Origin: Candidatus Atabeyarchaeum deiterrae | GTDB taxonomy: Archaea > Asgardarchaeota > Atabeyarchaeia > Atabeyarchaeales > Atabeyarchaeaceae | DNA: 64,000 nucleotides | Assembly: GCA_037310415.1 (NCBI GenBank) | Contig: CP147780.1 | Location: 1,760,001-1,824,000 of the forward strand | Reading direction: 5' to 3' | Part shown: positions 1-64,000 of the stretch, in pieces | How positions within the stretch are numbered: the stretch's first letter is position 1 | Layout: every line of letters starts with the position of its first letter | Notes under the pieces: model-generated | What the model was told of the DNA's origin: nothing | What the model saw: the letters and a program-made list of their open reading frames with translations, nothing else | Database searches by the model: none | Position numbers and translations under genes: made by a program

Positions 1-1
1 C

Positions 2-604
2 TAGCAGCAAAGATTGCACTGAAGCAGGAATTGGGAACAGAAAGAATGCCACCATTACCGCGACAAACGTCATTGCCATTACCGCCAGCGAGCCTTCAAC
101 ACTTTTGGTCTTGCCACCCCATACACTGAACCTGTTCCTCCCTAGGGGTCGACCCACAACCTCTCCAGCACCATCTCCCCATGATACCGCCAGAATTGAC
201 GAAACGAAGATGAATGGAATATCTACGAATATCAGGAAGACGGTGGCGAAAACAACAAGAGAGAAAAATGCTACAAGAAAAGTCCCCAGCTTGCTCTCCC
301 CTTTTCTGGTGCCTGCTGACAGAACCAGCCCTTTGAGATCGAGACCGAGAAAAGAACATCCAAAAAGAACAACAAGAAACACTCCGAGAGCTATCGCAGG
401 GGCCGTTAGACTGCTGAAGAAAGGAAGCGACAACGCAATTAGGGAACTCACCGCTATGTGAGTGAATTTTCGCGGAATCCACTTCTTGTAACCGCGTCTC
501 GCAAGCGTTAAAGAAATCGCTATCGACAAAAAACCAATGGCGTCTATGATGATGATTAGGACTACGTCCAAGGATGTCAACGGTAGGAACCATAGCTGCA
601 CCAT
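2..604 (-). CDS. Phytol/dolichol kinase-like membrane protein (SEC59/DGK1/VTE5 family), runs off the window edge
   Basis: Not in the ORF track. Manual translation from ATG at 604 gives MVQLWFLP...PRKFTHI...SWGDGAGEVVGRPLGRNR...GGKTKSVEGS. RKxxH, GDG-x4-G and KSVEGS are family motifs, and there are several hydrophobic helices. Confidence 0.8.
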   Translation of the reverse strand, partial: MVQLWFLPLTSLDVVLIIIIDAIGFLSIAISLTLARRGYKKWIPRKFTHIAVSSLIALSLPFFSSLTAPAIALGVFLVVLFGCSFLGLDLKGLVLSAGTRKGESKLGTFLVAFFSLVVFATVFLIFVDIPFIFVSSILAVSWGDGAGEVVGRPLGRNRFSVWGGKTKSVEGSLAVMAMTFVAVMVAFFLFPIPASVQSLLL

Positions 605-785
605 ACTCAAATTCGCCTCGATTTTATTGTCCCCGGCAGTTGGCTTCTCGAAGAGCGTTCATTCTCCGAAGGATCACTTTCATCTATTATCCCGCAACAG
701 ATATTTCCGCTTTTCTAATCGTAAATTCAGCATTGAATCCGTTTTGCGAGAATGTTCGGTGGAAATGCGGATTTCGATCCATATA

Positions 786-1604
786 TCAGGCAAACCACTG
801 ATCAATGAATTTCAATATGGCGTCATTAAACTCATCTGGTTTCTCCATCATAGCCATGTGTCCTGCATCGGGAATCGTCACAAGCTTTGACCCTTTGATC
901 TGTTCGTGGAGATATTTTGCCATGTCTTGAGGGGTCATCCTATCATCGAGTCCAACAATAATCAGTGTCGGAACTGCAATCTGCTTGATTTTCTTGCTAA
1001 GATCTAACTTGCCAATGGCCGAAAAGTCATCGGCTATAACCCTAAAATCGAAATTCGCGCCCTGCAGTGAAACAAGCTCCTGAAGAAGCGCTGGATTGTT
1101 CAAGATCGTCTTCTCTGAAAACGCCATATACAATAAATCCCTCGGATCAAACCCCTCACTAAGGACAAACTTCGGATATTCACTTGGAACACTGAATCTA
1201 GCGCCACTCTCAGCTATGATTATCTTGTCGCATAACTCAGGGTGCTTCAAAGCCAGTTGCTGAACTACAAGGCCTCCCATCGAGTGACCCACTATTACGG
1301 CCTTATCGAGTTTCATTTGTTTCATGAATGCCGCAACGTGGTCGACGTATCCTTCAATTGAAACTTTTTCTTTTAGGCGCTCCGACTTCCCGTGTCCAGG
1401 CAGATCGATCGCTATGACTCTGCGGTTCTTTGACAGTCCAGAGAACTGTCTGACCCAGTAACCTCCGAAGCCTCCGGCCCCGTGTATCAGAATCAAGGCT
1501 TTTCCTTTCCCTTTTTCCTCATAGAATGTCTTCAAACCATTAACAAGAATGAAAGGCATAACGGACACACATCCCACTACTTGGCTTTTAGCACAGTTCA
1601 TCAA
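786..1604 (-). CDS. Alpha/beta hydrolase (probable start 1559)
   Basis: HGAGG, DLPGHG, GHSMGG nucleophile elbow, C-terminal AGH. Confidence 0.9.
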   Translation of the reverse strand: MMNCAKSQVVGCVSVMPFILVNGLKTFYEEKGKGKALILIHGAGGFGGYWVRQFSGLSKNRRVIAIDLPGHGKSERLKEKVSIEGYVDHVAAFMKQMKLDKAVIVGHSMGGLVVQQLALKHPELCDKIIIAESGARFSVPSEYPKFVLSEGFDPRDLLYMAFSEKTILNNPALLQELVSLQGANFDFRVIADDFSAIGKLDLSKKIKQIAVPTLIIVGLDDRMTPQDMAKYLHEQIKGSKLVTIPDAGHMAMMEKPDEFNDAILKFIDQWFA

Positions 1605-1893
1605 CTTTTCGTTTATGTTTTATCTCACAATCGCAGTGCCCATAGAATATCGTGATAAGAGTTCTCATCGTAGTAATCATGCTCCTTCTCTGGGTGATTC
1701 GGGTACCATACTTGTACGAAGAACGAACTGCGCCCAGCGACTTCATCGCGGTTCCAAGGCGGCGCAGTGAATGGAGCTTGGGAACACCAGGAAGTTGCCC
1801 CGTAAAGGAGACACGGGGACGCAACGAAATGACAATGAGAACTCATCGCGCTCTTCCTCAGTCTCATTGAGAATTGGGTCTCCTCTAGCTCTT

Positions 1894-3039
1894 TCAAGGG
1901 TTGATTATTGGATACTTTCCGAACTTCTGTCCCTCCCTGAACAACGCCATTATGTTGTCTGGTGGAACGTCGGGTTGGAGGTTATGGGCTGCTGCAAGAA
2001 TGTAACCGCCCCCAGGCGCCAAGTCAACTATCCTCCTTCTTACCTCTTCCTCTACATCCTTTGTCGAACCCTTGGGTAGAACGTATTGAATGTCAACTCC
2101 TCCGTGATAACAGACCCTCTTATCATACTTCTCGACCAGATGACGAGAGTCCATGTCTTTCGCTTTGGGCTGAATAGGGTTAAGAATGTCCACTCCCACT
2201 TCAGCCAAGTCTCCTATTATTGGTTCGACTGAGCCGCAGCTGTGAAGTTGAACCTTGGCGTTCTTTGCCTCCTTCTTTACGAGCGCTATAAGTTCCCGCA
2301 ACTTTGGTTTCACAAACCTTTTCCATAGGGTTGGAGATATGAGCAATCCATTTTGGTAGCCATAATCATCTGCGCAAAGAACCACTGTTGCGTGATCTCC
2401 CACCTCATTTAGATAAGGTTGCCAGAATCGCTTATTGATCTCTAAGGTCTTGTCCAACACCGCTTCAGCTAACTCTGGATTGGCGGCGAGATCGTAGTAG
2501 AACTTCGTGAATCCTCTTAGCCAAACGGCGAATTCCATTATCCCTCCAAGGAAGACGTCTGCAGTCACCGCATAGCCTTTCTCAAGCAAGCTTTTCGCTT
2601 GTTTGCGCAAACCATTAAAGCGTGCCTCATGCGGCTGAGGTCCCTCGTAAGCCTCCACGTCCTTATTGGTCTTAGCTCTGTAGAGTGGCGATTTGTCTTC
2701 TACAAATTCATAGTAGTAACCATGATACTGTTTCTTCAGCATGAGTCCGAACTCATTGACTATCCAGCCTTCTCCGCGTTTCACTTCGTCCTCTCTTGGT
2801 GGGTTGGGTCTTATGTGCCTGAAATCGACCCCCAACTGCTCGAGAACTCGCTCATCTATTCCAACCAATCCCTGCATTACGTCCCAGATCTTCGACTCCA
2901 CTCCGCTGAGCTTCAGGTACTTCAGCAAGTTGTCATAGGCGGTCTTGGTTATTCCGCTTATCGGTCCTCCAAGGTCTATTGGAACCCTGTCAGGCTCCTT
3001 CTTGTTTATCGTTTTCAGCACTCTTTCCAAGTGCTCCAA
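1894..3039 (-). CDS. Uroporphyrinogen decarboxylase-family methyltransferase (MtaA/CmuA-like)
   Basis: EPDRVP, DDYG, LHSCG zinc motif, GGGYIL...HNLQPDVP; adjacent to a corrinoid protein. Confidence 0.85.
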   Translation of the reverse strand: MEHLERVLKTINKKEPDRVPIDLGGPISGITKTAYDNLLKYLKLSGVESKIWDVMQGLVGIDERVLEQLGVDFRHIRPNPPREDEVKRGEGWIVNEFGLMLKKQYHGYYYEFVEDKSPLYRAKTNKDVEAYEGPQPHEARFNGLRKQAKSLLEKGYAVTADVFLGGIMEFAVWLRGFTKFYYDLAANPELAEAVLDKTLEINKRFWQPYLNEVGDHATVVLCADDYGYQNGLLISPTLWKRFVKPKLRELIALVKKEAKNAKVQLHSCGSVEPIIGDLAEVGVDILNPIQPKAKDMDSRHLVEKYDKRVCYHGGVDIQYVLPKGSTKDVEEEVRRRIVDLAPGGGYILAAAHNLQPDVPPDNIMALFREGQKFGKYPIINP

Positions 3040-3043
3040 GGTC

Positions 3044-3697
3044 TCAACTCTCCAAGAATTTATTGCAGAGCCTTATAGCTTCCATGGGATCTTTCCCATA
3101 GGCGTCGGCTCCGATCTCCTTTGCGAAAGATTCGTTAACAGCCCCGCCACCGATTACTACTTTGACTTTGCTTCTCAATCCATGCTTCTTCAGCTCTTCG
3201 ATGACTACCGTCATTTCACCCCTGGTTGTGGACAGTAGCGCTGACATTCCAAGCACCTTGGCATTTTCCTTGCGAATAGTTTCGACAAATGTCTCAGGTG
3301 GTACATCATTACCTAGGTCAATCACGTTGAAGCCGGCTGGTCGGAGCATTAATGCTAGGATGTTCTTGCCGAGATCGTGTAGATCTCCTCTTACTGTTCC
3401 CAGGACTATCTTACCACCAGTCTTCGACGATGCACGGGGCTTCAGGACAGGACTAAGTAGATCTAGGACCTTCTGAGCCATCGTTCCTGCAAAGACCAAT
3501 TCAGGGAGGTAGTAGAGTCCTTTCTCATATTTCTCTCCGATTACTCTGAAAGATTCTGAAATGCTCTTGACAAGATTTTCGGAATCTACTTTAGCTTTGA
3601 CGCATTTCTTGGCAACATCTAGCGCTTCTGACTCGTTCGCCTTATCGACTCCTCTTATTAGCGCTTCTTTGAGTCTGGTGGCTAGATCGTCACTCAT
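3044..3697 (-). CDS. Corrinoid (B12-binding) protein
   Basis: GDLHDLGKN (DxHxxG), SALL, VIGGG; N-terminal cap domain. Confidence 0.92.
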   Translation of the reverse strand: MSDDLATRLKEALIRGVDKANESEALDVAKKCVKAKVDSENLVKSISESFRVIGEKYEKGLYYLPELVFAGTMAQKVLDLLSPVLKPRASSKTGGKIVLGTVRGDLHDLGKNILALMLRPAGFNVIDLGNDVPPETFVETIRKENAKVLGMSALLSTTRGEMTVVIEELKKHGLRSKVKVVIGGGAVNESFAKEIGADAYGKDPMEAIRLCNKFLES

Positions 3698-3747
3698 CGT
3701 TCTTACACTCCGAGTTGCTTGAGTAAGAAGGGTTAACGCGGCCCCTC

Positions 3748-4395
3748 TTAGGTCACTTGAAACTCCTCGTTCTCTCCGAGCACCAGCACCTTGATTTTCG
3801 ACTTGGACTCGACTGCCTTCTTGAACTCATTGGGGTCTGTTTTCCAACGGTGCATCGGCACCGCAATCTTAGGCTTCAGAGCAAGCGCGGCTTCTGCGGC
3901 TTCCGCGTTGTCCATTGTGTACGTGTCTCCGCTTGGGAGCAGTGCGACATCGACTTTGCCAAGCTGGTTCATCTCAGGAATGAAGTCAGTGTCTCCTGCC
4001 TGGTAGATCACTTTTCCTTCGGCTACAATGAGGTAGCCAACTCCCAACCCCTTTTTGTGGAAAGGATTTCCAGGCGATCTGAATCGCTTATAGTTGTAGG
4101 CCTCAACGGCTTTGATCTTCACGTCCCCGACGATTAACTCCTCGTCTGGCTTCATACTCGTGACTTTTCCTCCGATCTTCAATGCGCAATCGGCAGGAGC
4201 GATCACCACGGTGTCTGCCTTGCGAACTTGTTTGATTTTCGCAGGGTCGCAGTGATCTGTGTGCGAGTGACTTATCAGTATGATGTCCGCTTTCTCAGAC
4301 GGGTTGCCATATTCCTCCAGATCAGTGTAGATTACTTTTCCCGCAGCTTTGATCTGGAAGCTGGCATGAGCCAACCATTTGATTGAGATTGTCAC
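3748..4395 (-). CDS. MBL-fold metallohydrolase (UlaG-like)
   Basis: WLAHAS, HSHTDH, AGDT, PMH motifs. Confidence 0.88.
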   Translation of the reverse strand: MTISIKWLAHASFQIKAAGKVIYTDLEEYGNPSEKADIILISHSHTDHCDPAKIKQVRKADTVVIAPADCALKIGGKVTSMKPDEELIVGDVKIKAVEAYNYKRFRSPGNPFHKKGLGVGYLIVAEGKVIYQAGDTDFIPEMNQLGKVDVALLPSGDTYTMDNAEAAEAALALKPKIAVPMHRWKTDPNEFKKAVESKSKIKVLVLGENEEFQVT

Positions 4396-4521
4396 GATAG
4401 GACTCCTCCTCTCAGCTAATGGAGATCTACACCTCTATCCCTAAAAGGCTGACCATCGCGACTGGTTGAAAATAGGTTTATTAAGTCGGAATGAAAGACA
4501 CTGGTATTCATTCGGGATCAG

Positions 4522-5352
4522 GTGACTCGAGAGTGTTATGAAATGCCAATTCTGGGTATTGACTATGATAATTGTGTCAACTGTGGCGCTTGTCTATCAA
4601 TTTGTCCAGCGAGGCTTTTCAGCAGGGACGAGAAGAAGGATCGAGTAGTATTCCAAGACCCGCAAAGACGGTGCATCTTGTGCGGTCATTGCATTGCGGG
4701 ATGCGCAGAAAACGCGATACTTCACAAAGGCATAGGTGAATCGTTCACCTTCGACGGAGTTGAGAGACCCGAGACCATACTTTCTTATGACTCCCTCTGC
4801 AACCTATTAGAGGCGCACCGCTCTGTCCGCAAATACAAGAAAGACAAGGTCCCCCCCAATATCCTAGGAAAGGTTTTTCATGCTATGCAATATGCTCCCA
4901 CAGCCATGAATCTCAGATCAGAGAACATCTCAGTTCTTTCAAATGAAGAGAAAATAAGAGCATTGTCAGATGCAGTTCAAAAAGAATTGCTTAGTAATCC
5001 CCAAGTCAAGGCGATCTACGGTGAAGTATTCACACGTCTTGCAAAAGAATTCAGGAGTCCCATCTATTACGATGCTCCTCACGTGATCTTTGTGTCTTCG
5101 AGCATGGGAGTAGCAGGTGAGAGCAACACCATTGGAATCATTATCACTTATGGAAGACTAGCCGCACAGACACTAGGTCTGGGCACATGCTGGAATGGCT
5201 GGACTCAAGCTGCGATTGACCTCAATCCCAAGATTAAGGAGATGGCAGGCGTCCAAGGAAGAAAGATTGGGGTGTTCACTCTGGGCTATCCCGATGTGAC
5301 CTATTATCGCGTTCCCCCTCGTTTGCTCAAGCCAATCAAAGACCTGCAATGA
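4522..5352 (+). CDS. Nitroreductase family protein with N-terminal 2x[4Fe-4S] domain (probable start 4543)
   Basis: CVNCGACLSICP and CILCGHCIAGC; RSVRKY, APTAMN, GLGTCW, LGYP. Confidence 0.9.
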   Translation: MTRECYEMPILGIDYDNCVNCGACLSICPARLFSRDEKKDRVVFQDPQRRCILCGHCIAGCAENAILHKGIGESFTFDGVERPETILSYDSLCNLLEAHRSVRKYKKDKVPPNILGKVFHAMQYAPTAMNLRSENISVLSNEEKIRALSDAVQKELLSNPQVKAIYGEVFTRLAKEFRSPIYYDAPHVIFVSSSMGVAGESNTIGIIITYGRLAAQTLGLGTCWNGWTQAAIDLNPKIKEMAGVQGRKIGVFTLGYPDVTYYRVPPRLLKPIKDLQ

Positions 5353-5395
5353 TAAGGATCAGAGTCCGCGTGCGCTGTAGTTCGCTTGACTGGCG

Positions 5396-6283
5396 TCATT
5401 TAAGGTGGTTTCTCTGTTCTAGAAGCCCTATTCTTTCTGTCGCCCTTTCCGTATACCCTCGGTTGATATCGATGCCTATGAAGTGTCTGCCTGTCTTCAT
5501 GGCCGCCACACATGTGGCCCCTACACCGCAGAACGGATCCAACACTATTTCTCCCTCAAATGTGTAAAGCTGTATGCACCTGTAGGGCAGTTCTACTGGG
5601 AATGGGGCAGGATGGCCTACCTTTTCAGCTGATTCAGGTTGGAAGACCCATACACTTTTCGTGAATTCAAGGAATTCGTCCTTCGATATTGTTGCTTTCT
5701 TTTCTTTGCGGTCTCTCGAGAATCTCCCCTTCGAAAAAACCAGAATATACTCGTGTGTGTCTCTGAGAGTTGGGTTGGTGGCCGAAAGCCAGCTTCCCCA
5801 TGCAGTGGAGGCGCCAGCGCTTGCGCCTTTGTTCCATATTATCTCTCCTCTCATCAAGAAGCCAATGTCGTGCATCACGTCAATGATAAACTTGTGGTGT
5901 GGAATGTAAGGCTTCCTTCCAACGTTGGCGATGTTGACGCAAGTCCTTCCTCCATTAACCAACACTCTGTGCGTCTCGGAGAAAACGTCCTTAAGCAGCG
6001 ATAGGTACTCGGTCAAGTTCAGATCTTTGTCATATTCTTTGCCTACATTATAGGGCGGAGAAGTAACCATTAGATGAACACAGCTGTCGGGGATGCTATT
6101 CATTCTTCTTGAGTCTTGGCATAGAATCTTGTCAAGAACATCAGCTGGAGCGGGATTCTCGACCTCTTCTCCAGTTTCATCAATTTCGAGACCAGCGTAT
6201 AGTTTGCTGCTGTAGAAAGGGGTGGAATCGTGACCTTCGCGTTTTGACACACCAAACTTGCTTGTCCTAGTTCTCCCGCCCAT
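5396..6283 (-). CDS. Beta-class N4/N6 DNA methyltransferase (orphan)
   Basis: TSPPY catalytic motif precedes HPAPFP and LDPFCGVG SAM-binding motif. Confidence 0.92.
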   Translation of the reverse strand: MGGRTRTSKFGVSKREGHDSTPFYSSKLYAGLEIDETGEEVENPAPADVLDKILCQDSRRMNSIPDSCVHLMVTSPPYNVGKEYDKDLNLTEYLSLLKDVFSETHRVLVNGGRTCVNIANVGRKPYIPHHKFIIDVMHDIGFLMRGEIIWNKGASAGASTAWGSWLSATNPTLRDTHEYILVFSKGRFSRDRKEKKATISKDEFLEFTKSVWVFQPESAEKVGHPAPFPVELPYRCIQLYTFEGEIVLDPFCGVGATCVAAMKTGRHFIGIDINRGYTERATERIGLLEQRNHLK

Positions 6284-6347
6284 TGAGAAATGAGCACTCC
6301 TATTTGTACATGTATTGTTCTCCCTGTGTCGGTATTACGGCTAATGC

Positions 6348-7250
6348 CTATGCTTGCGCTCTGAGCTTCTGTTTTGTGAGTTCATTATCATCTATGCGCT
6401 GGCTGCACACTGGGCAGCGATCCTTCACGTGCAACCATTCAAGCAGGTGAACTTTATGTGCGATATTCCCGCAGTGAGGGCATCTCAGAATCGGATCTCC
6501 CAGTTTGAAATTCAAGTTGCAAACAATGCATTTCCTGTCAGTCACACTTATCTTCTCTTCTTTAGCAGGAACTGCCGCGCGTGCACGCTTCCCTGCCTTT
6601 CTCTCCCTGATTACTATGACGGGTTGTTCAACTCGCGCAGGCTGGCGGCCTGCGGTAGAGCGCTGTGCTCCCTTTGGAAACTGTTCTCTTGGCTGACTTA
6701 ACTCGAGTTGCTCTTCCTGCAAGCTTGCTCCACAATTCATGCAGAAGAGAGCGCCAGGGAATTGCACCTCTGTGCCGCAGTAGGGACAAGCCGCGAGTCT
6801 TTCCGGACGCATACGGGAAGCGATATTTCGAGCTGTATCAGAAGCGGCTCGTGTCTCACTGACAGAGACTTCAGGAATATTCTCGTTCTCTATCATTGAG
6901 GCAAGCTGAGGGTTGAGTCTGACCGCTTCATCATAGCACTTGGCAGCGTCCTCATGCCTGCCAAGCTTGCTCAATGCAATGCCTTTCTGGAACCATGCTT
7001 TCTCATACCTCGGATCTATTCCGAGCGCTTGGTCAAACACTTTCAACGCTGCTTCAAACCTGTTAAGACTGATTAGAGAGACACCTTTGTTGTAGTAGGC
7101 AACGGTGTACTGGGGGTCCTCTTCTATCGCCCTGTTGTAGCTTTCTACTGCTTCATTATAGGCGCCGATGTTGTCAAAGTTGATGCCTTCATAGAACCAC
7201 TTCACAGCATTAGATCTAGGCACCGAGTCGGTCCTCCTCACCAGCATCAT
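6348..7250 (-). CDS. TPR + zinc-ribbon + RING-variant protein (candidate E3 ligase)
   Basis: About three TPRs (AYYNKG, AWFQKG); CPYC..CMNC; C-terminal CIVC-x12-CPHC-x4-HKVHLLEW-x6-CPVC. Confidence 0.75.
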   Translation of the reverse strand: MMLVRRTDSVPRSNAVKWFYEGINFDNIGAYNEAVESYNRAIEEDPQYTVAYYNKGVSLISLNRFEAALKVFDQALGIDPRYEKAWFQKGIALSKLGRHEDAAKCYDEAVRLNPQLASMIENENIPEVSVSETRAASDTARNIASRMRPERLAACPYCGTEVQFPGALFCMNCGASLQEEQLELSQPREQFPKGAQRSTAGRQPARVEQPVIVIRERKAGKRARAAVPAKEEKISVTDRKCIVCNLNFKLGDPILRCPHCGNIAHKVHLLEWLHVKDRCPVCSQRIDDNELTKQKLRAQA

Positions 7251-7297
7251 TTCTGAGAAGCTGATTAGCTTGGTCTGCTCTTAATTCCCTCTATCTC

Positions 7298-8032
7298 TCA
7301 CGTTGAGAACTCTCTGATATATCCTTCTATGTACTTTCTCACTTTATCCTTTCCTCTGTAAACCCCGAAATGCCCTTCGCATAATGCGTCTGCATTTAGG
7401 TCTCTCTCCTTCTTCAGTGACTCCACGAACTGTCTTCTATCAGAACCAAGTTCCTCGAAAATGGGACCGTGAACATCTTGAGCGAAGATGACTCTCTCTC
7501 CTAGGATATCTATGTAGAGGCATATTCCGCCGGGAGTGTGTCCAGGTACATGGAGGACGTTCATATGATGCTTGCCAATTGCCAAGGTTTCGTTAGGTTT
7601 GGAGAGTTTCACGTCAACTTCCACTGGTTCGTACGTCACATTGTATAAGTCTGCTCCCGTTTCAACGCCTCCCTTTTCAATCGACTCGGAGTCAGGCGTG
7701 TGAGCATAAACCCTGAATTGTAGTAGTTTCTTTAGTCTCGCAGAGTTGCCAATATGATCTATGTGACAATGTGTGATGATGTGGTGAGTTACATCCATTG
7801 GATCAAAACCTGCGCTCTCGATGTTCTCCAAGATTCTCTCAGGGTCCGCGAGACCAGAATCTATTAACATGAGTTCGTCATTCCCACAGTCAATTAAGTA
7901 AACCATACAGTCGCCGCTACTCGAAATACCTTCTCCGCCAACACAATAAACATCGTTGGTCACTTTGAAGGGGCGAGCCATATGCCTCCACACCTCACCA
8001 CCATTACATGTGCAAGGCGGTCTCCTCTCCAC
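7298..8032 (-). CDS. MBL-fold metallohydrolase (probable start 7981)
   Basis: THCHIDH, PGHTPG, QD, GH motifs. Confidence 0.88.
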   Translation of the reverse strand: MERRPPCTCNGGEVWRHMARPFKVTNDVYCVGGEGISSSGDCMVYLIDCGNDELMLIDSGLADPERILENIESAGFDPMDVTHHIITHCHIDHIGNSARLKKLLQFRVYAHTPDSESIEKGGVETGADLYNVTYEPVEVDVKLSKPNETLAIGKHHMNVLHVPGHTPGGICLYIDILGERVIFAQDVHGPIFEELGSDRRQFVESLKKERDLNADALCEGHFGVYRGKDKVRKYIEGYIREFST

Positions 8033-8073
8033 CTTTTTCGCATTTACTATTCTTAACTATTCTCTGCGCACGG

Positions 8074-8868
8074 CTAGCCTACAAGTAACTGTGTCAAGTA
8101 CATTGCAACTAGACCCATCGTTAAACCCACCAAGGGCAAGTGCCTGTGCTCCTTTGTGTACACTATCGGCGCGAGTTCGAAGACGACATATATTATGGCT
8201 CCAGCCGCGAGCGCAAAGAAGAACGCTGCCAACGCCACAGAGTAAAACGCCGCACCAATAACTGACCCCAGCACTGCAGGCGCTCCCGCTAGGGACCCCA
8301 TAAGGATCGGATCCCTCAATCTCAAGACCCCCTTTGGAAGGGGCGCAACTATGCCGAATCCCTCAGTTCCATTATGGAGGGCGAACCCCACGATGAGTAG
8401 ATAGCTCAAAGTGATTTGTCCTGCCGCGTATGCTGAGCCTATTGCCAGTCCTTCTCCCAGGTTATGCAGACCTATTCCTAGGGAAATCATGTACGCAAGG
8501 GAGATCCTGTTCTTCATCGTCGCCTTTTCTTCGTTTCTCTCAACTACTTCTACATGGTAGCCCTTATGAGGTCTTCGACCTCTCGCTCGGATCGCTTCAT
8601 ATAGCGTTAGGCCAAGCAACCCAACTATCAACCCTGACAACACGAGTATTGTCCCAAACGCCATGTCCAGTGATCCGGCCAGAGAGCCCGCCTCATGGAA
8701 GACATCGGCAAACAAGAAGATAAGAATGCCAAGAGCGAAGCTTATTAGAATTATTCTCGTAGAAGCTCCGGATTTCCTAATAGCTCCTAATGGAATTATG
8801 CCGAGGTAAACTGGAATGAGCGAAGCAATTACTCCTAGCAGAGCAGCATAGACCAAGTCAACACTCAT
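8074..8868 (-). CDS. ZIP family metal transporter
   Basis: IGLHNLGEGLAIG and LHNGTEG signature; multiple TM helices. Confidence 0.92.
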   Translation of the reverse strand: MSVDLVYAALLGVIASLIPVYLGIIPLGAIRKSGASTRIILISFALGILIFLFADVFHEAGSLAGSLDMAFGTILVLSGLIVGLLGLTLYEAIRARGRRPHKGYHVEVVERNEEKATMKNRISLAYMISLGIGLHNLGEGLAIGSAYAAGQITLSYLLIVGFALHNGTEGFGIVAPLPKGVLRLRDPILMGSLAGAPAVLGSVIGAAFYSVALAAFFFALAAGAIIYVVFELAPIVYTKEHRHLPLVGLTMGLVAMYLTQLLVG

Positions 8869-8949
8869 AATCGATTAACGCCTCCAATTGACTTCCGTTG
8901 AATTCCTCTAGCGACAAGACCAATTCTCCCTTTGTTTCGTATACGCCAT

Positions 8950-8985
8950 TGCTCTAGATAAAGTAGAGCATCAATGCTATTTATA
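8950..8985 (-). promoter_or_regulatory. Candidate TATA box (TATAAATA on minus strand) and 7-7-7 inverted repeat operator upstream of the ZIP gene
   Basis: TGCTCTA-gataaag-TAGAGCA at 8950-8970, just downstream (minus sense) of TATAAATA at 8985-8978. Confidence 0.4.
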
Positions 8986-9137
8986 CGATAGAAGGAGACA
9001 GATCTTAGAAATCGCCCCAGCGTGCACGTGGATAAGGCTGACCACAGAGCACACTGACATTTAAATAGCTATATCACTGTTTTTGGTTCAACAATAACTC
9101 CTGGTGGGATAGATGGAATTAAGAGGGGAAACAAACC

Positions 9138-10322
9138 ATGAGTCTCCACGACGTGTTAGAACTAGTTGACAAGGTGTATTGGGTTGGTGTCAGAGACTGG
9201 AACAGAAGAATGTTCGACGCCCTAATTCCTCTGCCATATGGAACCACCTATAACGCTTACTTGGTGAAGGGCGGTACAAGATCGGCTTTAATCGACACTG
9301 TGAATCCCGGTTTCGAAAAGGAACTGGAAGCCAAGCTGCGTCAAGTCATGGATCCAGATGACTTGGATTTCCTTATTATGAACCACGCTGAACCAGATCA
9401 TGCTGGCGCAATACCCCATGTGCTTTCGCTAAGTGAGAAGACGCAGCTTGTAACAAGTGAAAAAGGAGCACAAATGGCCAAGATATACTACAAAACACCC
9501 GAGAGAAGAATACATGTCGTCAAGGACGGGGACACTTTAGATCTTGGCGGCAGGACACTGAGGTTCATCGAAGCTCCTTTTCTTCATTGGCCAGAAACGA
9601 TATTCACGTACTTGGTGGAAGACAGAATTCTGTTTCCATGCGACTTTTTCGGCGCGCATTCAGCTCACGGTGTATATGATGAGGATGTAGAAGACTTGGC
9701 GCTAATCGCCAAACGCTACTTCGGTGAAATAATGATGCCGTACAGAGGCATGGGAAAAAGAGGAGTGGACAAAGTGAAGAACCTCAACATCAAGATGATT
9801 GCACCGAGCCATGGCCCGATCTACAAGAATCCGAAGCGAATAATCGACCTCTACACCAAATGGACTAACGGTGAAACAAGTGAGAAGGTTGTAGTTCTTT
9901 ACGTTACAATGTGGAATGACGTCGAGAAAATGATACTACCCTTAGTAGAGAAGCTGCGCTCTGAAGGTGTTGAAGTCGTTGTTCACAACCTAGTTGTAGC
10001 AGACATTGCACGAATTGCTGAAGACTTAGTTGATTCCCGAGCCATCGTGCTTGGATCGCCGACGGTGCTTGGAGGAGCACACCCTCTTGCAGTATACGCG
10101 GCTTTCCTTGCCAAGGCTTTGAAGCCAGCGGCGAAATATGGAGCCCTCCTAACATCCTACGGCTGGGGAGGCGGAGCCCTTAAACAACTAGCAGAACTCC
10201 TGACTCCACTCAAACTCGAGGTGCTAGGAGCAATGGAAGTAAACGGTCCGCCATCAGAAGACGACCTGTCCAAAGTCATCGAACTGGGCAAAACTATTGC
10301 AAGCAAAGTCAAAGGAAACTAA
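9138..10322 (+). CDS. fprA: Flavodiiron protein (FprA family)
   Basis: GTTYNAY, NHAEPDH, LHWPE, PSHG; C-terminal flavodoxin domain (YGWGGG). Confidence 0.93.
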   Translation: MSLHDVLELVDKVYWVGVRDWNRRMFDALIPLPYGTTYNAYLVKGGTRSALIDTVNPGFEKELEAKLRQVMDPDDLDFLIMNHAEPDHAGAIPHVLSLSEKTQLVTSEKGAQMAKIYYKTPERRIHVVKDGDTLDLGGRTLRFIEAPFLHWPETIFTYLVEDRILFPCDFFGAHSAHGVYDEDVEDLALIAKRYFGEIMMPYRGMGKRGVDKVKNLNIKMIAPSHGPIYKNPKRIIDLYTKWTNGETSEKVVVLYVTMWNDVEKMILPLVEKLRSEGVEVVVHNLVVADIARIAEDLVDSRAIVLGSPTVLGGAHPLAVYAAFLAKALKPAAKYGALLTSYGWGGGALKQLAELLTPLKLEVLGAMEVNGPPSEDDLSKVIELGKTIASKVKGN

Positions 10323-10489
10323 TAATCGTCTTAAAAGAAGAGACCAGTCAAAACAGGACTAGGTACCTCTTCTTTTTCATTGACCACGGTATTATCAGCT
10401 TCTTAGGGATCTACCTAAATTGGATATTACTGCCAAAGCGATCGCCATATTGCTTAAGGTAAAGAGAGGGAAGACGAGAGGGTACCAAG

Positions 10490-11443
10490 TTGAGAGAGGA
10501 CAACGTGAAGATCCATAACTACACGCCAGAACTGATCGAAAACTACTGCCGGTTTCTGAACATAGCTAGATCAGATCGCCCAGATCGTGAAGAAATACGT
10601 GTCGAAGATCTGCGCTCCTACTTCGCTCCTCCGCACTACGACTCAAAGGGACATTTCCTTGCCCTAATGGCAGAAGAGATCGTTGCAGACATCCTAGGCA
10701 CTAGGAACTTAGGATACGCAGTTCTACCACCTGATAGGATAAATCTCACCCTCAATGTGCTACCTCAGTACCGGAAAAAAGGCATTGGCGGAAGACTGGT
10801 CGATATTGCCATGAACTACTTTGGACCCAGAGGGGCGAAGATAGCAGTTGTCGATGACATTCATGCGAAATGCAGCGGAAGCATAAGCTTCTACAAGAAG
10901 AAGGGATTTAGAGAATCGACTAGGAGTTACTGGATGGAATGCAAACTCGTAGATAACAACAAGCTGCCATATTCGCTGCTGATACCGAACGGGTACAAAA
11001 TTAGGTCTCTTGATAGCCGGGAAGAACTGGAGCCTTTCATGAACGCCATTAACGAAGCCTTCTCAGACACTCCAGATTTTGTGCCACTGAGCAAGGAACG
11101 ATTCGAAGAGCGATACGTAAATACCCCATTCTTTAACTTGGAGGGTTTCGTTGTCGCCGTGGAAGAAGGGACAAGCAACATCATAGGGACATCCGCTAAT
11201 CTAATCGATATTGACAGGACAAGAGGTGACACCTTCGGCCACATAAAGGGAGTTGGAGTTAAGAAGGCACATCGAGAGAGGGGACTTGGCAAGTTGTTAA
11301 TGATACAAAGCCTGAATTGGCTTTCTTCACGCAAGATAGGCTTTGCGAGACTTGGAACCCAGAGTCCAAAGGCAATCAAAATGTACCGTTCGCTTGGTTT
11401 TGAGATCGTCCACGAATATATCCGTTTCGAGAAGGCTCTGTGA
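10490..11443 (+). CDS. Tandem-domain GNAT acetyltransferase
   Basis: Two acetyl-CoA motifs (VLPQYRKKGIG, VKKAHRERGLG) and FYKKKGF / MYRSLGF. Confidence 0.88.
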   Translation: MREDNVKIHNYTPELIENYCRFLNIARSDRPDREEIRVEDLRSYFAPPHYDSKGHFLALMAEEIVADILGTRNLGYAVLPPDRINLTLNVLPQYRKKGIGGRLVDIAMNYFGPRGAKIAVVDDIHAKCSGSISFYKKKGFRESTRSYWMECKLVDNNKLPYSLLIPNGYKIRSLDSREELEPFMNAINEAFSDTPDFVPLSKERFEERYVNTPFFNLEGFVVAVEEGTSNIIGTSANLIDIDRTRGDTFGHIKGVGVKKAHRERGLGKLLMIQSLNWLSSRKIGFARLGTQSPKAIKMYRSLGFEIVHEYIRFEKAL

Positions 11444-11536
11444 GCGAGGACATAGAAGACTTTCCCGCTGAGCTGGTTTATCACCTCTCTTCTAATGTCG
11501 ATTACTCACATTCCACAATCGAGAGAAAAAGGGGGG

Positions 11537-12310
11537 CTAGATATTCTCCTTAACCGATTGTACCATACTTAGAAAGAGTTTTTCTCCCAACTCGGGGTCG
11601 CCTTGGATCATCCTCTTTGATTTGAAATGTTCCAGGCATTCACCGTTTAGCGTTCTCAGAATGCTAAACTTCTCTCCACCGAACTCTATGAATCCCCCTA
11701 ATCCAGCTACAGCTGGCCACCTTCTCAGAGCTTCCATGGGATCTTGGCTGGCCACTTCATTAAGCTCATTGAGCCTTTTCCTGTCCATTACCCCTAAGTA
11801 CGCAGCGACTGAGTGCTCAGCAATGTACGCGTGCTCCCCAGAGTAGCCAAGAGGAATCCTCGTTTCTGCCGAGATGAAGACATCTACCTGTACTCCAAGT
11901 TTCGCGGTGTAACTGTCAATCATGGCTAATAGCCTTGTATTTCCGCCATGACCGTTTAGGATAACGATCTTCTTTGGTTTTCGAGGAAGCTGTTTCAGGT
12001 AGAACTGAATGAACTTCAGAGTCTTGTCAGTGAACTCCTCGAATGGTATGTAATAAGGAGACCAGTACTTTGCTATATCCCCAGTCATGTCGGTTGAGAA
12101 TGGGATATGCGAGCAGTAACTAGCGCCCGTAGCGTTAGCCACTTTTATTGCGAGCTCCTTTGCCACTCTACTGTCAATATCCTTTGGCAGGGCAGGTCCA
12201 TGTGCTTCATAGTCATTTCCAATGCTAAACACAAGCGTCTCGGCCTCAGCTTCCTTGAAGGGACCATAGCCATTGATGTCCCTTAGAGTGACGCGAGAAG
12301 GTTCAGACAT
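11537..12310 (-). CDS. arfB: Creatininase-family deformylase, ArfB-like (archaeal riboflavin/F420 pathway)
   Basis: EAHGPALPKDID, NGHGGN, EHA..EHS motifs. Confidence 0.7.
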   Translation of the reverse strand: MSEPSRVTLRDINGYGPFKEAEAETLVFSIGNDYEAHGPALPKDIDSRVAKELAIKVANATGASYCSHIPFSTDMTGDIAKYWSPYYIPFEEFTDKTLKFIQFYLKQLPRKPKKIVILNGHGGNTRLLAMIDSYTAKLGVQVDVFISAETRIPLGYSGEHAYIAEHSVAAYLGVMDRKRLNELNEVASQDPMEALRRWPAVAGLGGFIEFGGEKFSILRTLNGECLEHFKSKRMIQGDPELGEKLFLSMVQSVKENI

Positions 12311-12510
12311 AACTAATTATCTCCCAAATCGCTTTACTTCCAAGTTAATTCTTGCTTTCGAGGATAATAAGGCAAGTGGAAATGGTCGCGCACGGATTGC
12401 TCAACGGATGATCTTTCTAGTGCCAGACCACGTAACAACAGGATATTGAGCCAGGAAGGTTGCAGTAGTGTTATCACCAGTTCGACTCGAAGTGGTTGAT
12501 ATACACTTTG

Positions 12511-12939
12511 CTACGGGTAGGTCAAGAAGCAAAGTAGGAATAGGACCGCTCCTACAGCCATCATGACTAACATGCTGCTAAGGTCGTGCTCTCGTTGTTC
12601 TATTCTGTTTTGGGCAAGCATGCGTCCGGTTTCGGGCGATGCGGCAGGGTTCATTCTTCCTACCATTCCACTGTCTGCGAATCCTCCCCCGATCAGCGCT
12701 CCTAATCCTATCCAGAGAGCTCCGGCCAAGAAGAGTGGAAAGCGCCAAGAATCCTTGTCAGTTGAGAATCCCAAGATGAAATATATGGTCGCTAAGCTCA
12801 TAAGAACGAGCGCTATTATCACTGCCAAGTACTTTCCGACTAGCTTTCCTTTGCTCCTACGTACAGCAACACTCGAACTGTATTCCTCACTTGCGGGCTC
12901 CTCTTTTGCCAGATCGACACTCCTTCGATTTGTCTCCAT
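12511..12939 (-). CDS. Hypothetical membrane protein (3 TM)
   Basis: Three hydrophobic segments; GGTGA RBS upstream. Confidence 0.65.
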   Translation of the reverse strand: METNRRSVDLAKEEPASEEYSSSVAVRRSKGKLVGKYLAVIIALVLMSLATIYFILGFSTDKDSWRFPLFLAGALWIGLGALIGGGFADSGMVGRMNPAASPETGRMLAQNRIEQREHDLSSMLVMMAVGAVLFLLCFLTYP

Positions 12940-13135
12940 CTAAGATCACCGGCTCCCCGTAACTGAAACTTCTTTATTTATGAATACTGCCGGGGATATA
13001 AAGTTACGCGTTCTCGGCAACAGTCAGTCTCCTAGCGTAGAAGAAAAAGAACAGGACCCGGTGAGATCGTGTAACATCGACCACGGAACTAAGAGATTTT
13101 ATTAGATAGTTTCGTGGGCAGAAAGTACGAGAAGG

Positions 13136-13384
13136 TTGCACCAGACGACCGAGAGAAGGGAAGGCGTTCTCTCAGAAATCCATGAGGTGAGTGTCATAAC
13201 GTTTGTCATTGTGCAAGAGGCTTGTCATGGATGCGGGTTATGCGAGAGCACGTGCCCTGAGATCTTTGAAGTCAGACAAGATGGGAAGTGCCACGTAAGA
13301 GAGTCATCCAGGGTTAACGCGGCTACATGCGCAGAAGAGGCAGCGATAATATGCCCAGCTTCTGCCATAATCAGAATAGAGTAG
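13136..13384 (+). CDS. Monocluster ferredoxin (true start probably near 13187-13196)
   Basis: CHGCGLCESTCPEIF ... CPASAI. Confidence 0.85.
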   Translation: MHQTTERREGVLSEIHEVSVITFVIVQEACHGCGLCESTCPEIFEVRQDGKCHVRESSRVNAATCAEEAAIICPASAIIRIE

Positions 13385-13553
13385 TGGATCTCAATCTGAC
13401 TTGTCACTCTTCACATCTAGTGCAAACAGATGGTTCTCCAACCTATTGTGGCTCCGCCAAAGAAAAACCGTGGTCGAAGTGCTTTGTCTGAAAAATGGTC
13501 TGTTCTTGCGGAGATGAATAGCTATTAATCCCTCCTGAGACACAGCTCTTCTC

Positions 13554-14714
13554 GTGGTCTCGGAGGTTCCTCTGGTATTGCACAAGGAACAGTATGATGT
13601 TATCGTAGTTGGCGCTGGTCCCGCTGGGAGTGCCGCATCATTTTCCTGCGCCAAGGCCAATCTTAGAACGCTTCTTATCGAGTCACAGCCTCTGCCACAA
13701 GAGAAGTTGTGCGCAGGTGGCGTGAATCCCTGGGTCATACAGGAACTGGGCATTCCTGAGAGATTGATCGAAAGAACCATTCAACAAGTCCAGGTCGTGG
13801 CAGGTTCGAAGAAGATCCCAACAATCCCCTGGCCAAGCGAAATGGCCTATCGCATGGCAATGAGAAAGGATCTAAGCCATTTCCTTGCGGACAGAGCCAG
13901 CAAGATGGGAGTGACAGTCATAGACAGTAGGCGAGTACTCTCCGTTCTGAAGCTTCGTGACGGAACTATTTGCGGTGTCAAAACTTCTGGCGGAGATATC
14001 AACGCAAAGATTGTAATCGGATGCGACGGTGCTTCTAGTACTGTCGCTAGAACGTCAGGTCTGTGGGAGAAGTGGTGGGGTCCCAAAGTATTGAGCGGTT
14101 GGCTTAGACATCAAGCATTCTGCTTGGAAACCCAAATGCACATGGATCCCAAGATCATAGAAAAAAGAGTGGGCAACACAATGACACTCTTCTTTGAGAA
14201 GGAATTCCCTGGTTACTGCTGGATCTTTCCGAAACGCAGGGTCCTGACGGTTGGTGTGCTGTCATTATCGAGCTCCGTGAACAAAGAAGAGCTAAGGGGA
14301 CAGTTAGAGAAGCTCGTTCATATCCACACTTTGGCATCAGAGTTGCTCAAAGGGGGGCAGATGGAACCAATAAGGGGAGCATACTTGCCAATTCGCGGAC
14401 CACTTACTCCTTCTTATGATGATGGATTGATGCTTGCAGGTGACAGTGCTGCCCATGTCGGCGCAATATGGGGTGAAGGAATCTACTTTGCTGTAAAGGC
14501 TGGAATCGCTGCAGGAGAGACAGCAGTGCAGGCAATACACAATGGCGATGTGTCCAGAGAATCACTCAAGATTTATGAGGAGCGCTGGAAAATGGAAATA
14601 GGAGAGAACCTTGAAACCCAATCCAAGATCCTCAATGACGCTCCAACGCCTCTTCAGGCAACAATAGCGTTCGCAGAATACATTGTTAAGAACAAAAGCA
14701 AGCTATACCTATGA
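13554..14714 (+). CDS. Geranylgeranyl reductase family FAD-dependent oxidoreductase
   Basis: VVGAGPAG, KLCAG, GCDG, YCWIFP, AGDSA, GEGI. Confidence 0.9.
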   Translation: MVSEVPLVLHKEQYDVIVVGAGPAGSAASFSCAKANLRTLLIESQPLPQEKLCAGGVNPWVIQELGIPERLIERTIQQVQVVAGSKKIPTIPWPSEMAYRMAMRKDLSHFLADRASKMGVTVIDSRRVLSVLKLRDGTICGVKTSGGDINAKIVIGCDGASSTVARTSGLWEKWWGPKVLSGWLRHQAFCLETQMHMDPKIIEKRVGNTMTLFFEKEFPGYCWIFPKRRVLTVGVLSLSSSVNKEELRGQLEKLVHIHTLASELLKGGQMEPIRGAYLPIRGPLTPSYDDGLMLAGDSAAHVGAIWGEGIYFAVKAGIAAGETAVQAIHNGDVSRESLKIYEERWKMEIGENLETQSKILNDAPTPLQATIAFAEYIVKNKSKLYL

Positions 14715-14729
14715 CAGATCACCAAATTC

Positions 14730-15314
14730 GTGACTCGAGGGAACTTCCTGCGAGATAGTATTATTAGAAAACCAGGAGTTGTTTGCATGAGATCACTCAA
14801 TCAAATTGGGAAAGACGAAATAAAAGACTATTTGGGTAAAGGCTGGCTTACTCACGACGGAATGTGGTTCTACAGTACCTACAAAGAACTCGGCATAGAT
14901 CTCGCAAATAAGTTGAACAAAGAAGCAGTCAAATCAATGTCCAGTATCGAAGCAGAAAGAACAAGGAGAATATTTGGCGTCAGCAATGGGATCGAATCAT
15001 TTGAAGAAATGGCTGAGTTCCTGCAGAAGGCACTAGAAATAGTATTGCCCAGTTCGGTTTTTGGCAGAATTCATCTCAGTGTACCTTCCAAGAACACGGT
15101 TCATTGGGAATGGGAGGACAAAGAATGTTTCGCATACAAGGGCATGGATAGACTCGGGGTAGCAGACCAATACAAGTGTGCAGTCATTTGCAGAATTGAA
15201 TGCTGGCTCGACGCGCTCGGAATAAGACACACCGTAGATCCGAAGATTGAGGGGTGTTTGATGGCTGAAAAAGGTCATTGTTCTGGTGATCTAGTTTTCT
15301 GCTTCAAGACATGA
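14730..15314 (+). CDS. DUF6125/V4R-like protein
   Basis: WLTHDGMWF motif and spaced Cys residues (C..C..C.C). Confidence 0.65.
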   Translation: MTRGNFLRDSIIRKPGVVCMRSLNQIGKDEIKDYLGKGWLTHDGMWFYSTYKELGIDLANKLNKEAVKSMSSIEAERTRRIFGVSNGIESFEEMAEFLQKALEIVLPSSVFGRIHLSVPSKNTVHWEWEDKECFAYKGMDRLGVADQYKCAVICRIECWLDALGIRHTVDPKIEGCLMAEKGHCSGDLVFCFKT

Positions 15315-15351
15315 ACTCAACTCACATCAAAGACAGATAGAAGGAAACTGA

Positions 15352-16104
15352 TCACTGCTTGGATAGCGTCCACACTGTGTCAAATATCTCTTCAAGCATT
15401 CTAGCTATCTGAGGCGAGTTCATGTACACTTTACCAACATGAACCCTCGGAGTGATCTTGTGCGGCGCTTCGTGCGGTTCAAGGTACAACCAGCTTTGGG
15501 TATCAGTAATGGCGACATGCGAGAAATCCTTCAATATAGGCGGTAGAATCAATGGAGGCTTCTCAAGCAGAGCCCGTTCAACTAGCTCAATATGGCCGAT
15601 CTCCGAGAAAAACTCGACTATGTTTTTGGACATGAATCCTCGTGCAGCCAAGACCGTTACATCTACGTCGCGCTGAGACGCCCGCACCAATACGTCTTCG
15701 AATTGTTTTCCCCAAACTGGGTCTTCTAAGCTAGAGTACCCTATCGTGGTGATTTTCAGCGTCTTCTTGGAAGCGTCTATGAATTGAATCAGTGCCTTCG
15801 CCCATGAGTTCTCGTCAGCGTAGTCATCGATCTCGATTCTCTCTCCATGAACCGTCTTCGAGGCTTCTTTGAGCCATTTGTTGAGTTCATCAATCTTCCA
15901 AAGCACAATCACGCCATGCTCCGAAATTGCTCCGTTCGAGGACAATCCCGCCTCCTCAAGTTGTCCAACGGTTCTCCTAAACTCTGGCGAATCAACCTTT
16001 CTGTTAGAGGAGAGTTTCCTCAAACAACTGATCACTCTTGGATCAAAGAGGCTTGTTAAGCGCTGAGAAGTTGATTTCGTTTTACGAACCACTACAATCG
16101 CCAC
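15352..16104 (-). CDS. Putative wHTH + inactive PLD-fold (TrmB-like) regulator
   Basis: LEEAGL...ISEHG wing; ASKKTLKIT, RASQRDVDVTVL, AITD, LEEIFDTVW; no intact HKD motif. Confidence 0.5.
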   Translation of the reverse strand: MAIVVVRKTKSTSQRLTSLFDPRVISCLRKLSSNRKVDSPEFRRTVGQLEEAGLSSNGAISEHGVIVLWKIDELNKWLKEASKTVHGERIEIDDYADENSWAKALIQFIDASKKTLKITTIGYSSLEDPVWGKQFEDVLVRASQRDVDVTVLAARGFMSKNIVEFFSEIGHIELVERALLEKPPLILPPILKDFSHVAITDTQSWLYLEPHEAPHKITPRVHVGKVYMNSPQIARMLEEIFDTVWTLSKQ

Positions 16105-16323
16105 CCCGAATACTTTGCGACATGACCCTCTTATATGATATGATGAGAGAGTGCAAGGCTAATCTCTAATTGGTCTTCGGAAATAAAGTTAACGCAATCT
16201 CCGCCGCGGCATTTGATAATAAGAGGCAACTGCTCATCCCAAAATGAGGCAAGAATATAAATATGTCAGGGACTTTCCCCTAATGAATAATATGCGAGGC
16301 TGAGCTGGAGGGTAAACCGGAAA

Positions 16324-16866
16324 ATGGTTAGAGAGATGACTGAAACAAACCTTCGAAGCGCATATGGGGGCGAGAGCCAAGCGCACATGAGATACAACAC
16401 CTTTGCCGAAAGAGCGAAAGACAAGTTTCCCAATGTGTCAAGGCTGTTCACGGCAGTAGCCGTTGCCGAGAAGATTCACGCTAACAACCATTACAGAAAC
16501 ATAAAGAGCAAAGGCGCAGCAACAGTCGTGTCTGGAGCACTCTTTGGAGCTACCAATACATCTGAGGATCTGCAAGCGGGAATAGACGGCGAGACTTTTG
16601 AGATCAACGAAATGTATCCAGCCTATAGAGCAGTGGCTCAATTCCAAGGAGAGAAAGGCGCCGACCTTACCTTCAGATATTCTGAAGAAGCTGAGAAGAT
16701 GCATCTCACCTTATATCAGAAGGCAAAACAAGCTGTCGACAAAGGCAAAGACGTCGTTCTTGGAAAGATACAAGTGTGCCTGGTGTGTGGGTACACAGCT
16801 GAAGGCGAGGCCCCTGACAAGTGCCCCGTGTGTGGAGCGACGAAAGACAAGTTCAAAGCTTTCTAG
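16324..16866 (+). CDS. rbr: Rubrerythrin
   Basis: GESQA, EKIHA, ETFE..MYP, EKMH; C-terminal CLVCGY..CPVCG. Confidence 0.93.
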   Translation: MVREMTETNLRSAYGGESQAHMRYNTFAERAKDKFPNVSRLFTAVAVAEKIHANNHYRNIKSKGAATVVSGALFGATNTSEDLQAGIDGETFEINEMYPAYRAVAQFQGEKGADLTFRYSEEAEKMHLTLYQKAKQAVDKGKDVVLGKIQVCLVCGYTAEGEAPDKCPVCGATKDKFKAF

Positions 16867-16903
16867 AACCGAGAGCTGAGGAATCTGCAACCCATGTGCA
16901 TGT

Positions 16904-16940
16904 AGGAGTTCAGGCGTAACCCGTGAACTCCTCATCATTC
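16904..16940 (+). terminator. 9-bp hairpin after rubrerythrin followed by T-rich sequence
   Basis: AGGAGTTCA (16904-16912) / TGAACTCCT (16924-16932). Confidence 0.3.
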
Positions 16941-17056
16941 TTTTGTTTGGATCCTGATGATGGAGCATTCCTATTTGTAACGTTACTTCATCCAGAAATG
17001 TTTAACTGTGATCATGAGTCATTGAGCTTGAGTTCTTTCTCTCAGCTCAAAGAGGG

Positions 17057-17845
17057 GTGACTGGAATGACGTTGATCGGTAAGGAAACCACAGAGAACAT
17101 TGGTATAATAACTTTCAATAATCCTAGGAAAAGAAACGCGCTTAGTGCACAACTTATGGAAGAAATGGTGCAAGCATTCCAAGAGTTCCAAAGCCAGAAA
17201 GTGCGGGTAGTCATATTGAGAGCAACAGAGGAAGACAAAGTATGGTCTTCTGGATACGACGTCACAGAGCTGCCAAGATCTCGCCGAGATCCTCTGGGTT
17301 ATTTCGATCCGATTGAGAGAACGCTGCGCGCGATTCAAGAATATCCTGGTCCGGTCATCGCAATGGTTCATGGTAGCGTCTGGGGAGGCGCATGCGACCT
17401 TGTAATGACGTGCGACATCGTAGTAGGAGATGAAACTTGCTCTTTTGCGATCACTCCCGCGAGAATCGGACTACCCTACAATGTGACCGGCATTCTGCAC
17501 TTTATGAACAGACTGAGATTGAATGCTGCAAAAGAGATGTTCTTCACCGCGGATCCAGTCATGGCTGAAAGAGCCGACCAGCTAGGAATAATAAACCACC
17601 TCGTTCCTTCAAACAAGTTGGCGGACTTCACGATTCAATTGGCAAAACGTATCGCGTCGCATTCTGCTCTGGCGATATCAGTTATCAAAGAGCAATTCAG
17701 AATACTGTCTGGAGCTTATCCCATTCCCCCTGAGGCGTTTGAGCGCATCCAAGGTCTAAGGAGACAAGTGTACGACAGTCATGACTATGAGGAGGGCATT
17801 CGCGCTTTTCTGGAGAAGAGAGCCCCGTACTTTACGGGAGAATAG
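17057..17845 (+). CDS. scpB: Biotin-independent methylmalonyl-CoA decarboxylase (crotonase superfamily)
   Basis: KVWSSGYD..ELP..RDPLGY.DP, GSVWGGA, TPARIGLPYN, FERIQGLRR..YDS.DY.EG, all characteristic of ScpB. Confidence 0.82.
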   Translation: MTGMTLIGKETTENIGIITFNNPRKRNALSAQLMEEMVQAFQEFQSQKVRVVILRATEEDKVWSSGYDVTELPRSRRDPLGYFDPIERTLRAIQEYPGPVIAMVHGSVWGGACDLVMTCDIVVGDETCSFAITPARIGLPYNVTGILHFMNRLRLNAAKEMFFTADPVMAERADQLGIINHLVPSNKLADFTIQLAKRIASHSALAISVIKEQFRILSGAYPIPPEAFERIQGLRRQVYDSHDYEEGIRAFLEKRAPYFTGE

Positions 17846-17855
17846 GCTGTACCAA

Positions 17856-18060
17856 ACAAGCATCCATTTCACAATGATCGTAGTCGGAGCACCATACTAA
17901 GAAGCAGTCCTTTGGAGAGAGGACTATGGGGGTGGAAGTCCGTAAGGCGCGTCTTCAACCTCAGGTGGGAACAGCGATCACACTCCAAACAAAGCCAACT
18001 TAGCTGCTGCCAAGGCGCTTGGAAAAAGAGTTGCAGAAATCGCCAAGAGAGTATCACGGA
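17856..18060 (+). pseudogene. wrbA: C-terminal fragment of WrbA-family NAD(P)H:quinone oxidoreductase with two in-frame stops
   Basis: Frame from 17874 reads MIVVGAPY*EAVLWREDYGGGSP*GASSTSGGNSDHTPNKANLAAAKALGKRVAEIAKR; stops at 17898 and 17943; N-terminal half absent. Confidence 0.78.
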
Positions 18061-18131
18061 GATGGGATGAAATCAAACTGCCAGAACATCTGAGCATTGT
18101 GCATCGTTGATACGAATCTCGTTCGCGGAAG

Positions 18132-18902
18132 CTACGTCTCTTCTCTGCCATTTTTCCTGCCTCTTGACTGCTTCGTTGCTCTCGACAGTTGTTCGCTGAG
18201 CTCCTTCTCATCTAGGTGCTTGCTGCAGGCTGGACATTGGTTGTGCACATGCAGATACTCGAGTAAGTGGTCTCTGTGAGCTGGACTTCCACAATGCGAA
18301 CACCACGCCACGGCATCACTCAGTCTCAAGTCCTGATTGCATACCATGCAGATGCCTGTGCTCTCGGCAACTCGAGGCAGTCGCGCCTCCTGTGAAGTTT
18401 GAACGTTTGTAGCGCGAGGGGAGACGTCTGCGGCTGCAGTCGCTAGGTTTGCCTCACAACGTGGGCAGAACTTGGCACCATCTATGATTATAGTTGAACC
18501 ACAGTTGCCGCATACCGGCCTTAGCCGAATGACTTCCAGCTTGATCCGATAAATGCCAATGGAGACGAGAAGCATAGCGACAATAAATCCAAATATCATG
18601 GCTAGCGCGGGAATCAGCGGGAGTTCGCTACCTTTCATTACCCATATCTTGTCGGGAGGAACTCCAGCAAATTCAGCAACAACATAGATCACGGGAATGT
18701 CGACAAGTATACTGAGGATTCCGAGTATGATGACTATTCTATTTCGTCTATGGACCTTAAGTGTGGCACCGCAACCAGAGCACAGAAACTCCCTCCCTCG
18801 CAACCGTGAGAAGAATATCCTATTATCTGTTTGACAATTCGGGTACCTAACCCCAAGCGGTCTCGTAGTGGCTGGCATGCCTTCCTTTCTCCCAAATGTC
18901 AT
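18132..18902 (-). CDS. Zn-ribbon / 2TM / Zn-ribbon / RING-variant membrane protein
   Basis: YPNC..CSGC, two TM helices, CGNC..CPRC, CMVC-x12-CSHC-x4-HRDHLLEY-x6-CPAC. Confidence 0.75.
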   Translation of the reverse strand: MTFGRKEGMPATTRPLGVRYPNCQTDNRIFFSRLRGREFLCSGCGATLKVHRRNRIVIILGILSILVDIPVIYVVAEFAGVPPDKIWVMKGSELPLIPALAMIFGFIVAMLLVSIGIYRIKLEVIRLRPVCGNCGSTIIIDGAKFCPRCEANLATAAADVSPRATNVQTSQEARLPRVAESTGICMVCNQDLRLSDAVAWCSHCGSPAHRDHLLEYLHVHNQCPACSKHLDEKELSEQLSRATKQSRGRKNGREET

Positions 18903-18998
18903 TCCAGCAGATTACTCAACCGATTCTATCTCCGTTAATTCTATTCGAGGCTATTGCCCGTCGGATACTTGAACAGGCGAGCCTTGCGGTTAAGCGCT

Positions 18999-19718
18999 TC
19001 ATAGTGTGCTTACGCGCTTCCATTTCTTTTTAGTTGTTTGTCGCTTATTCGAGTGTAACGGTGGGTCCTTGATTTCGGGCTCCTCAAGGTGTTTGCCGCA
19101 TGCAGGACAGCTCTTTCTCAGGTGAACCCATTCAATCAAGTGGACCTTGTGAAAGGTGTTTCCGCAGTGTGGACAGCATGCGAGAACCTCGCTCTCATTC
19201 ATTTCCAAGTCGCAGACAAGGCACGTTCCAACTGGTTTGGGTTTCGGAAGATGATGTGTCGGTCTCTGGGTCTCAATCTGCTGCTCGGTAATTGTGATTC
19301 TTTCCCAGGCTGGGTGTTCCATGCTCGCTCCACAGTTTGGACAGAACTCAGCGTCCTCCAGGACCATGACTGCGCTACAGTATTTGCAGGTGGGTCGCAG
19401 CCGAACGACCTCTATCTTCTTGACACGGATAATAATAGATACTACAATGAGGAAATAGGGGAGGATTCCCAGGCCGATCAGAAACATGAGTTCCCCACTG
19501 TCAGCTTTTCCTCCATAAGTGCCCAAGTACATGATGACAAGCAACACGACAACAATTGTGATGATTGGGAATCCAGCGATTCCGAGACCCATTGATGCTC
19601 TGAAACGAGCAGTTGTCTTGAGTACAGCCGGACAGTTGGGGCAATGAACCTCCCCAGATGCTTGACGTTTCTCGTTAGTCCAGAAATTGACTTCGTTCCT
19701 GCAGTTTGGGCACTTCAT
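18999..19718 (-). CDS. Zn-ribbon / 2TM / Zn-ribbon / RING-variant membrane protein
   Basis: CPNC..CPNC, two TM helices, CKYC..CPNC, CLVC-x12-CPHC-x4-HKVHLIEW-x6-CPAC. Confidence 0.78.
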   Translation of the reverse strand: MKCPNCRNEVNFWTNEKRQASGEVHCPNCPAVLKTTARFRASMGLGIAGFPIITIVVVLLVIMYLGTYGGKADSGELMFLIGLGILPYFLIVVSIIIRVKKIEVVRLRPTCKYCSAVMVLEDAEFCPNCGASMEHPAWERITITEQQIETQRPTHHLPKPKPVGTCLVCDLEMNESEVLACCPHCGNTFHKVHLIEWVHLRKSCPACGKHLEEPEIKDPPLHSNKRQTTKKKWKRVSTL

Positions 19719-19829
19719 TCTCTGCTTCCCCTCTACCCTGCATCTCTTCTGATGCTCAAACTAGGATTCATCTGCTCAAGTATCAGTCTCATACATTGAT
19801 TCATGATGTAGCTGACTTACAGCCTTCAT

Positions 19830-20564
19830 CTATTTTATTCTTCTTTGCATGCGCTTTTCAGATAACTGTTCCGTTAACTCCTTCTCGTCCAACTCCTTGC
19901 CACAAGATGGACACTCCTCGTGCACGTGCAAATACTCGAGTAAATGAGTTTTGTGGGCAGAACTCCCACAGTGCGGACACCATGCAGCAATTTCATTCGC
20001 CATCAGTTCCTCCTTACATACAGCGCAGATCCCGATGGTTTTGGTTCTAGGTGCCTTACTTTGTACTGCCACAGTTCCAGCTTGTCGAGAGCTAGCACGC
20101 TTTTTCCCAGATATATCGTCCAATTCTGCTCCACACTTCGGGCAGAAGTGTGCGCTCTCCATCTTGATTGTTGAACCACATCTAGCACAGATCGATGCAA
20201 GTCGAACCACCTGCAACTTCGCAGTGAACTGGGCAAATACTCCTAGAGAAATGCCGAGGATTACTCCACTCCAAAAGACTACGCCTGGGATCGGGTTTCC
20301 TTGCAACAGAAATATGGATGCAGTAGAATCAGTAAGATGTCCTCCAAGTGCGAGACCGACCAGAGCCGAAGCAACGGCTCCCAACACAATGGTGAGAATT
20401 GAGAACAGGAATAGTAGTCCCTTACTTCTTGGAAATCTGAGCACAGCAGCACACTTCGGACACCTTAGTTCTTGTCCCAGATCTTCGCGCCCTTTGAGCG
20501 TGATCCTTTCATCGCAATTTGGGCATTTCAGCGCCAATTCATATCTCATTTCACTCTCTTCCAC
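19830..20564 (-). CDS. Zn-ribbon / 2TM / Zn-ribbon / RING-variant membrane protein
   Basis: CPNC..CPKC, two TM helices, CARC..CPKC, CAVC-x12-CPHC-x4-HKTHLLEY-x6-CPSC. Confidence 0.78.
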   Translation of the reverse strand: MEESEMRYELALKCPNCDERITLKGREDLGQELRCPKCAAVLRFPRSKGLLFLFSILTIVLGAVASALVGLALGGHLTDSTASIFLLQGNPIPGVVFWSGVILGISLGVFAQFTAKLQVVRLASICARCGSTIKMESAHFCPKCGAELDDISGKKRASSRQAGTVAVQSKAPRTKTIGICAVCKEELMANEIAAWCPHCGSSAHKTHLLEYLHVHEECPSCGKELDEKELTEQLSEKRMQRRIK

Positions 20565-21146
20565 GAGCGATTGTGATCCTCACTTTGGAGTTTCGGCACC
20601 TTGCTTCTTCTGATTTTCATGCCTTGGATTCCCGGTACCTTCTGATCCCCCATCATTTTTCCTTCCATTCCCTTTTTCCACTCATAACATGAGAAGCCAT
20701 CATGACAAGGATCGTCGGGCAGAAGAACCAGAATTATGTAGAGCCTTGTGCAATATTGTCAACTTTCTGCATCTTTTCTCTTTCTACTTGCAACGGCCCC
20801 ATCACCCTGACTCAAAGGTCCCACTTCCTTCGATTCGCTCTCAACTGTAAGAACAGTGGATCAGTGACCTCTCACCCATAGTCCAATATATAAGGTAATC
20901 GCTTACAGTCAGTGAAACCAACTTTCTTGAGTGGAGTTGCATTAAACGGGACTTCCATCGGTTGAGGCCTGATCGAGAATCTCAGCAAATTCTACCTGCC
21001 AATTATTCTCAAATTGCTCGGATTAGTTTGTAATGGATAGGCAGCATCGGATGCCATTTGTTGAGAATTACGCAACGCCACCCGCAGAAAGCCCAACTGT
21101 TCGCACATCTTCTTAAGTATCTTGTCAAGAATCTCCCTAGTATAAG

Positions 21147-21881
21147 GTGTGTGATGCTATGCTTGCCACGGAGATTTCTCTCATCAGTTCCTTTACAATA
21201 AACGAGACAATTAAGCATATTTGCAGTGGAAAATTCCTTCTTCCCACAGTGCAGGAAGGGAACATCTGGTCTCCTAATGACGTGGTTAGACTATTCGATT
21301 CCCTAGTGCGGAGACACTCTTTAGGTTCATTCGTATTCTGGAGCGTCGGTAGAGAAAAGATGAAAGATTACAAATTCTACCCGCTTTGGCGAGATCAGCA
21401 TGAATCCTGCAACCAAAATGAGCTCAATGTAAGTCTTGGTGGCGCCGAAAATGTGTTAGTTGTCCTAGATGGGAAACGACGACTCGCTTCGCTCTACGTA
21501 GCGCTCAAAGGAATAAATGGGAGTGGAATGCCTGGAGAGTCATGCGATAATGACATTCATCTTCACGAAAGAAAACTGCACTTCAACCTTCTCTCCAAAC
21601 CAGCTGAGGATGAGCCATATCGGGGCTTCAAATTCCTAACGTCTCTGGAGGCTTCTGGTCAGCGGGATGAGAACACACACTGGTTCGAAATTGGCAAGGT
21701 ACTCGAGTTCAGGACCGTGGGCGATGCAAACAATTATCTGAGAGATAGCAATCTTATAGGAATTCAGTGTTCATCGCATTGGATGCTGAAGTTCTTCAAG
21801 GTCTTCAATGAAAAAGGGATAATAACCGGTCATCTGGAAACCTGCGAAGAAGTCGGAAGAGCTTTCATGGTTCTCTTGTGA
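21147..21881 (+). CDS. Degenerate/truncated DUF262 (GmrS-like) protein
   Basis: LLPTVQEGNIW (consensus PxxQRxYVW), LFDSL, LGSFVFW, VLDGKRRLASL (consensus DGQQR); no C-terminal nuclease domain. Confidence 0.7.
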   Translation: MCDAMLATEISLISSFTINETIKHICSGKFLLPTVQEGNIWSPNDVVRLFDSLVRRHSLGSFVFWSVGREKMKDYKFYPLWRDQHESCNQNELNVSLGGAENVLVVLDGKRRLASLYVALKGINGSGMPGESCDNDIHLHERKLHFNLLSKPAEDEPYRGFKFLTSLEASGQRDENTHWFEIGKVLEFRTVGDANNYLRDSNLIGIQCSSHWMLKFFKVFNEKGIITGHLETCEEVGRAFMVLL

Positions 21882-21903
21882 GAACAAAAAGCTGCCGCTC
21901 ATG

Positions 21904-22563
21904 TTAGCCGAACTTGAAGGCGCACGGGCAGAGTTTGTTGAGTAAGCATTGAGCGCATTTTGGTTTCTTGGCCATGCAGATCGCTCTACCATGTGATATC
22001 AGCAGATCGGTCACCTTTGCCCACTTTTCTCTGGGCACCAATTCCATAAGATCTCTCTCAATCTTGTTGGCATCTTTCTTCTGTGTGAATCCAAGCCTCT
22101 GGGCAAGTCTGAAAACGTGGGTGTCAACGGCTATTCCTTCGATCACGCCATATGCGTTCTGGAGGACAATGTTCGCGGTCTTTCTCGCAACACCAGGTAA
22201 CTCAACCATTTCTTCCATTGTTCTTGGAATGATAGAGTTGAACTTCTCGACCAACATTTGGGAACTTTTCTTTATGTTCTTAGCCTTGTTGTGATAGAAA
22301 CCCGTTGGTTTGATCTCTTTTTCCAGTTTTCTCAGATCGGATTTCGCGTAGTCTTCGGCTGTCCTGTATTTCTGAAACAACGTCTTGGTGACGATGTTTA
22401 CTATTTTGTCAGTGCATTGAGCCGAAAGTATGGTCGCAACGAGTATCTCCAAGGGACTTGAGTAGTTCAATGCTGTTCTCGCGTTAGGATACTCGCTTTC
22501 CAGTAGCTCAATTACTCTAAGCATTCGTGTCTTCTCGTCGGCAGTCATTGTCAAGACTCCCAT
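21904..22563 (-). CDS. nth: Endonuclease III
   Basis: LSAQCTD, LPGVARKTAN HhH motif, VDTHV, C-x6-C-x2-C-x5-C. Confidence 0.96.
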   Translation of the reverse strand: MGVLTMTADEKTRMLRVIELLESEYPNARTALNYSSPLEILVATILSAQCTDKIVNIVTKTLFQKYRTAEDYAKSDLRKLEKEIKPTGFYHNKAKNIKKSSQMLVEKFNSIIPRTMEEMVELPGVARKTANIVLQNAYGVIEGIAVDTHVFRLAQRLGFTQKKDANKIERDLMELVPREKWAKVTDLLISHGRAICMAKKPKCAQCLLNKLCPCAFKFG

Positions 22564-22659
22564 CTTGCGTTGTTTCGTTCAACTGCAGTATGCTCTTTCC
22601 GTCCGACCTACATAAAGTTTTTACGTTTTCACCGGACACTGTGTACGAAGGTGATGCTA

Positions 22660-22809
22660 ATGGAAGTCAAGCTTCTTGTTGACGGCAAGGAAATAGAGCT
22701 AAATGAGTTTGTAATGAAGGTCCTAGGCAGAACCATAACTGGTATGGTCACTTCTCTACGTGATATAAGCAAAGGTTGGAAAGAGATCAAAATAACAGTG
22801 AGCAAGTAG
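22660..22809 (+). CDS. Small conserved hypothetical protein (resembles the C-terminal domain of MobB-type proteins)
   Basis: MEVKLLVDGKEIELNEFV...GMVTSLR; AAGGTGA RBS upstream of ATG 22660. Confidence 0.55.
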   Translation: MEVKLLVDGKEIELNEFVMKVLGRTITGMVTSLRDISKGWKEIKITVSK

Positions 22810-22910
22810 CTGGCTCTTAGCTGGGCACGAAAAATAATCGGCTAGCATGGATCACAAATTCGCCATGTTGCTGGCACTAAGAACACAGGTCCATCGCCAG
22901 CGCGATTCCA

Positions 22911-23456
22911 TCATGTGCCTACTCTAGTTGGCAACTCCGAAAACATCTCTCTCTTGGCCTTGCAAATAGGGCAAATGTACGGAGGCTCATCTCTATAGCA
23001 AACGTAGCCACATTGCTCGCAGTACCACAACTTCATCTTTCCGGCAGCTTGTTGCTTGGTTGTTGCAGGCGTTTTCTTCTCAGTCCTCTTCGTTGCTGAA
23101 GGTTCTTTGGACGTTTCAAAAGCTCTAGCTTGTTTTTCTGGGGGTCTGCGTTCCGGGATCGGATTGAAGGCGGCTCTTCCACTGAATACATCCTCGTTGA
23201 CGTAGAGTCCGCAGTAGCAGGTTCCATACTCCTTGACATCTGGATCTCGGTACCAGCACGGGCAGATTATGTCTCTGTCAAAGTCAAGTTTTCCAGCTGC
23301 GAGCCTGCAAGGGCACGAAGGGTAGCCGTACCGCTCTTCATTCTTCTTGAGTCCTTCTAAAAGGTCGCTCACAAAAGCCTTGTCTGGATTCAGGTAGCAG
23401 CCATTGGTTTTTGCATCGCTTTCTGCTCTCTGTCGAACCTTCTCTAAGGTTATCAT
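22911..23456 (-). CDS. Ferredoxin:disulfide reductase (FTR catalytic domain + C-terminal rubredoxin)
   Basis: CPCRL, CPC, CYCGLY motifs; CEQCGY..CPIC. Confidence 0.9.
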   Translation of the reverse strand: MITLEKVRQRAESDAKTNGCYLNPDKAFVSDLLEGLKKNEERYGYPSCPCRLAAGKLDFDRDIICPCWYRDPDVKEYGTCYCGLYVNEDVFSGRAAFNPIPERRPPEKQARAFETSKEPSATKRTEKKTPATTKQQAAGKMKLWYCEQCGYVCYRDEPPYICPICKAKREMFSELPTRVGT

Positions 23457-23767
23457 AGTCCCAAAGCCTCCTTGAATCTGTCTTCCCTGTAACCATTTAT
23501 CGCTTTCTTGTCGTCGATGATTATGGTTGGGAACACGATATTTCCTCCGTGCTTAGCTATGTCTTTTCTAATCTCCTCTTGGTCTGAGGGGTTGTATAAG
23601 TCGATGTCAGCATACTCGAATTCGATACCGTTTTCTTTCATAAACTGCTTGGTTTTCTTACACCAAACACATGTGCTCAGCGCGTAAATCAAGACTTTGT
23701 GTGCCTTGTTTTTTCCGGGGACTTTGTTGGTCTTCATCGTTTTCTCCTCTGTGCCCTTTAGTATCAA
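23453..23767 (-). CDS. Glutaredoxin/NrdH-like protein
   Basis: STCVWCKKTK, FPTII; 4-bp overlap with the FTR gene. Confidence 0.9.
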   Translation of the reverse strand: MILKGTEEKTMKTNKVPGKNKAHKVLIYALSTCVWCKKTKQFMKENGIEFEYADIDLYNPSDQEEIRKDIAKHGGNIVFPTIIIDDKKAINGYREDRFKEALGL

Positions 23768-23928
23768 AGTTCATTATAAAAGCATTTGTGGAAATAGCTG
23801 GAAGAGGCACTATTTGCCTGCCCTCGAAAAAGTTGGGTGTCTAGCTTTGGTCTCGAACAGAAAGTTAAAAGAACAACTTCCTTGCACTAATCGTTTTGAA
23901 CTGATTCAGTACGCTCACTTGTGTTGAA

Positions 23929-25029
23929 TTGGAGTCGACAGCGATGGCAAAGAAGACATACGAAATCTGTGAGATCGTTGGTGATGGCATAGGTCCTGAG
24001 ATTATGTCTGCAGCCAAAGAAGTCCTCAAAACTGTGCAAGATTCCCTTGGGTTCAAGCTCAGGTATCATTTGGCGCCATGCGGGGACAAGGTGAAAGAGG
24101 AAACTGGCACAACAATTCCAGAGGAATCAGTAGAGATCTTTAAGAGATGTGATGCTGCGCTTAAGGGACCGATAGGCGACAATGTTCGAGATTTCGTTGT
24201 GGGCTTCAGGCAAAGGTACGACCTTTATGCAAATGTGAGACCAGCCATATCATATCCATCGATAAGTCCCCCAGCTTTGAGACCGGACATAAACTTGGTG
24301 GTAATAAGAGAGAACTCAGAGGGACTGTACAAGTCAATTGAGAATGAGGTGACTGATGGAGTATGGACAGCAACGGGTGTCTACACCATCAAAGCGTGTG
24401 AAAGGTTTGCAAAGTTCTCCTTCGAATATGCAAAGAAGAGATTGGAGAAAGGCGTGGGAAAAGGATACGTGGTTGTCGCAACAAAGAAGAACATATTCAG
24501 GAGGACTCACGGAATGTTCTACGAAGCATTCAGAAAAGTCTCTGAGAACTACCCGGATATCAGATTCGACCATTATTATGCTGACGCTATGTGCGCGTAT
24601 TTTGTCAGACGCCCTCAGGATTTTGATGTTGTTGCCTCTGAGAACCTCCTCGCAGATCTTCTCAGTGATTTGGCAGGGGAAGTGGCTGGTGGCCTGGGTA
24701 TGACTGCAGGCACAAACACCAACCCGGAAACAAAAATGGGTCTATTTGAACCCACCCATGGGAGTGCTCCAGACATAGTAGGCACAGGAAAAGCAAACCC
24801 AATTGGGCAAATACGATCCGCCGCCCTCATGCTTGAATTCCTGGGCACAGTTCATGGCGATAACAAATGTCTCGCGGGATCAATGCTGATCGAGAAGGCA
24901 ATAGAGAGACTGCTGACTGGGGAGAAGAAAGAGAACCTTCCTATCGAGCTGGGTGGGAAATCTAAGACGGATGATGTAGCACACAGAACTGCGGGATACG
25001 CGGGAGGTCAAAGTGCTGGTCAGAAGTGA
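23929..25029 (+). CDS. Isocitrate/isopropylmalate dehydrogenase family protein
   Basis: GDGIGPE, LYANVRP, RENSEG, DLLSD, FEPTHGSAPDI. Confidence 0.92.
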   Translation: MESTAMAKKTYEICEIVGDGIGPEIMSAAKEVLKTVQDSLGFKLRYHLAPCGDKVKEETGTTIPEESVEIFKRCDAALKGPIGDNVRDFVVGFRQRYDLYANVRPAISYPSISPPALRPDINLVVIRENSEGLYKSIENEVTDGVWTATGVYTIKACERFAKFSFEYAKKRLEKGVGKGYVVVATKKNIFRRTHGMFYEAFRKVSENYPDIRFDHYYADAMCAYFVRRPQDFDVVASENLLADLLSDLAGEVAGGLGMTAGTNTNPETKMGLFEPTHGSAPDIVGTGKANPIGQIRSAALMLEFLGTVHGDNKCLAGSMLIEKAIERLLTGEKKENLPIELGGKSKTDDVAHRTAGYAGGQSAGQK

Positions 25030-25086
25030 CAATCTTGTCAAAATAGAAGACTTAATCCTCAACATATTCTGCTTTTCACCTTCGCC

Positions 25087-25115
25087 AAAAGGGTAATATG
25101 TCAAGAGAAACATAA
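25087..25115 (+). promoter_or_regulatory. Conserved upstream element, copy 1 (before first DMT paralog)
   Basis: AAAAGGGTAATATgtcAAGAGAAACATAA, shared with 26267-26294. Confidence 0.55.
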
Positions 25116-25199
25116 TCCGCCACCACAATTCATGGAACCCAGAGAAGCGTCGGTACCGATTCTGAATCCTTTTATATTCAGAGGAGAGGAATTAAAAAC

Positions 25200-26102
25200 A
25201 TGGCGGATGGAGCAGTGTATTGGATTTGGGTGCTGCTGGCTGTAACAGGAGGCATAATATCGAACATAGGAGTCATTCTCCAAAAGAAAGTGGTTAACGA
25301 AATCCCTCTGAAAGCTAAACAGCAGAGATTTTTTCGTTCGCTTGTGAGGAGACCAGTGTGGTTGCTTGGACTGGTTCTCAGCATGTTCGCTCCAGCAGCG
25401 TTTGTCATCGGGGCTAACCTGTACATTGGTCCCGCCCTCGTGCCAGGACTCATGAACGCAGGACTGATCGTACTGGCAATCGGGTCAGTCCGGATGAACA
25501 AGGAAAAGCTTCAAAAATCTGAGTATGCTGGAATTCTGCTAATGATGGCTGCTGTCTTCTTCCTCGGCTTCAGTATGCTTTCTATTGACATGTCAAAATA
25601 CGATCTGAACACTCAATGGATATTCCTTAATTCGATCGAGTTTACTGCCATCATAGTTGTACTCTGGGCCATCTTTTTCATTTTTCAAAGAAAAAGCGCG
25701 AACCATCGTGCTGTTCTACTTATTTTCGCTTCTGGCTTCATGTATGTGCTAACGAATTTCTGGGTTGCCCCTCTGTCGGCAACGATATTCACCGTTCTTC
25801 AAGGCATCGCGACAGTGAATGAGTGGATATTCTTCATCTTATCCTGCGTTATTCTGCCTACAGCTAATCTGATGACAATTGCGAATCAACAAACCGCGTA
25901 CAGGTATGGTCAAGCAAGCAACCTCAACACTATCCAACAATTCCCTACTCAACTTGTTCCAGTATTCGTATATCTCTTCGTCTTCCAGATGACTCCGCCA
26001 TCGATCTACTCTCTTCCATTGCTTGTTATGGGAACCGCTTTGGTTCTGATCAGTTCTTTTCTCTTGGCGAGGCGCAAGGAAGAGATCAGCAAGATCAAAT
26101 GA
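25200..26102 (+). CDS. DMT superfamily transporter (NIPA-like), paralog 1
   Basis: About 9 TM; GxxxQKK, WLLG, GPALxPGL, NKExL motifs. Confidence 0.75.
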   Translation: MADGAVYWIWVLLAVTGGIISNIGVILQKKVVNEIPLKAKQQRFFRSLVRRPVWLLGLVLSMFAPAAFVIGANLYIGPALVPGLMNAGLIVLAIGSVRMNKEKLQKSEYAGILLMMAAVFFLGFSMLSIDMSKYDLNTQWIFLNSIEFTAIIVVLWAIFFIFQRKSANHRAVLLIFASGFMYVLTNFWVAPLSATIFTVLQGIATVNEWIFFILSCVILPTANLMTIANQQTAYRYGQASNLNTIQQFPTQLVPVFVYLFVFQMTPPSIYSLPLLVMGTALVLISSFLLARRKEEISKIK

Positions 26103-26266
26103 GCCTCTTTCCTGAACCATCTTCTTACGCCATAAGTGCCTAAGGATGTATTGGGAACTCTGGACAAATCACCAGGACCTAGGAGGGGGAGGGTATCGAA
26201 CCACGAGGCTTGCTTTGCATACAGTATGAAATCCTTGCTACCGAGGAATTCTCCTTTCCTTATTGG

Positions 26267-26294
26267 AAAAGGTAATATCTGAAGAGAAACATAA
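26267..26294 (+). promoter_or_regulatory. Conserved upstream element, copy 2 (before second DMT paralog)
   Basis: AAAAGGTAATATctgAAGAGAAACATAA. Confidence 0.55.
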
Positions 26295-26362
26295 CCACCC
26301 GCAAATGGTCTAAGAGATTCGAGTAGCAAACTGGTGTGTAATAAAGGAGTGAGATTCACAAT

Positions 26363-27256
26363 TTGGATGAATACTTGATAGGCGTTCTGGCAGCGATTCT
26401 TGGAGGATCAATATCAAGTCTTGGGGTGATCTGTCAGAAGAAGGTAGTCAATGACATCCCTCCCAAAGCCAAGGAGCAGCGATTCTTTCGTTCATTAGTA
26501 AAAAGACCCTTGTGGCTTCTCGGTCTGATTCTCGGCACATTCGCTCCTGCAGTATTTGTCGTTATGGCCAATTTGTATGTTGGTCCAGCTCTTACACCAG
26601 GGCTGATGAGTGCTGGTCTTATTGTGCTAGCAATCGGCTCCGTGAAGATCAACAAAGAGCATCTCGGTCGATCCGATTATGCAGGCATCTTTCTGATGAT
26701 AGTGGCGATTTTCTTCTTGGGCTTCAGCCAGCTTTCGTTAGGGATGGCGAATTATGATTTCAATGTGCAGTGGATCCTCATTAATTCGATCTTGTTCCAG
26801 GTAATCCTTTTCGTCCTCTATGCGTTCTTCGCCATCATCCAGAGAGGCAGCAAGAACTACCGTGCAGTTCTGCTCATCTTTGCAGCAGGATTCATGTTTG
26901 CCACACAGAATTTCTGGATGGCGCCGCTGTCAAAGACGATTTTCGGCGTGTTCCTTGGCACTGCAACTCCGGGTGAATGGACATTCTTCGTCTTGTCCGC
27001 CGTTATTCTCTCGCTATCCGCGATCATCGCCATCGTGACTCAGCAGACCGCATATAAATATGGACAAGCAAGTACTCTTAACACTCTTCAGCAGTTCCCA
27101 ACGCAAATGGTTCCACCTTTCCTCTACCTGTTCGTTTTCATGGCGACCCCCCCATTCTTCTATTCCTTGCCGCTGCTCGTTGTTGGGACCAGCTTGGTTC
27201 TTGTTAGTTCCTTCCTATTGGCAAAACGGAAGGTAGAAATCAGTAAAATCAAATGA
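26363..27256 (+). CDS. DMT superfamily transporter (NIPA-like), paralog 2
   Basis: Colinear with 25200-26102 along its whole length, both ending EISKIK. Confidence 0.75.
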   Translation: MDEYLIGVLAAILGGSISSLGVICQKKVVNDIPPKAKEQRFFRSLVKRPLWLLGLILGTFAPAVFVVMANLYVGPALTPGLMSAGLIVLAIGSVKINKEHLGRSDYAGIFLMIVAIFFLGFSQLSLGMANYDFNVQWILINSILFQVILFVLYAFFAIIQRGSKNYRAVLLIFAAGFMFATQNFWMAPLSKTIFGVFLGTATPGEWTFFVLSAVILSLSAIIAIVTQQTAYKYGQASTLNTLQQFPTQMVPPFLYLFVFMATPPFFYSLPLLVVGTSLVLVSSFLLAKRKVEISKIK

Positions 27257-27358
27257 GCACATTCTCCCCCTTCTTTTTTTGTGGCATGAGGACACTTCTA
27301 TTTGTCTTCTCGCCTACGTGAGAGCATGCCTTGTTAAGAAGAACAAGAAAGGTTAAGA

Positions 27359-28564
27359 GTGATTGGAAATGGATATCTAGGCATCAGGCGAAAGAGGCGA
27401 ACATTTTTTTTGAGAAAGGAACTTTTGATGATTCCTGGTCCCACATCAGTTTCGCCTAGAGTCTTACGGGCAATGGGAAACCAGATTGTCAGTCATACAA
27501 GCGACGAATTCATCGAGGCACTTGATGATGCTGTCAGAATGACAGCCAACCTATTTCAGACGAAAGGTCAACCGCTCATTCTCGCGGGCTCGGGCACTCT
27601 CGGCATGGAAACCGCACTCTGCAATGTTGTTGAGCGAGGCGAGAAGATCCTCTGCGTAAACAATGGCTTCTTTGGCACACGCTTTGCCGAAATAGCGAAA
27701 ACGCATGGAATTAGTGCTGACCTAATTGAATTCGAATGGGGTCACCATGTCGACCCTTCAATCATCAGGGAAAAACTCGAAAGAGAACGATATAAGGCAG
27801 TGACAGTTGTCCACGTGGATACAGCGACTGGCATCGTGAACCCGATAAAAGAGATCGGGGAGATAGCGAAGAACTTCGAGACGATGTACATCGTCGATAC
27901 TGTATGCTCGATGGGCGGGATTGAGGTTCAAGTCGATAACTGGAATATAGATGTATGCCTAACTGGTTCACAGAAAGCAATCGCTGCACCACCAGGTCTA
28001 GCATTGCTCAGCTTCAACGAAAATGCTCAGCGGGCGATAGAGAAGCGGAAAACGCAAGTAGAATCATACTACATGGATTTCGCCAGATGGAAACCCGTAA
28101 TGCAAGATCCTAAGAGCAGAAGCTACTTCGCCACACCATCAGTCCCACTGGTTCTTGCATTAAGAGAAGCACTCCGAATCTTATTCAAAGAAGGCCTTGC
28201 AAAACGCTGGCGTCGCCACCAGATGATTGCAGAGGCGACTCGAAAGGGTATACAAGCAATGGATCTGAACCTGTTTCCAGAGGAGAACTATAGAGCCAAC
28301 ACGCTCTCGGTCTTCGATGTGCCCAAAGAAGTGAGCGATGCAAGTCTGCGTGAAACAATGAATAAGACTCACGGTGTTGTCGTCGCTGGAGGACTAGGCA
28401 AACTGAAGGGAAAGACTATCCGCATCGGACACATGGGGACGGTGACTTCCAATAACATAGTCACGACTCTGAACTCAATCGGAGTCTCATTAAACAAACT
28501 CGGACACAAGGTCGACACCAAGAAAGCGATTTTGTCAGCCAGAGCGAAACTCAAGCACGCCTAG
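27359..28564 (+). CDS. Class V aminotransferase (alanine-glyoxylate/serine-pyruvate type; true start probably ~27410-27428)
   Basis: LMIPGP, GSGTLGME, VDTVCS, GSQKAI (PLP lysine), RIGHMG. Confidence 0.93.
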   Translation: MIGNGYLGIRRKRRTFFLRKELLMIPGPTSVSPRVLRAMGNQIVSHTSDEFIEALDDAVRMTANLFQTKGQPLILAGSGTLGMETALCNVVERGEKILCVNNGFFGTRFAEIAKTHGISADLIEFEWGHHVDPSIIREKLERERYKAVTVVHVDTATGIVNPIKEIGEIAKNFETMYIVDTVCSMGGIEVQVDNWNIDVCLTGSQKAIAAPPGLALLSFNENAQRAIEKRKTQVESYYMDFARWKPVMQDPKSRSYFATPSVPLVLALREALRILFKEGLAKRWRRHQMIAEATRKGIQAMDLNLFPEENYRANTLSVFDVPKEVSDASLRETMNKTHGVVVAGGLGKLKGKTIRIGHMGTVTSNNIVTTLNSIGVSLNKLGHKVDTKKAILSARAKLKHA

Positions 28565-28672
28565 TACAGGAGCTATTCTCTTCACTCAAGGCAATCAACA
28601 AAAGAATGTACGACCTCTTACATCCAAATCAGCTATGGAATTGCATACAGAAAGGGCGCATGGAGAGAAATC

Positions 28673-30049
28673 ATGCCTAAAGAGAAGACTACACCCAAAG
28701 TTCGGATGCCAGCCCGATCTGTTCCCGTTATAGCCGAAGCTGATGTGATCGTAGTCGGAGGAGGAACAGCAGGGCTAGCGGCAGCCATCGCAGCAGCCAG
28801 AACAGGCGCCCAGACAATACTTGCCGAGCGCTACGGATACTTGGGAGGATCATTGACGGGAACTTACTGCACGGGACCTGGCTTCTTCGGCGACTCGGAG
28901 GGACACCAGATCATCAAAGGCATAGGGTGGGAACTAATGGAACGCCTGGAGAAACTAGGTTCCGCCATCCTCGACCGCGACCACTGGAACGCACAGATCT
29001 TCCCAGAAACAGTAAAAAACGCTGCCCTTGACTTGGTAGCTGAAGCTGGAGTCGGTCTATATCTTCACGCTTTTGTGAGCGATCTTGTAATCAGGAACGG
29101 AGTAATAAGAAGCATCATCATGCAAAGCAAGTCTGGTCCAATGGCAGTGAATGGAAAGGTGTTTGTGGATGCGACGGGAGATGCAGATATAGTCTTCAAG
29201 GCAGGCGGTCCGACGGAGATGCTTGAGCCAAGCAGGCTCTGGCAAACATCAGTCGATCTGACAGTGTGCAACGTCGATTCTACAAAAGTCATCAAATGGG
29301 CAAAAGATAATCCAGACCGAACCGTGATCGAAGGTGCCACCGAGAACTTGTCGAAAACCTTTGGAATTCATCCAATGTTCAATGTCATCGTACTTAAAGA
29401 GGGAACCGAAGGTAAGAGTCAAGAAAGTGGCATTAAGCATGTTGGACCCATGCCAACTATCAAGCTCCTAGTTAGAAGAAACATCAGCAGAGTACAAGGA
29501 TCAGTTGAGATCGACGGAACTGATGTCCGAGGATTGACATATGCTGAGGTTGAGGCCCGTCGCCGAGCAATGGAGCACCTCGTCTATCTAAAGAAGACTG
29601 TGCCCGGGTATGAAGATGCTTTTGTGATTGGTGAATCACAACTGGGTGTACGTGAGACAAGACGCATCGTGGGAGACTACGTGCTAACAGTTGATGACTT
29701 GATTAGGAAAGCCCGCTTCCCTGATGTGGTAGCCCTGAACTGTCGCGCTTTAGATCGTCACACGAAGGGCGAGGTGTTTGAGATAACCTTTTTGAGTGGT
29801 AACCACGACATTCCGCTCAGAGCCCTGATACCCAAGAAAGTCAAGAACCTCTTGGTGGCCGGTCGCTGCATATCCAGCGATCATGATGCGAACGCGTCTT
29901 TGAGGGGAGCTGGGGCCTGTATGGCTACGGGTCACGCTGCAGGCACGGCGGCAGCACTTTCAGCTAGAGATAGCGGAAACGTTAGAGACATTAACATCCC
30001 GACTCTTCAGAAGATCTTGAAAGAGCAGAATGCCATTCTGAAAGCATGA
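28673..30049 (+). CDS. FAD-dependent oxidoreductase (FAD_oxidored/HdrA-like flavin domain)
   Basis: VVGGGTAG, DATGDAD, GVRETRRI, NLLVAGRCIS, GHAAG. Confidence 0.9.
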   Translation: MPKEKTTPKVRMPARSVPVIAEADVIVVGGGTAGLAAAIAAARTGAQTILAERYGYLGGSLTGTYCTGPGFFGDSEGHQIIKGIGWELMERLEKLGSAILDRDHWNAQIFPETVKNAALDLVAEAGVGLYLHAFVSDLVIRNGVIRSIIMQSKSGPMAVNGKVFVDATGDADIVFKAGGPTEMLEPSRLWQTSVDLTVCNVDSTKVIKWAKDNPDRTVIEGATENLSKTFGIHPMFNVIVLKEGTEGKSQESGIKHVGPMPTIKLLVRRNISRVQGSVEIDGTDVRGLTYAEVEARRRAMEHLVYLKKTVPGYEDAFVIGESQLGVRETRRIVGDYVLTVDDLIRKARFPDVVALNCRALDRHTKGEVFEITFLSGNHDIPLRALIPKKVKNLLVAGRCISSDHDANASLRGAGACMATGHAAGTAAALSARDSGNVRDINIPTLQKILKEQNAILKA

Positions 30050-30158
30050 AAAAGTGGAAGGTTCTTTACGCTCCCGCTCAACGAGTTGTTTCAAAAGAAG
30101 AAATGCTAAGTTCTAGACAGAACTGATCTCGCCTGCGCATGGATTCTCGTGTTTCCTG

Positions 30159-31016
30159 CTACTCCATTTCCTCGAGCAGTGCGCCAATATCGTTGCCTTT
30201 CGTGGGCGTCTTTGCAAGGTTCATACCTCTTACTTGAGGGATGTTGTCGTAGTACGAAGGTCGATCTTCTTTGTAGAATAGTCCGATCGGTATGTGGTCG
30301 CCCCATTCCTGACACTTTTCGAGTGCTTTCTGCCTGTTGGTAGTGTCGTGTCCCGTTTCATCAAGCTTGTACACTCTCTTTTTGTACCAGTCGTAAGTGT
30401 TTAGGTAGTTGAAAGATACACATACCTGCAAGACGTCGATGTAACTGAAGCCTCGATGCTTGATTGCCTGTACTATAAGGTTTTGCAGATGCCTTATTTC
30501 ACCTACATATCCGCGGGCTACGAACGTTGCATTGCTAATAAGTGCATGAGCTAACGGATTTAATGGTGGGGTGATCGATCCGTACGGAGTGGATTTGCTT
30601 TTGAATCCCTGCGAAGTTGTTGCTGTTGTCTGCCCAGTTGTTAAACCGAAGACCATGTTATCATGAACAATCAAAGTCATGTTTACGTTTCTCCGAATCG
30701 CATGGACGAAGTGATCCCATCCTTCATCATAACAGTCGCCGTCACCTGAAAACCCTATTACCTTGATATCTGGGTTAGCTAGAGTTACCCCTGTAGCGAC
30801 AGGCAGCACTCTGCCGTGGATGCTGTGGAACCCGTTAATGTTGACATAATCGATCATCTTTCCATGGCAGCCTATGCCAGAAACCAAGACTATCTCCTCC
30901 CTGGCTAAGCCTGAGTCAACCAAGGCGCTCTTAACTGCAGTTAGAATTCCAAAGTTGCCGCAACCAGGGCACCAGGTGCTTTTCTTGGGGGTTTCGAGAT
31001 CCTTCAATGTTACCAT
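30159..31016 (-). CDS. 2-oxoacid:ferredoxin oxidoreductase beta subunit
   Basis: WCPGCGN, SGIGC, HGR, GDGD TPP motif, GLTTGQ. Confidence 0.95.
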   Translation of the reverse strand: MVTLKDLETPKKSTWCPGCGNFGILTAVKSALVDSGLAREEIVLVSGIGCHGKMIDYVNINGFHSIHGRVLPVATGVTLANPDIKVIGFSGDGDCYDEGWDHFVHAIRRNVNMTLIVHDNMVFGLTTGQTTATTSQGFKSKSTPYGSITPPLNPLAHALISNATFVARGYVGEIRHLQNLIVQAIKHRGFSYIDVLQVCVSFNYLNTYDWYKKRVYKLDETGHDTTNRQKALEKCQEWGDHIPIGLFYKEDRPSYYDNIPQVRGMNLAKTPTKGNDIGALLEEME

Positions 31017-31019
31017 TTC

Positions 31020-32780
31020 TTAGAGCACCTCCTTTACCTTTTGGGCTAGGCTGCCCGGATTCCAGGGCCTCCCATCATACTTCAAAAACTTATGATCCAC
31101 ATCCTTCAAAGTCAGTTGCCGGACCAAGCCAGAGATCTGGCAGTTCTTACTATTCTCAATGGCGACAGTCTTTTTCGCGTTATTCAGCACATCTTCAATT
31201 CTGCTTGTTGGGAAGGGCTGCAAGTACACGATCTGGCAGTAGTTCACTGAGATTCCTTCGTTGTGGAGGAGCTTCATCGCCTCACGTATTGGGCCCTTGG
31301 TGGAACCCCAAGCGATTATTGTTGCCTTGGCATCTTCCGGTCCGAAGAGCCTAGTCGTTTCTATCCGCTTCTGTTGAATCTCCTTCTCCAAGTATTCGAG
31401 TTTCCTCATCCTCTTGTCCATCATCTGCACTGTCATGTCAGGTTTCTCAGTCGTGTAACCAGATTCGTCGTGTTCATCAGAATTTGTGCGAACGATAGCC
31501 CCAATTGTTGACGGGATGGCCCTCGGTGACACTCCTGTCGCAGTGATCTTATGCCTCTTGTACTCGTCCTTACTTTCCCATCGACCTGTATTCACTAAGT
31601 CTCCTCTTTCAATCTTGATGCGACTAACGTCAAATCGATTAACTGATGTATGGCTCTCTGCAACGTACTTGTCAACCAGAAGGATGACTGGGAGTTGATA
31701 CTTGTCTGCCCAGTTGAATGCTTGCATGGTCTCGTAGAAGCACTCTTCAACATCGCCAGGGGCAATCACAACTCTAGGGAATTCTCCCTGGCCAGCATGA
31801 AGAGCGAATCTTAAGTCTGCCTGTGACGTATATGTGGGAAGCCCAGTGCTGGGACCATTTCTTATTCCCAGGGCAATAACAACACCCGTCTCAGTCATTC
31901 CAGTCATTCCCAAAGCCTCTGTCATCAGGCAGAAGCCTCCACCTGAAGTTGCAGTCATCGATCTGACTCCAGCGAAAGATGCACCTGCAGCCATAAGTAT
32001 CGCTGCAATCTCACCTTCGGGGTGCATTACGATCATCTTGTAGTTCCTCTCCTTCTCGGCCATGAAGGTAAGGAGGGCCGACATCGGTGTCATGGGATAG
32101 GCCACGTAGAGTCCACAACCAGCTGCTATTGCACCTGTTCCTATCGCTTCATTTCCAGTAAGAAAGATGTGGTACTTCCCCTCTGCCTTAGTTTTCTCCA
32201 GTCGACATTCGAAGTCATCCTCAAAGTTGTTCTTCAAGTACTCGTATCCGTTCTGTGCCGCTTTGATACTCGCCTCGGCAGCAACTGGCTTGTCACTGAA
32301 GGTGTCCCTCAAGACATCCTCCAGTATCTTAAAGTCGCAATTGACGAGTTTCACAGCAGCTCCAAGAGCAACAGTGTTTCTCGAAATGGCATCTTGCTTT
32401 AAGTCCTCCGTAACAATCTTCTTCAGAGGAACCGGGTAGAACTTCAGGTCTTTCCTTCCAAGTTGCTTCTGCGCATCAGGCAAGTCAATTGGGTCGTGAA
32501 TGATCCCAGCGCCTGGCGCAAGCTCATTCTTATGCAACATGACTGTCTCTGCGTTCAATGCTATTAGCAGGTCAATATAATCTGTTTGCGAGTAAACTTC
32601 TTGGTCGCGTATCCATGCTACATAGAAGTTATGTCCTCCTCGAATAAGCGATTGATAATCGTTCATGCCGAAAGCATAAAGTCCTCCTCGCATGGCGGCT
32701 TTCACGAAGAGATAGCCAGCTCGAGTAATGCCAGCTCCAGCTTCTCCTCCTACCAGAATAGATAGATCGTTGACTTTCAT
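31020..32780 (-). CDS. 2-oxoacid:ferredoxin oxidoreductase alpha (gamma-alpha fusion) subunit
   Basis: GGEAGAG, IRGGHN, GNEA, YPMTP, TSGGGF, GPSTGLPT. Confidence 0.95.
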   Translation of the reverse strand: MKVNDLSILVGGEAGAGITRAGYLFVKAAMRGGLYAFGMNDYQSLIRGGHNFYVAWIRDQEVYSQTDYIDLLIALNAETVMLHKNELAPGAGIIHDPIDLPDAQKQLGRKDLKFYPVPLKKIVTEDLKQDAISRNTVALGAAVKLVNCDFKILEDVLRDTFSDKPVAAEASIKAAQNGYEYLKNNFEDDFECRLEKTKAEGKYHIFLTGNEAIGTGAIAAGCGLYVAYPMTPMSALLTFMAEKERNYKMIVMHPEGEIAAILMAAGASFAGVRSMTATSGGGFCLMTEALGMTGMTETGVVIALGIRNGPSTGLPTYTSQADLRFALHAGQGEFPRVVIAPGDVEECFYETMQAFNWADKYQLPVILLVDKYVAESHTSVNRFDVSRIKIERGDLVNTGRWESKDEYKRHKITATGVSPRAIPSTIGAIVRTNSDEHDESGYTTEKPDMTVQMMDKRMRKLEYLEKEIQQKRIETTRLFGPEDAKATIIAWGSTKGPIREAMKLLHNEGISVNYCQIVYLQPFPTSRIEDVLNNAKKTVAIENSKNCQISGLVRQLTLKDVDHKFLKYDGRPWNPGSLAQKVKEVL

Positions 32781-33070
32781 GTTTTCTTCCCCAGTCCAGT
32801 TTTGCAGATGTCTCGACTACACTGGCAATAGTTACAGGTGGATTCAGGAGTCCCTCTGCCGCTCCTTCTGATTCTGAATAGGTTTTACAGAAACGATAAT
32901 GAGATAAAAACATTTCTTAGGATCAGGTTGGACGATGCATTTGTGTATTCCGCAATGACTACGTTCAATAATTCGGTGAACATGATTAGGTTTATTATGA
33001 GCGTCATAGGATAGTCGTACTGAAGTCCACCCAAGATCCGAAGTCGAGAAGCTGCGGGGTAACTTGTTCT

Positions 33071-35050
33071 ATGTCGCTACTTTCCGCTATCAAGAACCTT
33101 CTTCACAGGAAAAAACAAAAGGAGCTATTCCAGTGTGCCGTCGAATTGAAACACGTAGAGGAGCTGACACTCGGAGGAGAACTTGAAGAAGCACTCCAAG
33201 AAGTGGAGAAACTCGAGAAAAGCAGTGAGCTTGTCAAAGAAGAACAAACTGCCTGCAAACTCTTGAAGAGCGACATCCTCAACGAGATGGGCAATCACGA
33301 AGATGCGCTGACGCTCGCAAAACAGGCGTCAGAAGAAAGCAAGGCGCTTGGTAGCCAGTCACAGTTCGTGGAAGCCGCGACGAGAAAAGCGAATGCATTC
33401 CATAGACTTGGTCGCTACGCTGAAGGACTCAAAGCAATCGAAGAAGGTGAACAGGTTCTCGAGAAGATGCCGCAGCTACAGCCGCTGGAGTCAGCAGAGA
33501 AGCGGAAACTCCTTCTGAATCGCAAGGGCACCCTATACATAGAGAAGGGAGAAATGGATTTCGCGATCAAATGCTTTCAAGACAGCCTGGTTCTGTCGAG
33601 AGAGCTCGGGGACAAACGAGGAGTTGCCTCAACCCTAAACAACATTGGCTATTCCTACCACTTGAAAGGTGAACTGGATCTTGCCCTGGAAAACTATCAG
33701 AACAGCCTAGAGATTCTTCAAGAAATAGATTACAAGCTTGCTATCAGTGCTGCCCTCAACAATATCGGTCTCACATACCACTTAAAAGGCGAACTTGACC
33801 TAGCGCTGCAGCATTTTCAGAAGAGTCTTGCGGTTGCCGAGACTATCGCGTACATGCCACTTATCGCAATAAACCTGGGAGGCATAGGTGTCATCCACTA
33901 CGAGCAAGGTGAAGTTGACTCTGCCTCAAATTACTATGGAAGGAGTCTGGCCATACACGAAGAACTTGGAAACAGTCTCTACACATCTGAAATACTTTTC
34001 AGGTTAGTCGTCTTGGAGATGGAAAGAGGCTCCGCCGAGACTGCTAGCGACTACCTTCGCAAGTTGAAGACAATCAGAGAAAAAGAAGAAAACAAGATCA
34101 TCAGCCAGCGATACCACCTCTCTGAAGCCCTACTTCTGAAAAATAGTGACAGAATAGTGGAGAAGGCTAAGGCCCAAGAGATCTTCAAACAAGTGGCGGA
34201 AGAACCCGTTGTTTCACTTGAGCTTACCACTTTTGCATCGCTCAACCTCTGCGAGTTACTCTTGCTGGAGTTGAAGACTTTTGGAAATGAGAAGATTCTG
34301 AGAGAACTGAAGACGATCTACCAAATGCTACTCGATATTGCTAGTCTGCAAAAGTCCTATTCACTGCTCGCGGAAACCTACTTACTGCAATCTAAGCTTG
34401 CGCTGCTGGAGCTGGACGTGAAACAGGCACAGAAGCACCTTTCTGAGGCAGAGCAAATTGCAGGCGATAAAGGCCTCCGCAGACTTGCTGTAAAGGTGTC
34501 GAATGAGCATGATTCACTGCTTGACCAGTCGAGCAAGTGGAATGACCTTGCCCAGAGGAACGCGTCTATAGCTGAAAGACTTGAATTGGCCCAACTTGAA
34601 GACACGATGGCAAAAATGATATTGGGAAGATCAGAAGAGATCCCCGAAGTGCCGGAGGAGCCAGTAATGTTGTTGACGATGGATGAAGAAAGTGGGTTAA
34701 CATTGTACTCCAAGAAATTTCTTCCTGAAGGACAACTTGATGAGCAAATCATTGGCGGATTCTTGACGGCGATCAACAGTTTTGGCCGTGAGTTGTTTTC
34801 AACCACAGGGTCACTCGAACGAATAAAGCATCAAGACTTCACAATAATGATGAAGCCTCAGAAACCTCTGATGTTCTGCTATGTGTTCAAGGGACAGTCT
34901 TATCATGCCCTGCAGAAACTGGATCGTTTTATACTGGCCTTGCAGAACTCGCAGACAACTTGGAACGCCATAGTCAATAGGAGCCTGAAGAGAGATTCAT
35001 CTGAGGTAGCATCAATCGAACAATTTGTGCGGGAGATATTTGTGTCATAG
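33071..35050 (+). CDS. TPR-repeat protein with C-terminal longin-like domain
   Basis: Repeated LNNIG.YHLKGELDLAL TPRs; C-terminal GLTLYSKKF...IIGGFLTAINSF.RELF...LERIKH..F pattern. Confidence 0.75.
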   Translation: MSLLSAIKNLLHRKKQKELFQCAVELKHVEELTLGGELEEALQEVEKLEKSSELVKEEQTACKLLKSDILNEMGNHEDALTLAKQASEESKALGSQSQFVEAATRKANAFHRLGRYAEGLKAIEEGEQVLEKMPQLQPLESAEKRKLLLNRKGTLYIEKGEMDFAIKCFQDSLVLSRELGDKRGVASTLNNIGYSYHLKGELDLALENYQNSLEILQEIDYKLAISAALNNIGLTYHLKGELDLALQHFQKSLAVAETIAYMPLIAINLGGIGVIHYEQGEVDSASNYYGRSLAIHEELGNSLYTSEILFRLVVLEMERGSAETASDYLRKLKTIREKEENKIISQRYHLSEALLLKNSDRIVEKAKAQEIFKQVAEEPVVSLELTTFASLNLCELLLLELKTFGNEKILRELKTIYQMLLDIASLQKSYSLLAETYLLQSKLALLELDVKQAQKHLSEAEQIAGDKGLRRLAVKVSNEHDSLLDQSSKWNDLAQRNASIAERLELAQLEDTMAKMILGRSEEIPEVPEEPVMLLTMDEESGLTLYSKKFLPEGQLDEQIIGGFLTAINSFGRELFSTTGSLERIKHQDFTIMMKPQKPLMFCYVFKGQSYHALQKLDRFILALQNSQTTWNAIVNRSLKRDSSEVASIEQFVREIFVS

Positions 35051-37348
35051 GGTAGAGCCTATGCATATCCTGTTCCATAGTTCTATCCTGAGTTTCTCCA
35101 GATGTTTGCTTGATGCAACTCTTTCTCCATCGAGGTAGACGTTCAGGCCTTGGTTCGTCGCGTCTGCTGCGCTTGCGTTCCATGATACTGCAACGTTATG
35201 TCCTTGATAGGGCACTCCTTGGATAGAGAAATCTTCAAGGTTGAAGGGAAGAGGATCGATCAGAAGCGATCTCTCGGCAGGATCTGTGGGTCTTATTCCA
35301 CAGACATATTTGATGATCAAGTCGACCACCCATGAATGCTGATAGTCGTCCACACCCCTATAGGTGCATGGATCGCCGGTCAGCGGGTTGTAGTGCTCGT
35401 AACAATTAGGCCGGTTGAAGTCCTCATCAAAGAACATCATCTTAATGTATTCTAAGATGAAGTTGGCGGCAACGCTCCGAAGAGGCTCATCGCCGTTGCT
35501 TTCCGCCGTGTAGACCAGCGCCTCTGCAATGTGGCTGTTAGTCATGGGCCAGACTCGTCCGTTCCATGGGCACATCATGCGCTTTCCCTTCCACTCTGCG
35601 TCGGCACTGAAGTATTCGCTTTCCATGCTGAGAGTTGCCACGGGGGTTGGAGTCCAGAACTCTTTATCGTTCAACAAGTGCTCCTTGATTGACGGTAAGT
35701 GCTCTTGTGTGGCGATGTCGGACATGAACGGGTAGAAGCATGTTATTGCTTTCACTTTGCTCTTTTCGTGGTCAGAGGGTCTCACGTCGTAGAACATCTT
35801 GTCCTTATGATCCCACATGATGTCGCGGATGGCACTTCGGCATTTTACCGCGCTGGCCAATAGCTTCTTTGCATCTTCCTTCTTGCCAATCTTCTCTGCA
35901 ATGTAGCTTAGTGCATTCTGCAGTTCGTAGATGTAGACTGTTGCGTCGACTCCCTCCAAGGGCTCTTGAAGAGGTTGATCCTTGTCTGCTTCTGCATCAG
36001 CATGCAAGTATCTCGGGTTAAGTTCCTGACCCGACTCCATCTCATCTAATATGTCGTAGAGGTAGTCGTGGTCGCAATCCCTCTCATCATTGAAGTAGTT
36101 TAAGTATCTCATTAGTGGTTCATAGACCTGTCTGAGGAATTCTAGATCGGGATGAACCTTGTGCAGCTCGGTTGCGACTTTACCCCAATTGGCATGATAG
36201 AATGTGTTATCTCTCAGGTCAGCAGTGCCCACAATTCCCGGGAGGAAACCATTTGGCTTCTGGTAATGGAAAAGTCCGAGCATGCACCCTTGCGCTAAAG
36301 TGGGGTTCTTCGTCCAGCGCGTCTCAAGAACATGGGTTTGGGCAGAGTAGGAGATGTGTTTTCTGAAAACCCTCAATCCCTCATATACGCACGGGTACTT
36401 GTGATTGCCAAGCTTTCCAATGGTCATAAGGTGGAGACCGTACCACCTGTACCAGTAATATTTCTCAATATAAGGGTTCGAGCAGTGAAACTCTGGGACC
36501 TCTGAGAAGAAGCTTCTCCAAGACTCAGAACTTGCATCTGGCTGCTTCCTGACTATTTCTTCCTCCAATCTCTTCACGGCTTCATCCCCAGACAAAGAAA
36601 ATGAAGAGCTGAAAGAAAAAGCTGCTGTGCCTTTTGTCGATAGTCTCAATGGGTATTGTAACCCGATGTATAGCAGCCCGTAAGGATCGGTCCCCACTTG
36701 GCGTTTAATCTCATTCTTGAATTGTCCCCCATGTATCTTGTCGGCGAAGGGCGTTAGGCTCCAAAGCGGTTTATTCTCTGAGCCTTGAGAAAGGTTGACA
36801 GTGAAGGAGGAGAAACCTTGTTTAGAGCCCATCACCTGTATGATGTTGGGGTTCTTGCGAAAAACCATCATGCTCTTTGTATCGACAGGTCTTGCATCTA
36901 TGACCGATGCTGCGGGATACGCCACCCAAGGAACCATATGTAGAAGTTGGCCCTCCTTTGCTTTGGCTCCCTTCATTTGAGCTATCTCAAGTGTGGAGGT
37001 GAGAGCGTAGCTGGCTGATGCAGTTCTCCACTCTGTAACCTCAATTCCTTGCGATGAAACGTACTTCTGCTTGAAGTATGAAGGAGTCCATTCACGACTC
37101 GAAAGATCACATTCCAGTTGGATCGGTCGAAGATTCTCGTCAAGAATAGTCATGGTGAAGACGGGTTCGACTTTAATGTCGTAAAAGTCTGCATAGTCAT
37201 AGAACCCAAGCACATCAAGATACTCAGGAAAGGACGGTGCATAAATCAAACCGGAACCATTCCCCAAAAACCACTTGTCTCCCCTGCGCGAGAGAAGAGA
37301 AAGCGGATCAAAAGACTGCGACATCACGGTTAACCTCCGTTTGAGCAT
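35045..37348 (-). CDS. GH63/MGH1-like (alpha/alpha)6 glycoside hydrolase
   Basis: ESGQE.NPR, MWD...FYD, WNGRVWP, EHYNP.TG. Confidence 0.82.
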   Translation of the reverse strand: MLKRRLTVMSQSFDPLSLLSRRGDKWFLGNGSGLIYAPSFPEYLDVLGFYDYADFYDIKVEPVFTMTILDENLRPIQLECDLSSREWTPSYFKQKYVSSQGIEVTEWRTASASYALTSTLEIAQMKGAKAKEGQLLHMVPWVAYPAASVIDARPVDTKSMMVFRKNPNIIQVMGSKQGFSSFTVNLSQGSENKPLWSLTPFADKIHGGQFKNEIKRQVGTDPYGLLYIGLQYPLRLSTKGTAAFSFSSSFSLSGDEAVKRLEEEIVRKQPDASSESWRSFFSEVPEFHCSNPYIEKYYWYRWYGLHLMTIGKLGNHKYPCVYEGLRVFRKHISYSAQTHVLETRWTKNPTLAQGCMLGLFHYQKPNGFLPGIVGTADLRDNTFYHANWGKVATELHKVHPDLEFLRQVYEPLMRYLNYFNDERDCDHDYLYDILDEMESGQELNPRYLHADAEADKDQPLQEPLEGVDATVYIYELQNALSYIAEKIGKKEDAKKLLASAVKCRSAIRDIMWDHKDKMFYDVRPSDHEKSKVKAITCFYPFMSDIATQEHLPSIKEHLLNDKEFWTPTPVATLSMESEYFSADAEWKGKRMMCPWNGRVWPMTNSHIAEALVYTAESNGDEPLRSVAANFILEYIKMMFFDEDFNRPNCYEHYNPLTGDPCTYRGVDDYQHSWVVDLIIKYVCGIRPTDPAERSLLIDPLPFNLEDFSIQGVPYQGHNVAVSWNASAADATNQGLNVYLDGERVASSKHLEKLRIELWNRICIGSTL

Positions 37349-37564
37349 GTGTATCTATTCGGGTCAGAGCGTGAACCATTGAAATAGTATTATGTTGCAT
37401 GTCCGCCTATAAGACTGTTTTAACAGTTGAAATCTGAAATAGCTTTTCGCAGATGAGTACTGCTGTGGCAAGGGTATTCCGATTAGTATTTATCGTGGCT
37501 TTCCTCTAAGTACTAACGGATCTGGAGGAAAATGCCAAGTTTGGCTGGACGGGGGTAACAGTCT

Positions 37565-38149
37565 TTGTGTGCTGCCGCCGATTTGGAAAGCAGAGCTCAA
37601 AGGGAGCGAATAAGGGACGACATGATGGGTACTAGAAAAGGTGAGGAACTCCATCTGCCTTCTGATATTCAATGGTACACAATATCTAGTGGAGACCTCG
37701 GTCTTTTGATCCTGACGGTTCTGTTCGTGATTTTGGGAGCCTTCGTTCTAATCTATGCCGTAGCATTCGCATTTGCGAATATTGTTAGTCTTGGAGAAGT
37801 TGCGGCTGCAAGGAAATACAGAAGGAAAACCGAAAGGTTGGGACTGGAAGAACGAGAAGGGCGCAAAATTGCGGGGAAGTTGAGCCGTACAACCATCTAC
37901 TTCACGAGTGTCCTTCTAGCCTTGACTGTCGAAGAAGGTTATAGATACATCTTTCACACCGGGTCAGCAGACAGTTTGATTTGGGCGTTTAGAATAGTCT
38001 GCTTCGCACTCTTCATCTTAATCACAGGAGTGCTGTTCGTGAGGCTCTACCGATGGATGTCATTCAAGTCCTCGACAACGTACCAGAAAACGATCAATAA
38101 GATCAAAGAGGTTGAGAAGGGTTCATACAAGAGGATCTACGAAAAGTAG
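37565..38149 (+). CDS. Hypothetical membrane protein (3 TM)
   Basis: Three hydrophobic segments. Confidence 0.6.
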   Translation: MCAAADLESRAQRERIRDDMMGTRKGEELHLPSDIQWYTISSGDLGLLILTVLFVILGAFVLIYAVAFAFANIVSLGEVAAARKYRRKTERLGLEEREGRKIAGKLSRTTIYFTSVLLALTVEEGYRYIFHTGSADSLIWAFRIVCFALFILITGVLFVRLYRWMSFKSSTTYQKTINKIKEVEKGSYKRIYEK

Positions 38150-38566
38150 AGTAGAAGTCGGTCAAGCATGCATACCCGCGGCGACCCATGTAACCTCACC
38201 TCTCTATTCTTTTTGTGGGGACCGCGATAGAATCCAATGCAACAACGATTGAAGACAAGTCCGCGATGAGAATCACAAGAACGAATAAAGTCATATAATG
38301 CTCATTCCATTTCCGATGGCAGATCGCAAATTCGCTTGAGAACGTAAATGGAATCATTGGAGAACTTCAAGTAATGTGACCAGTTCCCTTATATCAGCGA
38401 GGCTGTTTCTCAGTTCAATGGACTCCAACCTCTGCATTTATCGTATGTTACAAATAACTCTCATGAATCGTTTTGAGTCATGGAAGCTCACTCGACTACA
38501 GTCGTTTAGGAGTCAACTAAAGCAATGTTGAACACTTTGTATTTACCAAGAAGAAGGCGATGTTAG

Positions 38567-39892
38567 GTGACTGAACCAAAAGGAGCAGCTGCAAAGGAAA
38601 AGAAAGGCGGAGACGTCGCCATTAAGTGGCACGGATTCTACCAAGGGAAAATAGGAACCAACATAAAAGTCCCGATAACCTCACTTAACGACTTCTCATA
38701 CTGGTACACACCCTACGTGGCTGATGTTTGCAGAGCGATCCAAGCAGACGAACACCGACAGTATGAGTTGACGAACAAGTCGAACCTCGTTGCAGTCGTT
38801 ACAGATGGCACTAGGATCCTCGGTCTTGGAGACATAGGTCCAAAGGCAGGAATGCCAGTCATGGAGGGAAAGGCGATGATCTTCAAATACCTTGGAGACG
38901 TTGATGCCTTCCCCATATGCCTTGGCACTAAGGACGAGGATCATATAATCCAAGCGGTGAAATGGATAGCGCCAACTTTCGGCGGAATTAACTTGGAAGA
39001 TATTGACTCACCGAAGTGCTTCAAGATCCTACAAGAACTCACGAAGCAACTAGATATATTTGTCTGGCACGACGACCAACAAGGAACGGCGACAGTAATA
39101 CTCGCGGGACTAATCAATGCATTGAAAGTCGCAGGAAAGAAAATAGGCGAAATCCAGACTGCCATAATTGGCGCGGGCGCAGCAGGCATCCCAACAGCAA
39201 GACTTCTCATCGAAGCTGGGACAAAGCAGGAGAACATCATCATGGTTGATAGCAAGGGAATACTCTCCAACGATAGACGAGACATGGACAAATGGAAAGC
39301 CGGAATCGCGAGAATAACCAACGGCGAACAAAGAACTGGGGGAATAGAAGAAGCATTGAAAGACTGCGACGTGGTGATAGGAATCTCGAAACCGGGACCA
39401 GGCGTGATAACTAAAGAAATGGTGAAGTCAATGGCAACAAACTCAATAGTCTTCGCACTCGCAAACCCGACACCCGAAATACTGCCCAGTGAGGCAAAAG
39501 AAGCAGGAGCAAAAGTAGTAGCAACAGGCAGATCAGACTTCCCTAACCAGGTCAACAACAGCATAGGGTTCCCCGCAATCCTAAGAGGTGCACTGGACGT
39601 CCACGCGAAGACAATAAACGCGGAAATGATGATTGAAGCCGCCACAGAAGTCGCCAAGTTCGCCGAAGAGAAAGGTCTGAGCGACGACTATATTGTTCCA
39701 AGAATGACAGAGCTCGAAATGTATCCAAGAGAAGCAGCAGCAATCGCGCGCGCAGCAATCAGAACAGGTGTGGCCAAGGTCAAAGTTGATCCGAAGAAAA
39801 TACAAGAAGACACATTGAAACGAATAATGGCTAACAAAAAGATCAACGAGCTATTAGTGAAAGAGAACTTCATAAAACCGTTCCCACAATAG
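38567..39892 (+). CDS. mae: NAD(P)-dependent malic enzyme
   Basis: YTP.VA, TDGTRILGLG, PVMEGK, NLEDI, HDDQQGT, GAGAAG, ANPTPE, TGRSD.PNQ.NN. Confidence 0.96.
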   Translation: MTEPKGAAAKEKKGGDVAIKWHGFYQGKIGTNIKVPITSLNDFSYWYTPYVADVCRAIQADEHRQYELTNKSNLVAVVTDGTRILGLGDIGPKAGMPVMEGKAMIFKYLGDVDAFPICLGTKDEDHIIQAVKWIAPTFGGINLEDIDSPKCFKILQELTKQLDIFVWHDDQQGTATVILAGLINALKVAGKKIGEIQTAIIGAGAAGIPTARLLIEAGTKQENIIMVDSKGILSNDRRDMDKWKAGIARITNGEQRTGGIEEALKDCDVVIGISKPGPGVITKEMVKSMATNSIVFALANPTPEILPSEAKEAGAKVVATGRSDFPNQVNNSIGFPAILRGALDVHAKTINAEMMIEAATEVAKFAEEKGLSDDYIVPRMTELEMYPREAAAIARAAIRTGVAKVKVDPKKIQEDTLKRIMANKKINELLVKENFIKPFPQ

Positions 39893-40304
39893 CAATAAAG
39901 CGATTGCAGGCGATACAAACGCACCAAGATTCTTTCTTCTAATTTCTGTTTCTCTGATATTGACGCGGGACGACTCCCATTGGGTTCTACTCCGATTATG
40001 TCAATTGGCCTTCTTGACCACAGCGTACGCATCCTTTGCTTCGCGCTTACATCTTCCTGCACATATCCCCTTTTACGCTATGCTCCCCGATGCCGGATTC
40101 TGACTAATTGCCGACCAAGTTCACAACGTCGCAGTTAGTCTGGTAACTCTCGATTCCGGGCACTTGTCTCAAAACTGCCGCTCTCTTCGGAAGAATATCG
40201 AAAGACTTTTTTATGAGATACTATGACTTAACACTATAATCCATGGCATCAAATCTTCCGAGAACGAGAGGGAACGTCAAGTCATTTTTGGAGAATGATG
40301 CGTT

Positions 40305-41348
40305 TTGAGAATACTCAAGATGAAGAAGGACAATTTGGACTGCTTCCTTGAGGAAACCAGTTCATTTGGGGAACTCTGGGGTCCCACCAAGGAAAATGGC
40401 AAATTCACTTACGACAAGATCAAGGATCGAAGTCGACTATACTTGGGAAGCGAGATTCCAATGATTCCTCCGAAGAAACTATTCCACCCTCCAACCTTTG
40501 ACATGTTTCGTTTCTCCGAAAAAGGGCTTGAGCCAAACTATGATTGGGTTACAGACAGAGTCTTATTTGGAATCCACCCATGCGACATACACGGGCTCCT
40601 AATTCTGGACAAGTTCTTCACTGGGTCACCGGCAGATCCTTACTGGAGCAAGGCGAGAGAAAAAACGATCGTCGTGGGCTACTCATGCATCCCATGCGAA
40701 AGTTGCCTGTGCAAGTCCACTAACACTGATATTGTTCACGAAGGGTTCGACCTGTTCTTTACGGATCTCGAAGACTACTACCTGGTTTGGGTCGGTTCAA
40801 GCGTCGGAGACGACATGACACGAGTGCGACAAGACATATTCGATGAGAGAGTTGAGAAGGAAGATATCAAGAAATACTTTGAATGGAGGAAGGAAAGGGA
40901 CAGCTGCTTCGTTAAAGACTTTGAATTCAAGAATCTACCTGATATGATGGAACTAAGTTATGGAACGAAAGTATGGGACAACTGGGGGGAAAAATGCCTC
41001 TCATGCGGGCAGTGCACAATGGTCTGCCCGACCTGCAACTGCTATGACGCTTACGATCAGATCGAGTTGAGCACGGAGTTCAAGGGGACACGTCAGCGTC
41101 ATTGGGACTCTTGCATGTTTTCTGATTACTCTCTTGTCGCGGGTGGACAGAACTTCAGAGGCAAGCGATCTGACCGCGTCAAGCTATGGTATACTCACAA
41201 ACTCAGAGCATATGAGACAGAATCAGGCAAACCAGGCAATCCTTCATGTGTTGGTTGCGGGCGGTGTGTCAAGACCTGCCCCGTTGACATAAACGTGTTA
41301 ACAGTTTCAGACTCGCTCTTGACAGGGGAGGTGCCAAAGAAGCAATGA
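40305..41348 (+). CDS. hydB: Group 3b [NiFe]-hydrogenase (sulfhydrogenase) beta subunit
   Basis: HPCD, CLSCGQCTMVCPTCNC, WDSC, CVGCGRC...CP. Confidence 0.92.
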   Translation: MRILKMKKDNLDCFLEETSSFGELWGPTKENGKFTYDKIKDRSRLYLGSEIPMIPPKKLFHPPTFDMFRFSEKGLEPNYDWVTDRVLFGIHPCDIHGLLILDKFFTGSPADPYWSKAREKTIVVGYSCIPCESCLCKSTNTDIVHEGFDLFFTDLEDYYLVWVGSSVGDDMTRVRQDIFDERVEKEDIKKYFEWRKERDSCFVKDFEFKNLPDMMELSYGTKVWDNWGEKCLSCGQCTMVCPTCNCYDAYDQIELSTEFKGTRQRHWDSCMFSDYSLVAGGQNFRGKRSDRVKLWYTHKLRAYETESGKPGNPSCVGCGRCVKTCPVDINVLTVSDSLLTGEVPKKQ

Positions 41349-42208
41349 ACAGATCAAGTAGCGCTAATACACCAAACGAGAATCCTTACCTATCTGAGCC
41401 ATGCCGCATACTGCGCAAGATAGACTTGGCTGAGGGCGTCAGACTGTTCCAGATCCGACCAACAAATGAGAGCTCGACGCTTGCAGCGAACTATGCTCCT
41501 GGCCAATTCGTCATGGTCTCAGTTCCTGGAATAGGTGAAGCGCCTTTCTCTATCTCATCTACTCCTACACGTCCTGGTACCATGGAGTTAGGGATCAGAA
41601 AGGTCGGGAGAATAACTGAAGCGATATTCCAGCTGAAAGAAAAGGACATCATGTTTGTTAGAGGACCATACGGGAATAACTTTAACATCTCCGCGATGGA
41701 AGGCAAAGACCTAATTATCGTCGCTGGGGGAATAGGGCTAATCCCTCTGCGCTCGGTGCTACTTTTCGCGCTCGATAATAGGGAGCTCTTCAAACGGATA
41801 ATGTTTCTGTATGGCGCGCGAACGCCAGACGAAAGACTGTACAAGAATGAGTTGACCGAGCTGAAAGAGCGCGGAGATGTGGAGTGCCACTACTCGGTCG
41901 ACCGTGATCCCACAGGGAAATTCCTTGGAAAAGTTGGAGTAGTCACAACACTCTTTGCTGATCTCAAAGACATAGAGCCTGAGAAGACATCCGTCGTAAT
42001 CTGTGGTCCCCCGGTCATGTACACCTATGTGATAAGAGAACTGCTCAAGCTGAAAATACCTAAGAACCAGATCCAAATGACGCTCGAACGCCGAATGAAG
42101 TGCGGAATAGGCAAGTGCGGTCACTGCGCCTTGGACGAACTGTACACGTGCAGAGATGGGCCAGTCTTCACATACTGGGATGTAATCCACTTCAGGGAGT
42201 TGATCTGA
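41345..42208 (+). CDS. hydG: Group 3b hydrogenase gamma subunit (FAD/NAD(P)-binding, 2Fe-2S)
   Basis: PGQF, GEAPFSISS, RGPYG, AGGIG, CGPPVM, MKCGIGKCGHC. Confidence 0.93.
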   Translation: MNRSSSANTPNENPYLSEPCRILRKIDLAEGVRLFQIRPTNESSTLAANYAPGQFVMVSVPGIGEAPFSISSTPTRPGTMELGIRKVGRITEAIFQLKEKDIMFVRGPYGNNFNISAMEGKDLIIVAGGIGLIPLRSVLLFALDNRELFKRIMFLYGARTPDERLYKNELTELKERGDVECHYSVDRDPTGKFLGKVGVVTTLFADLKDIEPEKTSVVICGPPVMYTYVIRELLKLKIPKNQIQMTLERRMKCGIGKCGHCALDELYTCRDGPVFTYWDVIHFRELI

Positions 42209-42236
42209 AGGAGGAGCATTTTGGAGGACTATCATC

Positions 42237-43040
42237 ATGTCAAAGGCAAAAGAAGTAACAAAGCCTAAGCTCGGCATTTACGAATTGACAGGTTGTTCCG
42301 GCGAACAGTTAATTTTCCTCCACAGCGAGGAACTCTTACTCGACCTAGTGAAAGTCTTCGATTTACGGGTCTGGGTCATGGCAACAAGCGGTCCAGAAAT
42401 AGACGACGTAGACGTCGCCTTAATTGAGGGTTCCGTGGGCACAGAGCAGGATGCTGAACGGCTAAAGGAAATCAGAAAACGGGCTAAGACTCTAGTAGCC
42501 ATCGGTGACTGCGCCTGTTACGGATGCATCCAAGCCCAGTCAGCCAACGACGGAAAGTATCAGGAAAGACTGAAACTCGTCTACGGAGACCCCTCAAAGA
42601 TAACCGTTCGCAAACCCATGGAGGCCCAACCAGTCGACGCAATAGTCAAAGTAGACTACTCTCTACCCGGCTGCCCGATAAACGCAAGGCAGACCTTTGC
42701 ACTCGTCACTAGACTTGCAAGAGGGTTCCAACCAGAGTCACCCAAGTTCCCAGTGTGTCTGGAATGCAGAATGAAAGACAATAATTGTCTCCTATACAAC
42801 GGCAAGTTCTGCCTCGGACCAATAACCCTGGCTGGATGTGGCGCTGTCTGCCCGTCCTACAACCTCCCCTGTGTGGGTTGCTTTGGATTGAATGAAGATG
42901 GCAACCTAACCTCTGAAATAAAGAAACTTGAGGAGAACGGATTTAAAAAAGAAGATGTGATTCGACGAATCCGAACCTTTGGAGGAACCAAGGCAGCCAA
43001 AACCATAGAGAAACTACTACAGGAGGGAACACTGAAGTAA
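42237..43040 (+). CDS. hydD: Group 3b hydrogenase small (delta) subunit
   Basis: GCSGE, EGS, GDCA..G, PGCP, VCLEC, CLGP, CP...PC.GC. Confidence 0.92.
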   Translation: MSKAKEVTKPKLGIYELTGCSGEQLIFLHSEELLLDLVKVFDLRVWVMATSGPEIDDVDVALIEGSVGTEQDAERLKEIRKRAKTLVAIGDCACYGCIQAQSANDGKYQERLKLVYGDPSKITVRKPMEAQPVDAIVKVDYSLPGCPINARQTFALVTRLARGFQPESPKFPVCLECRMKDNNCLLYNGKFCLGPITLAGCGAVCPSYNLPCVGCFGLNEDGNLTSEIKKLEENGFKKEDVIRRIRTFGGTKAAKTIEKLLQEGTLK

Positions 43041-43305
43041 ACTACCACCGTCTTAAGACGGTGGCTTTCCGTTTAGGTGATAGATATGTGGCACAGCCAA
43101 ACTCACATCACCTGCATCTGGACGGCCGAGGCGGTTTACGTCGCCTCGCTCGGCGGAAACCTGGGCTCACCCGCTCCGCCGAGTGACTGGCTCTTTGCAT
43201 GGGTTTTACGCCCAGTCAGCAACCCTATACCCAAACTAGTAGCACTATGCGGAGGTTTAAGAACTCAACGCAATTCCTCCACTCTTTGAAAGGGTGGTCT
43301 CTTTG
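43037..43305 (-). mobile_element. Non-autonomous IS200/IS605-type element (MITE/PATE) with structured RNA-like interior
   Basis: Sub-terminal hairpins at both ends: perfect 20-bp palindrome at 43045-43064 in a GAAAGCC...GGTAGTTTAC context (minus strand), and imperfect hairpin at 43279-43297 next to GCAATTCCTCC. No terminal IR or TSD. Excision restores a tight hydD-hydA junction. Confidence 0.7.
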
Positions 43306-43316
43306 TGGTGATTAAT

Positions 43317-44624
43317 ATGAAGCGAGACGAAAAATCAATTGACATCGAATACCTTCCCCGAGTTGAGGGGCATGGAGCTATAACAATAGAGATTACGGAT
43401 AGTGGTAAGGTTGGCGATGTGAAAGTCGACATACCAGAAGCTCCAAGACTCATAGAAGCCTTAGTGGTGGGCAAGACTCCTGAAGAAGACTTGAACATGG
43501 TTCCTAGAGTATGTGGCATATGTTCCTTCAGCCACAAGTATGCAGGCATCCGCGCCTTTGAAAAAGCATTGAATGTGGTTCCCTCTAAGAAAGCAGTCGC
43601 ACTAAGAACCCTCCTACATATTTCCGAAACCCTCCAAAGCGACGTTCTACACGTCTTCTTCCTTTCACTACCTGACCTCCTAGGTTACCCCAACGCCATA
43701 GCCATGGCTAGCGACTACAAAGACGCGGTCTTGAGTGCCATGAAGATGAAAGGGTTCGCCAACAAGATGATGGAAATAGGATCCGGTCGATTCGTACACG
43801 GAGAAAACCCAGTCATAGGAGGCTTCGGGAGATACCCATCTGAAGAAGAGCTAACACCACTCAAAGAACAATCACAAGAACTCATTCCACTAGCTGAAAA
43901 AGCAATGAAGCTGCTCGGAGACATGGAAATCCCAACATTCCCAGAACGAGAAACGATCTTCATGTGCCTCAAACCGCCAACAGGAGAATACGGCTTGGTC
44001 GGAGACACGGTATTCGTCTCGGACGGAAAAGAGACACCAGTAGAGAACTACGAACAACTCACAAACGAGAGAGTAGTCTCCCATTCGTTTGCAAAGCGAT
44101 CAACCTACGGCGGAAAACCCTTCACCGTCGGTGCCCTTGCAAGAATAAGCCTCCTCGGAGACCGCCTCAAAGGAATAGCGAAAAAGTATTACGATCAATA
44201 CTACGGTGAGCAGTGGAAGAAGAACATACTATACAACATCCACGCTCAAGCACTTGAAATCCTCTGGTGCCTGCAGGCAGTATTCCCGGTTGTAGACGAG
44301 ATCGTAGAAGCAGAAACGCCGAACGAAGGGATCGCAAAACGAGGCAGGGCAACAGGCAAGGGAACTGGCGCAGTCGAAGCGCCGAGAGGAATACTGTATC
44401 ACCACTATGAGGTCGAGAACAATCTAATCAAGCGCTCCAACATTATCACACCTACCGCGCAGAACCTTGACGACATCGAGGAGTACCTTAAAGTCGCGGC
44501 GACCAACCTTCTGAAGCAGAATGAAAAAGAGGATCTTCCGGCTAAGTTGGAGATGGTTGCGAGAGCATTCGACCCGTGCATCAGCTGCTCAGTACATGTG
44601 CTGCGACTCAAGTCTGGCCAATAG
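43317..44624 (+). CDS. hydA: Group 3b [NiFe]-hydrogenase large (alpha) subunit
   Basis: RVEGHG, L1 RVCGIC, EAPRG, L2 DPCISCSVH plus a short cleavable tail; ATG 43317 preceded by GGTGA. Confidence 0.95.
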   Translation: MKRDEKSIDIEYLPRVEGHGAITIEITDSGKVGDVKVDIPEAPRLIEALVVGKTPEEDLNMVPRVCGICSFSHKYAGIRAFEKALNVVPSKKAVALRTLLHISETLQSDVLHVFFLSLPDLLGYPNAIAMASDYKDAVLSAMKMKGFANKMMEIGSGRFVHGENPVIGGFGRYPSEEELTPLKEQSQELIPLAEKAMKLLGDMEIPTFPERETIFMCLKPPTGEYGLVGDTVFVSDGKETPVENYEQLTNERVVSHSFAKRSTYGGKPFTVGALARISLLGDRLKGIAKKYYDQYYGEQWKKNILYNIHAQALEILWCLQAVFPVVDEIVEAETPNEGIAKRGRATGKGTGAVEAPRGILYHHYEVENNLIKRSNIITPTAQNLDDIEEYLKVAATNLLKQNEKEDLPAKLEMVARAFDPCISCSVHVLRLKSGQ

Positions 44625-45178
44625 AGTGCTCCAGAGAAACAGGGTTTTCAAACTCACGCCACACTGCATTTTGCATTCATCAAACTGGGAGAAAAGACGG
44701 AGCACGCACCTACTTGAACTCCGGCCAGCGTTGCAGGTGGTGGCATAAGCCGACTTATGTGTATCATGGGCGTTTCAATATGAACAATGTTGGAAACGGA
44801 TGCGATGATTAGGCGTTAATCTTTCTGGCATATCCCACTAAGCTGATTTTTCTCCACCCTTCAATCGAGTTAAATAGTCTTCACTCTATAATGCTATCCG
44901 TCGAAGAGAAGATTACATCTAATGAGCTATAGCTTCAGCCAAGTCATCTGCCAATCATTATCCCTAGTCGTTCGAGTATGATCTCGTATGGTGACCGCAT
45001 GAGGTCCGAGGAAAGAATGCCTCCACCCTGAGGGCGAGTACATGGTGGGGAAAACCCTCAGGATCTATGTCCCAGGGCTCTGTGGAGATCACCAGGATTC
45101 GCTGCCCGGCGGCATAGTTAGTGTTAGCGTGACCGATTTGATTTCGTGATTATTCAAGCCAGCGCTTTGACGGCATGA

Positions 45179-45874
45179 GTGTATTCTCGAATCAAGAGGT
45201 CGATAGTAATAATGCAGCAAACCGGTGGACATAGAAACCATAGGACCATACTAGGAGAGCAAGCTTGTCGAGTTGTTAGAGCATCCTTGGAGGAACAGTG
45301 TTGGAGGATGCACACGTTTGATTGGGTTCCTATCTTTTCATGTTGTCAGACCTGCTCCAATGAGAAGAAACTATCGGAGGAAGCACGCAAGTCCTATGGA
45401 TGGACTAGGCCTGATTTTCTAGCGAAGTCCCTGTCCGGGAATCTCTGCCTTTTGGAAGTCAAGGGCAAGAGCAGACGCAAGTTTGTCGTTGATGACTTTA
45501 GGTATGAATCTTATGTATACTGGGAGCGATTTCTTGGCATTCCAGCATTCGTAGTTTTCTATGTAAGCTCGGATAACAGACAGGACGATAGCAGATTATA
45601 TCTGCATAAGGTCCTTGATGAGGACGTTAGAATTGGTGATATCGGCGATAACTTGGAGCTACTTGTGGACACAGAGGGCAATGTGAGCCAGACAAATGAT
45701 AAAGTCATATCGTTGAAACGAATAGATTCAGGATGGTTCCTAAGTGAAGAGCTTGAACAACAAATTGATGCCTGGGATGTATCTGAAAGTCTCTCAAAAT
45801 GGATCGAAAGAAAGGACTCCGATTTAAACACCGAGAAATTGTCAGAATCGGCCGTACGCCACCTGCTGCAATGA
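45179..45874 (+). CDS. PD-(D/E)XK nuclease-fold protein
   Basis: GE helix, RPDFLA...LLEVKGK. Confidence 0.72.
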   Translation: MYSRIKRSIVIMQQTGGHRNHRTILGEQACRVVRASLEEQCWRMHTFDWVPIFSCCQTCSNEKKLSEEARKSYGWTRPDFLAKSLSGNLCLLEVKGKSRRKFVVDDFRYESYVYWERFLGIPAFVVFYVSSDNRQDDSRLYLHKVLDEDVRIGDIGDNLELLVDTEGNVSQTNDKVISLKRIDSGWFLSEELEQQIDAWDVSESLSKWIERKDSDLNTEKLSESAVRHLLQ

Positions 45875-46370
45875 GCGTTGAAGCCAGTAAGTCGGATGCT
45901 GGATTTCCGCTACGTTACTCATCGTCATGGTGTTCATGCCCCATTGGCCCAGTGAGATAATGGAAATGTCGTGAAACTAATGAGGACAAATGCGGATGCG
46001 GACGGAGCAGTTAGTCGGAACTTGGTTTTGCAGGAGCCAACCAGGAAATGCATTAGTCTGTCTTGCGTTCTCTTCAGTCTCGCTGCTGTGTGCGCCGAAA
46101 GTGACGGAGCAAAACATAGACCAGGTATGTACGCTGTGATTGCGCTGCTAATATACACTCTGATTTGAACTCTCAATTGTCGAGCCTGCATTTCTCTCCT
46201 CCGATCTGGGCTCTCGATTACATGGCTCATGCGTCGTTTGGACTCTTAATTCTCAAACACATGTCCGGGTGACCAAGGAGTGGAGCGCCACTCGAATATC
46301 TCTGAATTGCCAGAGGCAACTTACCAAAGATTTTTAATACCCCAATCCTACCTTCAGTCAGGGTGAGGGA

Positions 46371-49010
46371 ATGCAGGACAAACCCAAGCTATTGGTTAAA
46401 TTCTCAGGATTGCCAGATGCGACAAGTGGCTTCTTCTTGCCTGGCAATAACTGGCTTATTACTGGTCATCAGAATGGCTTAGTCCTCAGATGGGATGTCG
46501 AGAAAGGCACGAGTGATCTCTTGTACAAGTGCGCTTCGGAAATTGAGACGATTTCGGGATCAGGCGGGAAGAGTATCGTAATTGGCACTCATGCAGGCGA
46601 ACTTGTCGTTCTGGATCTGGAAAACCCGAAAAACGCCGAGGTGATCCAAAAGGCTACATATGACAAGCATTCGCGAATTTGGAGAACGGTTTGGCCCACG
46701 AAAGGTGGCATAGTATTCACCTCAACATATGGTGTAATGAATGCCGTTTCGAGAACAATGGAGGGACGTTGGGAAAACGTCCCCCTCTCTGGTCATTCTG
46801 ACAGTATATTTGGTTTGGGCAACTTCGACGGCACTCTTTTGGCTTCTGGAGACTACAGGGGCAATATCCTAATCTGGAAATCCGAAGCGGGCAGGTACGC
46901 TGTGATTCAAACTCTCAAGGTCAACCAGGTCATACAAGGTATATCATGGCACAAGGATCGATCATTTGCGGTGATCGGACAAGCCGGACGCATCTATTTG
47001 TACGAAGAAACTGAGAGTAACACGCAACAATGGCAACTTATCGTCGAAGTGAGCAATGCGAGTAGTTACGGAAGATGCGTACACATAACAGACGACGGAA
47101 AGACTGTTTTTGCAGGAACGGACAATGAACTAATTCAGTTTGACATAGATTCTCAACAAGTTGGATCGATCGATATTGCGGGCGCAAGAACGCTATTCTC
47201 AAAAGGCGATACAATCTACGTTCTGACAGGAAACGCATTCGAGTCGTTTCAGAAAAAGAAAATAGAAGTTAAGGTAGGCTTCATAAGATACAGGTATGCG
47301 AAAATCAGCTTGATCGGACAAACGGGTGTAGGAAAAAGCACCCTCTGCAATTTTATTATAACTGGATCGCCCGGAGACTTGAAGTCGACTTTCGGCAGGA
47401 GGGTATGGAACTGGAGCATCCTGGGCGATGAGTCTCTTGAGAGGCGAATCATTTTCTACGATCACGGTGGTCAGGAGACAGTCCTCGGCACATTCTTGCC
47501 TTTCATAACGGATTCTGATCTCATCCTCATTGTCTTTCAACAGAACGACAAAGGGACGTTTAGAACTGCTCTTAGAACTCTAGACCAGATCAAGACCAGT
47601 CTAGCTCCAAAGACAAAGATATTCTTTGTGCAAACTCACATCGATCATCGAATGAATGAGATTGATGAGTCCTACGTTAAGAGCCTCGTTGACTCGGGGC
47701 AGATCAACGGTCACTTCAAAGTGTGTCCTTCGGACGGTTCAGGAGTGGAGGAACTGAAGTCCCGCTTGGCCAAAGAGATATCTTGGGTCGACGCACGGAT
47801 TATGATCCAATCCCAAAGCGTGGATGGCGTCATAAAGACAATCTCATCTCTGCAAGACAGGAACGTCAACACGATCAGATTTGAATTCTTCAGGAAGGCG
47901 TATGGGCAACTAGGTTTGAACATATCAGCCAAACATCTCGAATTCCTGCTCCGAGACTTAAGCGACCAAGGCATGATCGACTATTACCCTAAAGTCAGCG
48001 ATTTGATCATCATTAGCGACGAGAAGTACAATGAACTGCGAACACAGATTCCCATCTTCGTAGATCAGCACAACGGAATTGTCTCATTCGACGACCTACT
48101 TGCCGCCTTTGGACATCACGAGTACTTGCCGATATTGGACTTGGTATATCAGAGCTACGGTGTATCCATCAAGGATCAGAACCTAAGAGTTTTCCCAGAG
48201 AAACTGAAGAGCGAAATCATAACTATTCCTGAGAAGTACAGCCACCTTTTGAAAGGGAGCCAGCCTAGGGTCGTGTCTACACCGCCACGCAAGATCGAGG
48301 TAGCTCGCTTGATTGCAGCTCTTTCTGAACTCAACCTGCGATGCATTGACGCATCACAGAGTGATGGTCTGTTTTCATGGGAAGAGAATGCATGTGTCTA
48401 CTATAGGTTCCAGAGATTTGGCGATGCAATGCAGGGAGAAGTTGTCAGATGGACGTACTTTATTGCCGGCGCCAAGAAGCAGACATGCGAGCGTCTTGAA
48501 GGCGAGTTCCAAAGCATTGTCGAGAAGCTTTATGGTCCCTTTGTCGCAACCTCTCAGAACAATCTTAAAAAAAAACCGTTGAAGAAGGAAATTAGGTTCG
48601 ACGTTGCACTTTCTTTCGCCGGAGAGCAGAGAGATTACGTGAGGCAAGTAGACGAGATCCTTGAGGGCAAGGGCGTCAAAACATTTTTCGCTGAGTTTTA
48701 CACTCACCAGCTCTGGGGAACGAACCTTGCAGAGTACCTCAATGATGTTTTCTACTCACAGTCGAATTATTGTATGATGTTCGTCTCCAAAGAGTATATA
48801 GAGAAAGCTTGGCCAACGCATGAACGCAGAAGTGCGATTGCCAGACAGATCAAACAGTTTGGCAACTACATATTGCCCGTCATATTTGACGATTCTGAGG
48901 TTCCAGGTTTTCAGCTTTCATCAATAGGATATTTAGACGCGAGAAAAATGTCTCCATCAGATGTGGCTAATCAATTTGTCAAAAAACTGGAAGCAAGTCA
49001 GGGCAGTTAG
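46371..49010 (+). CDS. WD40 - Roc GTPase - COR - TIR protein (Roco family)
   Basis: WD-like repeats (GHSDSI..LASGDYRGNILIW); G1 GQTGVGKST, G2 STFG, G3 DHGGQE, G4 THID; COR-like LEFLLRDLSDQGMIDYY; TIR FDVALSFAGEQR...SKEY..KAWPTHE...ILPV. Confidence 0.85.
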   Translation: MQDKPKLLVKFSGLPDATSGFFLPGNNWLITGHQNGLVLRWDVEKGTSDLLYKCASEIETISGSGGKSIVIGTHAGELVVLDLENPKNAEVIQKATYDKHSRIWRTVWPTKGGIVFTSTYGVMNAVSRTMEGRWENVPLSGHSDSIFGLGNFDGTLLASGDYRGNILIWKSEAGRYAVIQTLKVNQVIQGISWHKDRSFAVIGQAGRIYLYEETESNTQQWQLIVEVSNASSYGRCVHITDDGKTVFAGTDNELIQFDIDSQQVGSIDIAGARTLFSKGDTIYVLTGNAFESFQKKKIEVKVGFIRYRYAKISLIGQTGVGKSTLCNFIITGSPGDLKSTFGRRVWNWSILGDESLERRIIFYDHGGQETVLGTFLPFITDSDLILIVFQQNDKGTFRTALRTLDQIKTSLAPKTKIFFVQTHIDHRMNEIDESYVKSLVDSGQINGHFKVCPSDGSGVEELKSRLAKEISWVDARIMIQSQSVDGVIKTISSLQDRNVNTIRFEFFRKAYGQLGLNISAKHLEFLLRDLSDQGMIDYYPKVSDLIIISDEKYNELRTQIPIFVDQHNGIVSFDDLLAAFGHHEYLPILDLVYQSYGVSIKDQNLRVFPEKLKSEIITIPEKYSHLLKGSQPRVVSTPPRKIEVARLIAALSELNLRCIDASQSDGLFSWEENACVYYRFQRFGDAMQGEVVRWTYFIAGAKKQTCERLEGEFQSIVEKLYGPFVATSQNNLKKKPLKKEIRFDVALSFAGEQRDYVRQVDEILEGKGVKTFFAEFYTHQLWGTNLAEYLNDVFYSQSNYCMMFVSKEYIEKAWPTHERRSAIARQIKQFGNYILPVIFDDSEVPGFQLSSIGYLDARKMSPSDVANQFVKKLEASQGS
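48567..48575 (+). repeat. A9 homopolymer at the COR/TIR junction
   Basis: ctt AAA AAA AAA ccg; both alternative frames stop within 7 codons. Confidence 0.9.
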
Positions 49011-49013
49011 CGG

Positions 49014-49634
49014 GTGAACCCATGGCCATCATTCATATGTATTAGAAATCGAGGATCCAGTTCGATCTCCGCAAAGCGGGAGGAGAGAGTTATGTCGGTC
49101 GTTTCCGGTAGCTTCCTTGATGATTTCTGTCTTGCTTGTCAGAGGATCGGTTCAGATTACTTCGACGTACCGATGAAAGGTGGGAAGCCGAAGTATCTTG
49201 AGAGAGTCTACTGCTATGAACTTTACCATCGGCTCCGCAGCTGCTCTCGACTTGCCTTGTCCCCGGTTACTCTGTTTGGAGAACCTGATAAATCCGCATA
49301 CCGCAGACTGAGCGAAAAGGTACGAGCGAAGAAACCAGATCTTATATTTCATGTCCCGGGCGAAGCCAGGAACTTGATTGTCATTGAGGTGAAACCAGCA
49401 AAAATGAGGCGAAATGGTCTTTGGAAAGACATCAATACCCTAAGTACTTTCTTGAGTGATGTTGACACGCAATACCTTTATGGTATCATGCTTGTTTACG
49501 GGGCACTCGAAACAGGGGGCTTACCTTGGTTCGTTAAGATTGATCTCCGCAATCTCGCAGGCGATTACGCGAATCGCATCCTTCTCCTGTGGCATGCACA
49601 TCCGGGAGAGAAGCCTTCGCTGGAGACATGGTAG
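49014..49634 (+). CDS. PD-(D/E)XK nuclease-fold protein (probable start 49092)
   Basis: ERVYCYELYHRLR helix, KPDLIFH...IVIEVK, KDI..L; GGAGG RBS before ATG 49092. Confidence 0.75.
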   Translation: MNPWPSFICIRNRGSSSISAKREERVMSVVSGSFLDDFCLACQRIGSDYFDVPMKGGKPKYLERVYCYELYHRLRSCSRLALSPVTLFGEPDKSAYRRLSEKVRAKKPDLIFHVPGEARNLIVIEVKPAKMRRNGLWKDINTLSTFLSDVDTQYLYGIMLVYGALETGGLPWFVKIDLRNLAGDYANRILLLWHAHPGEKPSLETW

Positions 49635-49877
49635 GCAATTCGCATAGGCACACTTATGTGCGTCATTTTCCATGTTCGCGCGTGCGACCCAGCGGTCCGG
49701 TTAAGAGGATAGCCTTTTGGCAATCCATCGTAGAAGACCATGATTAGTAGATGGGACAATTCGGGGACGAACCTTGATTGCCCGAGCAATCATGACTGCC
49801 AGCAATTCTTAGTAAACATATATAGGCTAATCGTCGTACCGATCCAATCATATCCAGTCTAAAGCACCTTCGACGTC

Positions 49878-50657
49878 TCAAAAAGTAATCGCATGGATCC
49901 TGAACAGTTCCGCTAGCGTCTCTCCTGGAATCAGAGAGCAATAGGTTTTCTTTCTTTCGTTTATCCTGACAAAATGGTGATGAGCGGCTTGTATGGAAGT
50001 CTGCACCGCTCTTGACAAGGCACGTCCATAGATCCAGACGAACCCGTCAATGTTGTATTCCAGCGCCTTTGATGTCTGAGACCTAATCTTGTCCTCGGAA
50101 ATATCGTCATTCAGAGTCTTGATCTGAAACCCAATTATCGCGCCGCTTATCTTCTTCGATACGTCAATCCCAGAATATTCCTTTATTCCGTGCAGCGATA
50201 ATTGGAATGATTTGGCAATCCTTTGGAGCAGGACATCAAAAGCGCTAAGCAGTTTATCATGGGGACTATAGATTCTTTCAAATCTTGAAACTATCTGCTC
50301 TCTTTCCTTGGCGAATTTGGACTTATCGTATCCTATTTCGATATATCCGGAGACAAAGTTGTTGGCAATTTCAAAACCGGATGGTTCATGATAGTTTACA
50401 TCGATCTTTGAAAGGCGTGGGTACAGAAGGTCATTAACGGTCTGTCTATCAACGGCGTTCACTCTGAAGAACGGTGTTTTCAGCGCTCTGACTGCGGCAA
50501 GGAATGACGTCTTAGCGACTTTTCCTTTGCCCACCTCTACTAATTGGCAATATGAATGGGCAATCATCTCCGCGAAGCAGTCTACATCTTGGAATCCAGC
50601 CTCATGAATGATGTCCATCACGATCGACAGCACACGCCTTTCGAATTCCACTCTCAA
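49878..50657 (-). CDS. Protein with C-terminal restriction-endonuclease-fold (D...QxK) domain
   Basis: GIDV...IIGFQIKT...I..Q..KA...IDGFVWI; N-terminal half not recognised. Confidence 0.6.
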   Translation of the reverse strand: MRVEFERRVLSIVMDIIHEAGFQDVDCFAEMIAHSYCQLVEVGKGKVAKTSFLAAVRALKTPFFRVNAVDRQTVNDLLYPRLSKIDVNYHEPSGFEIANNFVSGYIEIGYDKSKFAKEREQIVSRFERIYSPHDKLLSAFDVLLQRIAKSFQLSLHGIKEYSGIDVSKKISGAIIGFQIKTLNDDISEDKIRSQTSKALEYNIDGFVWIYGRALSRAVQTSIQAAHHHFVRINERKKTYCSLIPGETLAELFRIHAITF

Positions 50658-50718
50658 TCTGTTCGCACCCTAATTATCGTTCCTTCAATCGCTTCACAAC
50701 TGTAGCCGTCACTAAATC

Positions 50719-51111
50719 TTACTCGATCCCGAAGTCCTTTGAGAGTCTATGACTGATTCTAAGGAGTGCGTCGACCTTTGTCTTCCCGTAGATCGTCCCT
50801 TTCGCGTTAACTTCCTTGACTTCAATCAAACTCATTTCTTTGAGTTTCGGGATTTCCCGAGAGACATCGGGTCCAAGCAATTTCAAATCATTCGCGATAT
50901 CTCCAACAACTCTTGTGCCATCAATTGCAAGGTAGATTCTCGCCCTATTGACTGCCTTCTTCTTTCCTGGAACATTACCAAAGAAATCCATTATCTCAGC
51001 CAAGATCTCCTTGCCATGGGCGCGCGTTATTAGCTCAATGTTCCCATCGATGGATTCTTGGTGCCACCGTATTCTTTTGATCTCTTCGAATAGATCCTCG
51101 GTCTCTGGCAT
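50719..51111 (-). CDS. Small helix + winged-HTH protein (array member 5)
   Basis: IYLAIDG..VVGDIA..L....VSREI.KL..MSLI; AGGAGTGA RBS. Confidence 0.75.
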   Translation of the reverse strand: MPETEDLFEEIKRIRWHQESIDGNIELITRAHGKEILAEIMDFFGNVPGKKKAVNRARIYLAIDGTRVVGDIANDLKLLGPDVSREIPKLKEMSLIEVKEVNAKGTIYGKTKVDALLRISHRLSKDFGIE

Positions 51112-51125
51112 GTTCTGGTCACTCC

Positions 51126-51434
51126 TTAAATCGGGAATAGCTTCCTGTAGAACTTTCCTCCTGGTCTCTCGATCTCATATATGATGCCAACCTCCTCCCA
51201 TTCGGCAAGTATGGGGCTTAGGGTCGGTTCTTTCACGCCCACGATCTCAGCGATCTGTGAGAGAGAATGATTGCCATCACATGCATTGTAGCCGTTGATA
51301 TACCTCTCTGGATCTTGCTTTTTTCTCGCGGTTACTATGTTGCGCACGGATTCAGGTTTGAAAACTAGTCGCCCTAGCAGAGAGATTATGATCTCACTTT
51401 GCTTTACTAACTTCATTACGGGTACTTCACTCAA
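51126..51434 (-). CDS. Small helix + winged-HTH protein (array member 4)
   Basis: GYNACDGNHSLSQIAEIVGV...TLS.IL.EW..VGII; GGAGG RBS. Confidence 0.78.
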   Translation of the reverse strand: MSEVPVMKLVKQSEIIISLLGRLVFKPESVRNIVTARKKQDPERYINGYNACDGNHSLSQIAEIVGVKEPTLSPILAEWEEVGIIYEIERPGGKFYRKLFPI

Positions 51435-51664
51435 TTTCCTGCCTCCAATGCCTCGCTATTTCATGTCGATTCGTCATTTCTTGAAGTTGCCGGTAAAGGA
51501 TACGAATTTTTGGAGAGGCACCGTGGATTCTCCGTTGCCTCCCGGTTTGTCAGCCAGAACTGTTGACAACTCGCCAAGCACTCAGTCACCCTCAATCATA
51601 AGCAAAGAGGAGAACTGTGTGACGACAAAAGCCCGATTCATGCTGACTCGTCCTGAGAAGACCT

Positions 51665-51964
51665 CTAGACGTCTAGGTTATCCAAGTTGACGTACTTCTT
51701 GCTTCGCGCCTTCCCCGAACTCAAGATAAGACCTCTCCTTTCCCAGAGAGGCAATACCGATTCAAGTTGTCGATTATCTGTGTAACCAGCAAATTGTGCT
51801 ATCTCATCTATTAAACGTTTACCATCTAGAGCTTCGTAAGCTTTTCGTTGCTGGTCAGTTTTCAGCAACTCGGCCTTGAGACCATCAACCATCGCTCTTG
51901 TTTGCATGAGGATGAGCTTGACTATGATCGATGCCTGCCTTGCAGGCTCATCGTGTTCGCTCAC
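51665..51964 (-). CDS. Small helix + winged-HTH protein (array member 3)
   Basis: AYEALDGKR.IDEIA..AG......L..W..RGLI; AGGAGGTGG RBS. Confidence 0.78.
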   Translation of the reverse strand: MSEHDEPARQASIIVKLILMQTRAMVDGLKAELLKTDQQRKAYEALDGKRLIDEIAQFAGYTDNRQLESVLPLWERRGLILSSGKARSKKYVNLDNLDV

Positions 51965-52104
51965 GGTAAACCCACCACCTCCTTTTCATGAGAAATGTCT
52001 TGGACACTGCCAGATTTCTCAACAGCGCCAGTCCGGGTCCAGTCGTCTCGCCGCTCTCGGTCCCGTATGGTGAGGATATATACACGCGATCCTCTGCTTC
52101 CTTC

Positions 52105-52356
52105 TTAGCCCGTTTCCGGGCTCCCTTTTCCACTCCTTTGCTTTCTAATCATGGACAGCGTAACGTTAACGGTATTCGTTGTAGTCCCGATTGTTGTCGC
52201 TATCTGGCTAGGTCCGAGACCTGCATCAAATAGCACCTCGATCTGTTTTTTCTGGCTTTTCATATCCTTGATTATGTTGAGAGCGGATAGCCGTATCAGA
52301 GTATCTAACCTCAATGCTATTTCAGAAAGTTGAGGATCACCCTTTATGGAACTCAC
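52105..52356 (-). CDS. Small helix + HTH protein (array member 2)
   Basis: RLDTLIRL helix; AGLGPSQIATTIGTTTNTVNVTLS HTH; GGAGGTGA RBS. Confidence 0.78.
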   Translation of the reverse strand: MSSIKGDPQLSEIALRLDTLIRLSALNIIKDMKSQKKQIEVLFDAGLGPSQIATTIGTTTNTVNVTLSMIRKQRSGKGSPETG

Positions 52357-52431
52357 GTTTCTTTTTCACCTCCAACCGGGGCTTCTCTTGTCTTAGTTTG
52401 TTCTTCGAGTAGTTACGCCTCTTTTGATGTC

Positions 52432-52767
52432 CTATTTCAAGGGAGAAATCTCGATTCCGAAATCCTCGAGTGAGAAGACTCGCTTAGCTCGTTCTCCTCC
52501 TTTCACGCTTGAGAGTTCTGCAAGGCCTGCTCTTGACCACTTCTTCCACCACTTAGTCACGGTCACATAGCTCGCCCCGCAGTTATTGGCGACCTCTTGG
52601 CTGCTACGTCCATCGCTGAAATGGTAGGCAAGTTTTTCTTCATCACTTTCAAGCATGTCCTCGAGGAGTTTCTTAACTGTCGGGATGCTTGTGACCTTCA
52701 ACCACTTCAGTATCTCTTCAAGGATGCGTATTTTCTTCTCATTGAGGTCCTTTTCGTCGTTGGACAT
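52432..52767 (-). CDS. Small helix + winged-HTH protein (array member 1)
   Basis: LEEILKWL helix; AYHFSDGRSSQEVA..CG.S..TV..WW..W..AGL. Confidence 0.78.
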   Translation of the reverse strand: MSNDEKDLNEKKIRILEEILKWLKVTSIPTVKKLLEDMLESDEEKLAYHFSDGRSSQEVANNCGASYVTVTKWWKKWSRAGLAELSSVKGGERAKRVFSLEDFGIEISPLK

Positions 52768-54136
52768 TCTTGTCGTAATCCCCCATGCATGAACCCCTGA
52801 TCAGATTATTCTGCCAGATCGAATATAACAATTTCTTTTGTTCTGTATCTGATGGCAGAGAGGATTGCGAATTCCCTCACGGGGAACCACAGGTTCCATA
52901 AAGTCCTCGGTGAAGCGTTCTAGCGGTCTGTCTGCCACGGTGTCGCCCTCATCTGCAATCCTGTAAACTGTGGCTTGAAACCCTCTAAACCCCCCGTGGA
53001 AGTTTCGTGATGGAAGTGACTCCGCCTGGGATATTGACCGAGAAAAGTGAATTATCTCTCTCAAATTGGGTTTTGGTTGCTCTCTTGGCCTTGCTAATCT
53101 TAGTATCATGAAAGGAGGACACAACTGCCAACCCTCCATGTGCCCCATCAACGAACACAATCAGTAGAAAAGAATTGGATGATTCTTTCCTTCCCGTAAC
53201 CTGGAACCAACCTGGTGAATGTTTTAGGGGATGCGAAAACTGGCGCTAGTCAGTGTAACCTTGGAGCCAGCAATTCATAATCTAAATGATCCGGACCGTT
53301 GGGGCGCGTTGACAGTCGATTCCTGTCTAGACCACCAGCAGATACACACAGGTCGAGTCATGTACGGTCCTGCAGCTAGAAAAGCAACCTAGAAAAGTGG
53401 ACTTGTGAATACGCAGCGATGCTCTTTCGGACTCCCAGCTGGTGAGAAGGTATGACTTTCAAACCAATATCAAGTCGATACCTCTTAGCGGCCTTGAACT
53501 CTGAGATATAATGAATCAACGTGATTGACTGCTACTTGTTCATTGCACTCCATCGACAAACCTAGAACGAGCCTCCACCCACCCCGACGGTTCTTTCCAG
53601 CGGACTACCCATCTCTATTTTTGGATGGACTATCGTATCGACGTGCGTATCTTTCCATTATTCGAATCGGTAGCAACAGGTAGTACTATAGCGTCTGGCC
53701 TGGTTCACATAAGCCGGGTTGTGTGCAAACGCTTGTCTGAAAAGGCGGTCAAGACATTAGTGTGCATTTAGTCAGTCTTTGTGATTCCCTGGCTCAGCGA
53801 AGATTTGTCAAATGCGCGTCGTCGAAAGGTATCCTCGTGGCCAGTAGACCTCAGTACGTGAAAGAACTTGTTTGTTTCTATTCTTCTCAGCTTGACCCCT
53901 TTTCTGATTGGTCGTCACCTCACTGTCTTCGGATTGGATGAGCCCAATCGGTTCCGGGATATCAGGCTCCGAGAAAAGGCGGGGAGCGAGTCAACAAGAA
54001 TGTATCAGGAGCTTAAAGACGTCCCAACGAACTAGAGTTGAAAGTGAGCTTTCAGGAGGAGTGCGGGATGAAATTGGCTGTCGAGGAGGATTTCTCTTGA
54101 AAGCGAATGCTTCAGAATGCCGGGGCTTAACTGAAG

Positions 54137-54751
54137 CTAGTGGAATATCTTGAGCAACGCGTAGCCTTGGAATGCTGACCATAAGACCAAACCATACACG
54201 GCCAGTTTCTGCATCCATGCTGTGCCTATAAGAAAGATATGCAGCAGACATATGGCGGCCACTATTATGCCAACGAGCGCGAACCATTGGTTATAATTCT
54301 TGTTAAGAAGAATGGCAACCGAATATATCACGATGGCTGAGGCGTAGAGCAGGAAGAACAGTATCGTTGACATGCCGTGTTCTAAGGGGAATATGTCACC
54401 AGCTAAGATGGCAAGCGCAGATAGGAACGGTGCCGCCGCGAGACCAAGAACAGTGCCCACGTAACCCAGATATTTCACCGAATTCGGTTTCGTGAAGACG
54501 GTGTGAATAGACAGCCAGAATGGAACGGAACAGACCGCAGCAGACGTGCAGGCTGCAGAGAACAAAACATAGTTCACCGTATTAGGCTGACCGGCCACCT
54601 GTGTTAATCCTAGTTCACTGAAGTAGTTCGCAAGAAATGAGTAACCGCCAGGGTAAATCAGCATGCTCGTAAATGTGAGGATGACGAAAAGGACGCCGCC
54701 AAGTATCCCGCTAACTGCACCATACCATTTCCATGACCCAGTCACTCGCAA
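54137..54751 (-). CDS. DUF998-like membrane protein
   Basis: YPGGYSF..NYFSELG motif; about 6 TM; conserved His and QK. Confidence 0.7.
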   Translation of the reverse strand: MRVTGSWKWYGAVSGILGGVLFVILTFTSMLIYPGGYSFLANYFSELGLTQVAGQPNTVNYVLFSAACTSAAVCSVPFWLSIHTVFTKPNSVKYLGYVGTVLGLAAAPFLSALAILAGDIFPLEHGMSTILFFLLYASAIVIYSVAILLNKNYNQWFALVGIIVAAICLLHIFLIGTAWMQKLAVYGLVLWSAFQGYALLKIFH

Positions 54752-54909
54752 TCACCTTCTGCGTCTTATTGCCTTGTCTTTTATTGTCTGATTCTTCACC
54801 CTAATATACTCAGCTCACTCCTAGTTGATGAGAAACTTGGTTCAACGTCGGGTTGAGATCGGAACCAGCAGGATCTGGAATCCAGTGGGGGGCTCCAGAT
54901 ACGATTCCG

Positions 54910-55263
54910 TCAGCTACCCGTTGTGATCGGCTTGTATGATTCGACGAAGCTTTTGGCAAATTCCATTGCGTTCCCCTCAGTGCCTCTGTGAACCTTGTCT
55001 ACCCTTGTCCTTAGATGATGGTAGAACTCATGCAGGACTACAAACGGGTTCATCAACACGTCGCTGTTCAGAACAGATATCGTTCTGTCTCTGGCCGTAT
55101 AGCACCCCAGCACATTCTTCCGGTGCCCCTTGGGCAGACCAACTTTTATTCTGGGCACGCTGACATGGTAGTAGTCTGCGAGCAGCTCTAAGGCGTTCTC
55201 AGGTCTGCCGTCCAATATAAGCTGGACGACAGAGGTCTTGAACTTGATTGGGTCCACAGGCAT
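54910..55263 (-). CDS. Small zincin-like (HExxH) protein
   Basis: GCY...TI.V...VLHEFYHHL...TE..A..FA. Confidence 0.65.
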   Translation of the reverse strand: MPVDPIKFKTSVVQLILDGRPENALELLADYYHVSVPRIKVGLPKGHRKNVLGCYTARDRTISVLNSDVLMNPFVVLHEFYHHLRTRVDKVHRGTEGNAMEFAKSFVESYKPITTGS

Positions 55264-55466
55264 TCCTTTTGCCTTCGACGAATTGGATCAGCTTCTTGGG
55301 TTGCTACCACATTCTAAATGACTCTGGTCTCTAGCTCACTCAGCTGCACATATATATTTATTAACTTCCCAATCTAACGTCTCTAAGAATGCATTTGAAG
55401 GTTGAGACTAGGGGCAACACGCAGCTTTGGCAAAACGGAAGAGGATACTAGTGGTGAGATGAGCAA

Positions 55467-56654
55467 ATGACAAAAATACAATTGGCTGATAACCTCTACT
55501 GGGTTGGCGTGGTAGACTGGAACCTGAGGGACTTCCACGGATACACGACCAATCGTGGAGGAACCTATAATTCTTACCTCATAGTTGATGAAAAGACGGC
55601 GCTGGTTGATACAGTCAAGTACGTTTTCCGTGAAGAACTCGTGGAGAAAATCAGTGAAATTGCAGATCCAGAGAAACTTGACTATGTTGTCATAAACCAT
55701 GTTGAACAGGACCATTCAAGTTCATATTTGGAGATCTTGAAGCTGGCTAAGAACGCTACGATTATTGCCACTCAGCGAGGAAAGGAGGCACTCATCAAGC
55801 ATTATGGTGAGGTCCCCAACGAGATCAAGACAGTCAAGACTGGGGATGAGGTGAAGCTTGGCAAACGAACTTTGAGATTCATTGAGGCTCCAATGATTCA
55901 TTGGCCCGACAGCATGATGACTTACGTAGTTGAGGATGGAATTCTACTATCGAATGATGCGTTCGGTCAGCATTACGCGACTTCCGGTCGTTTCGATGAT
56001 GAGGTTGACGAACATGTCCTGATGGAGGAGCTGGCGAAGTACTTTGCAAACATCTTGATGCCGATTACGACTTTGATTGTTCGGAAGATTGATGAGGTTA
56101 CGCAGATGGGCGTCCCGCTGAACATGATTGCCCCCAGCCATGGAGTGATTTGGCGTTCGAACCCACAGAAAGTTGTCAGAGCATATCTGGATTGGTGTAA
56201 GGGATTCCTCAATAAACCAAAAGTCGTAGTGGTCTATGATACAATGTGGGGAAGCACGGACAAGATGGCGAGAGCCATAGTCGAGGGAGTCAGAAGCACA
56301 GGCGCAGAAGCCAAGCTCATGAAGCTTAGGATAGCAGAGATGAGTGATATTGTCACAGAGATCTTGGATTCGAAGGCCGTGATTGTCGGTTCCCCAACTC
56401 TGCACAATGAGATTTTTCCAACCGTGAGCGGGTTCATGACATACATTTCGGGATTGAAACCCAAGAGCAAGATATGGGGTTTCTTTGGTTCCTTCGGTTG
56501 GGGTGGAGGAGCAGTCAAAAAGATGATAGCGATGGCGAACGAAGCGAAATTCGAAGTGCATGAAGCCAGCTTGGAAATCAAGTACATCCCGACGAAGGAA
56601 GAACTGGAAAGATGCATAGCTTTCGGAAAAGAAATTGCCGAGAAGATAATCTAA
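55467..56654 (+). CDS. fprA: Flavodiiron protein (FprA family)
   Basis: GTYNSY, NHVEQDH, IHWPD, SNDAFGQH, PSHG, FGWGGG. Confidence 0.94.
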   Translation: MTKIQLADNLYWVGVVDWNLRDFHGYTTNRGGTYNSYLIVDEKTALVDTVKYVFREELVEKISEIADPEKLDYVVINHVEQDHSSSYLEILKLAKNATIIATQRGKEALIKHYGEVPNEIKTVKTGDEVKLGKRTLRFIEAPMIHWPDSMMTYVVEDGILLSNDAFGQHYATSGRFDDEVDEHVLMEELAKYFANILMPITTLIVRKIDEVTQMGVPLNMIAPSHGVIWRSNPQKVVRAYLDWCKGFLNKPKVVVVYDTMWGSTDKMARAIVEGVRSTGAEAKLMKLRIAEMSDIVTEILDSKAVIVGSPTLHNEIFPTVSGFMTYISGLKPKSKIWGFFGSFGWGGGAVKKMIAMANEAKFEVHEASLEIKYIPTKEELERCIAFGKEIAEKII

Positions 56655-56728
56655 ACTCGATGATTCAAGCCCAATTATCTTCTTTTCTTGGCGCGTAGTG
56701 TGGGCGAGCGTCTGTGAATGAGTTAGTT

Positions 56729-57226
56729 TCACTCCTTCAGGAGATAACTCATGTAGGATTTGTATGGTGGTTCGAAGTCAATCTGCCACATGAGGCAGAT
56801 AAGTTCGCCTCTGTGGTGTATCTCTTCTTCCACAACGTGTACTAGCAAATCCTCAATGCGGAATTTGTTCTTACCGCGTGGAAACTCTTTGTCCAGTTGT
56901 GCTGGAATTAGTTTCGCAAGGGCGGCTCGGCTTTCTGTCTCAACGTCATTCATGTATTTTTCCATTGTTTTTATGTTTTCGAAGCTTCTTTCATAGCCTT
57001 TGCTTGACTCTTTGTCTCTCTTTCCAGATGCCAACGCCTTCAACCAGCTTTCCTCTGCGTCTAAGCTATGAAGAAAGACATTCCGTATGGAACCGAAACT
57101 TGCACCCCGATCCTCAATGACTTTTTCCCAGGGAAGCTTCGCCATGCTCTCAAGAAACTTGCGCCTACAATACCAGTTGTACTCAAACAATGCTCTAATA
57201 TCTATCATAATATCAACCAGATACAT
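56729..57226 (-). CDS. DinB family protein
   Basis: YN.Y, GSIR..F.H...E..W, HV..EE.HHRG. Confidence 0.88.
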   Translation of the reverse strand: MYLVDIMIDIRALFEYNWYCRRKFLESMAKLPWEKVIEDRGASFGSIRNVFLHSLDAEESWLKALASGKRDKESSKGYERSFENIKTMEKYMNDVETESRAALAKLIPAQLDKEFPRGKNKFRIEDLLVHVVEEEIHHRGELICLMWQIDFEPPYKSYMSYLLKE

Positions 57227-57550
57227 GCATGTAGCAGTTGATTAGAAGCTTTAGTGTTTCGCTCCTAAATTAGTTTGCGGAGTCCAGCTCACTTCCGCCT
57301 CTGATTCATCTGCGAGAGTAATGAGGAGCTTGAGCATGGAGAAGCATGGCTATGAGGCAGAGACGGGCACGAAATTTGATTCTTCTCAATAAGTTCGCGA
57401 TGACATTGCACTCAATTTAAAAGTCCTCTCTGAAATAACTAATGTCAGAGAATTGCCCGTAAAGTCACGTTTAGGGGTGTTATTGTTGTTCTGTCTGATG
57501 AGAAAAGTGGAAAGAGAAATTCCTAATGATGCACTCGGAGGACTGCAAAA

Positions 57551-58537
57551 ATGAAAGCAAATCCGAAAACACTTCTTGTTACCGGTATGGGGTTTCTGCC
57601 TGACTGGATTAGCCAACACATTAAGAGTGCTGAAATCGTATGCACGTTTGACGTAACTGAGGAAAGTCTTGGCAAAAAAGTGAAGGGCTTCGATGGAGTA
57701 CTGTTCATGCAAACCGTTAGCCACTACAAGATCACCAGAAAGATAATCGAATCTGGAGACAAGCTTAGATTCATCCAATCCGGAGGCGTGGGGTATGAGC
57801 AGATCGATGTGGACGCGGCGACCGATCATGGAGTCGTCGTTATGAACGTGCCAACCGCAACAACGGTGTCAGTCGCGGAACACGCCATTGCTCTGATTCT
57901 GGCATGTGCAAAGAATATAGTCAAGATGCACAAGACTATTCTCGCAGGTGGATGGCGCACAATGGATTTTGGAGTGGAACTTTCGAAGAAAACGTTGGGC
58001 ATAATAGGGCTTGGCAGGATCGGAAAGGCAGTGGCGGAGAGAATGAGGTCATTTGAAATGGCGATTCTCGTTTTCGACCCGTATGCGGAGGAAGCTGATG
58101 TCAGAAAGATGGGATGTAAGAAGGTTGATCTAGCGACCCTGCTTAAGGAGTCCGATGTCATTACGATCCATTCCCCTCTCACGAAAGAGACAACGGGATT
58201 GATCGGAGAACCCGAATTCAACGTAATGAAAAGCTCAGCCATTCTTGTGAATACTGCGAGAGGAGGAGTCATAGACGAGAAGGCGCTAATCAAAGCACTG
58301 ACTGATGGACGCGTAGGTTACGCTGGGCTTGATGTCTTTGGGATGGAGCCCGTAGAGAAAGATAATCCTTTGCTCTTGCTGGAGAATGTCATTCTGACAC
58401 CACATAGTGCTGTACAGAATCAAGACGCTATGGCGAGATTAATGAACCAAAACGGCATCCAAGTGGAAAAGGCGCTTAATGGGAACTACGAGAATGTCGT
58501 TAACCCCGATGTTTTAAAGAAGTTAGCTAAACGTTAA
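57551..58537 (+). CDS. D-isomer 2-hydroxyacid dehydrogenase (SerA-like)
   Basis: GVG...ID, VAEH, GLGRIG, VNTARG, LDVF..EP, TPH. Confidence 0.92.
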   Translation: MKANPKTLLVTGMGFLPDWISQHIKSAEIVCTFDVTEESLGKKVKGFDGVLFMQTVSHYKITRKIIESGDKLRFIQSGGVGYEQIDVDAATDHGVVVMNVPTATTVSVAEHAIALILACAKNIVKMHKTILAGGWRTMDFGVELSKKTLGIIGLGRIGKAVAERMRSFEMAILVFDPYAEEADVRKMGCKKVDLATLLKESDVITIHSPLTKETTGLIGEPEFNVMKSSAILVNTARGGVIDEKALIKALTDGRVGYAGLDVFGMEPVEKDNPLLLLENVILTPHSAVQNQDAMARLMNQNGIQVEKALNGNYENVVNPDVLKKLAKR

Positions 58538-58561
58538 GCGAGAAGTTGGAGAACTGTCTGA

Positions 58562-60685
58562 TCACGGGTCATTGGGATTCAGTAACTTCAGCATTTTGCT
58601 TGCGTCTGTCGTTGGTAAGCTGCACTTGTAATCTCTGCAAACGTAAGCTGTGGCTTTGCCTTCTTTGCTCACCAAGTCGATTGTGAATTCAGCGAGTGCA
58701 GTTAACTCCACGTTTTCCTCTTCGGTAGGTTTGAAGATCACTACCTTGTTTGGTAGAAAGTTACCCCTAACAGCTTTGAGCAAACCTTCTGTATCCTTGG
58801 CGTCGCTGCGTCCTACTATGACGACCTCACTTGTAGGCCCTATGGCAAAATCTACAGCTGTCAGCATCTGTGTGTAAGCAGAGGGCATCCCGAAAACAGC
58901 GCCGTATGCTGATTGCATAATCCCAGTGGCTTTCTGTTCGAAGTCAGTTCTCTCTGCCATGTGTGCGAGTCGAAGCAAGTTGAGTGTTGCGACAGAGTTG
59001 CCTGAAGGGTAAGGTCCATCATAGAACTCCTTCCTTCTAATGAAAGCCGTCTCGACATCATTCGCCGTCATGTAGAATGCTCCATTCCCCTCATCCCAAA
59101 AATGGCTCACCATTTGTTCAGTCAATTCAATTGCAGATTTCAAGTACTTTGCCTGGAAGGTTGTCTCATAGAGTTCTATGAGTCCCCAAACAAGAAACGC
59201 ATAGTCATCCAATAGGGCCGGTATAGCTGCCTCTCCGTCTTTGTAGCGATGGTAGAGTCTTCCCGTAGAATCAAGCATCTTGCTGAGAATGAAGTCAGCT
59301 GCGCCTTTGGCAGATTCACGGTATTCGGTCACTTCGAGAGATTGGGCTGCTTTGGCCAACGCCGCAATCATCAATCCATTCCAGTCTGTAAGGATCTTGT
59401 CGTCTTTGTTAGGATGCACGCGTTTTTCCCGAACAGCAAAAAGCTTACTTCTTGCCACCTCGATGAGGTTCGCTAGTTTATCCGTTGAGGTTCCTAGATC
59501 AGAGGCGATTTCTTGAGGTGGCTTCTTCATGTACATAATGTTGTCTGCCAACTTCTTAGTTGTGTTTTTGCTGAGATTTCCTTCTTCTTCTACGTTGAAG
59601 ACCTTAGCGACTAGTTTTGCTTCTTCATGGGAAAGTGTTTGGTCGATCTGGTGTTTGGTCCACAGGTAGAATGCCCCCTCTCTTCCTTCGTTGTCAGCAT
59701 CGATCGATGAGTAGAATCCACCTTCTGGCGAAGTCATGTCTCTTGAGACAAAAGTGAGAATATCATCGACAATCTCGAGGTATTCTCTTTTTCCAATAAC
59801 CTGGTAAGCTTCCGCGTATGCCATCGTAAGCATAGCTTGATCGTAAAGCATTTTCTCGAAGTGGGGAACGAACCAACTTCGATCGACGGAGTAACGGTGG
59901 AAGCCGAAGCCAATGTGGTCGTGGATGCCACCCAGATACATCGAGTCAAGTGTCTTCTCCACCATTTGTCGCGCTTTCTCAGACTTCTTGCGCTTACAGT
60001 AGCGGAGTAAGAAGGTCAGATTGTGTGGCGTTGGGAACTTTGTCCCGCTGCCAAATCCTCCCCACATTTCGTCAAAATTCTCAAGCAGCAAATCATATGC
60101 CGCGTCAATCTCAGCCATTCCCACTTTTTCTTCTCCAAACGTGTCCGACTTCATTTCGGATCTTAGTAGATCCATCGTGAGTTCTCCAGCGGACTCTATA
60201 AGCTTGTTTCTGCTAGATGCCCAAAGTTCGCTGATTCGTGGGATCAGCTGTATCAACCCAACTCGTCCATACATATTGTCTCTCGGAATGTAAGTGGCAG
60301 CGTAGAAAGGTTTTCTCTCAGGCGTCATTATGATCGTGAGCGGCCACCCACTGCTGCCCGTCATCATTTCACAAGCCTTCATGTATGCGTTGTCAATGTC
60401 AGGCCTCTCCTCTCTATCAACCTTGATGCAGACAAATGATTCATTCAACAACCTGGCTACTTCAAGATCTTCGAATGACTCCTTCTCCATGACGTGGCAC
60501 CAATGACAGGCAGAGTAGCCAATTGAAAGGAAAATCGGTTTGTTTTCCTTTTTCGACTTGTCGAATGCTTCCTGTCCCCAAGGATACCAGTCTACAGGAT
60601 TGTGGGCATGTTGCAGCAAATATGGGCTCTTCTCATGGATTAGCCGGTTTGTTCCTTTGCTACTCGAGCCATCATGTGTGGCCAT
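58562..60685 (-). CDS. YyaL/SSP411 thioredoxin-domain protein (DUF255)
   Basis: [50 protein letters not shown]. Confidence 0.95.
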
Positions 60686-60738
60686 GGGTATTCCACCTGC
60701 TGCCAGATGCTTTGGCCAACTTCCAGAAGGTTCGGTCT

Positions 60739-61572
60739 CTATCGTCTGATCGATCGTGTGGTCCTACGACTTCGAATGCTATTCATGAAGATGCAGATAT
60801 TGAATGGCAGGATCGTGCTGTCGATCCCAATTCTCTCTTCTGTATACTCGACTGGTGCGTCTCTCACTAGTACGAATGGAACTCTCTCATCGGCTTCACC
60901 CATAAGTAGTTTTGCTGCGGAGGCGATGTCATCGATAACTGATTGAAAGGTTACACGCAGTGATCTGCCATAGAGATCCTTCCTGCCAACATAATTCTTC
61001 AAGGGTTTCAATCCCGCAAAGCCGAGTGCAACGCCTATGGTTCCTCTTCTACCTGGCAGTAACCCAGAATCGGCGACGACAACGGCAACCCTTTTCCCAG
61101 TACTATCGATAATTCTCTCCCGCATCAGCCGGGCGGATTCATCAGCATCGTCTGGCGGCAATGTGAACGAGTCGATTGGGGAATTGGCAGAGTCGATACA
61201 TGCGTTGACGCATGGAAAGCCCTTCCTGACCGCAAGAATAAAGCCAGGTGATCCGCCGACGATGGAGTCAGACTCGCCCAAGATTAGCTGCATCAGCGCT
61301 GGGGTGACTTTGTTTTTGGTTGCAAGCTTGGTCGCCTCTTTTGTCACTTTGACGTCTGAGACCCTGCGTACTTTGCCTTCAACGAGTCCGACGACCTTCG
61401 ATGCCACAACTACCACGTCGCCGTCGTTCAAAGTCAATCCATTCCTCTTAAGCGCGCTGATGAACACTTGAGCCAAGTCATCATGCTCGGCAATAAGAGA
61501 GGTTTCCACCGGGAATAACTCCATCGGGCTTCTTGTCAAGGTGATACACCTGCCGGTTAAACCATCATTCAT
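60739..61572 (-). CDS. cofE: Coenzyme F420-0:L-glutamate ligase
   Basis: [37 protein letters not shown]. Confidence 0.88.
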
Positions 61573-61782
61573 TCTTCTTTTATTGATTTTCCATACAACC
61601 TACCTGCAGACGGAGGGGAAGTCATGTGTTGAACATCTCGGGTGTATTGCGAAGATCGCACTTTCCACCAAATCCTTTTAGAGAGAGTCAGCTTATTCTG
61701 TTCGCTTGTCACCCGAGGCAGGAAAACATCTCTATGTTATACTGCCTAAACCAAAACGTCTGCTTGAGGTGAATTAGGTCAA

Positions 61783-62253
61783 ATGACTCGAACGCTAAAC
61801 CCCATGTTTACGGCAATTGGCGTCTGTTCGCTATTGAGTTCGTTGGATAAAATGGGGATAACCCCAACGTTGATAGCGCGTCAAGCCTCCAAAGTGATTG
61901 GACCAGTGCTAGCTGATTTTGGAAAGATGACTTTGGGACCAGGCAAAGAGATGCGCGCAACAAACTTGGACGAATTCGTTGCAGGTCTCAGAATAGCTGC
62001 ACAGGTAGGTGGATTAGCAGACCCCCAAGCAGTGGAAGCTAGCCAATCCAACCAGGAGATCACCATAAAGTGGTCCGATTGCGGATTGAAAGACATGGTC
62101 TACGCTGGGAAACTATTCGGTTATAGCAGTTGTCCGCTGTGTCTCCCAGGCGTCATAATAGTAGGTTTGCTAGACGTATTTCACATGGCCGAGATTCGTG
62201 AAATGAAAGTTGAGAAGAGCGGAAACACTTGCTTAATACACGTATCATCGTAG
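61783..62253 (+). CDS. V4R-like small-molecule-binding protein
   Basis: Spaced Cys pattern (SDC, CPLC, TC) at the end of an alpha/beta protein; GAGGTGA RBS. Confidence 0.5.
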   Translation: MTRTLNPMFTAIGVCSLLSSLDKMGITPTLIARQASKVIGPVLADFGKMTLGPGKEMRATNLDEFVAGLRIAAQVGGLADPQAVEASQSNQEITIKWSDCGLKDMVYAGKLFGYSSCPLCLPGVIIVGLLDVFHMAEIREMKVEKSGNTCLIHVSS

Positions 62254-62426
62254 TCACCAGAAGCAGCATCGCGGCATACGCGCTCGCGTTGTCAGTCGGG
62301 ATCGGCGAGGAGAACCTGCCATGAGAAGCTTGCTGAATTCACCTCCCTGGGAAAGATAAGAAAGAGGGGCGTACGGTCTGGCATTGAGCGACTAATTCTT
62401 GTCCCGTGTTCTATACTTCACATTTC

Positions 62427-62750
62427 TTACTTGGATCGAGCCTTCCTGGACTTCTCAGCTCGGGCAGGTACAACCTTCCCATGCTCTAGCTCGTCCCAAT
62501 CTGGTAATTCCAAGGCATTCGAAGAGAAAAGTTCGACTTTTCCCCACTTCGGGCACGCATAGACTATAAACGGTACAGTGTCTTCTCCCAGTTCCGCCAA
62601 TTGACCAAATATGGCTCCGAGCGCACCACTTCTTCCACCCGTCCTGAACTTGACCGTTCCAAAAGAACGCATTTTGACTTTGCAGTCACGACAGATCACT
62701 CCAGAATCGATCACAGCCAAAACGTCACCACCCTCCGAACCAGAACTCAA
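62427..62750 (-). CDS. Small zinc-ribbon protein with Gly-rich loop (last Cys replaced by Trp)
   Basis: CRDC...RTGG.SG....FGQL.ELGE...YACPKWGKVELF. Confidence 0.55.
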   Translation of the reverse strand: MSSGSEGGDVLAVIDSGVICRDCKVKMRSFGTVKFRTGGRSGALGAIFGQLAELGEDTVPFIVYACPKWGKVELFSSNALELPDWDELEHGKVVPARAEKSRKARSK

Positions 62751-62979
62751 GGAGCTGGAAAAATCGCTCTCAACAGGAAGTCGTTCCTCAACATCATTAG
62801 CAGATCATGCAGAATGCGAGCAGCACAGATAAGGTTTTTGCGTTGCTTCGGTCTGTGTGCGTTCCCCTAAAAGGGAAAGCCAAAATAACATCACACCTGA
62901 AGACTCAATTTCAAATCTGGGTCAGATCAGGCAACGTCGGGCAAAGAGTATAAATAACACTCTCGATTGAGTACCGTTC

Positions 62980-63945
62980 ATGGAAATCAAAGAGATTAAT
63001 TTGAGAGAGTTGAATCCAAGGAGATTCATTGAGGAGAAACTACAGGAGATCCAAGCATCTGTCGTTGATGGAGTAGCTGTCAATGCATTGTCTGGAGGAG
63101 TAGATTCTTCGACAGTGACCATGCTAGGCCACAGAGCACTTGGGGATCGGCTGAAAACAGTCTTCATTGAAAACGGGTTGATGCGCGAAGGCGAGCCCAA
63201 TCAAGTGATCTGCACATTTGAGGAAATGGGCGTGAAGGTCGAACTGATCAATGCAAAGGATCAGTTCTTCGCCGCGCTCAAGGGAGTAACGGACCCAGAA
63301 GAGAAGAGAGAGGCAATTACACAGACATTCTACAAAGAAGTGTTTGGCAAGATCGTTAGGGAAAGCGGAGCCAAGTTTCTACTTCAAGGAACCAACTACA
63401 CGGATGTTGAAGAAACCGTTGCAAAGATCAAGAGACAACACAATGTCCTAGAACAACTTGGAATTGACACGCAAGAACAGTTCGGGTACAAAGTGATTGA
63501 ACCCATAATTCAACTTAGAAAAGATGCTGTGAGAGTTGTAGCAAAGAAGCTTGGACTACCAATGGAAATATGGAGCAGAATGCCCTTCCCAGGACCAGCT
63601 CTAGCTGCAAGAGTGATTGGCGAAGTCACGCCAGAAAGAATCGAGATCGTGAGAAAAGCCACAGCAATCGTCGAACAGGAACTTGCAAAAGTAGATGCGT
63701 TCCAGTACTTTGCCATCTTGCACGAGGATAAAGTTACTGGAATGAGAGATGGCAAGAGAGATTTCGGGTACCAGATCGAAGTGAGATGTTGGGATAGTGT
63801 CGACGCGACCTCTGCAACTCCGACCAATCTTCCATACAAGGTTCTGGAGAAACTTGCTGACAGAATGACAGGTGAGGTTCCTGGAGTTGTGAGCATGACT
63901 TACAATATGGCTAGAAAGCCCCCCTCAACGATGGAAGCAGTCTGA
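62980..63945 (+). CDS. guaAB: GMP synthase ATP-pyrophosphatase subunit B
   Basis: SGGVDS PP-loop, DPEEKR, IK.QHNV, PFPGP.LA, KPPSTME. Confidence 0.93.
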   Translation: MEIKEINLRELNPRRFIEEKLQEIQASVVDGVAVNALSGGVDSSTVTMLGHRALGDRLKTVFIENGLMREGEPNQVICTFEEMGVKVELINAKDQFFAALKGVTDPEEKREAITQTFYKEVFGKIVRESGAKFLLQGTNYTDVEETVAKIKRQHNVLEQLGIDTQEQFGYKVIEPIIQLRKDAVRVVAKKLGLPMEIWSRMPFPGPALAARVIGEVTPERIEIVRKATAIVEQELAKVDAFQYFAILHEDKVTGMRDGKRDFGYQIEVRCWDSVDATSATPTNLPYKVLEKLADRMTGEVPGVVSMTYNMARKPPSTMEAV

Positions 63946-64000
63946 ACGGCGAAATGATAAGAGCTTGGCAATTGACTGTAGTGGACGCGATGTCACGCGT

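Follow-up and report, generated by a model that had tools for sequence, protein, structure and literature searches.

Three tandem genes and the layout of their products

The window considered in this study is the whole stretch of 64,000 nucleotides that was analysed, and the features of interest within it are collected in Table 1. Three adjacent paralogs had been proposed in the initial annotation, and three minus-strand open reading frames lie exactly where it placed them, separated by gaps of 96 and 111 nt. The three proteins are 30–41% identical in pairwise comparison and match one another with E-values of 1e-37 to 1e-46, far above chance. The public record of gene 1 gives a protein of 248 aa, with a start codon 8 codons downstream of the one used here, and gene 3 begins with GTG, an ATG five codons downstream being equally possible. 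The ORFs at 19089-19595(+) and 19951-20613(+), antisense to these genes, were taken to be mere shadows of them; the search for homologs covered the minus-strand genes, all of which have some.

The neighbours of the triplet are enoyl-CoA hydratase-like, GmrSD_N-like and endonuclease III genes, and inspection of the gene neighbourhood found no ubiquitin-like, E1/E2 or JAB genes around it. In public records the proteins are either entered as hypothetical or carry wrong names such as "RNA-binding Zn-ribbon DUF1610", "HypA/HybF" and "Com".

Table 1. Positions of the triplet genes, of the domains of their products and of a further paralog in the window.
Feature	Position	Strand	Extent	Basis and remarks
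Gene 1 (P0001)	18132..18902	-	256 aa	ORF and translation, paralogy; degenerate N-terminal ribbon, 2 TM, ribbon, RING
N-terminal ribbon, gene 1	18771..18845	-	aa 20-44	degenerate
TM hairpin, gene 1	18537..18746	-	aa 53-122	hydropathy
Second (juxtamembrane) zinc ribbon, gene 1	18456..18512	-	aa 131-149	CxxC-x11-CxxC
RING, gene 1	18225..18350	-	aa 185-226	C4H2C2 ligand set
Gene 2 (P0002)	18999..19718	-	239 aa	ORF, paralogy; N-terminal ribbon, 2 TM, ribbon, RING
N-terminal zinc ribbon, gene 2	19632..19712	-	aa 3-29	motif
TM hairpin, gene 2	19410..19604	-	aa 39-103	hydropathy
Second zinc ribbon, gene 2	19332..19388	-	aa 111-129	motif, Pfam scan
RING, gene 2	19098..19223	-	aa 166-207	motif, profile
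Gene 3 (P0003)	19830..20564	-	244 aa	ORF, paralogy, AlphaFold model; N-terminal ribbon, 2 TM, ribbon, RING
N-terminal zinc ribbon, gene 3	20451..20525	-	aa 14-38	motif, AlphaFold model
TM hairpin, gene 3	20223..20429	-	aa 46-114	hydropathy; AlphaFold helices 48-72, 91-113
Second zinc ribbon, gene 3	20133..20189	-	aa 126-144	motif, Pfam scan
RING, gene 3	19902..20027	-	aa 180-221	modelled alone at pLDDT 79.8
Soluble paralog, outside the tandem array	6348..7250	-		three TPRs, zinc ribbon, same RING type

Hydropathy gives two TM segments in each of the three proteins. Since the flanks of the hairpins are rich in K/R and the loops poor in them, both termini are predicted to be cytoplasmic. The motif K(L/I)xV(V/I)RL stands between the second TM helix and the second ribbon, and a disordered linker of about 25 residues joins that ribbon to the last domain. 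The layout expected at the outset (ribbon, TM, TM, motif, ribbon, linker, RING) is therefore present, with one flaw: the N-terminal ribbon of gene 1 is degenerate, because a Tyr (Y20) stands for its first Cys.

Identity among the three proteins varies greatly by region, amounting to 62% in the juxtamembrane motif, 51% in the RING, 42% in the second ribbon, 17% in the TM hairpin and 8% in the linker, so that the description of divergent hairpins beside a conserved last domain was apt. The family alignment contains no conserved residues in the TM hairpins.

Identity of the last domain

All three proteins carry the pattern C-x2-C-x12-C-x2-C-x4-H-x2-H-x10-C-x2-C, whose eight Cys/His ligands fall into four pairs at a spacing compatible with a RING. 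Seven of these eight are invariant in the 79 family domains that were aligned. The His at ligand 6, singled out beforehand as unusual, is kept in 74 of these 79 (the other 5 have Asp) and in 137 of 143 family representatives. The His within the motif C-x-H-C, given earlier for the middle of the domain, is not a ligand, since only 38 of the 79 members have it (the others have Y/F/S/N); the fourth ligand is the Cys that follows. The domain also departs from the C3H2C3 pattern of RING-H2, in that ligand 4 is Cys, the His position of RING-H2 is occupied by N/S/G, and ligand 6 is His.

When the family profile was compared with solved structures, the best matches were RING E3s: RNF24 (5.9e-10), RNF126 (9.5e-8) and EL5 (4e-7), followed by Arkadia, RNF165, ZNRF1, HRD1 and gp78. 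In Pfam, at E<0.01, Prok-RING_1 (PF14446) is matched by all 79 family domains and zf-RING_2 (PF13639) by 78. The triplet proteins themselves score below the cut-offs of these families, with 21.6, 17.5 and 25.2 bits (26.4 for the isolated domain) against 29.1 for Prok-RING_1 and 15.6–20.7 bits against 27.3 for zf-RING_2. Three paralogs in the same genome exceed the Prok-RING_1 cut-off: the RING of the ubiquitin cluster described below (32.4 bits), the soluble paralog of Table 1 (29.4 bits, with a TPR_1 match at 8.5e-25) and one other (40.4 bits). The triplet matches them with E-values of 1e-14 to 1e-22, and its members are therefore to be read as homologous to Prok-RING_1 but sub-threshold. The domain belongs to the archaeal family of the small RING finger protein (srfp), which is Prok-RING_1-like, as a C4H2C2 variant, and is closest to eukaryotic RING-H2. 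Membership in RINGv was considered and rejected, given the spacing C-x2-C-x4-H-x2-H, the position of the RING C-terminal to the hairpin and the absence of RINGv from the most-matched families.

Predicted structure points the same way. The AlphaFold model of the isolated RING of gene 3 has strands followed by a helix (36-46), and in the models this helix begins at ligand 6 and bears the aromatic residue, as in RINGs. An unbiased fold scan against 48,161 chains returned RING or U-box domains as all of its best 50 matches, led by Slx1 (Z 7.5) and including HRD1, RNF4, TRAF6 and EL5; the modest Z values follow from a domain of about 55 residues. Foldseek superposed EL5 at an rmsd of 1.6 A over 48 residues and HRD1 at 1.4 A over 48, though with E-values no better than 3e-3, a weakness that comes from the very small size of the domain. 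What carries the argument from fold is that the matches are uniformly RINGs, together with the unbiased scan.

It is conceivable that the domain is no RING but a PHD-type reader or one of an ordinary pair of zinc ribbons that bind nucleic acid or metal, as the zinc-ribbon-like public names imply. The DZR cut-off (PF12773, 27.3 bits) is passed by two of the three proteins (29.0 and 37.3 bits) and narrowly missed by the third (27.1), and ligands 3 to 5 are spaced as in PHD fingers, with 4 residues separating ligand 4 from ligand 5. The DZR match, however, extends over the second ribbon and the first half of the RING, and for that reason reflects CxxC knuckles rather than describing the last domain. 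As to PHD, the first such finger among the profile matches appears only at 0.029; PHD fingers are C4HC3, and ligand 6 here is His; the sole entry named PHD in the best-50 fold lists is PHF7, an E2-binding E3. I regard this alternative, which the initial annotation had named as what would overturn it, as very improbable; judged by profile, Pfam family and modelled fold, the last domain is a RING and very probably neither a PHD nor a plain ribbon.

The surface by which RINGs contact E2 comprises a hydrophobic residue two positions after ligand 1, an aromatic four positions after ligand 6 and a Pro after ligand 7. The aromatic and the CPxC had been picked out as such a surface, and the corresponding residues (V/I182, aromatic 211, being W/Y/F, and P219) are each kept in 79 of 79 family members. 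The first two are the equivalents of I30 and W58 in the Caldiarchaeum E3, which was impaired by their mutation (PMC5654768). The "linchpin" position directly after the last Cys is Gly/Ser in the triplet and Gly in 41 of the 79 members, with a Lys one residue on, so that E2~Ub may be activated allosterically in another way or to a small degree.

The ubiquitin system and the RING family

That the organism should possess a ubiquitin system was a premise of the initial annotation. It is an Asgard archaeon, and its genome encodes the whole cascade (ubiquitin, E1 and E2) along with a JAB deubiquitinase and ESCRT-I/II/Vps4. The cluster, which lies 1.43 Mb from the triplet, reads Vps4, ESCRT-II, Vps28, UEV-Vps23, JAB, RING, ubiquitin, E2, E1. 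Its ubiquitin is a precursor form, as the GG end is followed by one Arg, and its E2, the single canonical one of the genome, retains HPN...C87 and the RING-contact loops KFPFEPP and WTPA. The RING of the cluster, a protein of 86 aa, is 45% identical to the RING of gene 3 (E 2.8e-14; HMM 2.4e-22). Operon RINGs of this kind act as E3s in vitro, both in Caldiarchaeum (PMC5654768) and from a Helarchaeia operon (bioRxiv 10.1101/2023.07.25.550441). Co-folding the RING (79-row alignment) and two zinc ions with the E2 (9-row alignment), in a run without controls, scored 0.00, which weighs neither way as to binding.

The suggestion of an expanded family is borne out by 12 RING paralogs in the genome, of which 8 are anchored in the membrane. 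A word-seeded search recovered 11 full-length relatives, whereas exhaustive profile search, with 5,117 hits, showed a far larger family, of at least 590 sequence clusters at E<=1e-10, with TM segments in about two thirds of the best 150 representatives. Of the 41 genomes of the phylum, exactly the 33 that have the RING family also have E2; both are lacking from the other 8, four of which are 95-99% complete. At the level of taxonomic families (its own excluded), both occur in 14 and neither in 4, with no discordant case.

The RINGs could nonetheless have the fold without ligase activity, serving only as zinc-stabilised modules of interaction or assembly at the membrane, as in GATOR2 or IFT-A. 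RINGs from GATOR2, the SEA complex and IFT-A do occur among the sequence and structure matches, and some eukaryotic RINGs of this fold are purely structural; the Gly/Ser at the canonical linchpin position and the lack of a ubiquitin gene in the neighbourhood also fit. A structural role, however, would not need E2-contact residues that are invariant in 79 members, nor does it require the strict co-occurrence with E2, and the nearest characterised relatives are active E3s (PMC5654768; bioRxiv 10.1101/2023.07.25.550441). I consider a non-catalytic role unlikely.

The triplet proteins are more readily understood as candidates for membrane-embedded RING-type ubiquitin E3 ligases. Because they are embedded in the membrane and carry a RING of the family to which the E3s of archaeal ubiquitin operons belong, they are probably membrane-bound ubiquitin ligases. 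This reading draws on how the genes are built, on the signals of membrane topology, on the homology of the RING to proven E3s and its modelled fold, on the conserved E2 contact, on the complete cascade in the genome, on the co-occurrence with E2 and on the retention of each paralog in other assemblies. Counted against it are the sub-cut-off Pfam scores, the Gly/Ser linchpin, the distance to the cluster, the lack of ubiquitin-related neighbours and the structural RINGs among the matches.

The three genes have separate histories. In the tree, gene 1 has its own ortholog elsewhere in P0008 (support 98/93), gene 2 in P0144 (94/91), and gene 3 belongs to a clade with P0005, P0006 and P0063 (95/90). 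Since each has a separate ortholog in other assemblies, the duplications are old. The ortholog pairs have 38-47% protein identity, and synonymous sites between them are accordingly saturated. A related (JGI) contig bears a tandem pair in the same neighbourhood.

The three tandem paralogs may even constitute one hetero-oligomeric ligase, assembled through their TM hairpins into a multi-RING complex as in Pex2/10/12. Such an assembly would suit three same-strand genes so closely spaced, each retained as a separate orthologous lineage, as well as the tandem pair on the JGI contig, and the fold scan also matched the Pex RING of PDB 7t92, at Z 5.9 and an rmsd of 2.1 A over 55 residues. Yet both members of the JGI pair fall into the single clade of gene 3 rather than into three, the hairpins through which assembly would take place have no conserved residues, and the RING fold matches are generic. 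I would give the complex only a small chance. It would be a refinement of the membrane-ligase reading.

Proposed role and comparison with known systems

Each protein would have two membrane-spanning helices that form a hairpin, its N- and C-termini lying on the cytoplasmic side. There would lie the N-terminal ribbon and, after the second helix, the K(L/I)xV(V/I)RL strand, the second ribbon, the flexible linker and the C-terminal RING. E2 binding, catalysis, substrates and downstream fate are predicted. A part in membrane-protein quality control and a specificity seated in the TM hairpin, both suggested by the initial annotation, are conjectural. The RING would recruit the single E2 of the genome, charged with ubiquitin, through the V/I, the aromatic and the Pro set out above; ubiquitin would then pass to proteins that the hairpin, the ribbons or both keep at the membrane. 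Once tagged, these would be handed on to the UEV-Vps23/ESCRT machinery encoded in the same genome, or else to the proteasome.

A broader reading, which I put forward tentatively and think rather doubtful as it stands, is that Asgard archaea possess a diversified and mostly membrane-anchored layer of RING E3s served by one E2, which includes TM-hairpin forms such as this triplet and receptor-like forms of type I whose ectodomains are beta-propellers or beta-sandwiches, and whose substrates are membrane proteins destined for UEV-Vps23/ESCRT. If that were so, ubiquitin-dependent sorting or down-regulation of membrane proteins would predate eukaryotes, as would the logic of one E2 and many membrane E3s.

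Membrane-bound RING ligases are a type of protein so far described mainly in eukaryotes, and archaeal ubiquitylation has been studied to date through the small soluble RING of the operon. A search of the open full-text literature, subscription-only papers lying outside its coverage, found no description of membrane-anchored RING proteins of Asgard archaea. If the membrane paralogs are active, a layer of substrate selection at the Asgard membrane would supply the missing link between the ubiquitin cascade and the ubiquitin-binding ESCRT-I/II, and a question of eukaryogenesis, whether ubiquitin-dependent sorting of membrane proteins came before eukaryotes, would become testable. Reconstitutions of a similar kind have succeeded before, the cytoplasmic fragments are of modest size, and the E1, E2 and ubiquitin that belong with them have been identified. 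Annotation would gain as well, since the clusters of this family are now labelled hypothetical, "zinc ribbon", "HypA" or "DUF1610 RNA-binding".

The closest known system is srfp, the RING E3 of Caldiarchaeum subterraneum and Helarchaeia, which belongs to the same RING family; all 79 family domains match PF14446. The displaced third/fourth ligand pair is common to the triplet and Caldiarchaeum srfp (PMC5654768). Whereas srfp is a free protein of about 75-100 aa within a Ub/E1/E2 operon, the triplet proteins have 239-256 aa, two TM segments and two extra ribbons.

Among solved structures, the best sequence and fold matches are RNF24, the plant ATL family (EL5), HRD1, gp78/AMFR and ZNRF3/RNF43. 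Eukaryotic membrane RING-H2 E3s have a TM anchor and a cytoplasmic C-terminal RING with the V/I, aromatic and CP signature, as does the triplet. They differ from it in being C3H2C3 rather than C4H2C2 (ligand 4 Cys, ligand 6 His) and in lacking the extra ribbons, and the TM parts are non-homologous. Common descent of the two architectures lies beyond the resolution of a domain of about 50 residues.

The analogy drawn earlier to MARCH ligases holds for architecture only: MARCH proteins also combine a two-TM hairpin with a cytoplasmic RING variant whose first four ligands are Cys. It does not extend to membership in RINGv. In MARCH the RINGv precedes the hairpin, its spacing includes C-x-C and x7, and its ligand 6 is Cys, whereas the RING of the triplet follows the hairpin and has C-x2-C, x4 and His.

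Pex2, Pex10 and Pex12 are likewise three paralogous TM proteins ending in a cytoplasmic RING, but they have five or more TM helices against two in each triplet protein, and the sequence relation is confined to the RING. Sporadic bacterial Prok-RING_1 proteins with TM helices were reportedly noted by Burroughs, Iyer and Aravind in 2011; the triplet differs from these in residing in an Asgard genome with a complete, eukaryote-like set of E1, E2, Ub and ESCRT and a RING family of 12 members.

Architecture and age of the triplet

The three genes lie on the same strand, separated by 96 and 111 nt, and encode true paralogs, since the proteins (P0001, P0002, and P0003, in gene order) are 30–41% identical in pairwise comparison and retrieve one another in a search of the genome with E-values of 1e-37 to 1e-46. 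Each protein is composed of an N-terminal CxxC...CxxC ribbon, a transmembrane (TM) hairpin, a conserved K(L/I)xV(V/I)RL strand followed by a second ribbon (CxxC-x11-CxxC), then a linker, and a C-terminal domain with the pattern C-x2-C-x12-C-x2-C-x4-H-x2-H-x10-C-x2-C. The initial annotation, made from the sequence alone, proposed this layout for all three, and it holds except in two respects: the His it read in a 'C-x-H-C' motif is not a ligand, and the N-terminal ribbon of the 256-aa protein is not intact. There, Tyr (Y20) replaces the first Cys, which is kept by both sister paralogs and by the database ortholog P0008, and this ribbon has probably lost the ability to bind zinc.

Features considered in this study. 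Bare numbers are positions in the window; C1 denotes a contig and L numbers denote excerpted loci.
Feature	Location	Strand	Description
TPR-ribbon-RING paralog	6348-7250	-	soluble; 300 aa; three TPRs, zinc ribbon, same RING type; Prok-RING_1 29.4 bits, just above cut-off
Gene 1 (P0001)	18132-18902	-	ORF, 256 aa
Y20 codon of P0001	18843-18845	-	Tyr in place of Cys
Gene 2 (P0002)	18999-19718	-	ORF, 239 aa
Gene 3 (P0003)	19830-20564	-	ORF, 244 aa
RING of P0003	19884-20027	-	aa 180-227; example bearing E210/H213/H224/E227
GmrSD_N ORF	21147-21881	+	244 aa
Endonuclease III	21904-22563	-	adjoins GmrSD_N ORF
Ubiquitin-ESCRT cluster	C1:341,400-350,000 (L013:1417-9948)		same genome
Type-I RING protein	C1:2,493,250-2,494,527 (L010:1501-2775)	-	425 aa; same genome
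Triplet match in sister genus	C1:~1,800,055-1,800,741 (L016:1507-1920)	-	137-aa ORF; genome G001

A Kyte-Doolittle scan finds two hydrophobic segments per protein. In the AlphaFold2 model of the 244-aa protein the TM helices fall at 48–72 and 91–113, and the linker is predicted to be disordered (pLDDT <50 at 150–173). According to the positive-inside rule, Lys/Arg-rich flanks mark the cytoplasmic side of a membrane. The TM flanks of the triplet proteins are rich in Lys and Arg and the short loops poor in them, and therefore both termini and all the zinc-binding modules would be cytoplasmic. The contrast drawn earlier between divergent hairpins and a conserved last domain is evident (17% versus 51% identity over the three proteins), while the linker stands at 8%, the juxtamembrane motif at 62%, and the second ribbon at 42%.

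The age of the triplet was assessed from a maximum-likelihood tree of 28 hairpin-type proteins. P0001 pairs with P0008 (support 98/93), P0002 with P0144 (94/91), and P0003 groups with P0005, P0006, and P0063 (95/90). Since the three paralogs each have a different partner in other assemblies, the duplications are older than the divergence of these organisms, and all three copies have persisted. The neighbourhood seen in the window recurs on a JGI contig, where two adjacent members stand beside genes for endonuclease III, ferredoxin-thioredoxin reductase, and glutaredoxin. (In the window, a divergent ORF upstream of the triplet matches GmrSD_N, the N-terminal part of DUF262-type restriction endonucleases.) Among the 41 genomes searched, full-length matches are confined to the taxonomic family of this genome. 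The sole such match in the sister genus begins at the juxtamembrane motif, with two TGA stops in the part where ribbon and hairpin are expected, and is possibly a pseudogene or an assembly error.

Identity of the last domain

Four independent lines, from sequence comparison and modelling, concur that the last domain is a RING, as the initial annotation had it. First, when a profile built from 17 domain sequences is run against every PDB sequence, RING-H2 E3 ligases come out on top (RNF24, 5.9e-10; RNF126, 9.5e-8; EL5, 4e-7), followed by Arkadia, RNF165, ZNRF1, RNF38, listerin, HRD1, and gp78. Second, family domains scanned singly against Pfam match Prok-RING_1 in 79 of 79 cases and zf-RING_2 in 78 of 79 (E<0.01), the three window proteins themselves scoring under the curated cut-offs for both. 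Third, a domain-only AlphaFold2 model (79-sequence alignment; pLDDT 79.8) shows short strands and then a helix from ligand 6. Its best 50 fold matches among 48,161 representative chains, in an unbiased alignment, are all RING or U-box (including Slx1, Z 7.5, and Prp19, TRAF6, RNF146, a peroxin RING, RNF4, HRD1, CHIP, ZNRF1, and EL5); the Z values are modest, as expected at about 55 residues, and the weight rests on the uniformity of the list. Foldseek superimposes EL5 at 1.6 Å and HRD1 at 1.4 Å, each over 48 residues. Fourth, the domain is 45% identical to the 86-aa RING protein encoded in the genome's ubiquitin/ESCRT cluster, which exceeds the Prok-RING_1 cut-off. A PHD finger is unlikely in view of the fold matches and of the PDB search, where the first PHD appears at E 0.029.

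Of the eight ligands, all but the sixth are invariant across the 79 sequences; the sixth is His in 74 of them and Asp in the other 5. The sixth-ligand His noted earlier is also the rule among 143 pattern-matching representatives (137 His, 6 Asp, 0 Cys). By sequence, then, the family signature is C4H2C2, which in a cross-brace would give one C2H2 and one C4 site. The His of 'C-x-H-C' varies (present in 38 of 79 relatives), and the fourth ligand is the Cys that follows it. When the domain is aligned to RNF24, a non-ligand occupies the position of the fourth-ligand His of RING-H2, and the pair is completed by a Cys lying three residues before the aligned one. Such a displacement was described by Hennell James et al. 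(PMC5654768) in the Caldiarchaeum small RING finger protein (srfp), and the displaced pair is common to srfp and the triplet family.

The predicted E2 contacts are 100% conserved in the 79 sequences: a hydrophobic V/I two residues after ligand 1, an aromatic residue four positions past ligand 6 (W in 62, Y in 13, F in 4), and the Pro that follows ligand 7. In the Caldiarchaeum E3, the counterparts of the first two are I30 and W58, mutation of which abolished or impaired ubiquitylation (PMC5654768). Caution is due over the canonical linchpin position, just after the last Cys, which holds Gly or Ser in the triplet and Gly in 41 of 79 family members, with Lys one residue on. Besides the ligands, four polar residues are strongly conserved (P0003 numbering): E210 (72/79), H213 (73/79), H224 (56/79), and E227 (71/79). 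They are spaced as E-x2-H along the helix and as H-x2-E past the final Cys, an arrangement that would fit a third metal site or a network of hydrogen bonds.

An expanded family and its probable E2 partner

Searching the genome with an HMM of the three triplet domains yields 12 RING paralogs, bearing out the expanded family that had been suggested. Eight are membrane-anchored: the tandem three, a fourth two-TM protein 5 kb past the end of the window, a ribbon-hairpin protein, and three type-I proteins, whose ectodomains are carboxypeptidase-regulatory-like, an FG-GAP beta-propeller, and a repeat domain without Pfam match. The last of these ectodomains, in the 425-aa protein (about 250 aa, no Pfam match at E<=1e-4), is rich in repeats, with recurring 'DGGYIVAG/VG...W' units. 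The four soluble paralogs are the RING of the ubiquitin cluster, a TPR-ribbon-RING protein that resembles CHIP in joining TPRs to an E2-binding domain, a ribbon-ribbon-RING protein, and a 669-aa helical-repeat protein.

When 1.84 billion representatives are searched exhaustively with the profile, 590 family clusters score at E<=1e-10 or better and 5,117 at E<=1e-3. Of the best 150 representatives, 98 have at least one strongly hydrophobic 19-residue window, 109 carry a ribbon no more than 90 residues ahead of the RING, and, among the 143 that match the pattern, the RING lies within 35 residues of the C-terminus in 135. The ribbon-linker-RING cassette has evidently been combined with a wide variety of N-terminal parts. 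Proteins with exactly the triplet's architecture are rarer: 11 from a word-seeded search, and from the profile search about ten more clusters with an N-terminal ribbon ahead of the hairpin. In three database proteins, P0015 (452 aa), P0021 (745 aa), and P0018 (208 aa), the RING profile matched 5–8 separate stretches, and these may carry several RING or ribbon repeats per chain.

Within the phylum, 33 of 41 genomes have the RING family and the identical 33 have a UQ_con E2; the other eight, four of them 95–99% complete, lack both. At the level of taxonomic families, besides this genome's own, 14 have both, 4 neither, and 0 are discordant. A dedicated E2 partner predicts just this lack of discordance, which is given without a p-value because the genomes are related and hence non-independent. 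Genomes have 1–5 E2-type matches and 1 to 30 RING matches, which is the eukaryote-like arrangement of few E2s and many E3s. The maximum is in the sister genus (closed genome, 2.8 Mb), with 30 cassette matches as against 14 here, a lineage-specific burst of RING genes. These occupy many loci between 1.72 and 2.36 Mb, in open frames of 124–836 aa, and many are clustered, for example at 2,026–2,030 kb and 2,154–2,178 kb.

Proposed function and relation to known systems

The E1, E2, and ubiquitin that E3 ligases require, and whose presence the initial annotation had left to be checked, are all encoded in the one ubiquitin-ESCRT cluster of the closed 2.76-Mb genome, in which the window spans 1,760,001-1,824,000. 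Alongside them are Vps4, an ESCRT-II Vps25-like protein, EAP30, Vps28, a UEV-Vps23 fusion, a JAB/MPN protease, a 286-aa coiled-coil protein, and the 86-aa RING. The E1 carries a C-terminal ubiquitin-like domain, and the ubiquitin ends in GG plus one Arg, a precursor form. The E2 retains HPN...Cys87 and the loops KFPFEPP and WTPA; the corresponding loops of UbcH5-type E2s touch RINGs. It is 80% identical to an E2 of Candidatus Njordarchaeum guaymaensis, a species that also has a TM-RING relative, and this sets the organism within or close to Njordarchaeia. Reconstitution of a Helarchaeia operon of like composition has shown that its RING E3 ubiquitylates UEV-Vps23 (bioRxiv 10.1101/2023.07.25.550441).

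I consider it probable that the triplet proteins are membrane-anchored E3 ligases. At the membrane's inner face the RING would dock the single E2, charged with ubiquitin, a substrate or partner would be held by the hairpin and/or the two ribbons, and tagged proteins would be read by UEV-Vps23/ESCRT or the proteasome. Only tentatively do I go further and suggest that their targets are membrane proteins, ubiquitylated for ESCRT-dependent sorting. The low conservation of the hairpin is equally compatible with the role in specificity that the initial annotation suggested and with a mere anchor.

The archaeal RING family is already known; what is undescribed is the membrane-embedded architecture, which forms part of a broader expansion, most of it bound to the membrane. 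The full-text-searchable literature contains no account of RING proteins anchored in the membranes of Asgard archaea. Publicly, such proteins are named 'hypothetical', 'zinc ribbon domain-containing', 'DUF1610 RNA-binding Zn-ribbon', 'HypA/HybF', or 'Com'. The comparison with MARCH ligases made at the outset stands for the membrane architecture but not for the domain, which is not RINGv but archaeal srfp/Prok-RING_1-like, with RING-H2 as its nearest eukaryotic kin. A 50-residue domain is too short to trace the membrane architectures of the eukaryotic RING-H2 ligases back to archaeal ones. The best eukaryotic analogues, and the best sequence matches of the triplet RING, are the membrane-anchored RING-H2 ligases RNF24, ATL/EL5, HRD1, gp78, and ZNRF3.

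What the first reader, a model, noticed from the sequence alone, without database searches (positions are those of the whole stretch)
43037..43305. Protein-less IS200/IS605-like cassette in the hydrogenase operon that folds like a stand-alone guide (omega) RNA
Seen: end hairpins at 43045-43064 (perfect palindrome CCACCGTCTTAAGACGGTGG) and 43279-43297. Three back-to-back internal stems: 43127-33/43142-48, 43149-57/43175-83 and 43184-90/43212-18. A long-range closing helix 43071-83/43225-36 pairs better on the minus strand (G-U rather than A-C). A TATA-like TTCTTAAAC lies about 20-25 nt upstream of that helix on the minus strand. Established: IS200/IS605 ends are sub-terminal hairpins without IR/TSD, and TnpB omega-RNAs are transcribed across the right end with the guide taken from flanking DNA. 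Inference: a mobile RNA-only unit. Its guide would be the flank (TTCAGTGTTCCCTCCTG..., antisense to the hydD 3' end), used in trans by a TnpB/IscB-like protein.
Basis: partly seen in the sequence, partly recalled or inferred. Interest (0 to 1): 0.7.

Follow-up and report, generated by a model that had tools for sequence, protein, structure and literature searches.

The report
Protein-less transposon carrying a guide RNA
A 280-base remnant of a TnpB-type jumping gene sits exactly in the stop/start overlap of two hydrogenase genes of an Asgard archaeon. It has lost its protein gene but keeps its two ends and a complete guide-RNA scaffold; this kind of element is already known from bacteria, so the find is a tidy new example, not a new principle.

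Summary
Window 43037-43316 is a 280-nt non-autonomous IS200/IS605 (IS1341/TnpB-type) element on the minus strand. It is inserted 3' of a TCAT target, which is the ATGA stop/start overlap of hydD/hydA. Two genomes of the same family have the empty site.

Both ends are shared with a TnpB-bearing element in the same genome (G000 408323-409686). A covariance model built only from 11 TnpB-linked 3' ends hits the element on the minus strand at full length, ending exactly at 43037 (80 bits, E about 1e-19).

The scaffold has stems S1, S2 and S3, the right-end hairpin, and a 6-bp pseudoknot joining positions -103..-98 to -6..-1. The pseudoknot covaries in four variants across the family and lies where the ISDra2 omega-RNA pseudoknot lies.

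A sibling element (78-81% identical) lies in a metagenome contig with different flanks, again at an NNA|TGA stop.

Not shown:
- Transcription: no RNA data cover the element.
- Use by a TnpB: the genome's intact TnpBs are only 29-36% identical to the TnpBs that carry this scaffold class.
- Current mobility: the only tnpA looks frameshifted.

Stand-alone omega-RNAs (PATEs) are already described, so this is a new member of a known kind. This scan had also noted the same stretch in earlier readings.

The parts
43037..43316 (-). Whole non-autonomous IS200/IS605 (TnpB-type) element, 280 nt. The boundary has a 1-nt ambiguity.
   Evidence: Empty sites in G001 and G002. Both ends are shared with elements A, B and E of the same genome. 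A sibling element, L137, is 279 nt.
43317..43320 (-). Target / transposon-adjacent motif: TCAT on the minus strand, which is ATGA on the plus strand. It includes the hydA start codon and the former hydD TGA stop.
   Evidence: TCAT abuts the left end in almost every copy examined: own, A, C, D, E, L030, four G002 copies, L094, L137, L169, L154 and L149. B has TCAC.
43267..43316 (-). Left end (LE): the hairpin at 43279-43297 flanked by the conserved AAGAGACC and GGAGGAATTGCG motifs.
   Evidence: Aligns to the LE of the tnpB-bearing elements E, T0, L030 and G002 L078 (90% over 41 nt).
43255..43266 (-). GAGTTCTTAAAC, a conserved TATA-like motif. It is the putative tnpB promoter, here placed about 20-27 nt upstream of the scaffold.
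   Evidence: Conserved as GAGTTCTTAAG in A-E, L030 and the G002 elements, where it lies about 36 nt upstream of the tnpB start. The promoter role is inferred.
43184..43236 (-). 5' part of the scaffold: a remnant of the tnpB codons after RuvC-III (43224-43236) plus the subtype-specific hairpin Ha (43184-90/43212-18).
   Evidence: Ha is unchanged in the sibling L137.
43149..43183 (-). Stem S1 (CTCGGCGGA/TCCGCCGAG) with a shortened loop that keeps the family's GCGG and CCAG.TTT motifs.
   Evidence: Covariation: 7 of 9 pairs change on both sides and 97.6% of cells pair. Model alignment.
43127..43148 (-). Stem S2 (CGAGGCG/CGCCTCG). Its loop ACGTAAAC holds the 5' half of the pseudoknot (rc of 43134-43139).
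   Evidence: 5 of 6 pairs covary. Loop 6-mers are listed.
43075..43113 (-). Stem S3 (AGGTGAT..ATCACCT with an inner GGC/GCC hairpin).
   Evidence: Inverted repeat I13. It forms in the fold. Compensatory changes against L137: AT>GC and GC>CG. Homologous stems occur in A, E and L038.
43045..43064 (-). Right-end (RE) hairpin, a perfect 10-bp palindrome.
   Evidence: Compensatory changes against A/B/E and L137. In tnpB-bearing copies the hairpin encodes the TnpB C-terminus ..KPP...GGS*.
43037..43044 (-). RE terminus TAGTTTAC. Its last 6 nt (GTTTAC) form the 3' half of the pseudoknot. On the plus strand it reads G TAA AC and supplies the present hydD stop codon (43038-43040).
43017..43036 (-). Predicted guide (TTCAGTGTTCCCTCCTGTAG), antisense to the last codons of hydD.
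   Evidence: It lies directly 3' of the scaffold end defined by the model. There is no other TAM-flanked match in the genome. The guide role is inferred.
42237..43040 (+). hydD-like hydrogenase small subunit (Oxidored_q6). Its C-terminus is unchanged by the insertion (AAA TGA became AAG TAA).
43317..44624 (+). hydA-like [NiFe] hydrogenase large subunit. Its start codon is kept and is now preceded by the LE-derived GGTGAT.

Best explanation
[quoted passage not shown] It is an internal-deletion derivative of an IS1341-type (tnpB-only) IS200/IS605 insertion sequence, oriented on the minus strand.

Shown:
- It inserted 3' of a TCAT target, inside the ATGA overlap of the hydD stop and the hydA start.
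- The insertion left both reading frames intact, because the element's last bases (GTAAAC on the plus strand) recreate an in-frame stop.
- It keeps only the left end (hairpin plus a conserved TATA-like motif) and the last roughly 200 nt of the parent, which form a complete TnpB omega-RNA scaffold: S1, S2, S3, the right-end hairpin and a pseudoknot next to the guide.

Inferred mechanism:
- The left-end promoter drives a minus-strand RNA of about 200-220 nt.
- Its 3' 16-20 nt (TTCAGTGTTCCCTCCTG...) come from the flank and act as the guide.
- A TnpB supplied in trans would load this RNA and cut the rejoined TCAT|TTCAGTG... donor site if the element were ever excised.
- Repair from a copy that still carries the element would then restore it (homing, as shown for bacterial TnpB).

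My estimates: about 0.9 that the identity (PATE with an omega-RNA scaffold) is right, and about 0.4 that it is currently expressed and used by a TnpB in this cell.
For: Insertion and ends:
- Empty sites in same-family genomes G001 (AAGAAGTGAAG) and G002 (AAGAAATGAAT) against own CTGAA[280 nt]ATGAAG.
- Both ends are shared with A, B, C and with element E, which holds a 422-427-aa ORF matching PF07282. Its RuvC D/E/D residues and zinc finger are intact when aligned to a solved TnpB.

Scaffold:
- Model R1, built only from 11 TnpB-linked 3' ends, hits 43198-43037 on the minus strand at 80.2 bits, E 1.2e-19, model positions 1-190, ending at the element boundary.
- Covariation over 35 distinct family members: 91.1% of cells pair against 71.2% in shuffles (0 of 500 as high) and 38-49% when the partners are slid.
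- A near-invariant G.U pair (26 of 27) fits only the tnpB-sense strand.
- The pseudoknot was not part of the model. It pairs in 94% of cells and occurs as GTAAAC/GTTTAC, GTCAAC/GTTGAC, GTCAGT/ACTGAC and GTCAGC/GCTGAC.
- In the own element it is a perfect 6 bp at -103..-98 with -6..-1. In ISDra2 it joins -102..-106 to -2..-6 (PMC10097598).

Constraint after loss of the gene:
- Sibling PATE L137 has the same architecture, is 78-81% identical, and has different flanks and a TCAT target.
- Between the two, hairpin Ha and the pseudoknot show 0 changes in 26 positions. Omega-specific paired positions changed at 9 of 84 against 41 of 165 unpaired positions (Fisher p 0.008). Compensatory changes occur in S3 and in the end hairpins.
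- Several other independent minimal 'left end plus scaffold' elements exist: L094, L169/L154, L149 and L123.
Against: - No RNA evidence. The one metatranscriptome contig found covers only 42400-42534.
- No TnpB of the GTTTAC scaffold class is in this genome. T1 and T2 are 29-36% identical to the TnpBs that carry that class, so compatibility in trans is uncertain.
- The only Y1 tnpA appears frameshifted. Excision, which the homing role presupposes, may not occur now.
- This subtype is single-copy in the genome.
- The alignments used for helices S1, S2 and the right-end hairpin were fitted to the model.
- The TATA-like motif is not a proven Asgard promoter.
Confidence: 0.8

Rival explanations
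1. Dead relic. The element is what is left of an old insertion. It is neither transcribed as a guide RNA nor mobile, and its structure is inherited, not maintained.
For: - This subtype is single-copy here.
- The cognate TnpB class is absent.
- The only tnpA is apparently frameshifted.
- The genome holds clearly decayed relatives: C with an internal deletion, D with a left end only, F, and two 5'-truncated solo right ends.
- There is no RNA support.
Against: - Every helix and the 6-bp pseudoknot are intact.
- The S1 loop is trimmed but its conserved motifs are kept.
- The comparison with the sibling PATE L137 shows fewer changes in omega-specific paired positions (p 0.008), none in Ha or the pseudoknot, and compensatory changes that arose after the protein gene was lost.
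Confidence: 0.3
2. Exapted antisense or operon regulator. The left-end promoter drives an RNA antisense to the hydD 3' end, or the structured insert in the sense mRNA uncouples hydD and hydA translation. Either would tune hydrogenase subunit expression independently of any TnpB.
For: - The insertion replaces a translationally coupled ATGA overlap with a 280-nt structured spacer and a new GGTGAT Shine-Dalgarno-like sequence before hydA.
- The plus strand also folds well (z -4.1).
- A near-identical strain in another study's metagenome also carries the left junction (record 6).
Against: - Nothing is specific to hydrogenase. The sibling sits at the stop codon of an unrelated GTPase gene.
- The conserved features are those of the transposon and the omega-RNA.
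- There are no expression data.
Confidence: 0.07
3. A native structured RNA or riboswitch-like leader of hydA on the plus strand, unrelated to mobile DNA.
For: It is intergenic within an operon and has a strong fold.
Against: - It is absent from the same junction in G001 and G002.
- It is homologous end to end to IS elements.
- Rfam finds nothing.
Confidence: 0.02

Closest known systems
Stand-alone omega-RNAs / PATEs of IS200/IS605. Altae-Tran et al. 2021 as summarised in PMC10691335; Meers et al. 2023, PMC10055086; PATE concept from Dyall-Smith et al. 2011 as cited there.
   Same: It is a protein-less element bounded by IS200/IS605 left and right ends. It carries the omega-RNA next to the right end, with the guide taken from the flank, and sits in a genome that also holds TnpB-bearing elements. 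The papers state that such RNAs must be used in trans and, for some, that they do work in trans.
   Different: The host is an Asgard archaeon. This scaffold class has no cognate TnpB in the same genome. The insertion lies precisely in a stop/start overlap, with the element end recreating the stop codon. No expression or activity data exist here.
ISDra2 TnpB omega-RNA (Deinococcus radiodurans; cryo-EM structure, PMC10097598).
   Same: The scaffold overlaps the tnpB 3' end and the right end. It is a multi-stem architecture with a pseudoknot joining the nucleotides just 5' of the guide to a segment about 100 nt upstream (-2..-6 with -102..-106 in ISDra2, against -1..-6 with -98..-103 here).
   Different: There is no detectable sequence similarity. 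The scaffold here is longer (about 160-200 nt against 116 nt). The TAM is TCAT, not TTGAT. The pseudoknot here is inferred from covariation, not from a structure.
Element E of the same genome (G000 408323-409686), an IS1341-type element with intact TnpB 'T1'.
   Same: The left-end motifs, the right-end hairpin and the TCAT target are the same. The S1/S2/S3/pseudoknot layout is the same.
   Different: E encodes the protein. Its pseudoknot variant is GTCAAC/GTTGAC and its stem sequences differ. Its TnpB is only 29-36% identical to the TnpBs linked to GTTTAC-class scaffolds.

Membership tests
IS200/IS605 non-autonomous element (PATE) | Subterminal imperfect hairpins at both ends and no terminal inverted repeats | tested here: met
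   Hairpins at 43045-43064 and 43279-43297. The two ends are not inverted copies of each other.
IS200/IS605 non-autonomous element (PATE) | Insertion 3' of a short conserved target at the left end, without target-site duplication | tested here: met
   The empty sites in G001 and G002 show a clean 280-nt insertion with no duplication. TCAT abuts the left end in almost all copies.
IS200/IS605 non-autonomous element (PATE) | Ends shared with protein-coding IS elements, and no ORF of its own | tested here: met
   The ends match E (TnpB, PF07282) and G002 L078 and others. All three minus-strand frames carry stops. The 70-aa plus-strand ORF has no Pfam hit.
IS200/IS605 non-autonomous element (PATE) | Mobilised by a Y1 (HUH) TnpA transposase | not testable with these tools
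   A sibling copy with other flanks (L137) shows past mobility. The one tnpA in the genome lies in an element whose ends share motifs with this family's ends, but it looks frameshifted.
TnpB omega-RNA | Lies at the right end on the tnpB-sense strand and ends at the transposon boundary, so the guide is flank-derived | tested here: met
   The model built from TnpB-linked 3' ends matches 43198-43037 on the minus strand at full length and ends at 43037.
TnpB omega-RNA | Conserved secondary structure supported by covariation, including a pseudoknot adjacent to the guide | tested here: met
   Four pseudoknot variants covary. Slid and shuffled controls score far lower.
TnpB omega-RNA | Transcribed as a discrete RNA | not testable with these tools
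   The only RNA run that holds part of the stretch covers 42400-42534.
TnpB omega-RNA | A compatible TnpB is present and uses the RNA for TAM-dependent DNA cleavage | tested here: inconclusive
   Intact TnpBs T1 and T2 are present. They are 29-36% identical to the TnpBs that carry the GTTTAC scaffold class, and no member of that class is in the genome.
Curated Rfam RNA families (for example HEARO / IscB omega-RNA) | Match to a curated covariance model | tested here: not met
   No hit at E<=1 in 42000-44500 and none at gathering score in the whole window.

The most novel reading that the evidence does not exclude
Guide-RNA-only transposon remnants may form a self-sustaining lineage in Asgard-related archaea. 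Minimal 'left end + promoter + omega-RNA' units arose several times. They keep their RNA structure under selection after losing tnpB, and they persist in genomes that lack their own class of TnpB. That would mean either that they borrow distantly related TnpBs (about 30% identity) or that they have a TnpB-independent role. In addition, the GTTTAC end of this class lets such elements insert silently into NNA|TGA stop codons, as seen in both copies of this subtype.
Probability: 0.2. Interest if true: 0.6.

Novelty: new member of a known kind. Interest (0 to 1): 0.35.

Why it matters
It documents, with boundaries exact to one base, an omega-RNA-only IS200/IS605 element in an Asgard archaeon. TnpB biology in this group has been little examined, although TnpB is the ancestor of eukaryotic Fanzor and of Cas12.

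The family alignment gives three usable results: a TAM (TCAT), a scaffold model, and a covarying pseudoknot. All three could guide experiments on Asgard TnpBs as compact editors.

The comparison of two protein-less siblings gives some evidence that the RNA structure stays under selection after the nuclease gene is lost.

For annotation, it explains a 280-nt 'gap' inside a hydrogenase operon and shows that both flanking genes are intact.

Tried and rejected
- Rfam scans, permissive and at gathering score, found nothing.
- RNA evidence: one search for runs and one laying of contigs. The metatranscriptome contig does not reach the element. The DNA contigs show no joint across the element and so no empty-site variant. 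Only X7 record 6 bridges the left junction.
- A first metagenome pattern specific to the own S3 region found nothing.
- Folding energy does not distinguish the strands.
- A genome-wide search for other TAM-flanked targets of the predicted guide found only the native flank, which is preceded by GTTTAC.
- A search for a closer parent found no TnpB-linked element with the own-subtype 5' part (hairpin Ha). The best TnpB-linked scaffolds are 74-80% identical over the last 100-130 nt.
- MAFFT misaligned the 5' arm of the own S1. The model was therefore built without the own element and used as an independent test.
- Searches (a mistyped reference; script machine failure) gave nothing.
- The idea that other copies also sit at gene starts was rejected. 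ORFs after the ATGA of A-E are only 8-48 codons long.

Full report
**Setting.** The finding lies between a hydD-like small-subunit gene (42237-43040, Oxidored_q6) and a hydA-like [NiFe] large-subunit gene (ATG 43317, to 44624). Both belong to a four-gene hydBGDA-type operon. The window is G000:C1:1760001-1824000 of a closed 2.76-Mb genome. The nearest named record is a Promethearchaeati (Asgard) MAG, and the DNA is held by wetland and freshwater-sediment metagenomes.

**Observation.** Both strands fold better than shuffles, with z -3.85 for the minus strand and -4.12 for the plus strand, so energy does not choose a strand. The 'closing helix' appears in one minimum-free-energy fold. It competes with a stem that is conserved in relatives, and it disappears when the flank is included.

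**It is an insertion.** In two genomes of the same family but another genus, hydD and hydA overlap: G001 has AAGAAGTGAAG and G002 has AAGAAATGAAT. The window has CTGAA[280 nt]ATGAAG. Removing 43037-43316 gives CTG AAA TGA overlapping ATG AAG, the same arrangement as in G002. With the insert, hydD reads CTG AAG TAA, so the protein is unchanged and the stop comes from the element's end. hydA keeps its ATG. A boundary shifted by one base (43038-43317) fits the G001-like GTGA overlap equally well. I prefer 43037-43316 because TCAT then abuts the left end as in the other copies. A contig from another study's metagenome bridges the left junction (record 6).

**It belongs to an IS200/IS605 family present in the genome.**
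- blastn finds elements sharing both ends: A (311756-312145) and B (2085274-2085668).
- It also finds a decayed copy C, a left-end-only piece D and a right-end-only piece F.
- Element E (408323-409686) contains a 422-427-aa minus-strand ORF matching PF07282.
- Aligned to a solved TnpB, that ORF has the RuvC D, E and D residues and the zinc finger.
- tnpB runs from the window's right side to its left. In IS terms, the left end is therefore at 43316 and the right end at 43037.
- The minus-strand sequence just outside the left end is TCAT in almost every copy in this genome, in G002 and in metagenome contigs.

**The retained interior is an omega-RNA scaffold.**
- I built covariance model R1 from 11 tnpB-linked 3' ends only: E, T2, and G001, G002, G004 and G029 elements. 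The own element and A/B were left out.
- R1 hits the window once, on the minus strand at 43198-43037: 80.2 bits, E 1.2e-19, model positions 1-190, ending on the last base of the element.
- Over 35 distinct family members, 91.1% of pair cells are standard pairs. Shuffles give 71.2% (0 of 500 as high) and slid partners give 38-49%.
- S1 has 7 of 9 pairs changed on both sides, and S2 has 5 of 6.
- One S1 pair is G.U in 26 of 27 sequences, which fits only this strand.

**The pseudoknot.**
- The S2 loop 6-mer is complementary to the last six bases of the right end.
- It occurs in four co-varying versions: GTAAAC/GTTTAC, GTCAAC/GTTGAC, GTCAGT/ACTGAC and GTCAGC/GCTGAC.
- This pseudoknot was not in the model, so it is an independent test.
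- In the own element it is a perfect 6 bp between -103..-98 and -6..-1.
- The ISDra2 TnpB structure has its pseudoknot between -102..-106 and -2..-6 (PMC10097598).

**How the element arose.**
- The last 38 codons of the parent tnpB can still be read (..RPDAGDVSLAVPHIYHLNGKPPS*). Upstream of them the frame is broken.
- A and B keep about 75 N-terminal and 69 C-terminal codons of a G002-type tnpB.
- The own element is therefore left end plus TATA-like motif (GAGTTCTTAAAC, conserved across the family and about 36 nt before the tnpB start in E) joined to the last roughly 195 nt of the parent.

**Evidence for constraint after the gene was lost.**
- A metagenome contig holds a sibling, L137:3503-3781, 279 nt long, with the same architecture including hairpin Ha. 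It is 78-81% identical and has different flanks.
- It is inserted at the stop of a DRG/Obg-type GTPase gene, as TAT CTG TC[G TAA...
- The two share the deletion architecture, so their differences arose in the protein-less state.
- Ha and the pseudoknot have 0 changes in 26 positions.
- Omega-specific paired positions changed at 9 of 84, against 41 of 165 unpaired positions (Fisher p 0.008).
- S3 and both end hairpins show compensatory changes. One S1 pair is broken in L137.
- Other independent minimal 'left end plus scaffold' elements exist: L094, L169/L154 (one element with two different flanks), L149 and L123.

**What is not shown.**
- No RNA data cover the element.
- The genome has intact TnpBs T1 and T2 but none of the GTTTAC scaffold class. 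Such TnpBs occur in G002, G004 and metagenomes, and are 29-36% identical to T1 and T2.
- The one Y1 tnpA seems split by a frameshift.
- The predicted guide has no other TAM-flanked match in the genome. Its only sensible target is the rejoined donor site, as in the homing model of Meers et al. (PMC10055086).

**Comparison with what is known.** Stand-alone omega-RNAs that work in trans, and PATEs that 'often encode omega-RNAs', are already described. This element is a well-resolved archaeal example with a neat silent insertion site, not a new kind of system.

Noticed in passing
L033:1054-1650 (G000:C1:1377054-1377650): The only Y1 tnpA of the genome, next to a tnpB in an IS605-type element whose ends share motifs with this family's ends, appears split by a frameshift. 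The N-terminal part (..IHLMNYHFVRSPRYMRKLL..) is in another frame and ends in a stop just before the HUH-containing frame.
   Followed up: partly
G000:C1:1685759-1685885 (+) and 2631090-2631218 (-): Two T2-type solo right-end relics. They are cut off 5' within the S2 loop and have no left end nearby.
   Followed up: partly
G000:C1 311756, 408323, 1803037, 2005665, 2085274, 2362822, 2365219: All seven copies or fragments of this end family lie in the same orientation along 2 Mb of the chromosome. That is unexpected if orientation followed two replichores from a single origin.
   Followed up: no
L137:3503-3781 and window 43037-43040: Both copies of this subtype sit in an NNA|TGA stop codon of a gene on the opposite strand. 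The element end (G TAA AC) recreates the stop in frame, making the insertions silent. This may be survivorship or a property of the GTTTAC class.
   Followed up: partly
L074, L076, L078, L080, L082 (G002 contigs C151, C220, C178, C128, C127): The sister genus holds five full-length GTTTAC-class elements. Four have 383-453-aa tnpB frames and one is degraded. The window's genome has only deletion derivatives of that class.
   Followed up: partly
L019 (G000:C1:2362822-2365442): A lone right-end fragment (F, 2362822) lies about 2.4 kb upstream of the decayed copy C. This may be a disrupted or composite element.
   Followed up: no

Follow-up and report, generated by a model that had tools for sequence, protein, structure and literature searches.

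Why should five small helix-turn-helix (HTH) genes stand in a row before a single nuclease gene? The question is raised by the minus strand of a 64,000-nucleotide stretch (here called the window) of the Candidatus Atabeyarchaeum deiterrae genome, for which the original prediction, made from the letters alone, proposed a multi-subunit conflict system with an exchangeable effector. We asked whether the array recurs, what its proteins are, whether the effector changes and which known systems it resembles.

Gene Layout

The minus strand at 49878–52767 holds six intact open reading frames (ORFs), genes A to E (83–130 aa) followed by F (259 aa), and the five consecutive small genes are thus all present where they had been placed. 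The features are as follows.

52823–52828, minus strand: candidate archaeal TATA box TTATAT, predicted from the sequence, 56–61 nt upstream of the gene A start
52432–52767, minus strand: gene A, 111 aa, family A; N-terminal helix, IS630/HTH_23-28-type HTH, C-terminal motif FSLEDFGIE
52105–52356, minus strand: gene B, 83 aa, family B; helix, sigma-region-4-like HTH, basic tail
51665–51964, minus strand: gene C, 99 aa, family C; helix and winged helix
51126–51434, minus strand: gene D, 102 aa from a TTG start, family D; ORF
50719–51111, minus strand: gene E, 130 aa, family E, effector-proximal; winged helix of ArsR/MarR-like type, preceded by two helices and followed by one
49878–50657, minus strand: gene F, 259 aa; ORF
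50328–50657, minus strand: F residues 1–110, helical N-terminal domain with an invariant FF..N signature
49881–50324, minus strand: F residues 112–259, Mrr-type PD-(D/E)xK nuclease domain, from fold searches and invariant residues
50094–50192, minus strand: F catalytic stretch H156–E188, within the nuclease domain

Gene D probably starts at the ATG at 51416, giving a protein of 96 aa, since homologues suggest this start. B, C, D and E each have a GGAGG-like purine tract 8–18 nt ahead of the start, which bears out the four clear ribosome-binding sites that had been predicted, and weaker purine tracts precede the starts of A and F. In the window copy the genes are spaced 14–230 bp apart without overlaps, with the E–F gap being 61 bp, as predicted. 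Upstream lies a stretch of 1.3 kb devoid of ORFs that occurs only once in the genome, Rfam returned nothing on 44000–58000, and a tRNA scan of the 64,000-nt window found none. The sequencing runs listed as holding the stretch are DNA runs from wetland and freshwater-sediment metagenomes.

Recurrence of the Array

We then considered 66 loci with an F homologue, drawn from Asgard and Bathyarchaeia genomes and metagenomes. An E-family gene stands directly before F in 51 of the 55 loci with upstream sequence. Where the sequence reaches 3.5 kb or more upstream (28 loci), F comes after a run of 4–10 small paralogues in 26, and all the long neighbourhoods that were read have co-oriented small genes upstream of the F homologue. 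These small genes comprise about eight winged-helix families (A–E, G, H and I) in a loose fixed order, D and E being adjacent in 34/38 loci and G and H in 18/19, and array genes in homologous loci frequently overlap by 4–8 bp (1–8 bp among the called genes, for example at L009). E–F without other array genes was seen at one locus only. The core is E–F, usually D–E–F, and the five-gene layout of the window is one instance of a variable array. Arrays of 4–10 related genes in semi-conserved order, whose recurrence the original prediction had named as the support to look for, are thus found in two archaeal phyla and on unassigned metagenome contigs.

F occurs in 2 of 400 Asgard genomes and, besides the window's own genome, in 4 genome records of a 185,579-species collection, and the 2.9 million contigs of IMG/VR hold no relatives of E or F. 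At five loci of the window's F type, identity to the window amounts to 57–69% for D, 63–77% for E and 43–57% for F, D and E being more conserved than F.

The Small Winged-Helix Proteins

The Y-x3-DG motif ascribed to four members is present in A, C, D and E, with B lacking it, and is the first helix of an ArsR/TrmB-type winged helix. DFGIE, noted for the first and last members, forms the C-terminal end of E and lies near that of A. An N-terminal amphipathic helix had been proposed for each member, and this stands in part: the N-terminus of E is helical in its AlphaFold model (pLDDT 83), but the N-terminal hydrophobic moment, compared with 1000 shuffles, exceeds these only for A (45/1000, against 183–358/1000 for B to E). 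In ArsR/MarR folds the N-terminal helix belongs to the dimer core and is not a separate module.

Family A has 62 members at 36 loci, and its profile weakly matches MarR-type AdcR (E-value 6e-4). Family B (49 members, 33 loci) is the shortest and most divergent paralogue, aligning to the other families at hhalign probabilities of 32–94%, and family C, the rarest with 8 members at 8 loci, aligns to families A, D, G and I at 97–98%. Family D is single-copy and highly conserved (mean column identity of the alignment 64%, 30 invariant positions) and usually stands directly before E. Between families, hhalign aligns 38–112 columns, with a probability above 90% for 19 of 28 pairs and with B and H as the most divergent families. 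Since each member belongs to a separate orthologous family that persists across phyla, and these can be aligned with one another, the array members are, on these sequence comparisons, ancient paralogues, in agreement with the earlier view that no recent duplication is involved.

Judged from its model and profile, E looks like an ordinary ArsR/MarR-type regulator in build: Foldseek returns HlyU, CzrA, NolR and MepR at probability 1.0, with a target TM of up to 0.69 against ArsR-type regulators such as NolR and CzrA, and the E profile matches CzrA at an E-value of 8e-5. In Pfam, NCBIfam and PADLOC, A, B, D and E obtain sub-threshold HTH matches only and C and F no match, and no antitoxin family of Pfam or NCBIfam is matched by the array proteins. 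Among the matches to the E profile there are also multi-repeat proteins with 6–10 HTH units per chain; we rejected these as evidence for arrays, the match being restricted to the HTH core.

The Nuclease

The GID...FQIK motif predicted for F is confirmed and is invariant in 27 F homologues, across which D165, Q178 and K180, and likewise E160, D184 and E188, do not vary. Residues 112–259 superpose on Mrr_cat clusters (atlas) with TM 0.43–0.48 and an rmsd of 2.7–3.7 Å over 128–148 residues, and reach Z scores (VIA) of 9.3 with the LlaBIII nuclease domain, 9.1 with AF1548 and 8.1 with AspBHI. By these fold comparisons the C-terminal half of F is a restriction-endonuclease fold of the Mrr type, as the original prediction of a restriction-fold nuclease had it. 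Pfam holds no family for F at an E-value of up to 1, its Mrr_cat, Mrr_cat_2 and Mrr_N models being unmatched, and Foldseek of F against the PDB gave no match at E-values of 0.001 or below. A designed helical protein, the sole profile match of F among solved structures, was judged spurious.

Residues 1–110 are all-helical, with neither a Pfam match nor a winged-helix Mrr_N domain. Terminal proteins with different C-terminal domains have the same N-terminal domain, which is therefore a candidate adaptor. Its resemblance to helical coat proteins from filamentous viruses of archaea reaches Z 6.3–7.5, below the level that counts for helical bundles. Longer F homologues show a TPR fusion only and no winged-helix fusion. 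Complex prediction for E and F, both supplied as alignments, gave a score of 0.01 (mark 0.32) and speaks neither way on contact.

Exchange of the Effector

Family E reaches much further than the F family, with 288 representatives at E-values of up to 1e-3 and 103 at up to 1e-10. Arrays of A/B/C/G/H/I paralogues that close with a distant E-like gene recur, and other terminal proteins follow that gene, among them a CHAT protease, with a 4 bp overlap, and a 540 aa protein without recognised function. Divergent REase-type proteins that follow distant E-like genes keep the N-terminal domain of F, and short terminal proteins have this domain and lack the nuclease motif. Eleven arrays contain an inserted HEPN (Hypoth_Ymh) gene, with an A-family gene directly before it in 9/9 readable cases. 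The effector thus varies as had been foreseen, ranging over Mrr-type nuclease, divergent REase-fold protein, CHAT protease, other proteins and inserted HEPN. At least one distant E-like gene, on a Heimdallarchaeota contig, lies alone beside housekeeping genes, and E-family membership alone therefore does not imply the system.

Genomic Setting

The location of the operon is accessory and linked to defence. The window copy lies within an insertion of about 8.5 kb that is absent from both sister genomes searched, the interval between a hydrogenase gene and a flavoprotein gene measuring 10.8 kb here versus 2.0–2.45 kb in both of them, and its neighbour is a TIR protein. Homologous loci neighbour type I and type IIG restriction-modification genes, Hachiman, an OLD-family gene, HEPN_Swt1, AbiV and integrases. 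Integrases flank three loci, at one of which (L008) the cassette has an integrase gene on one side and a second DUF763 gene on the other, and two loci are flanked by housekeeping genes only. The flanking genes vary by locus and the cassette is constant. The window island holds no replication, capsid or integrase gene, neither operon nor island holds a methyltransferase, and no direct repeats or attachment-like sites were found flanking the island.

Proposed Explanation and Alternatives

We propose, at a probability of roughly one half, that the locus is a conserved, horizontally mobile conflict operon in which a winged-helix array is joined to a toxic effector; judged from sequence, it probably serves defence or addiction as a module not yet described. 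Its layout is a variable run of paralogous ArsR/MarR-like winged-helix proteins, always with the E-family member last and the toxic effector next. F joins a helical N-terminal domain, the candidate adaptor, to an Mrr-type nuclease that has no DNA-binding domain of its own, and the winged-helix proteins, bound to DNA, would be the sensing and controlling part. E would serve as the effector's cognate partner, a repressor or an antitoxin-like keeper whose target may be the operon, the N-terminal domain of F, or both. Upon invasion or loss of control F would be released and would cut DNA, resulting in restriction or abortive infection. Antitoxins usually evolve faster than toxins, so the slower D and E count against this proposal; the build of E as an autonomous regulator, the lone E-like gene, the loci flanked by housekeeping genes and the spacing of the window genes also count against it, and the protease and RNase among the other effectors speak against a purely DNA-targeting role of the array. 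The original prediction also had the N-terminal helices build a hetero-oligomer that gates the nuclease, and neither part gains support from the fold and complex results. A more far-reaching form, which we put forward tentatively and with the odds well against it, is that 5–10 winged-helix proteins form a heteromeric assembly acting as an immune sensor of a new kind, for foreign DNA or for the condition of the host's DNA, and that the signal would pass through E and the adaptor domain to an interchangeable nuclease, protease or RNase; gene transfer would have carried the whole through the archaea and probably into bacteria.

An alternative is a toxin–antitoxin addiction module, in which E would be a DNA-binding antitoxin and F the toxin, the carrier island would be stabilised, and the other winged-helix genes would be extra autoregulators or orphan antitoxins against related toxins. 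As in type II toxin–antitoxin pairs, a small gene of DNA-binding type lies directly upstream of a toxic-domain gene and often overlaps it, a locus with E–F only exists, A-family genes are placed likewise before HEPN genes, and the loci are patchy, mobile and sometimes adjoin integrases. In the hyperpromiscuous PanA antitoxins one partner family pairs with many toxic domains, and the pairing of the E family with many effector types is of this kind. However, an ordered array of 4–10 paralogues with a single-copy conserved D exceeds any described layout, type II systems being self-sufficient pairs, the putative antitoxin E is more conserved than the putative toxin, and the proteins match no known toxin family and, in Pfam and NCBIfam, no antitoxin family. 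We hold this explanation to be unlikely. Somewhat less probable still is a split type IV (modification-dependent) restriction enzyme, with F as Mrr catalytic subunit and the winged-helix proteins as exchangeable DNA-recognition subunits acting in trans, each for a different mark or sequence. F shares the catalytic fold and the D...QxK-type site of the Mrr or winged-helix-PD-(D/E)xK type IV enzymes (EcoKMrr, DpnI, HhiV4I; PMC11037411) without the winged-helix DNA-binding domain that these carry in cis; the winged helices fused to such nucleases sense methylated DNA (PMC11037411); and the fusions likewise pair a winged-helix DNA binder with a nuclease and lie in defence islands without methyltransferase (PMC11037411), the present operon having none either. 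Here, in contrast, each winged helix has a gene to itself, with five to ten such genes of different families, F has a helical N-terminal domain in place of Mrr_N with the Pfam models Mrr_cat and Mrr_N unmatched, longer homologues show no fusion of a winged-helix (wHTH) domain with F but only that with TPR, and D and E, far from diversifying, are strongly conserved. The nuclease position can also hold a protease, and the same arrays occur with CHAT protease or HEPN RNase, effectors that need no DNA targeting.

We give a low probability to the idea that the operon is a regulatory cassette belonging to an integrated element, a small plasmid or virus, with the winged-helix proteins as the element's transcription factors and F serving its DNA transactions. 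Archaeal viruses and plasmids typically encode small wHTH regulators (PMC4158269, Table 1), and the integrases at three loci, together with the placement of the L008 cassette, fit such an origin; against it stand the absence of E or F relatives among the IMG/VR contigs, the lack of a significant PHROG match, the window island devoid of replication, capsid and integrase genes, and a cassette that stays constant while its flanks differ between loci. That unrelated regulators came to lie beside a nuclease gene by chance deserves hardly any credence. Each small protein alone does resemble an ordinary HTH regulator, but the neighbourhood census contradicts a chance cluster, with adjacency kept over dozens of loci in two phyla for E–F (51/55), D–E (34/38) and G–H (18/19).

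Known Systems and Significance

Beyond the systems just weighed, the effector palette of Mrr-type nuclease, HEPN and CHAT is held in common with the STAND/vWA-MoxR conflict systems, which have effector-associated domains and swappable REase, HEPN, caspase/CHAT and TIR effectors (PMC7159879). There, as here, a small helical N-terminal domain is constant and the C-terminal effector changes; unlike them, the operon lacks an NTPase and a second-messenger enzyme and has the adaptor domain in a single copy, and the presumed sensor is the winged-helix array. Mrr-like effector domains are also carried by Avs4 and by SAVED or nSTAND proteins. With the ArsR/SmtB and MarR repressors (CzrA, HlyU, NolR, MepR) E shares the fold, together with the N- and C-terminal helices from which the dimer interface of those families is built, but its Pfam scores fall below threshold, no metal or ligand site was identified, and the genes stand in multi-paralogue operons tied to toxic effectors. 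The absence of a methyltransferase from operon and island sets the locus apart from a restriction-modification unit with a controller (C) protein.

PADLOC-DB 2.0 gave no significant match, in line with the claim that no named defence system has this layout: the best E-values among A to F, 1.7e-4 to 0.03, were to generic wHTH parts of CasR/CARF models, and F had none. PHROGs gave no significant match, and a literature search covering the dark matter of archaea, HEPN, NTP-dependent conflict systems, the diversity of BREX and the mobile elements of Atabeyarchaeia found no account of such arrays.

To our knowledge, the immune repertoires of Asgard archaea and Bathyarchaeia are known almost only by homology to bacterial systems. 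If the proposal is true, these sediment archaea would possess a defence or addiction system whose principle is new, with several different small DNA-binding proteins encoded side by side and coupled to a replaceable killing enzyme; current detection tools miss it. Its grammar, E followed by the effector, A followed by HEPN, G with H and D with E, lends itself to direct and cheap tests, and the conserved N-terminal domain of F could be a new adaptor joining regulators to effectors.

A six-gene operon with a predicted nuclease

Genes A-F are separated by 75, 140, 230, 14 and 61 bp, with GGAGG-like tracts upstream of B, C, D and E.

Genes of the operon and a neighboring gene in the window
52432-52767, minus: gene A, small winged-helix protein, intact ORF, 111 aa
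52105-52356, minus: gene B, small winged-helix protein, intact ORF, 83 aa
51665-51964, minus: gene C, small winged-helix protein, intact ORF, 99 aa
51126-51434, minus: gene D, small winged-helix protein, intact ORF, 102 aa; homologues favor an ATG at 51416
50719-51111, minus: gene E, small winged-helix protein, intact ORF, 130 aa
49878-50657, minus: gene F, predicted nuclease, intact ORF, 259 aa
46371-49634, plus: WD40/Roc GTPase/TIR protein, 879 aa (the entry includes a 206-aa gene); TIR_2 54 bits, PADLOC PDC-S66 1.2e-13

All sequence motifs listed in the original prediction are found in the translated ORFs, and E and F are each single-copy in their own 2.76 Mb genome. Searches against Pfam, NCBIfam and PADLOC returned HTH matches below threshold only for A, B, D and E and no match for C and F, and a PHROGs search gave no significant match for the operon proteins.

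Predicted structures were made for E and F only. In the E model (pLDDT 83) two helices at the N-terminus precede the winged helix and one follows it at the C-terminus, the closest structural matches being ArsR/SmtB and MarR repressors (HlyU, CzrA, NolR and MepR, probability 1.0). The E profile matches CzrA at E 8e-5 and the A profile the MarR-type AdcR weakly, while that of D gives no match below E 0.05. The Y-x3-DG motif closes the first helix of this ArsR/MarR-like fold, in which the N-terminal helix is part of the dimer interface; the amphipathic N-terminal helix named in the original prediction proved statistically not distinct. DFGIE is indeed present in both the first and the last member, and FSLEDFGIE is a strong signature of family A; within family E a similar KDFG(I/L) C-terminal ending is limited to the subfamily containing the window's E.

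In the AlphaFold model of F, built from 27 homologues (pLDDT 89), residues 112-259 resemble Mrr_cat-type restriction nucleases (atlas search, TM 0.43-0.48, rmsd 2.7-3.7 Å), with VIA matches to the LlaBIII nuclease domain (Z 9.3), AF1548 (Z 9.1) and AspBHI (Z 8.1). D165, Q178 and K180 are invariant among the 27 homologues, as are E160, D184 and E188, D...QxK being the form that the PD-(D/E)xK site takes in Mrr. The predicted Mrr-type active site of F is intact, and the call of a restriction-fold nuclease made from sequence alone agrees with the model. In the model, residues 1-110 form a helical domain that matches no known family and carries the invariant signature FF..N; no DNA-binding domain could be recognized in F.

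Conservation of the array

Homologues of F fall into about 100 clusters, all named ones being annotated as hypothetical. In each of six long neighborhoods (Freyarchaeum, Bathyarchaeum and four metagenome contigs) 4-8 co-oriented small genes lie upstream of F, many of them overlapping by 1-8 bp. For a wider census, ORFs were called in 57 metagenome and 4 genome loci, a few contigs being present twice from different collections, and the small proteins were clustered. Since the starts in our own calls are often too long, overlaps derived from these are overestimated, and the overlaps cited are from the gene calls of the collections.

The small proteins form eight winged-helix families, A-E as in the window together with G, H and I, and a 226-aa HEPN protein, Y, is an additional array member (Pfam Hypoth_Ymh, 105 bits). 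E lies immediately upstream of F in 51 of the 55 loci with upstream sequence, the exceptions being three loci where F is truncated and one where the nuclease is fused to TPR repeats. Where at least 3.5 kb of upstream sequence is available, 26 of 28 loci hold 4-10 small genes, with E present in 27 loci, A in 23, D in 22 and B in 20, and the rarer G in 16, H in 11, Y in 9, and C and I in 8 each. D adjoins E in 34 of 38 loci, G adjoins H in 18 of 19, and A immediately precedes Y in all 9 readable cases. Small helix-plus-HTH arrays thus recur as had been anticipated, but not as a five-gene unit: gene number varies from 4 to 10, and the window's exact order ABCDEF, consistent with the order rules, is seen once. 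The families align mutually over 38-112 columns in hhalign, N-terminal helix included, with a probability above 90% in 19 of 28 family pairs (B and H being the outliers); they are therefore old paralogues, in line with the earlier view that A-E are no recent duplication. Across five loci with the window's F type, identity to the window is 57-69% for D, 63-77% for E and 43-57% for F. A-F form a conserved operon.

Exchange of the terminal gene

An exhaustive profile search with E yielded 288 representatives at E ≤ 1e-3, 103 of them still at ≤ 1e-10; nearly all are full-length (110-160 aa), and their diversity far exceeds that of F. Gene contexts were examined for six distant E members and for the matches in genomes of Asgard archaea (9 of 400 with E-like genes) and of Bathyarchaeia (5 of 401). 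Distant E-like genes likewise end runs of A/B/C/G/H/I-family genes, and are followed by a CHAT protease (scoring 41 bits where the cut-off is 24, 4 bp overlap with E), a 540-aa protein of unknown family, 243-271-aa proteins in which the F N-terminal domain is kept and the nuclease motif is divergent (EVAD...VVK or D...ETK), or 205-209-aa proteins that keep this domain without a nuclease motif. One solitary E-like gene sits among housekeeping genes in a Heimdallarchaeota contig. Because an E-like gene ends the arrays while the following gene varies, the unit is E plus the gene after it. The variable toxic effectors foreseen in the original prediction are found as Mrr-type nuclease, CHAT protease and divergent nucleases after array genes, and as the inserted HEPN protein. 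The N-terminal domain of F appears to behave like an adaptor that is retained while the effector part changes.

Other forms of these proteins were also encountered. P0290 (L066:5544-8501, plus strand; 971-985 aa) joins TPR repeats to a C-terminal F nuclease domain; it is encoded on a metagenome contig of 1.9 Mb, with no small-gene array beside it, and is the sole longer F form found. Truncated F genes that keep the nuclease half only and have no array (L087:884-1796 and L090:928-1639) precede a protein of 157-159 aa whose HC...R signature is phosphatase-like; they represent either decay or a minimal variant. P0162 (L093:2719-3747), near a TnpB-like gene, has an E-like winged-helix domain fused C-terminal to a hydrophobic, apparently membrane-spanning region of ~220 residues. 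P0225, P0236, P0250 and P0259 (567-733 aa, 8-10 tandem HTH units of ~55 residues each) match the E profile weakly, over the HTH core alone. Of 89 genomes from three Asgard families, 66 have a match to the F N-domain itself, and the matches listed are all in family f31; in three loci (L020:1498-1764, L025:1492-1788 and L026:1489-1764, minus strand) the match is a stand-alone protein of ~90 aa with the signature TNFF.IN, located between PAS-domain, radical-SAM-like and proteasome alpha-subunit-like genes. This suggests that a small housekeeping protein was either the source or a descendant of the adaptor domain.

Genomic setting

The interval between the NiFe hydrogenase large-subunit and flavoprotein genes (44625-55466) measures 10.8 kb in the window and 2.0 and 2.45 kb in two sister genomes; ~8.5 kb is therefore an accessory insertion, at which an integrase and flanking repeats were sought and not found. 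The interval holds a 231-aa unknown protein, the WD40-Roc-TIR protein, a 206-aa unknown protein, the operon and a 1.3 kb ORF-free stretch, as well as 204-aa and 117-aa ORFs that may belong to the part common with the sister genomes. The 206-aa protein, of no known family, is encoded 3 bp after the WD40/Roc/TIR gene, and the pair is convergent with F inside the same island. Directly upstream of the operon, the 1.3 kb stretch at 52801-54136 lacks ORFs above ~120 aa, does not match Rfam and is present only once in the genome.

F occurs in 2 of 400 Asgard genomes and, besides the window's genome, in 4 genome records of a 185,579-species collection; the Freyarchaeota record belongs to the same phylum set as the window's Asgard genome. 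DNA of the window stretch is present only in wetland and freshwater-sediment metagenomes. Neighbors of homologous loci include type I and type IIG restriction-modification, Hachiman, an OLD-family gene, HEPN_Swt1, AbiV, DUF4268 and helicases; integrases adjoin three loci, and two are flanked by housekeeping genes alone. In L008:1239-8330, the whole array and F are bounded on one side by an integrase gene that includes a DUF763 portion and on the other by another DUF763 gene, an arrangement suggestive of a DUF763 gene interrupted by a small integrative element with the cassette as cargo.

Function and relation to known systems

The operon is mobile and accessory, with paralogous ArsR/MarR-type proteins in rule-bound order; E is tied to a toxic-domain gene, and effectors are exchanged among nuclease, protease and RNase. 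A similar palette of nucleases, proteases and RNases has been described for NTPase-centered conflict systems (PMC7159879). We give a probability of roughly one-half to a reading in which sensing and control would fall to the winged-helix proteins, acting on DNA, E would restrain the effector, through repression or via the effector N-terminal domain, and effector release would lead to DNA cleavage.

A plain toxin-antitoxin addiction module is a distinctly weaker candidate, and slightly behind it comes a split type IV restriction enzyme with recognition subunits acting in trans, against which stand the array variants with protease and RNase and the fact that D and E are strongly conserved. That the genes are a regulatory cassette of an integrated element is improbable, given that flanking genes change between loci and that the cassette is absent from viral collections (a search of IMG/VR found no relatives of E or F); chance clustering is scarcely credible. 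A reading of the array as a new type of sensor is less likely.

The original prediction knew of no named defense system with this layout, and indeed no PADLOC model matches the operon and the literature searched holds no description of a multi-paralogue winged-helix array with an effector. A genome study of Atabeyarchaeia and Freyarchaeia, which detected defense systems with DefenseFinder and PADLOC, names CRISPR-Cas, type IIG RM, Hachiman and DISARM for Freyarchaeia, and mentions nothing resembling the operon in the passages covered. The components are ordinary and the logic of regulator plus toxin is already known; the multi-paralogue array and the adaptor-bearing effector have no known precedent.
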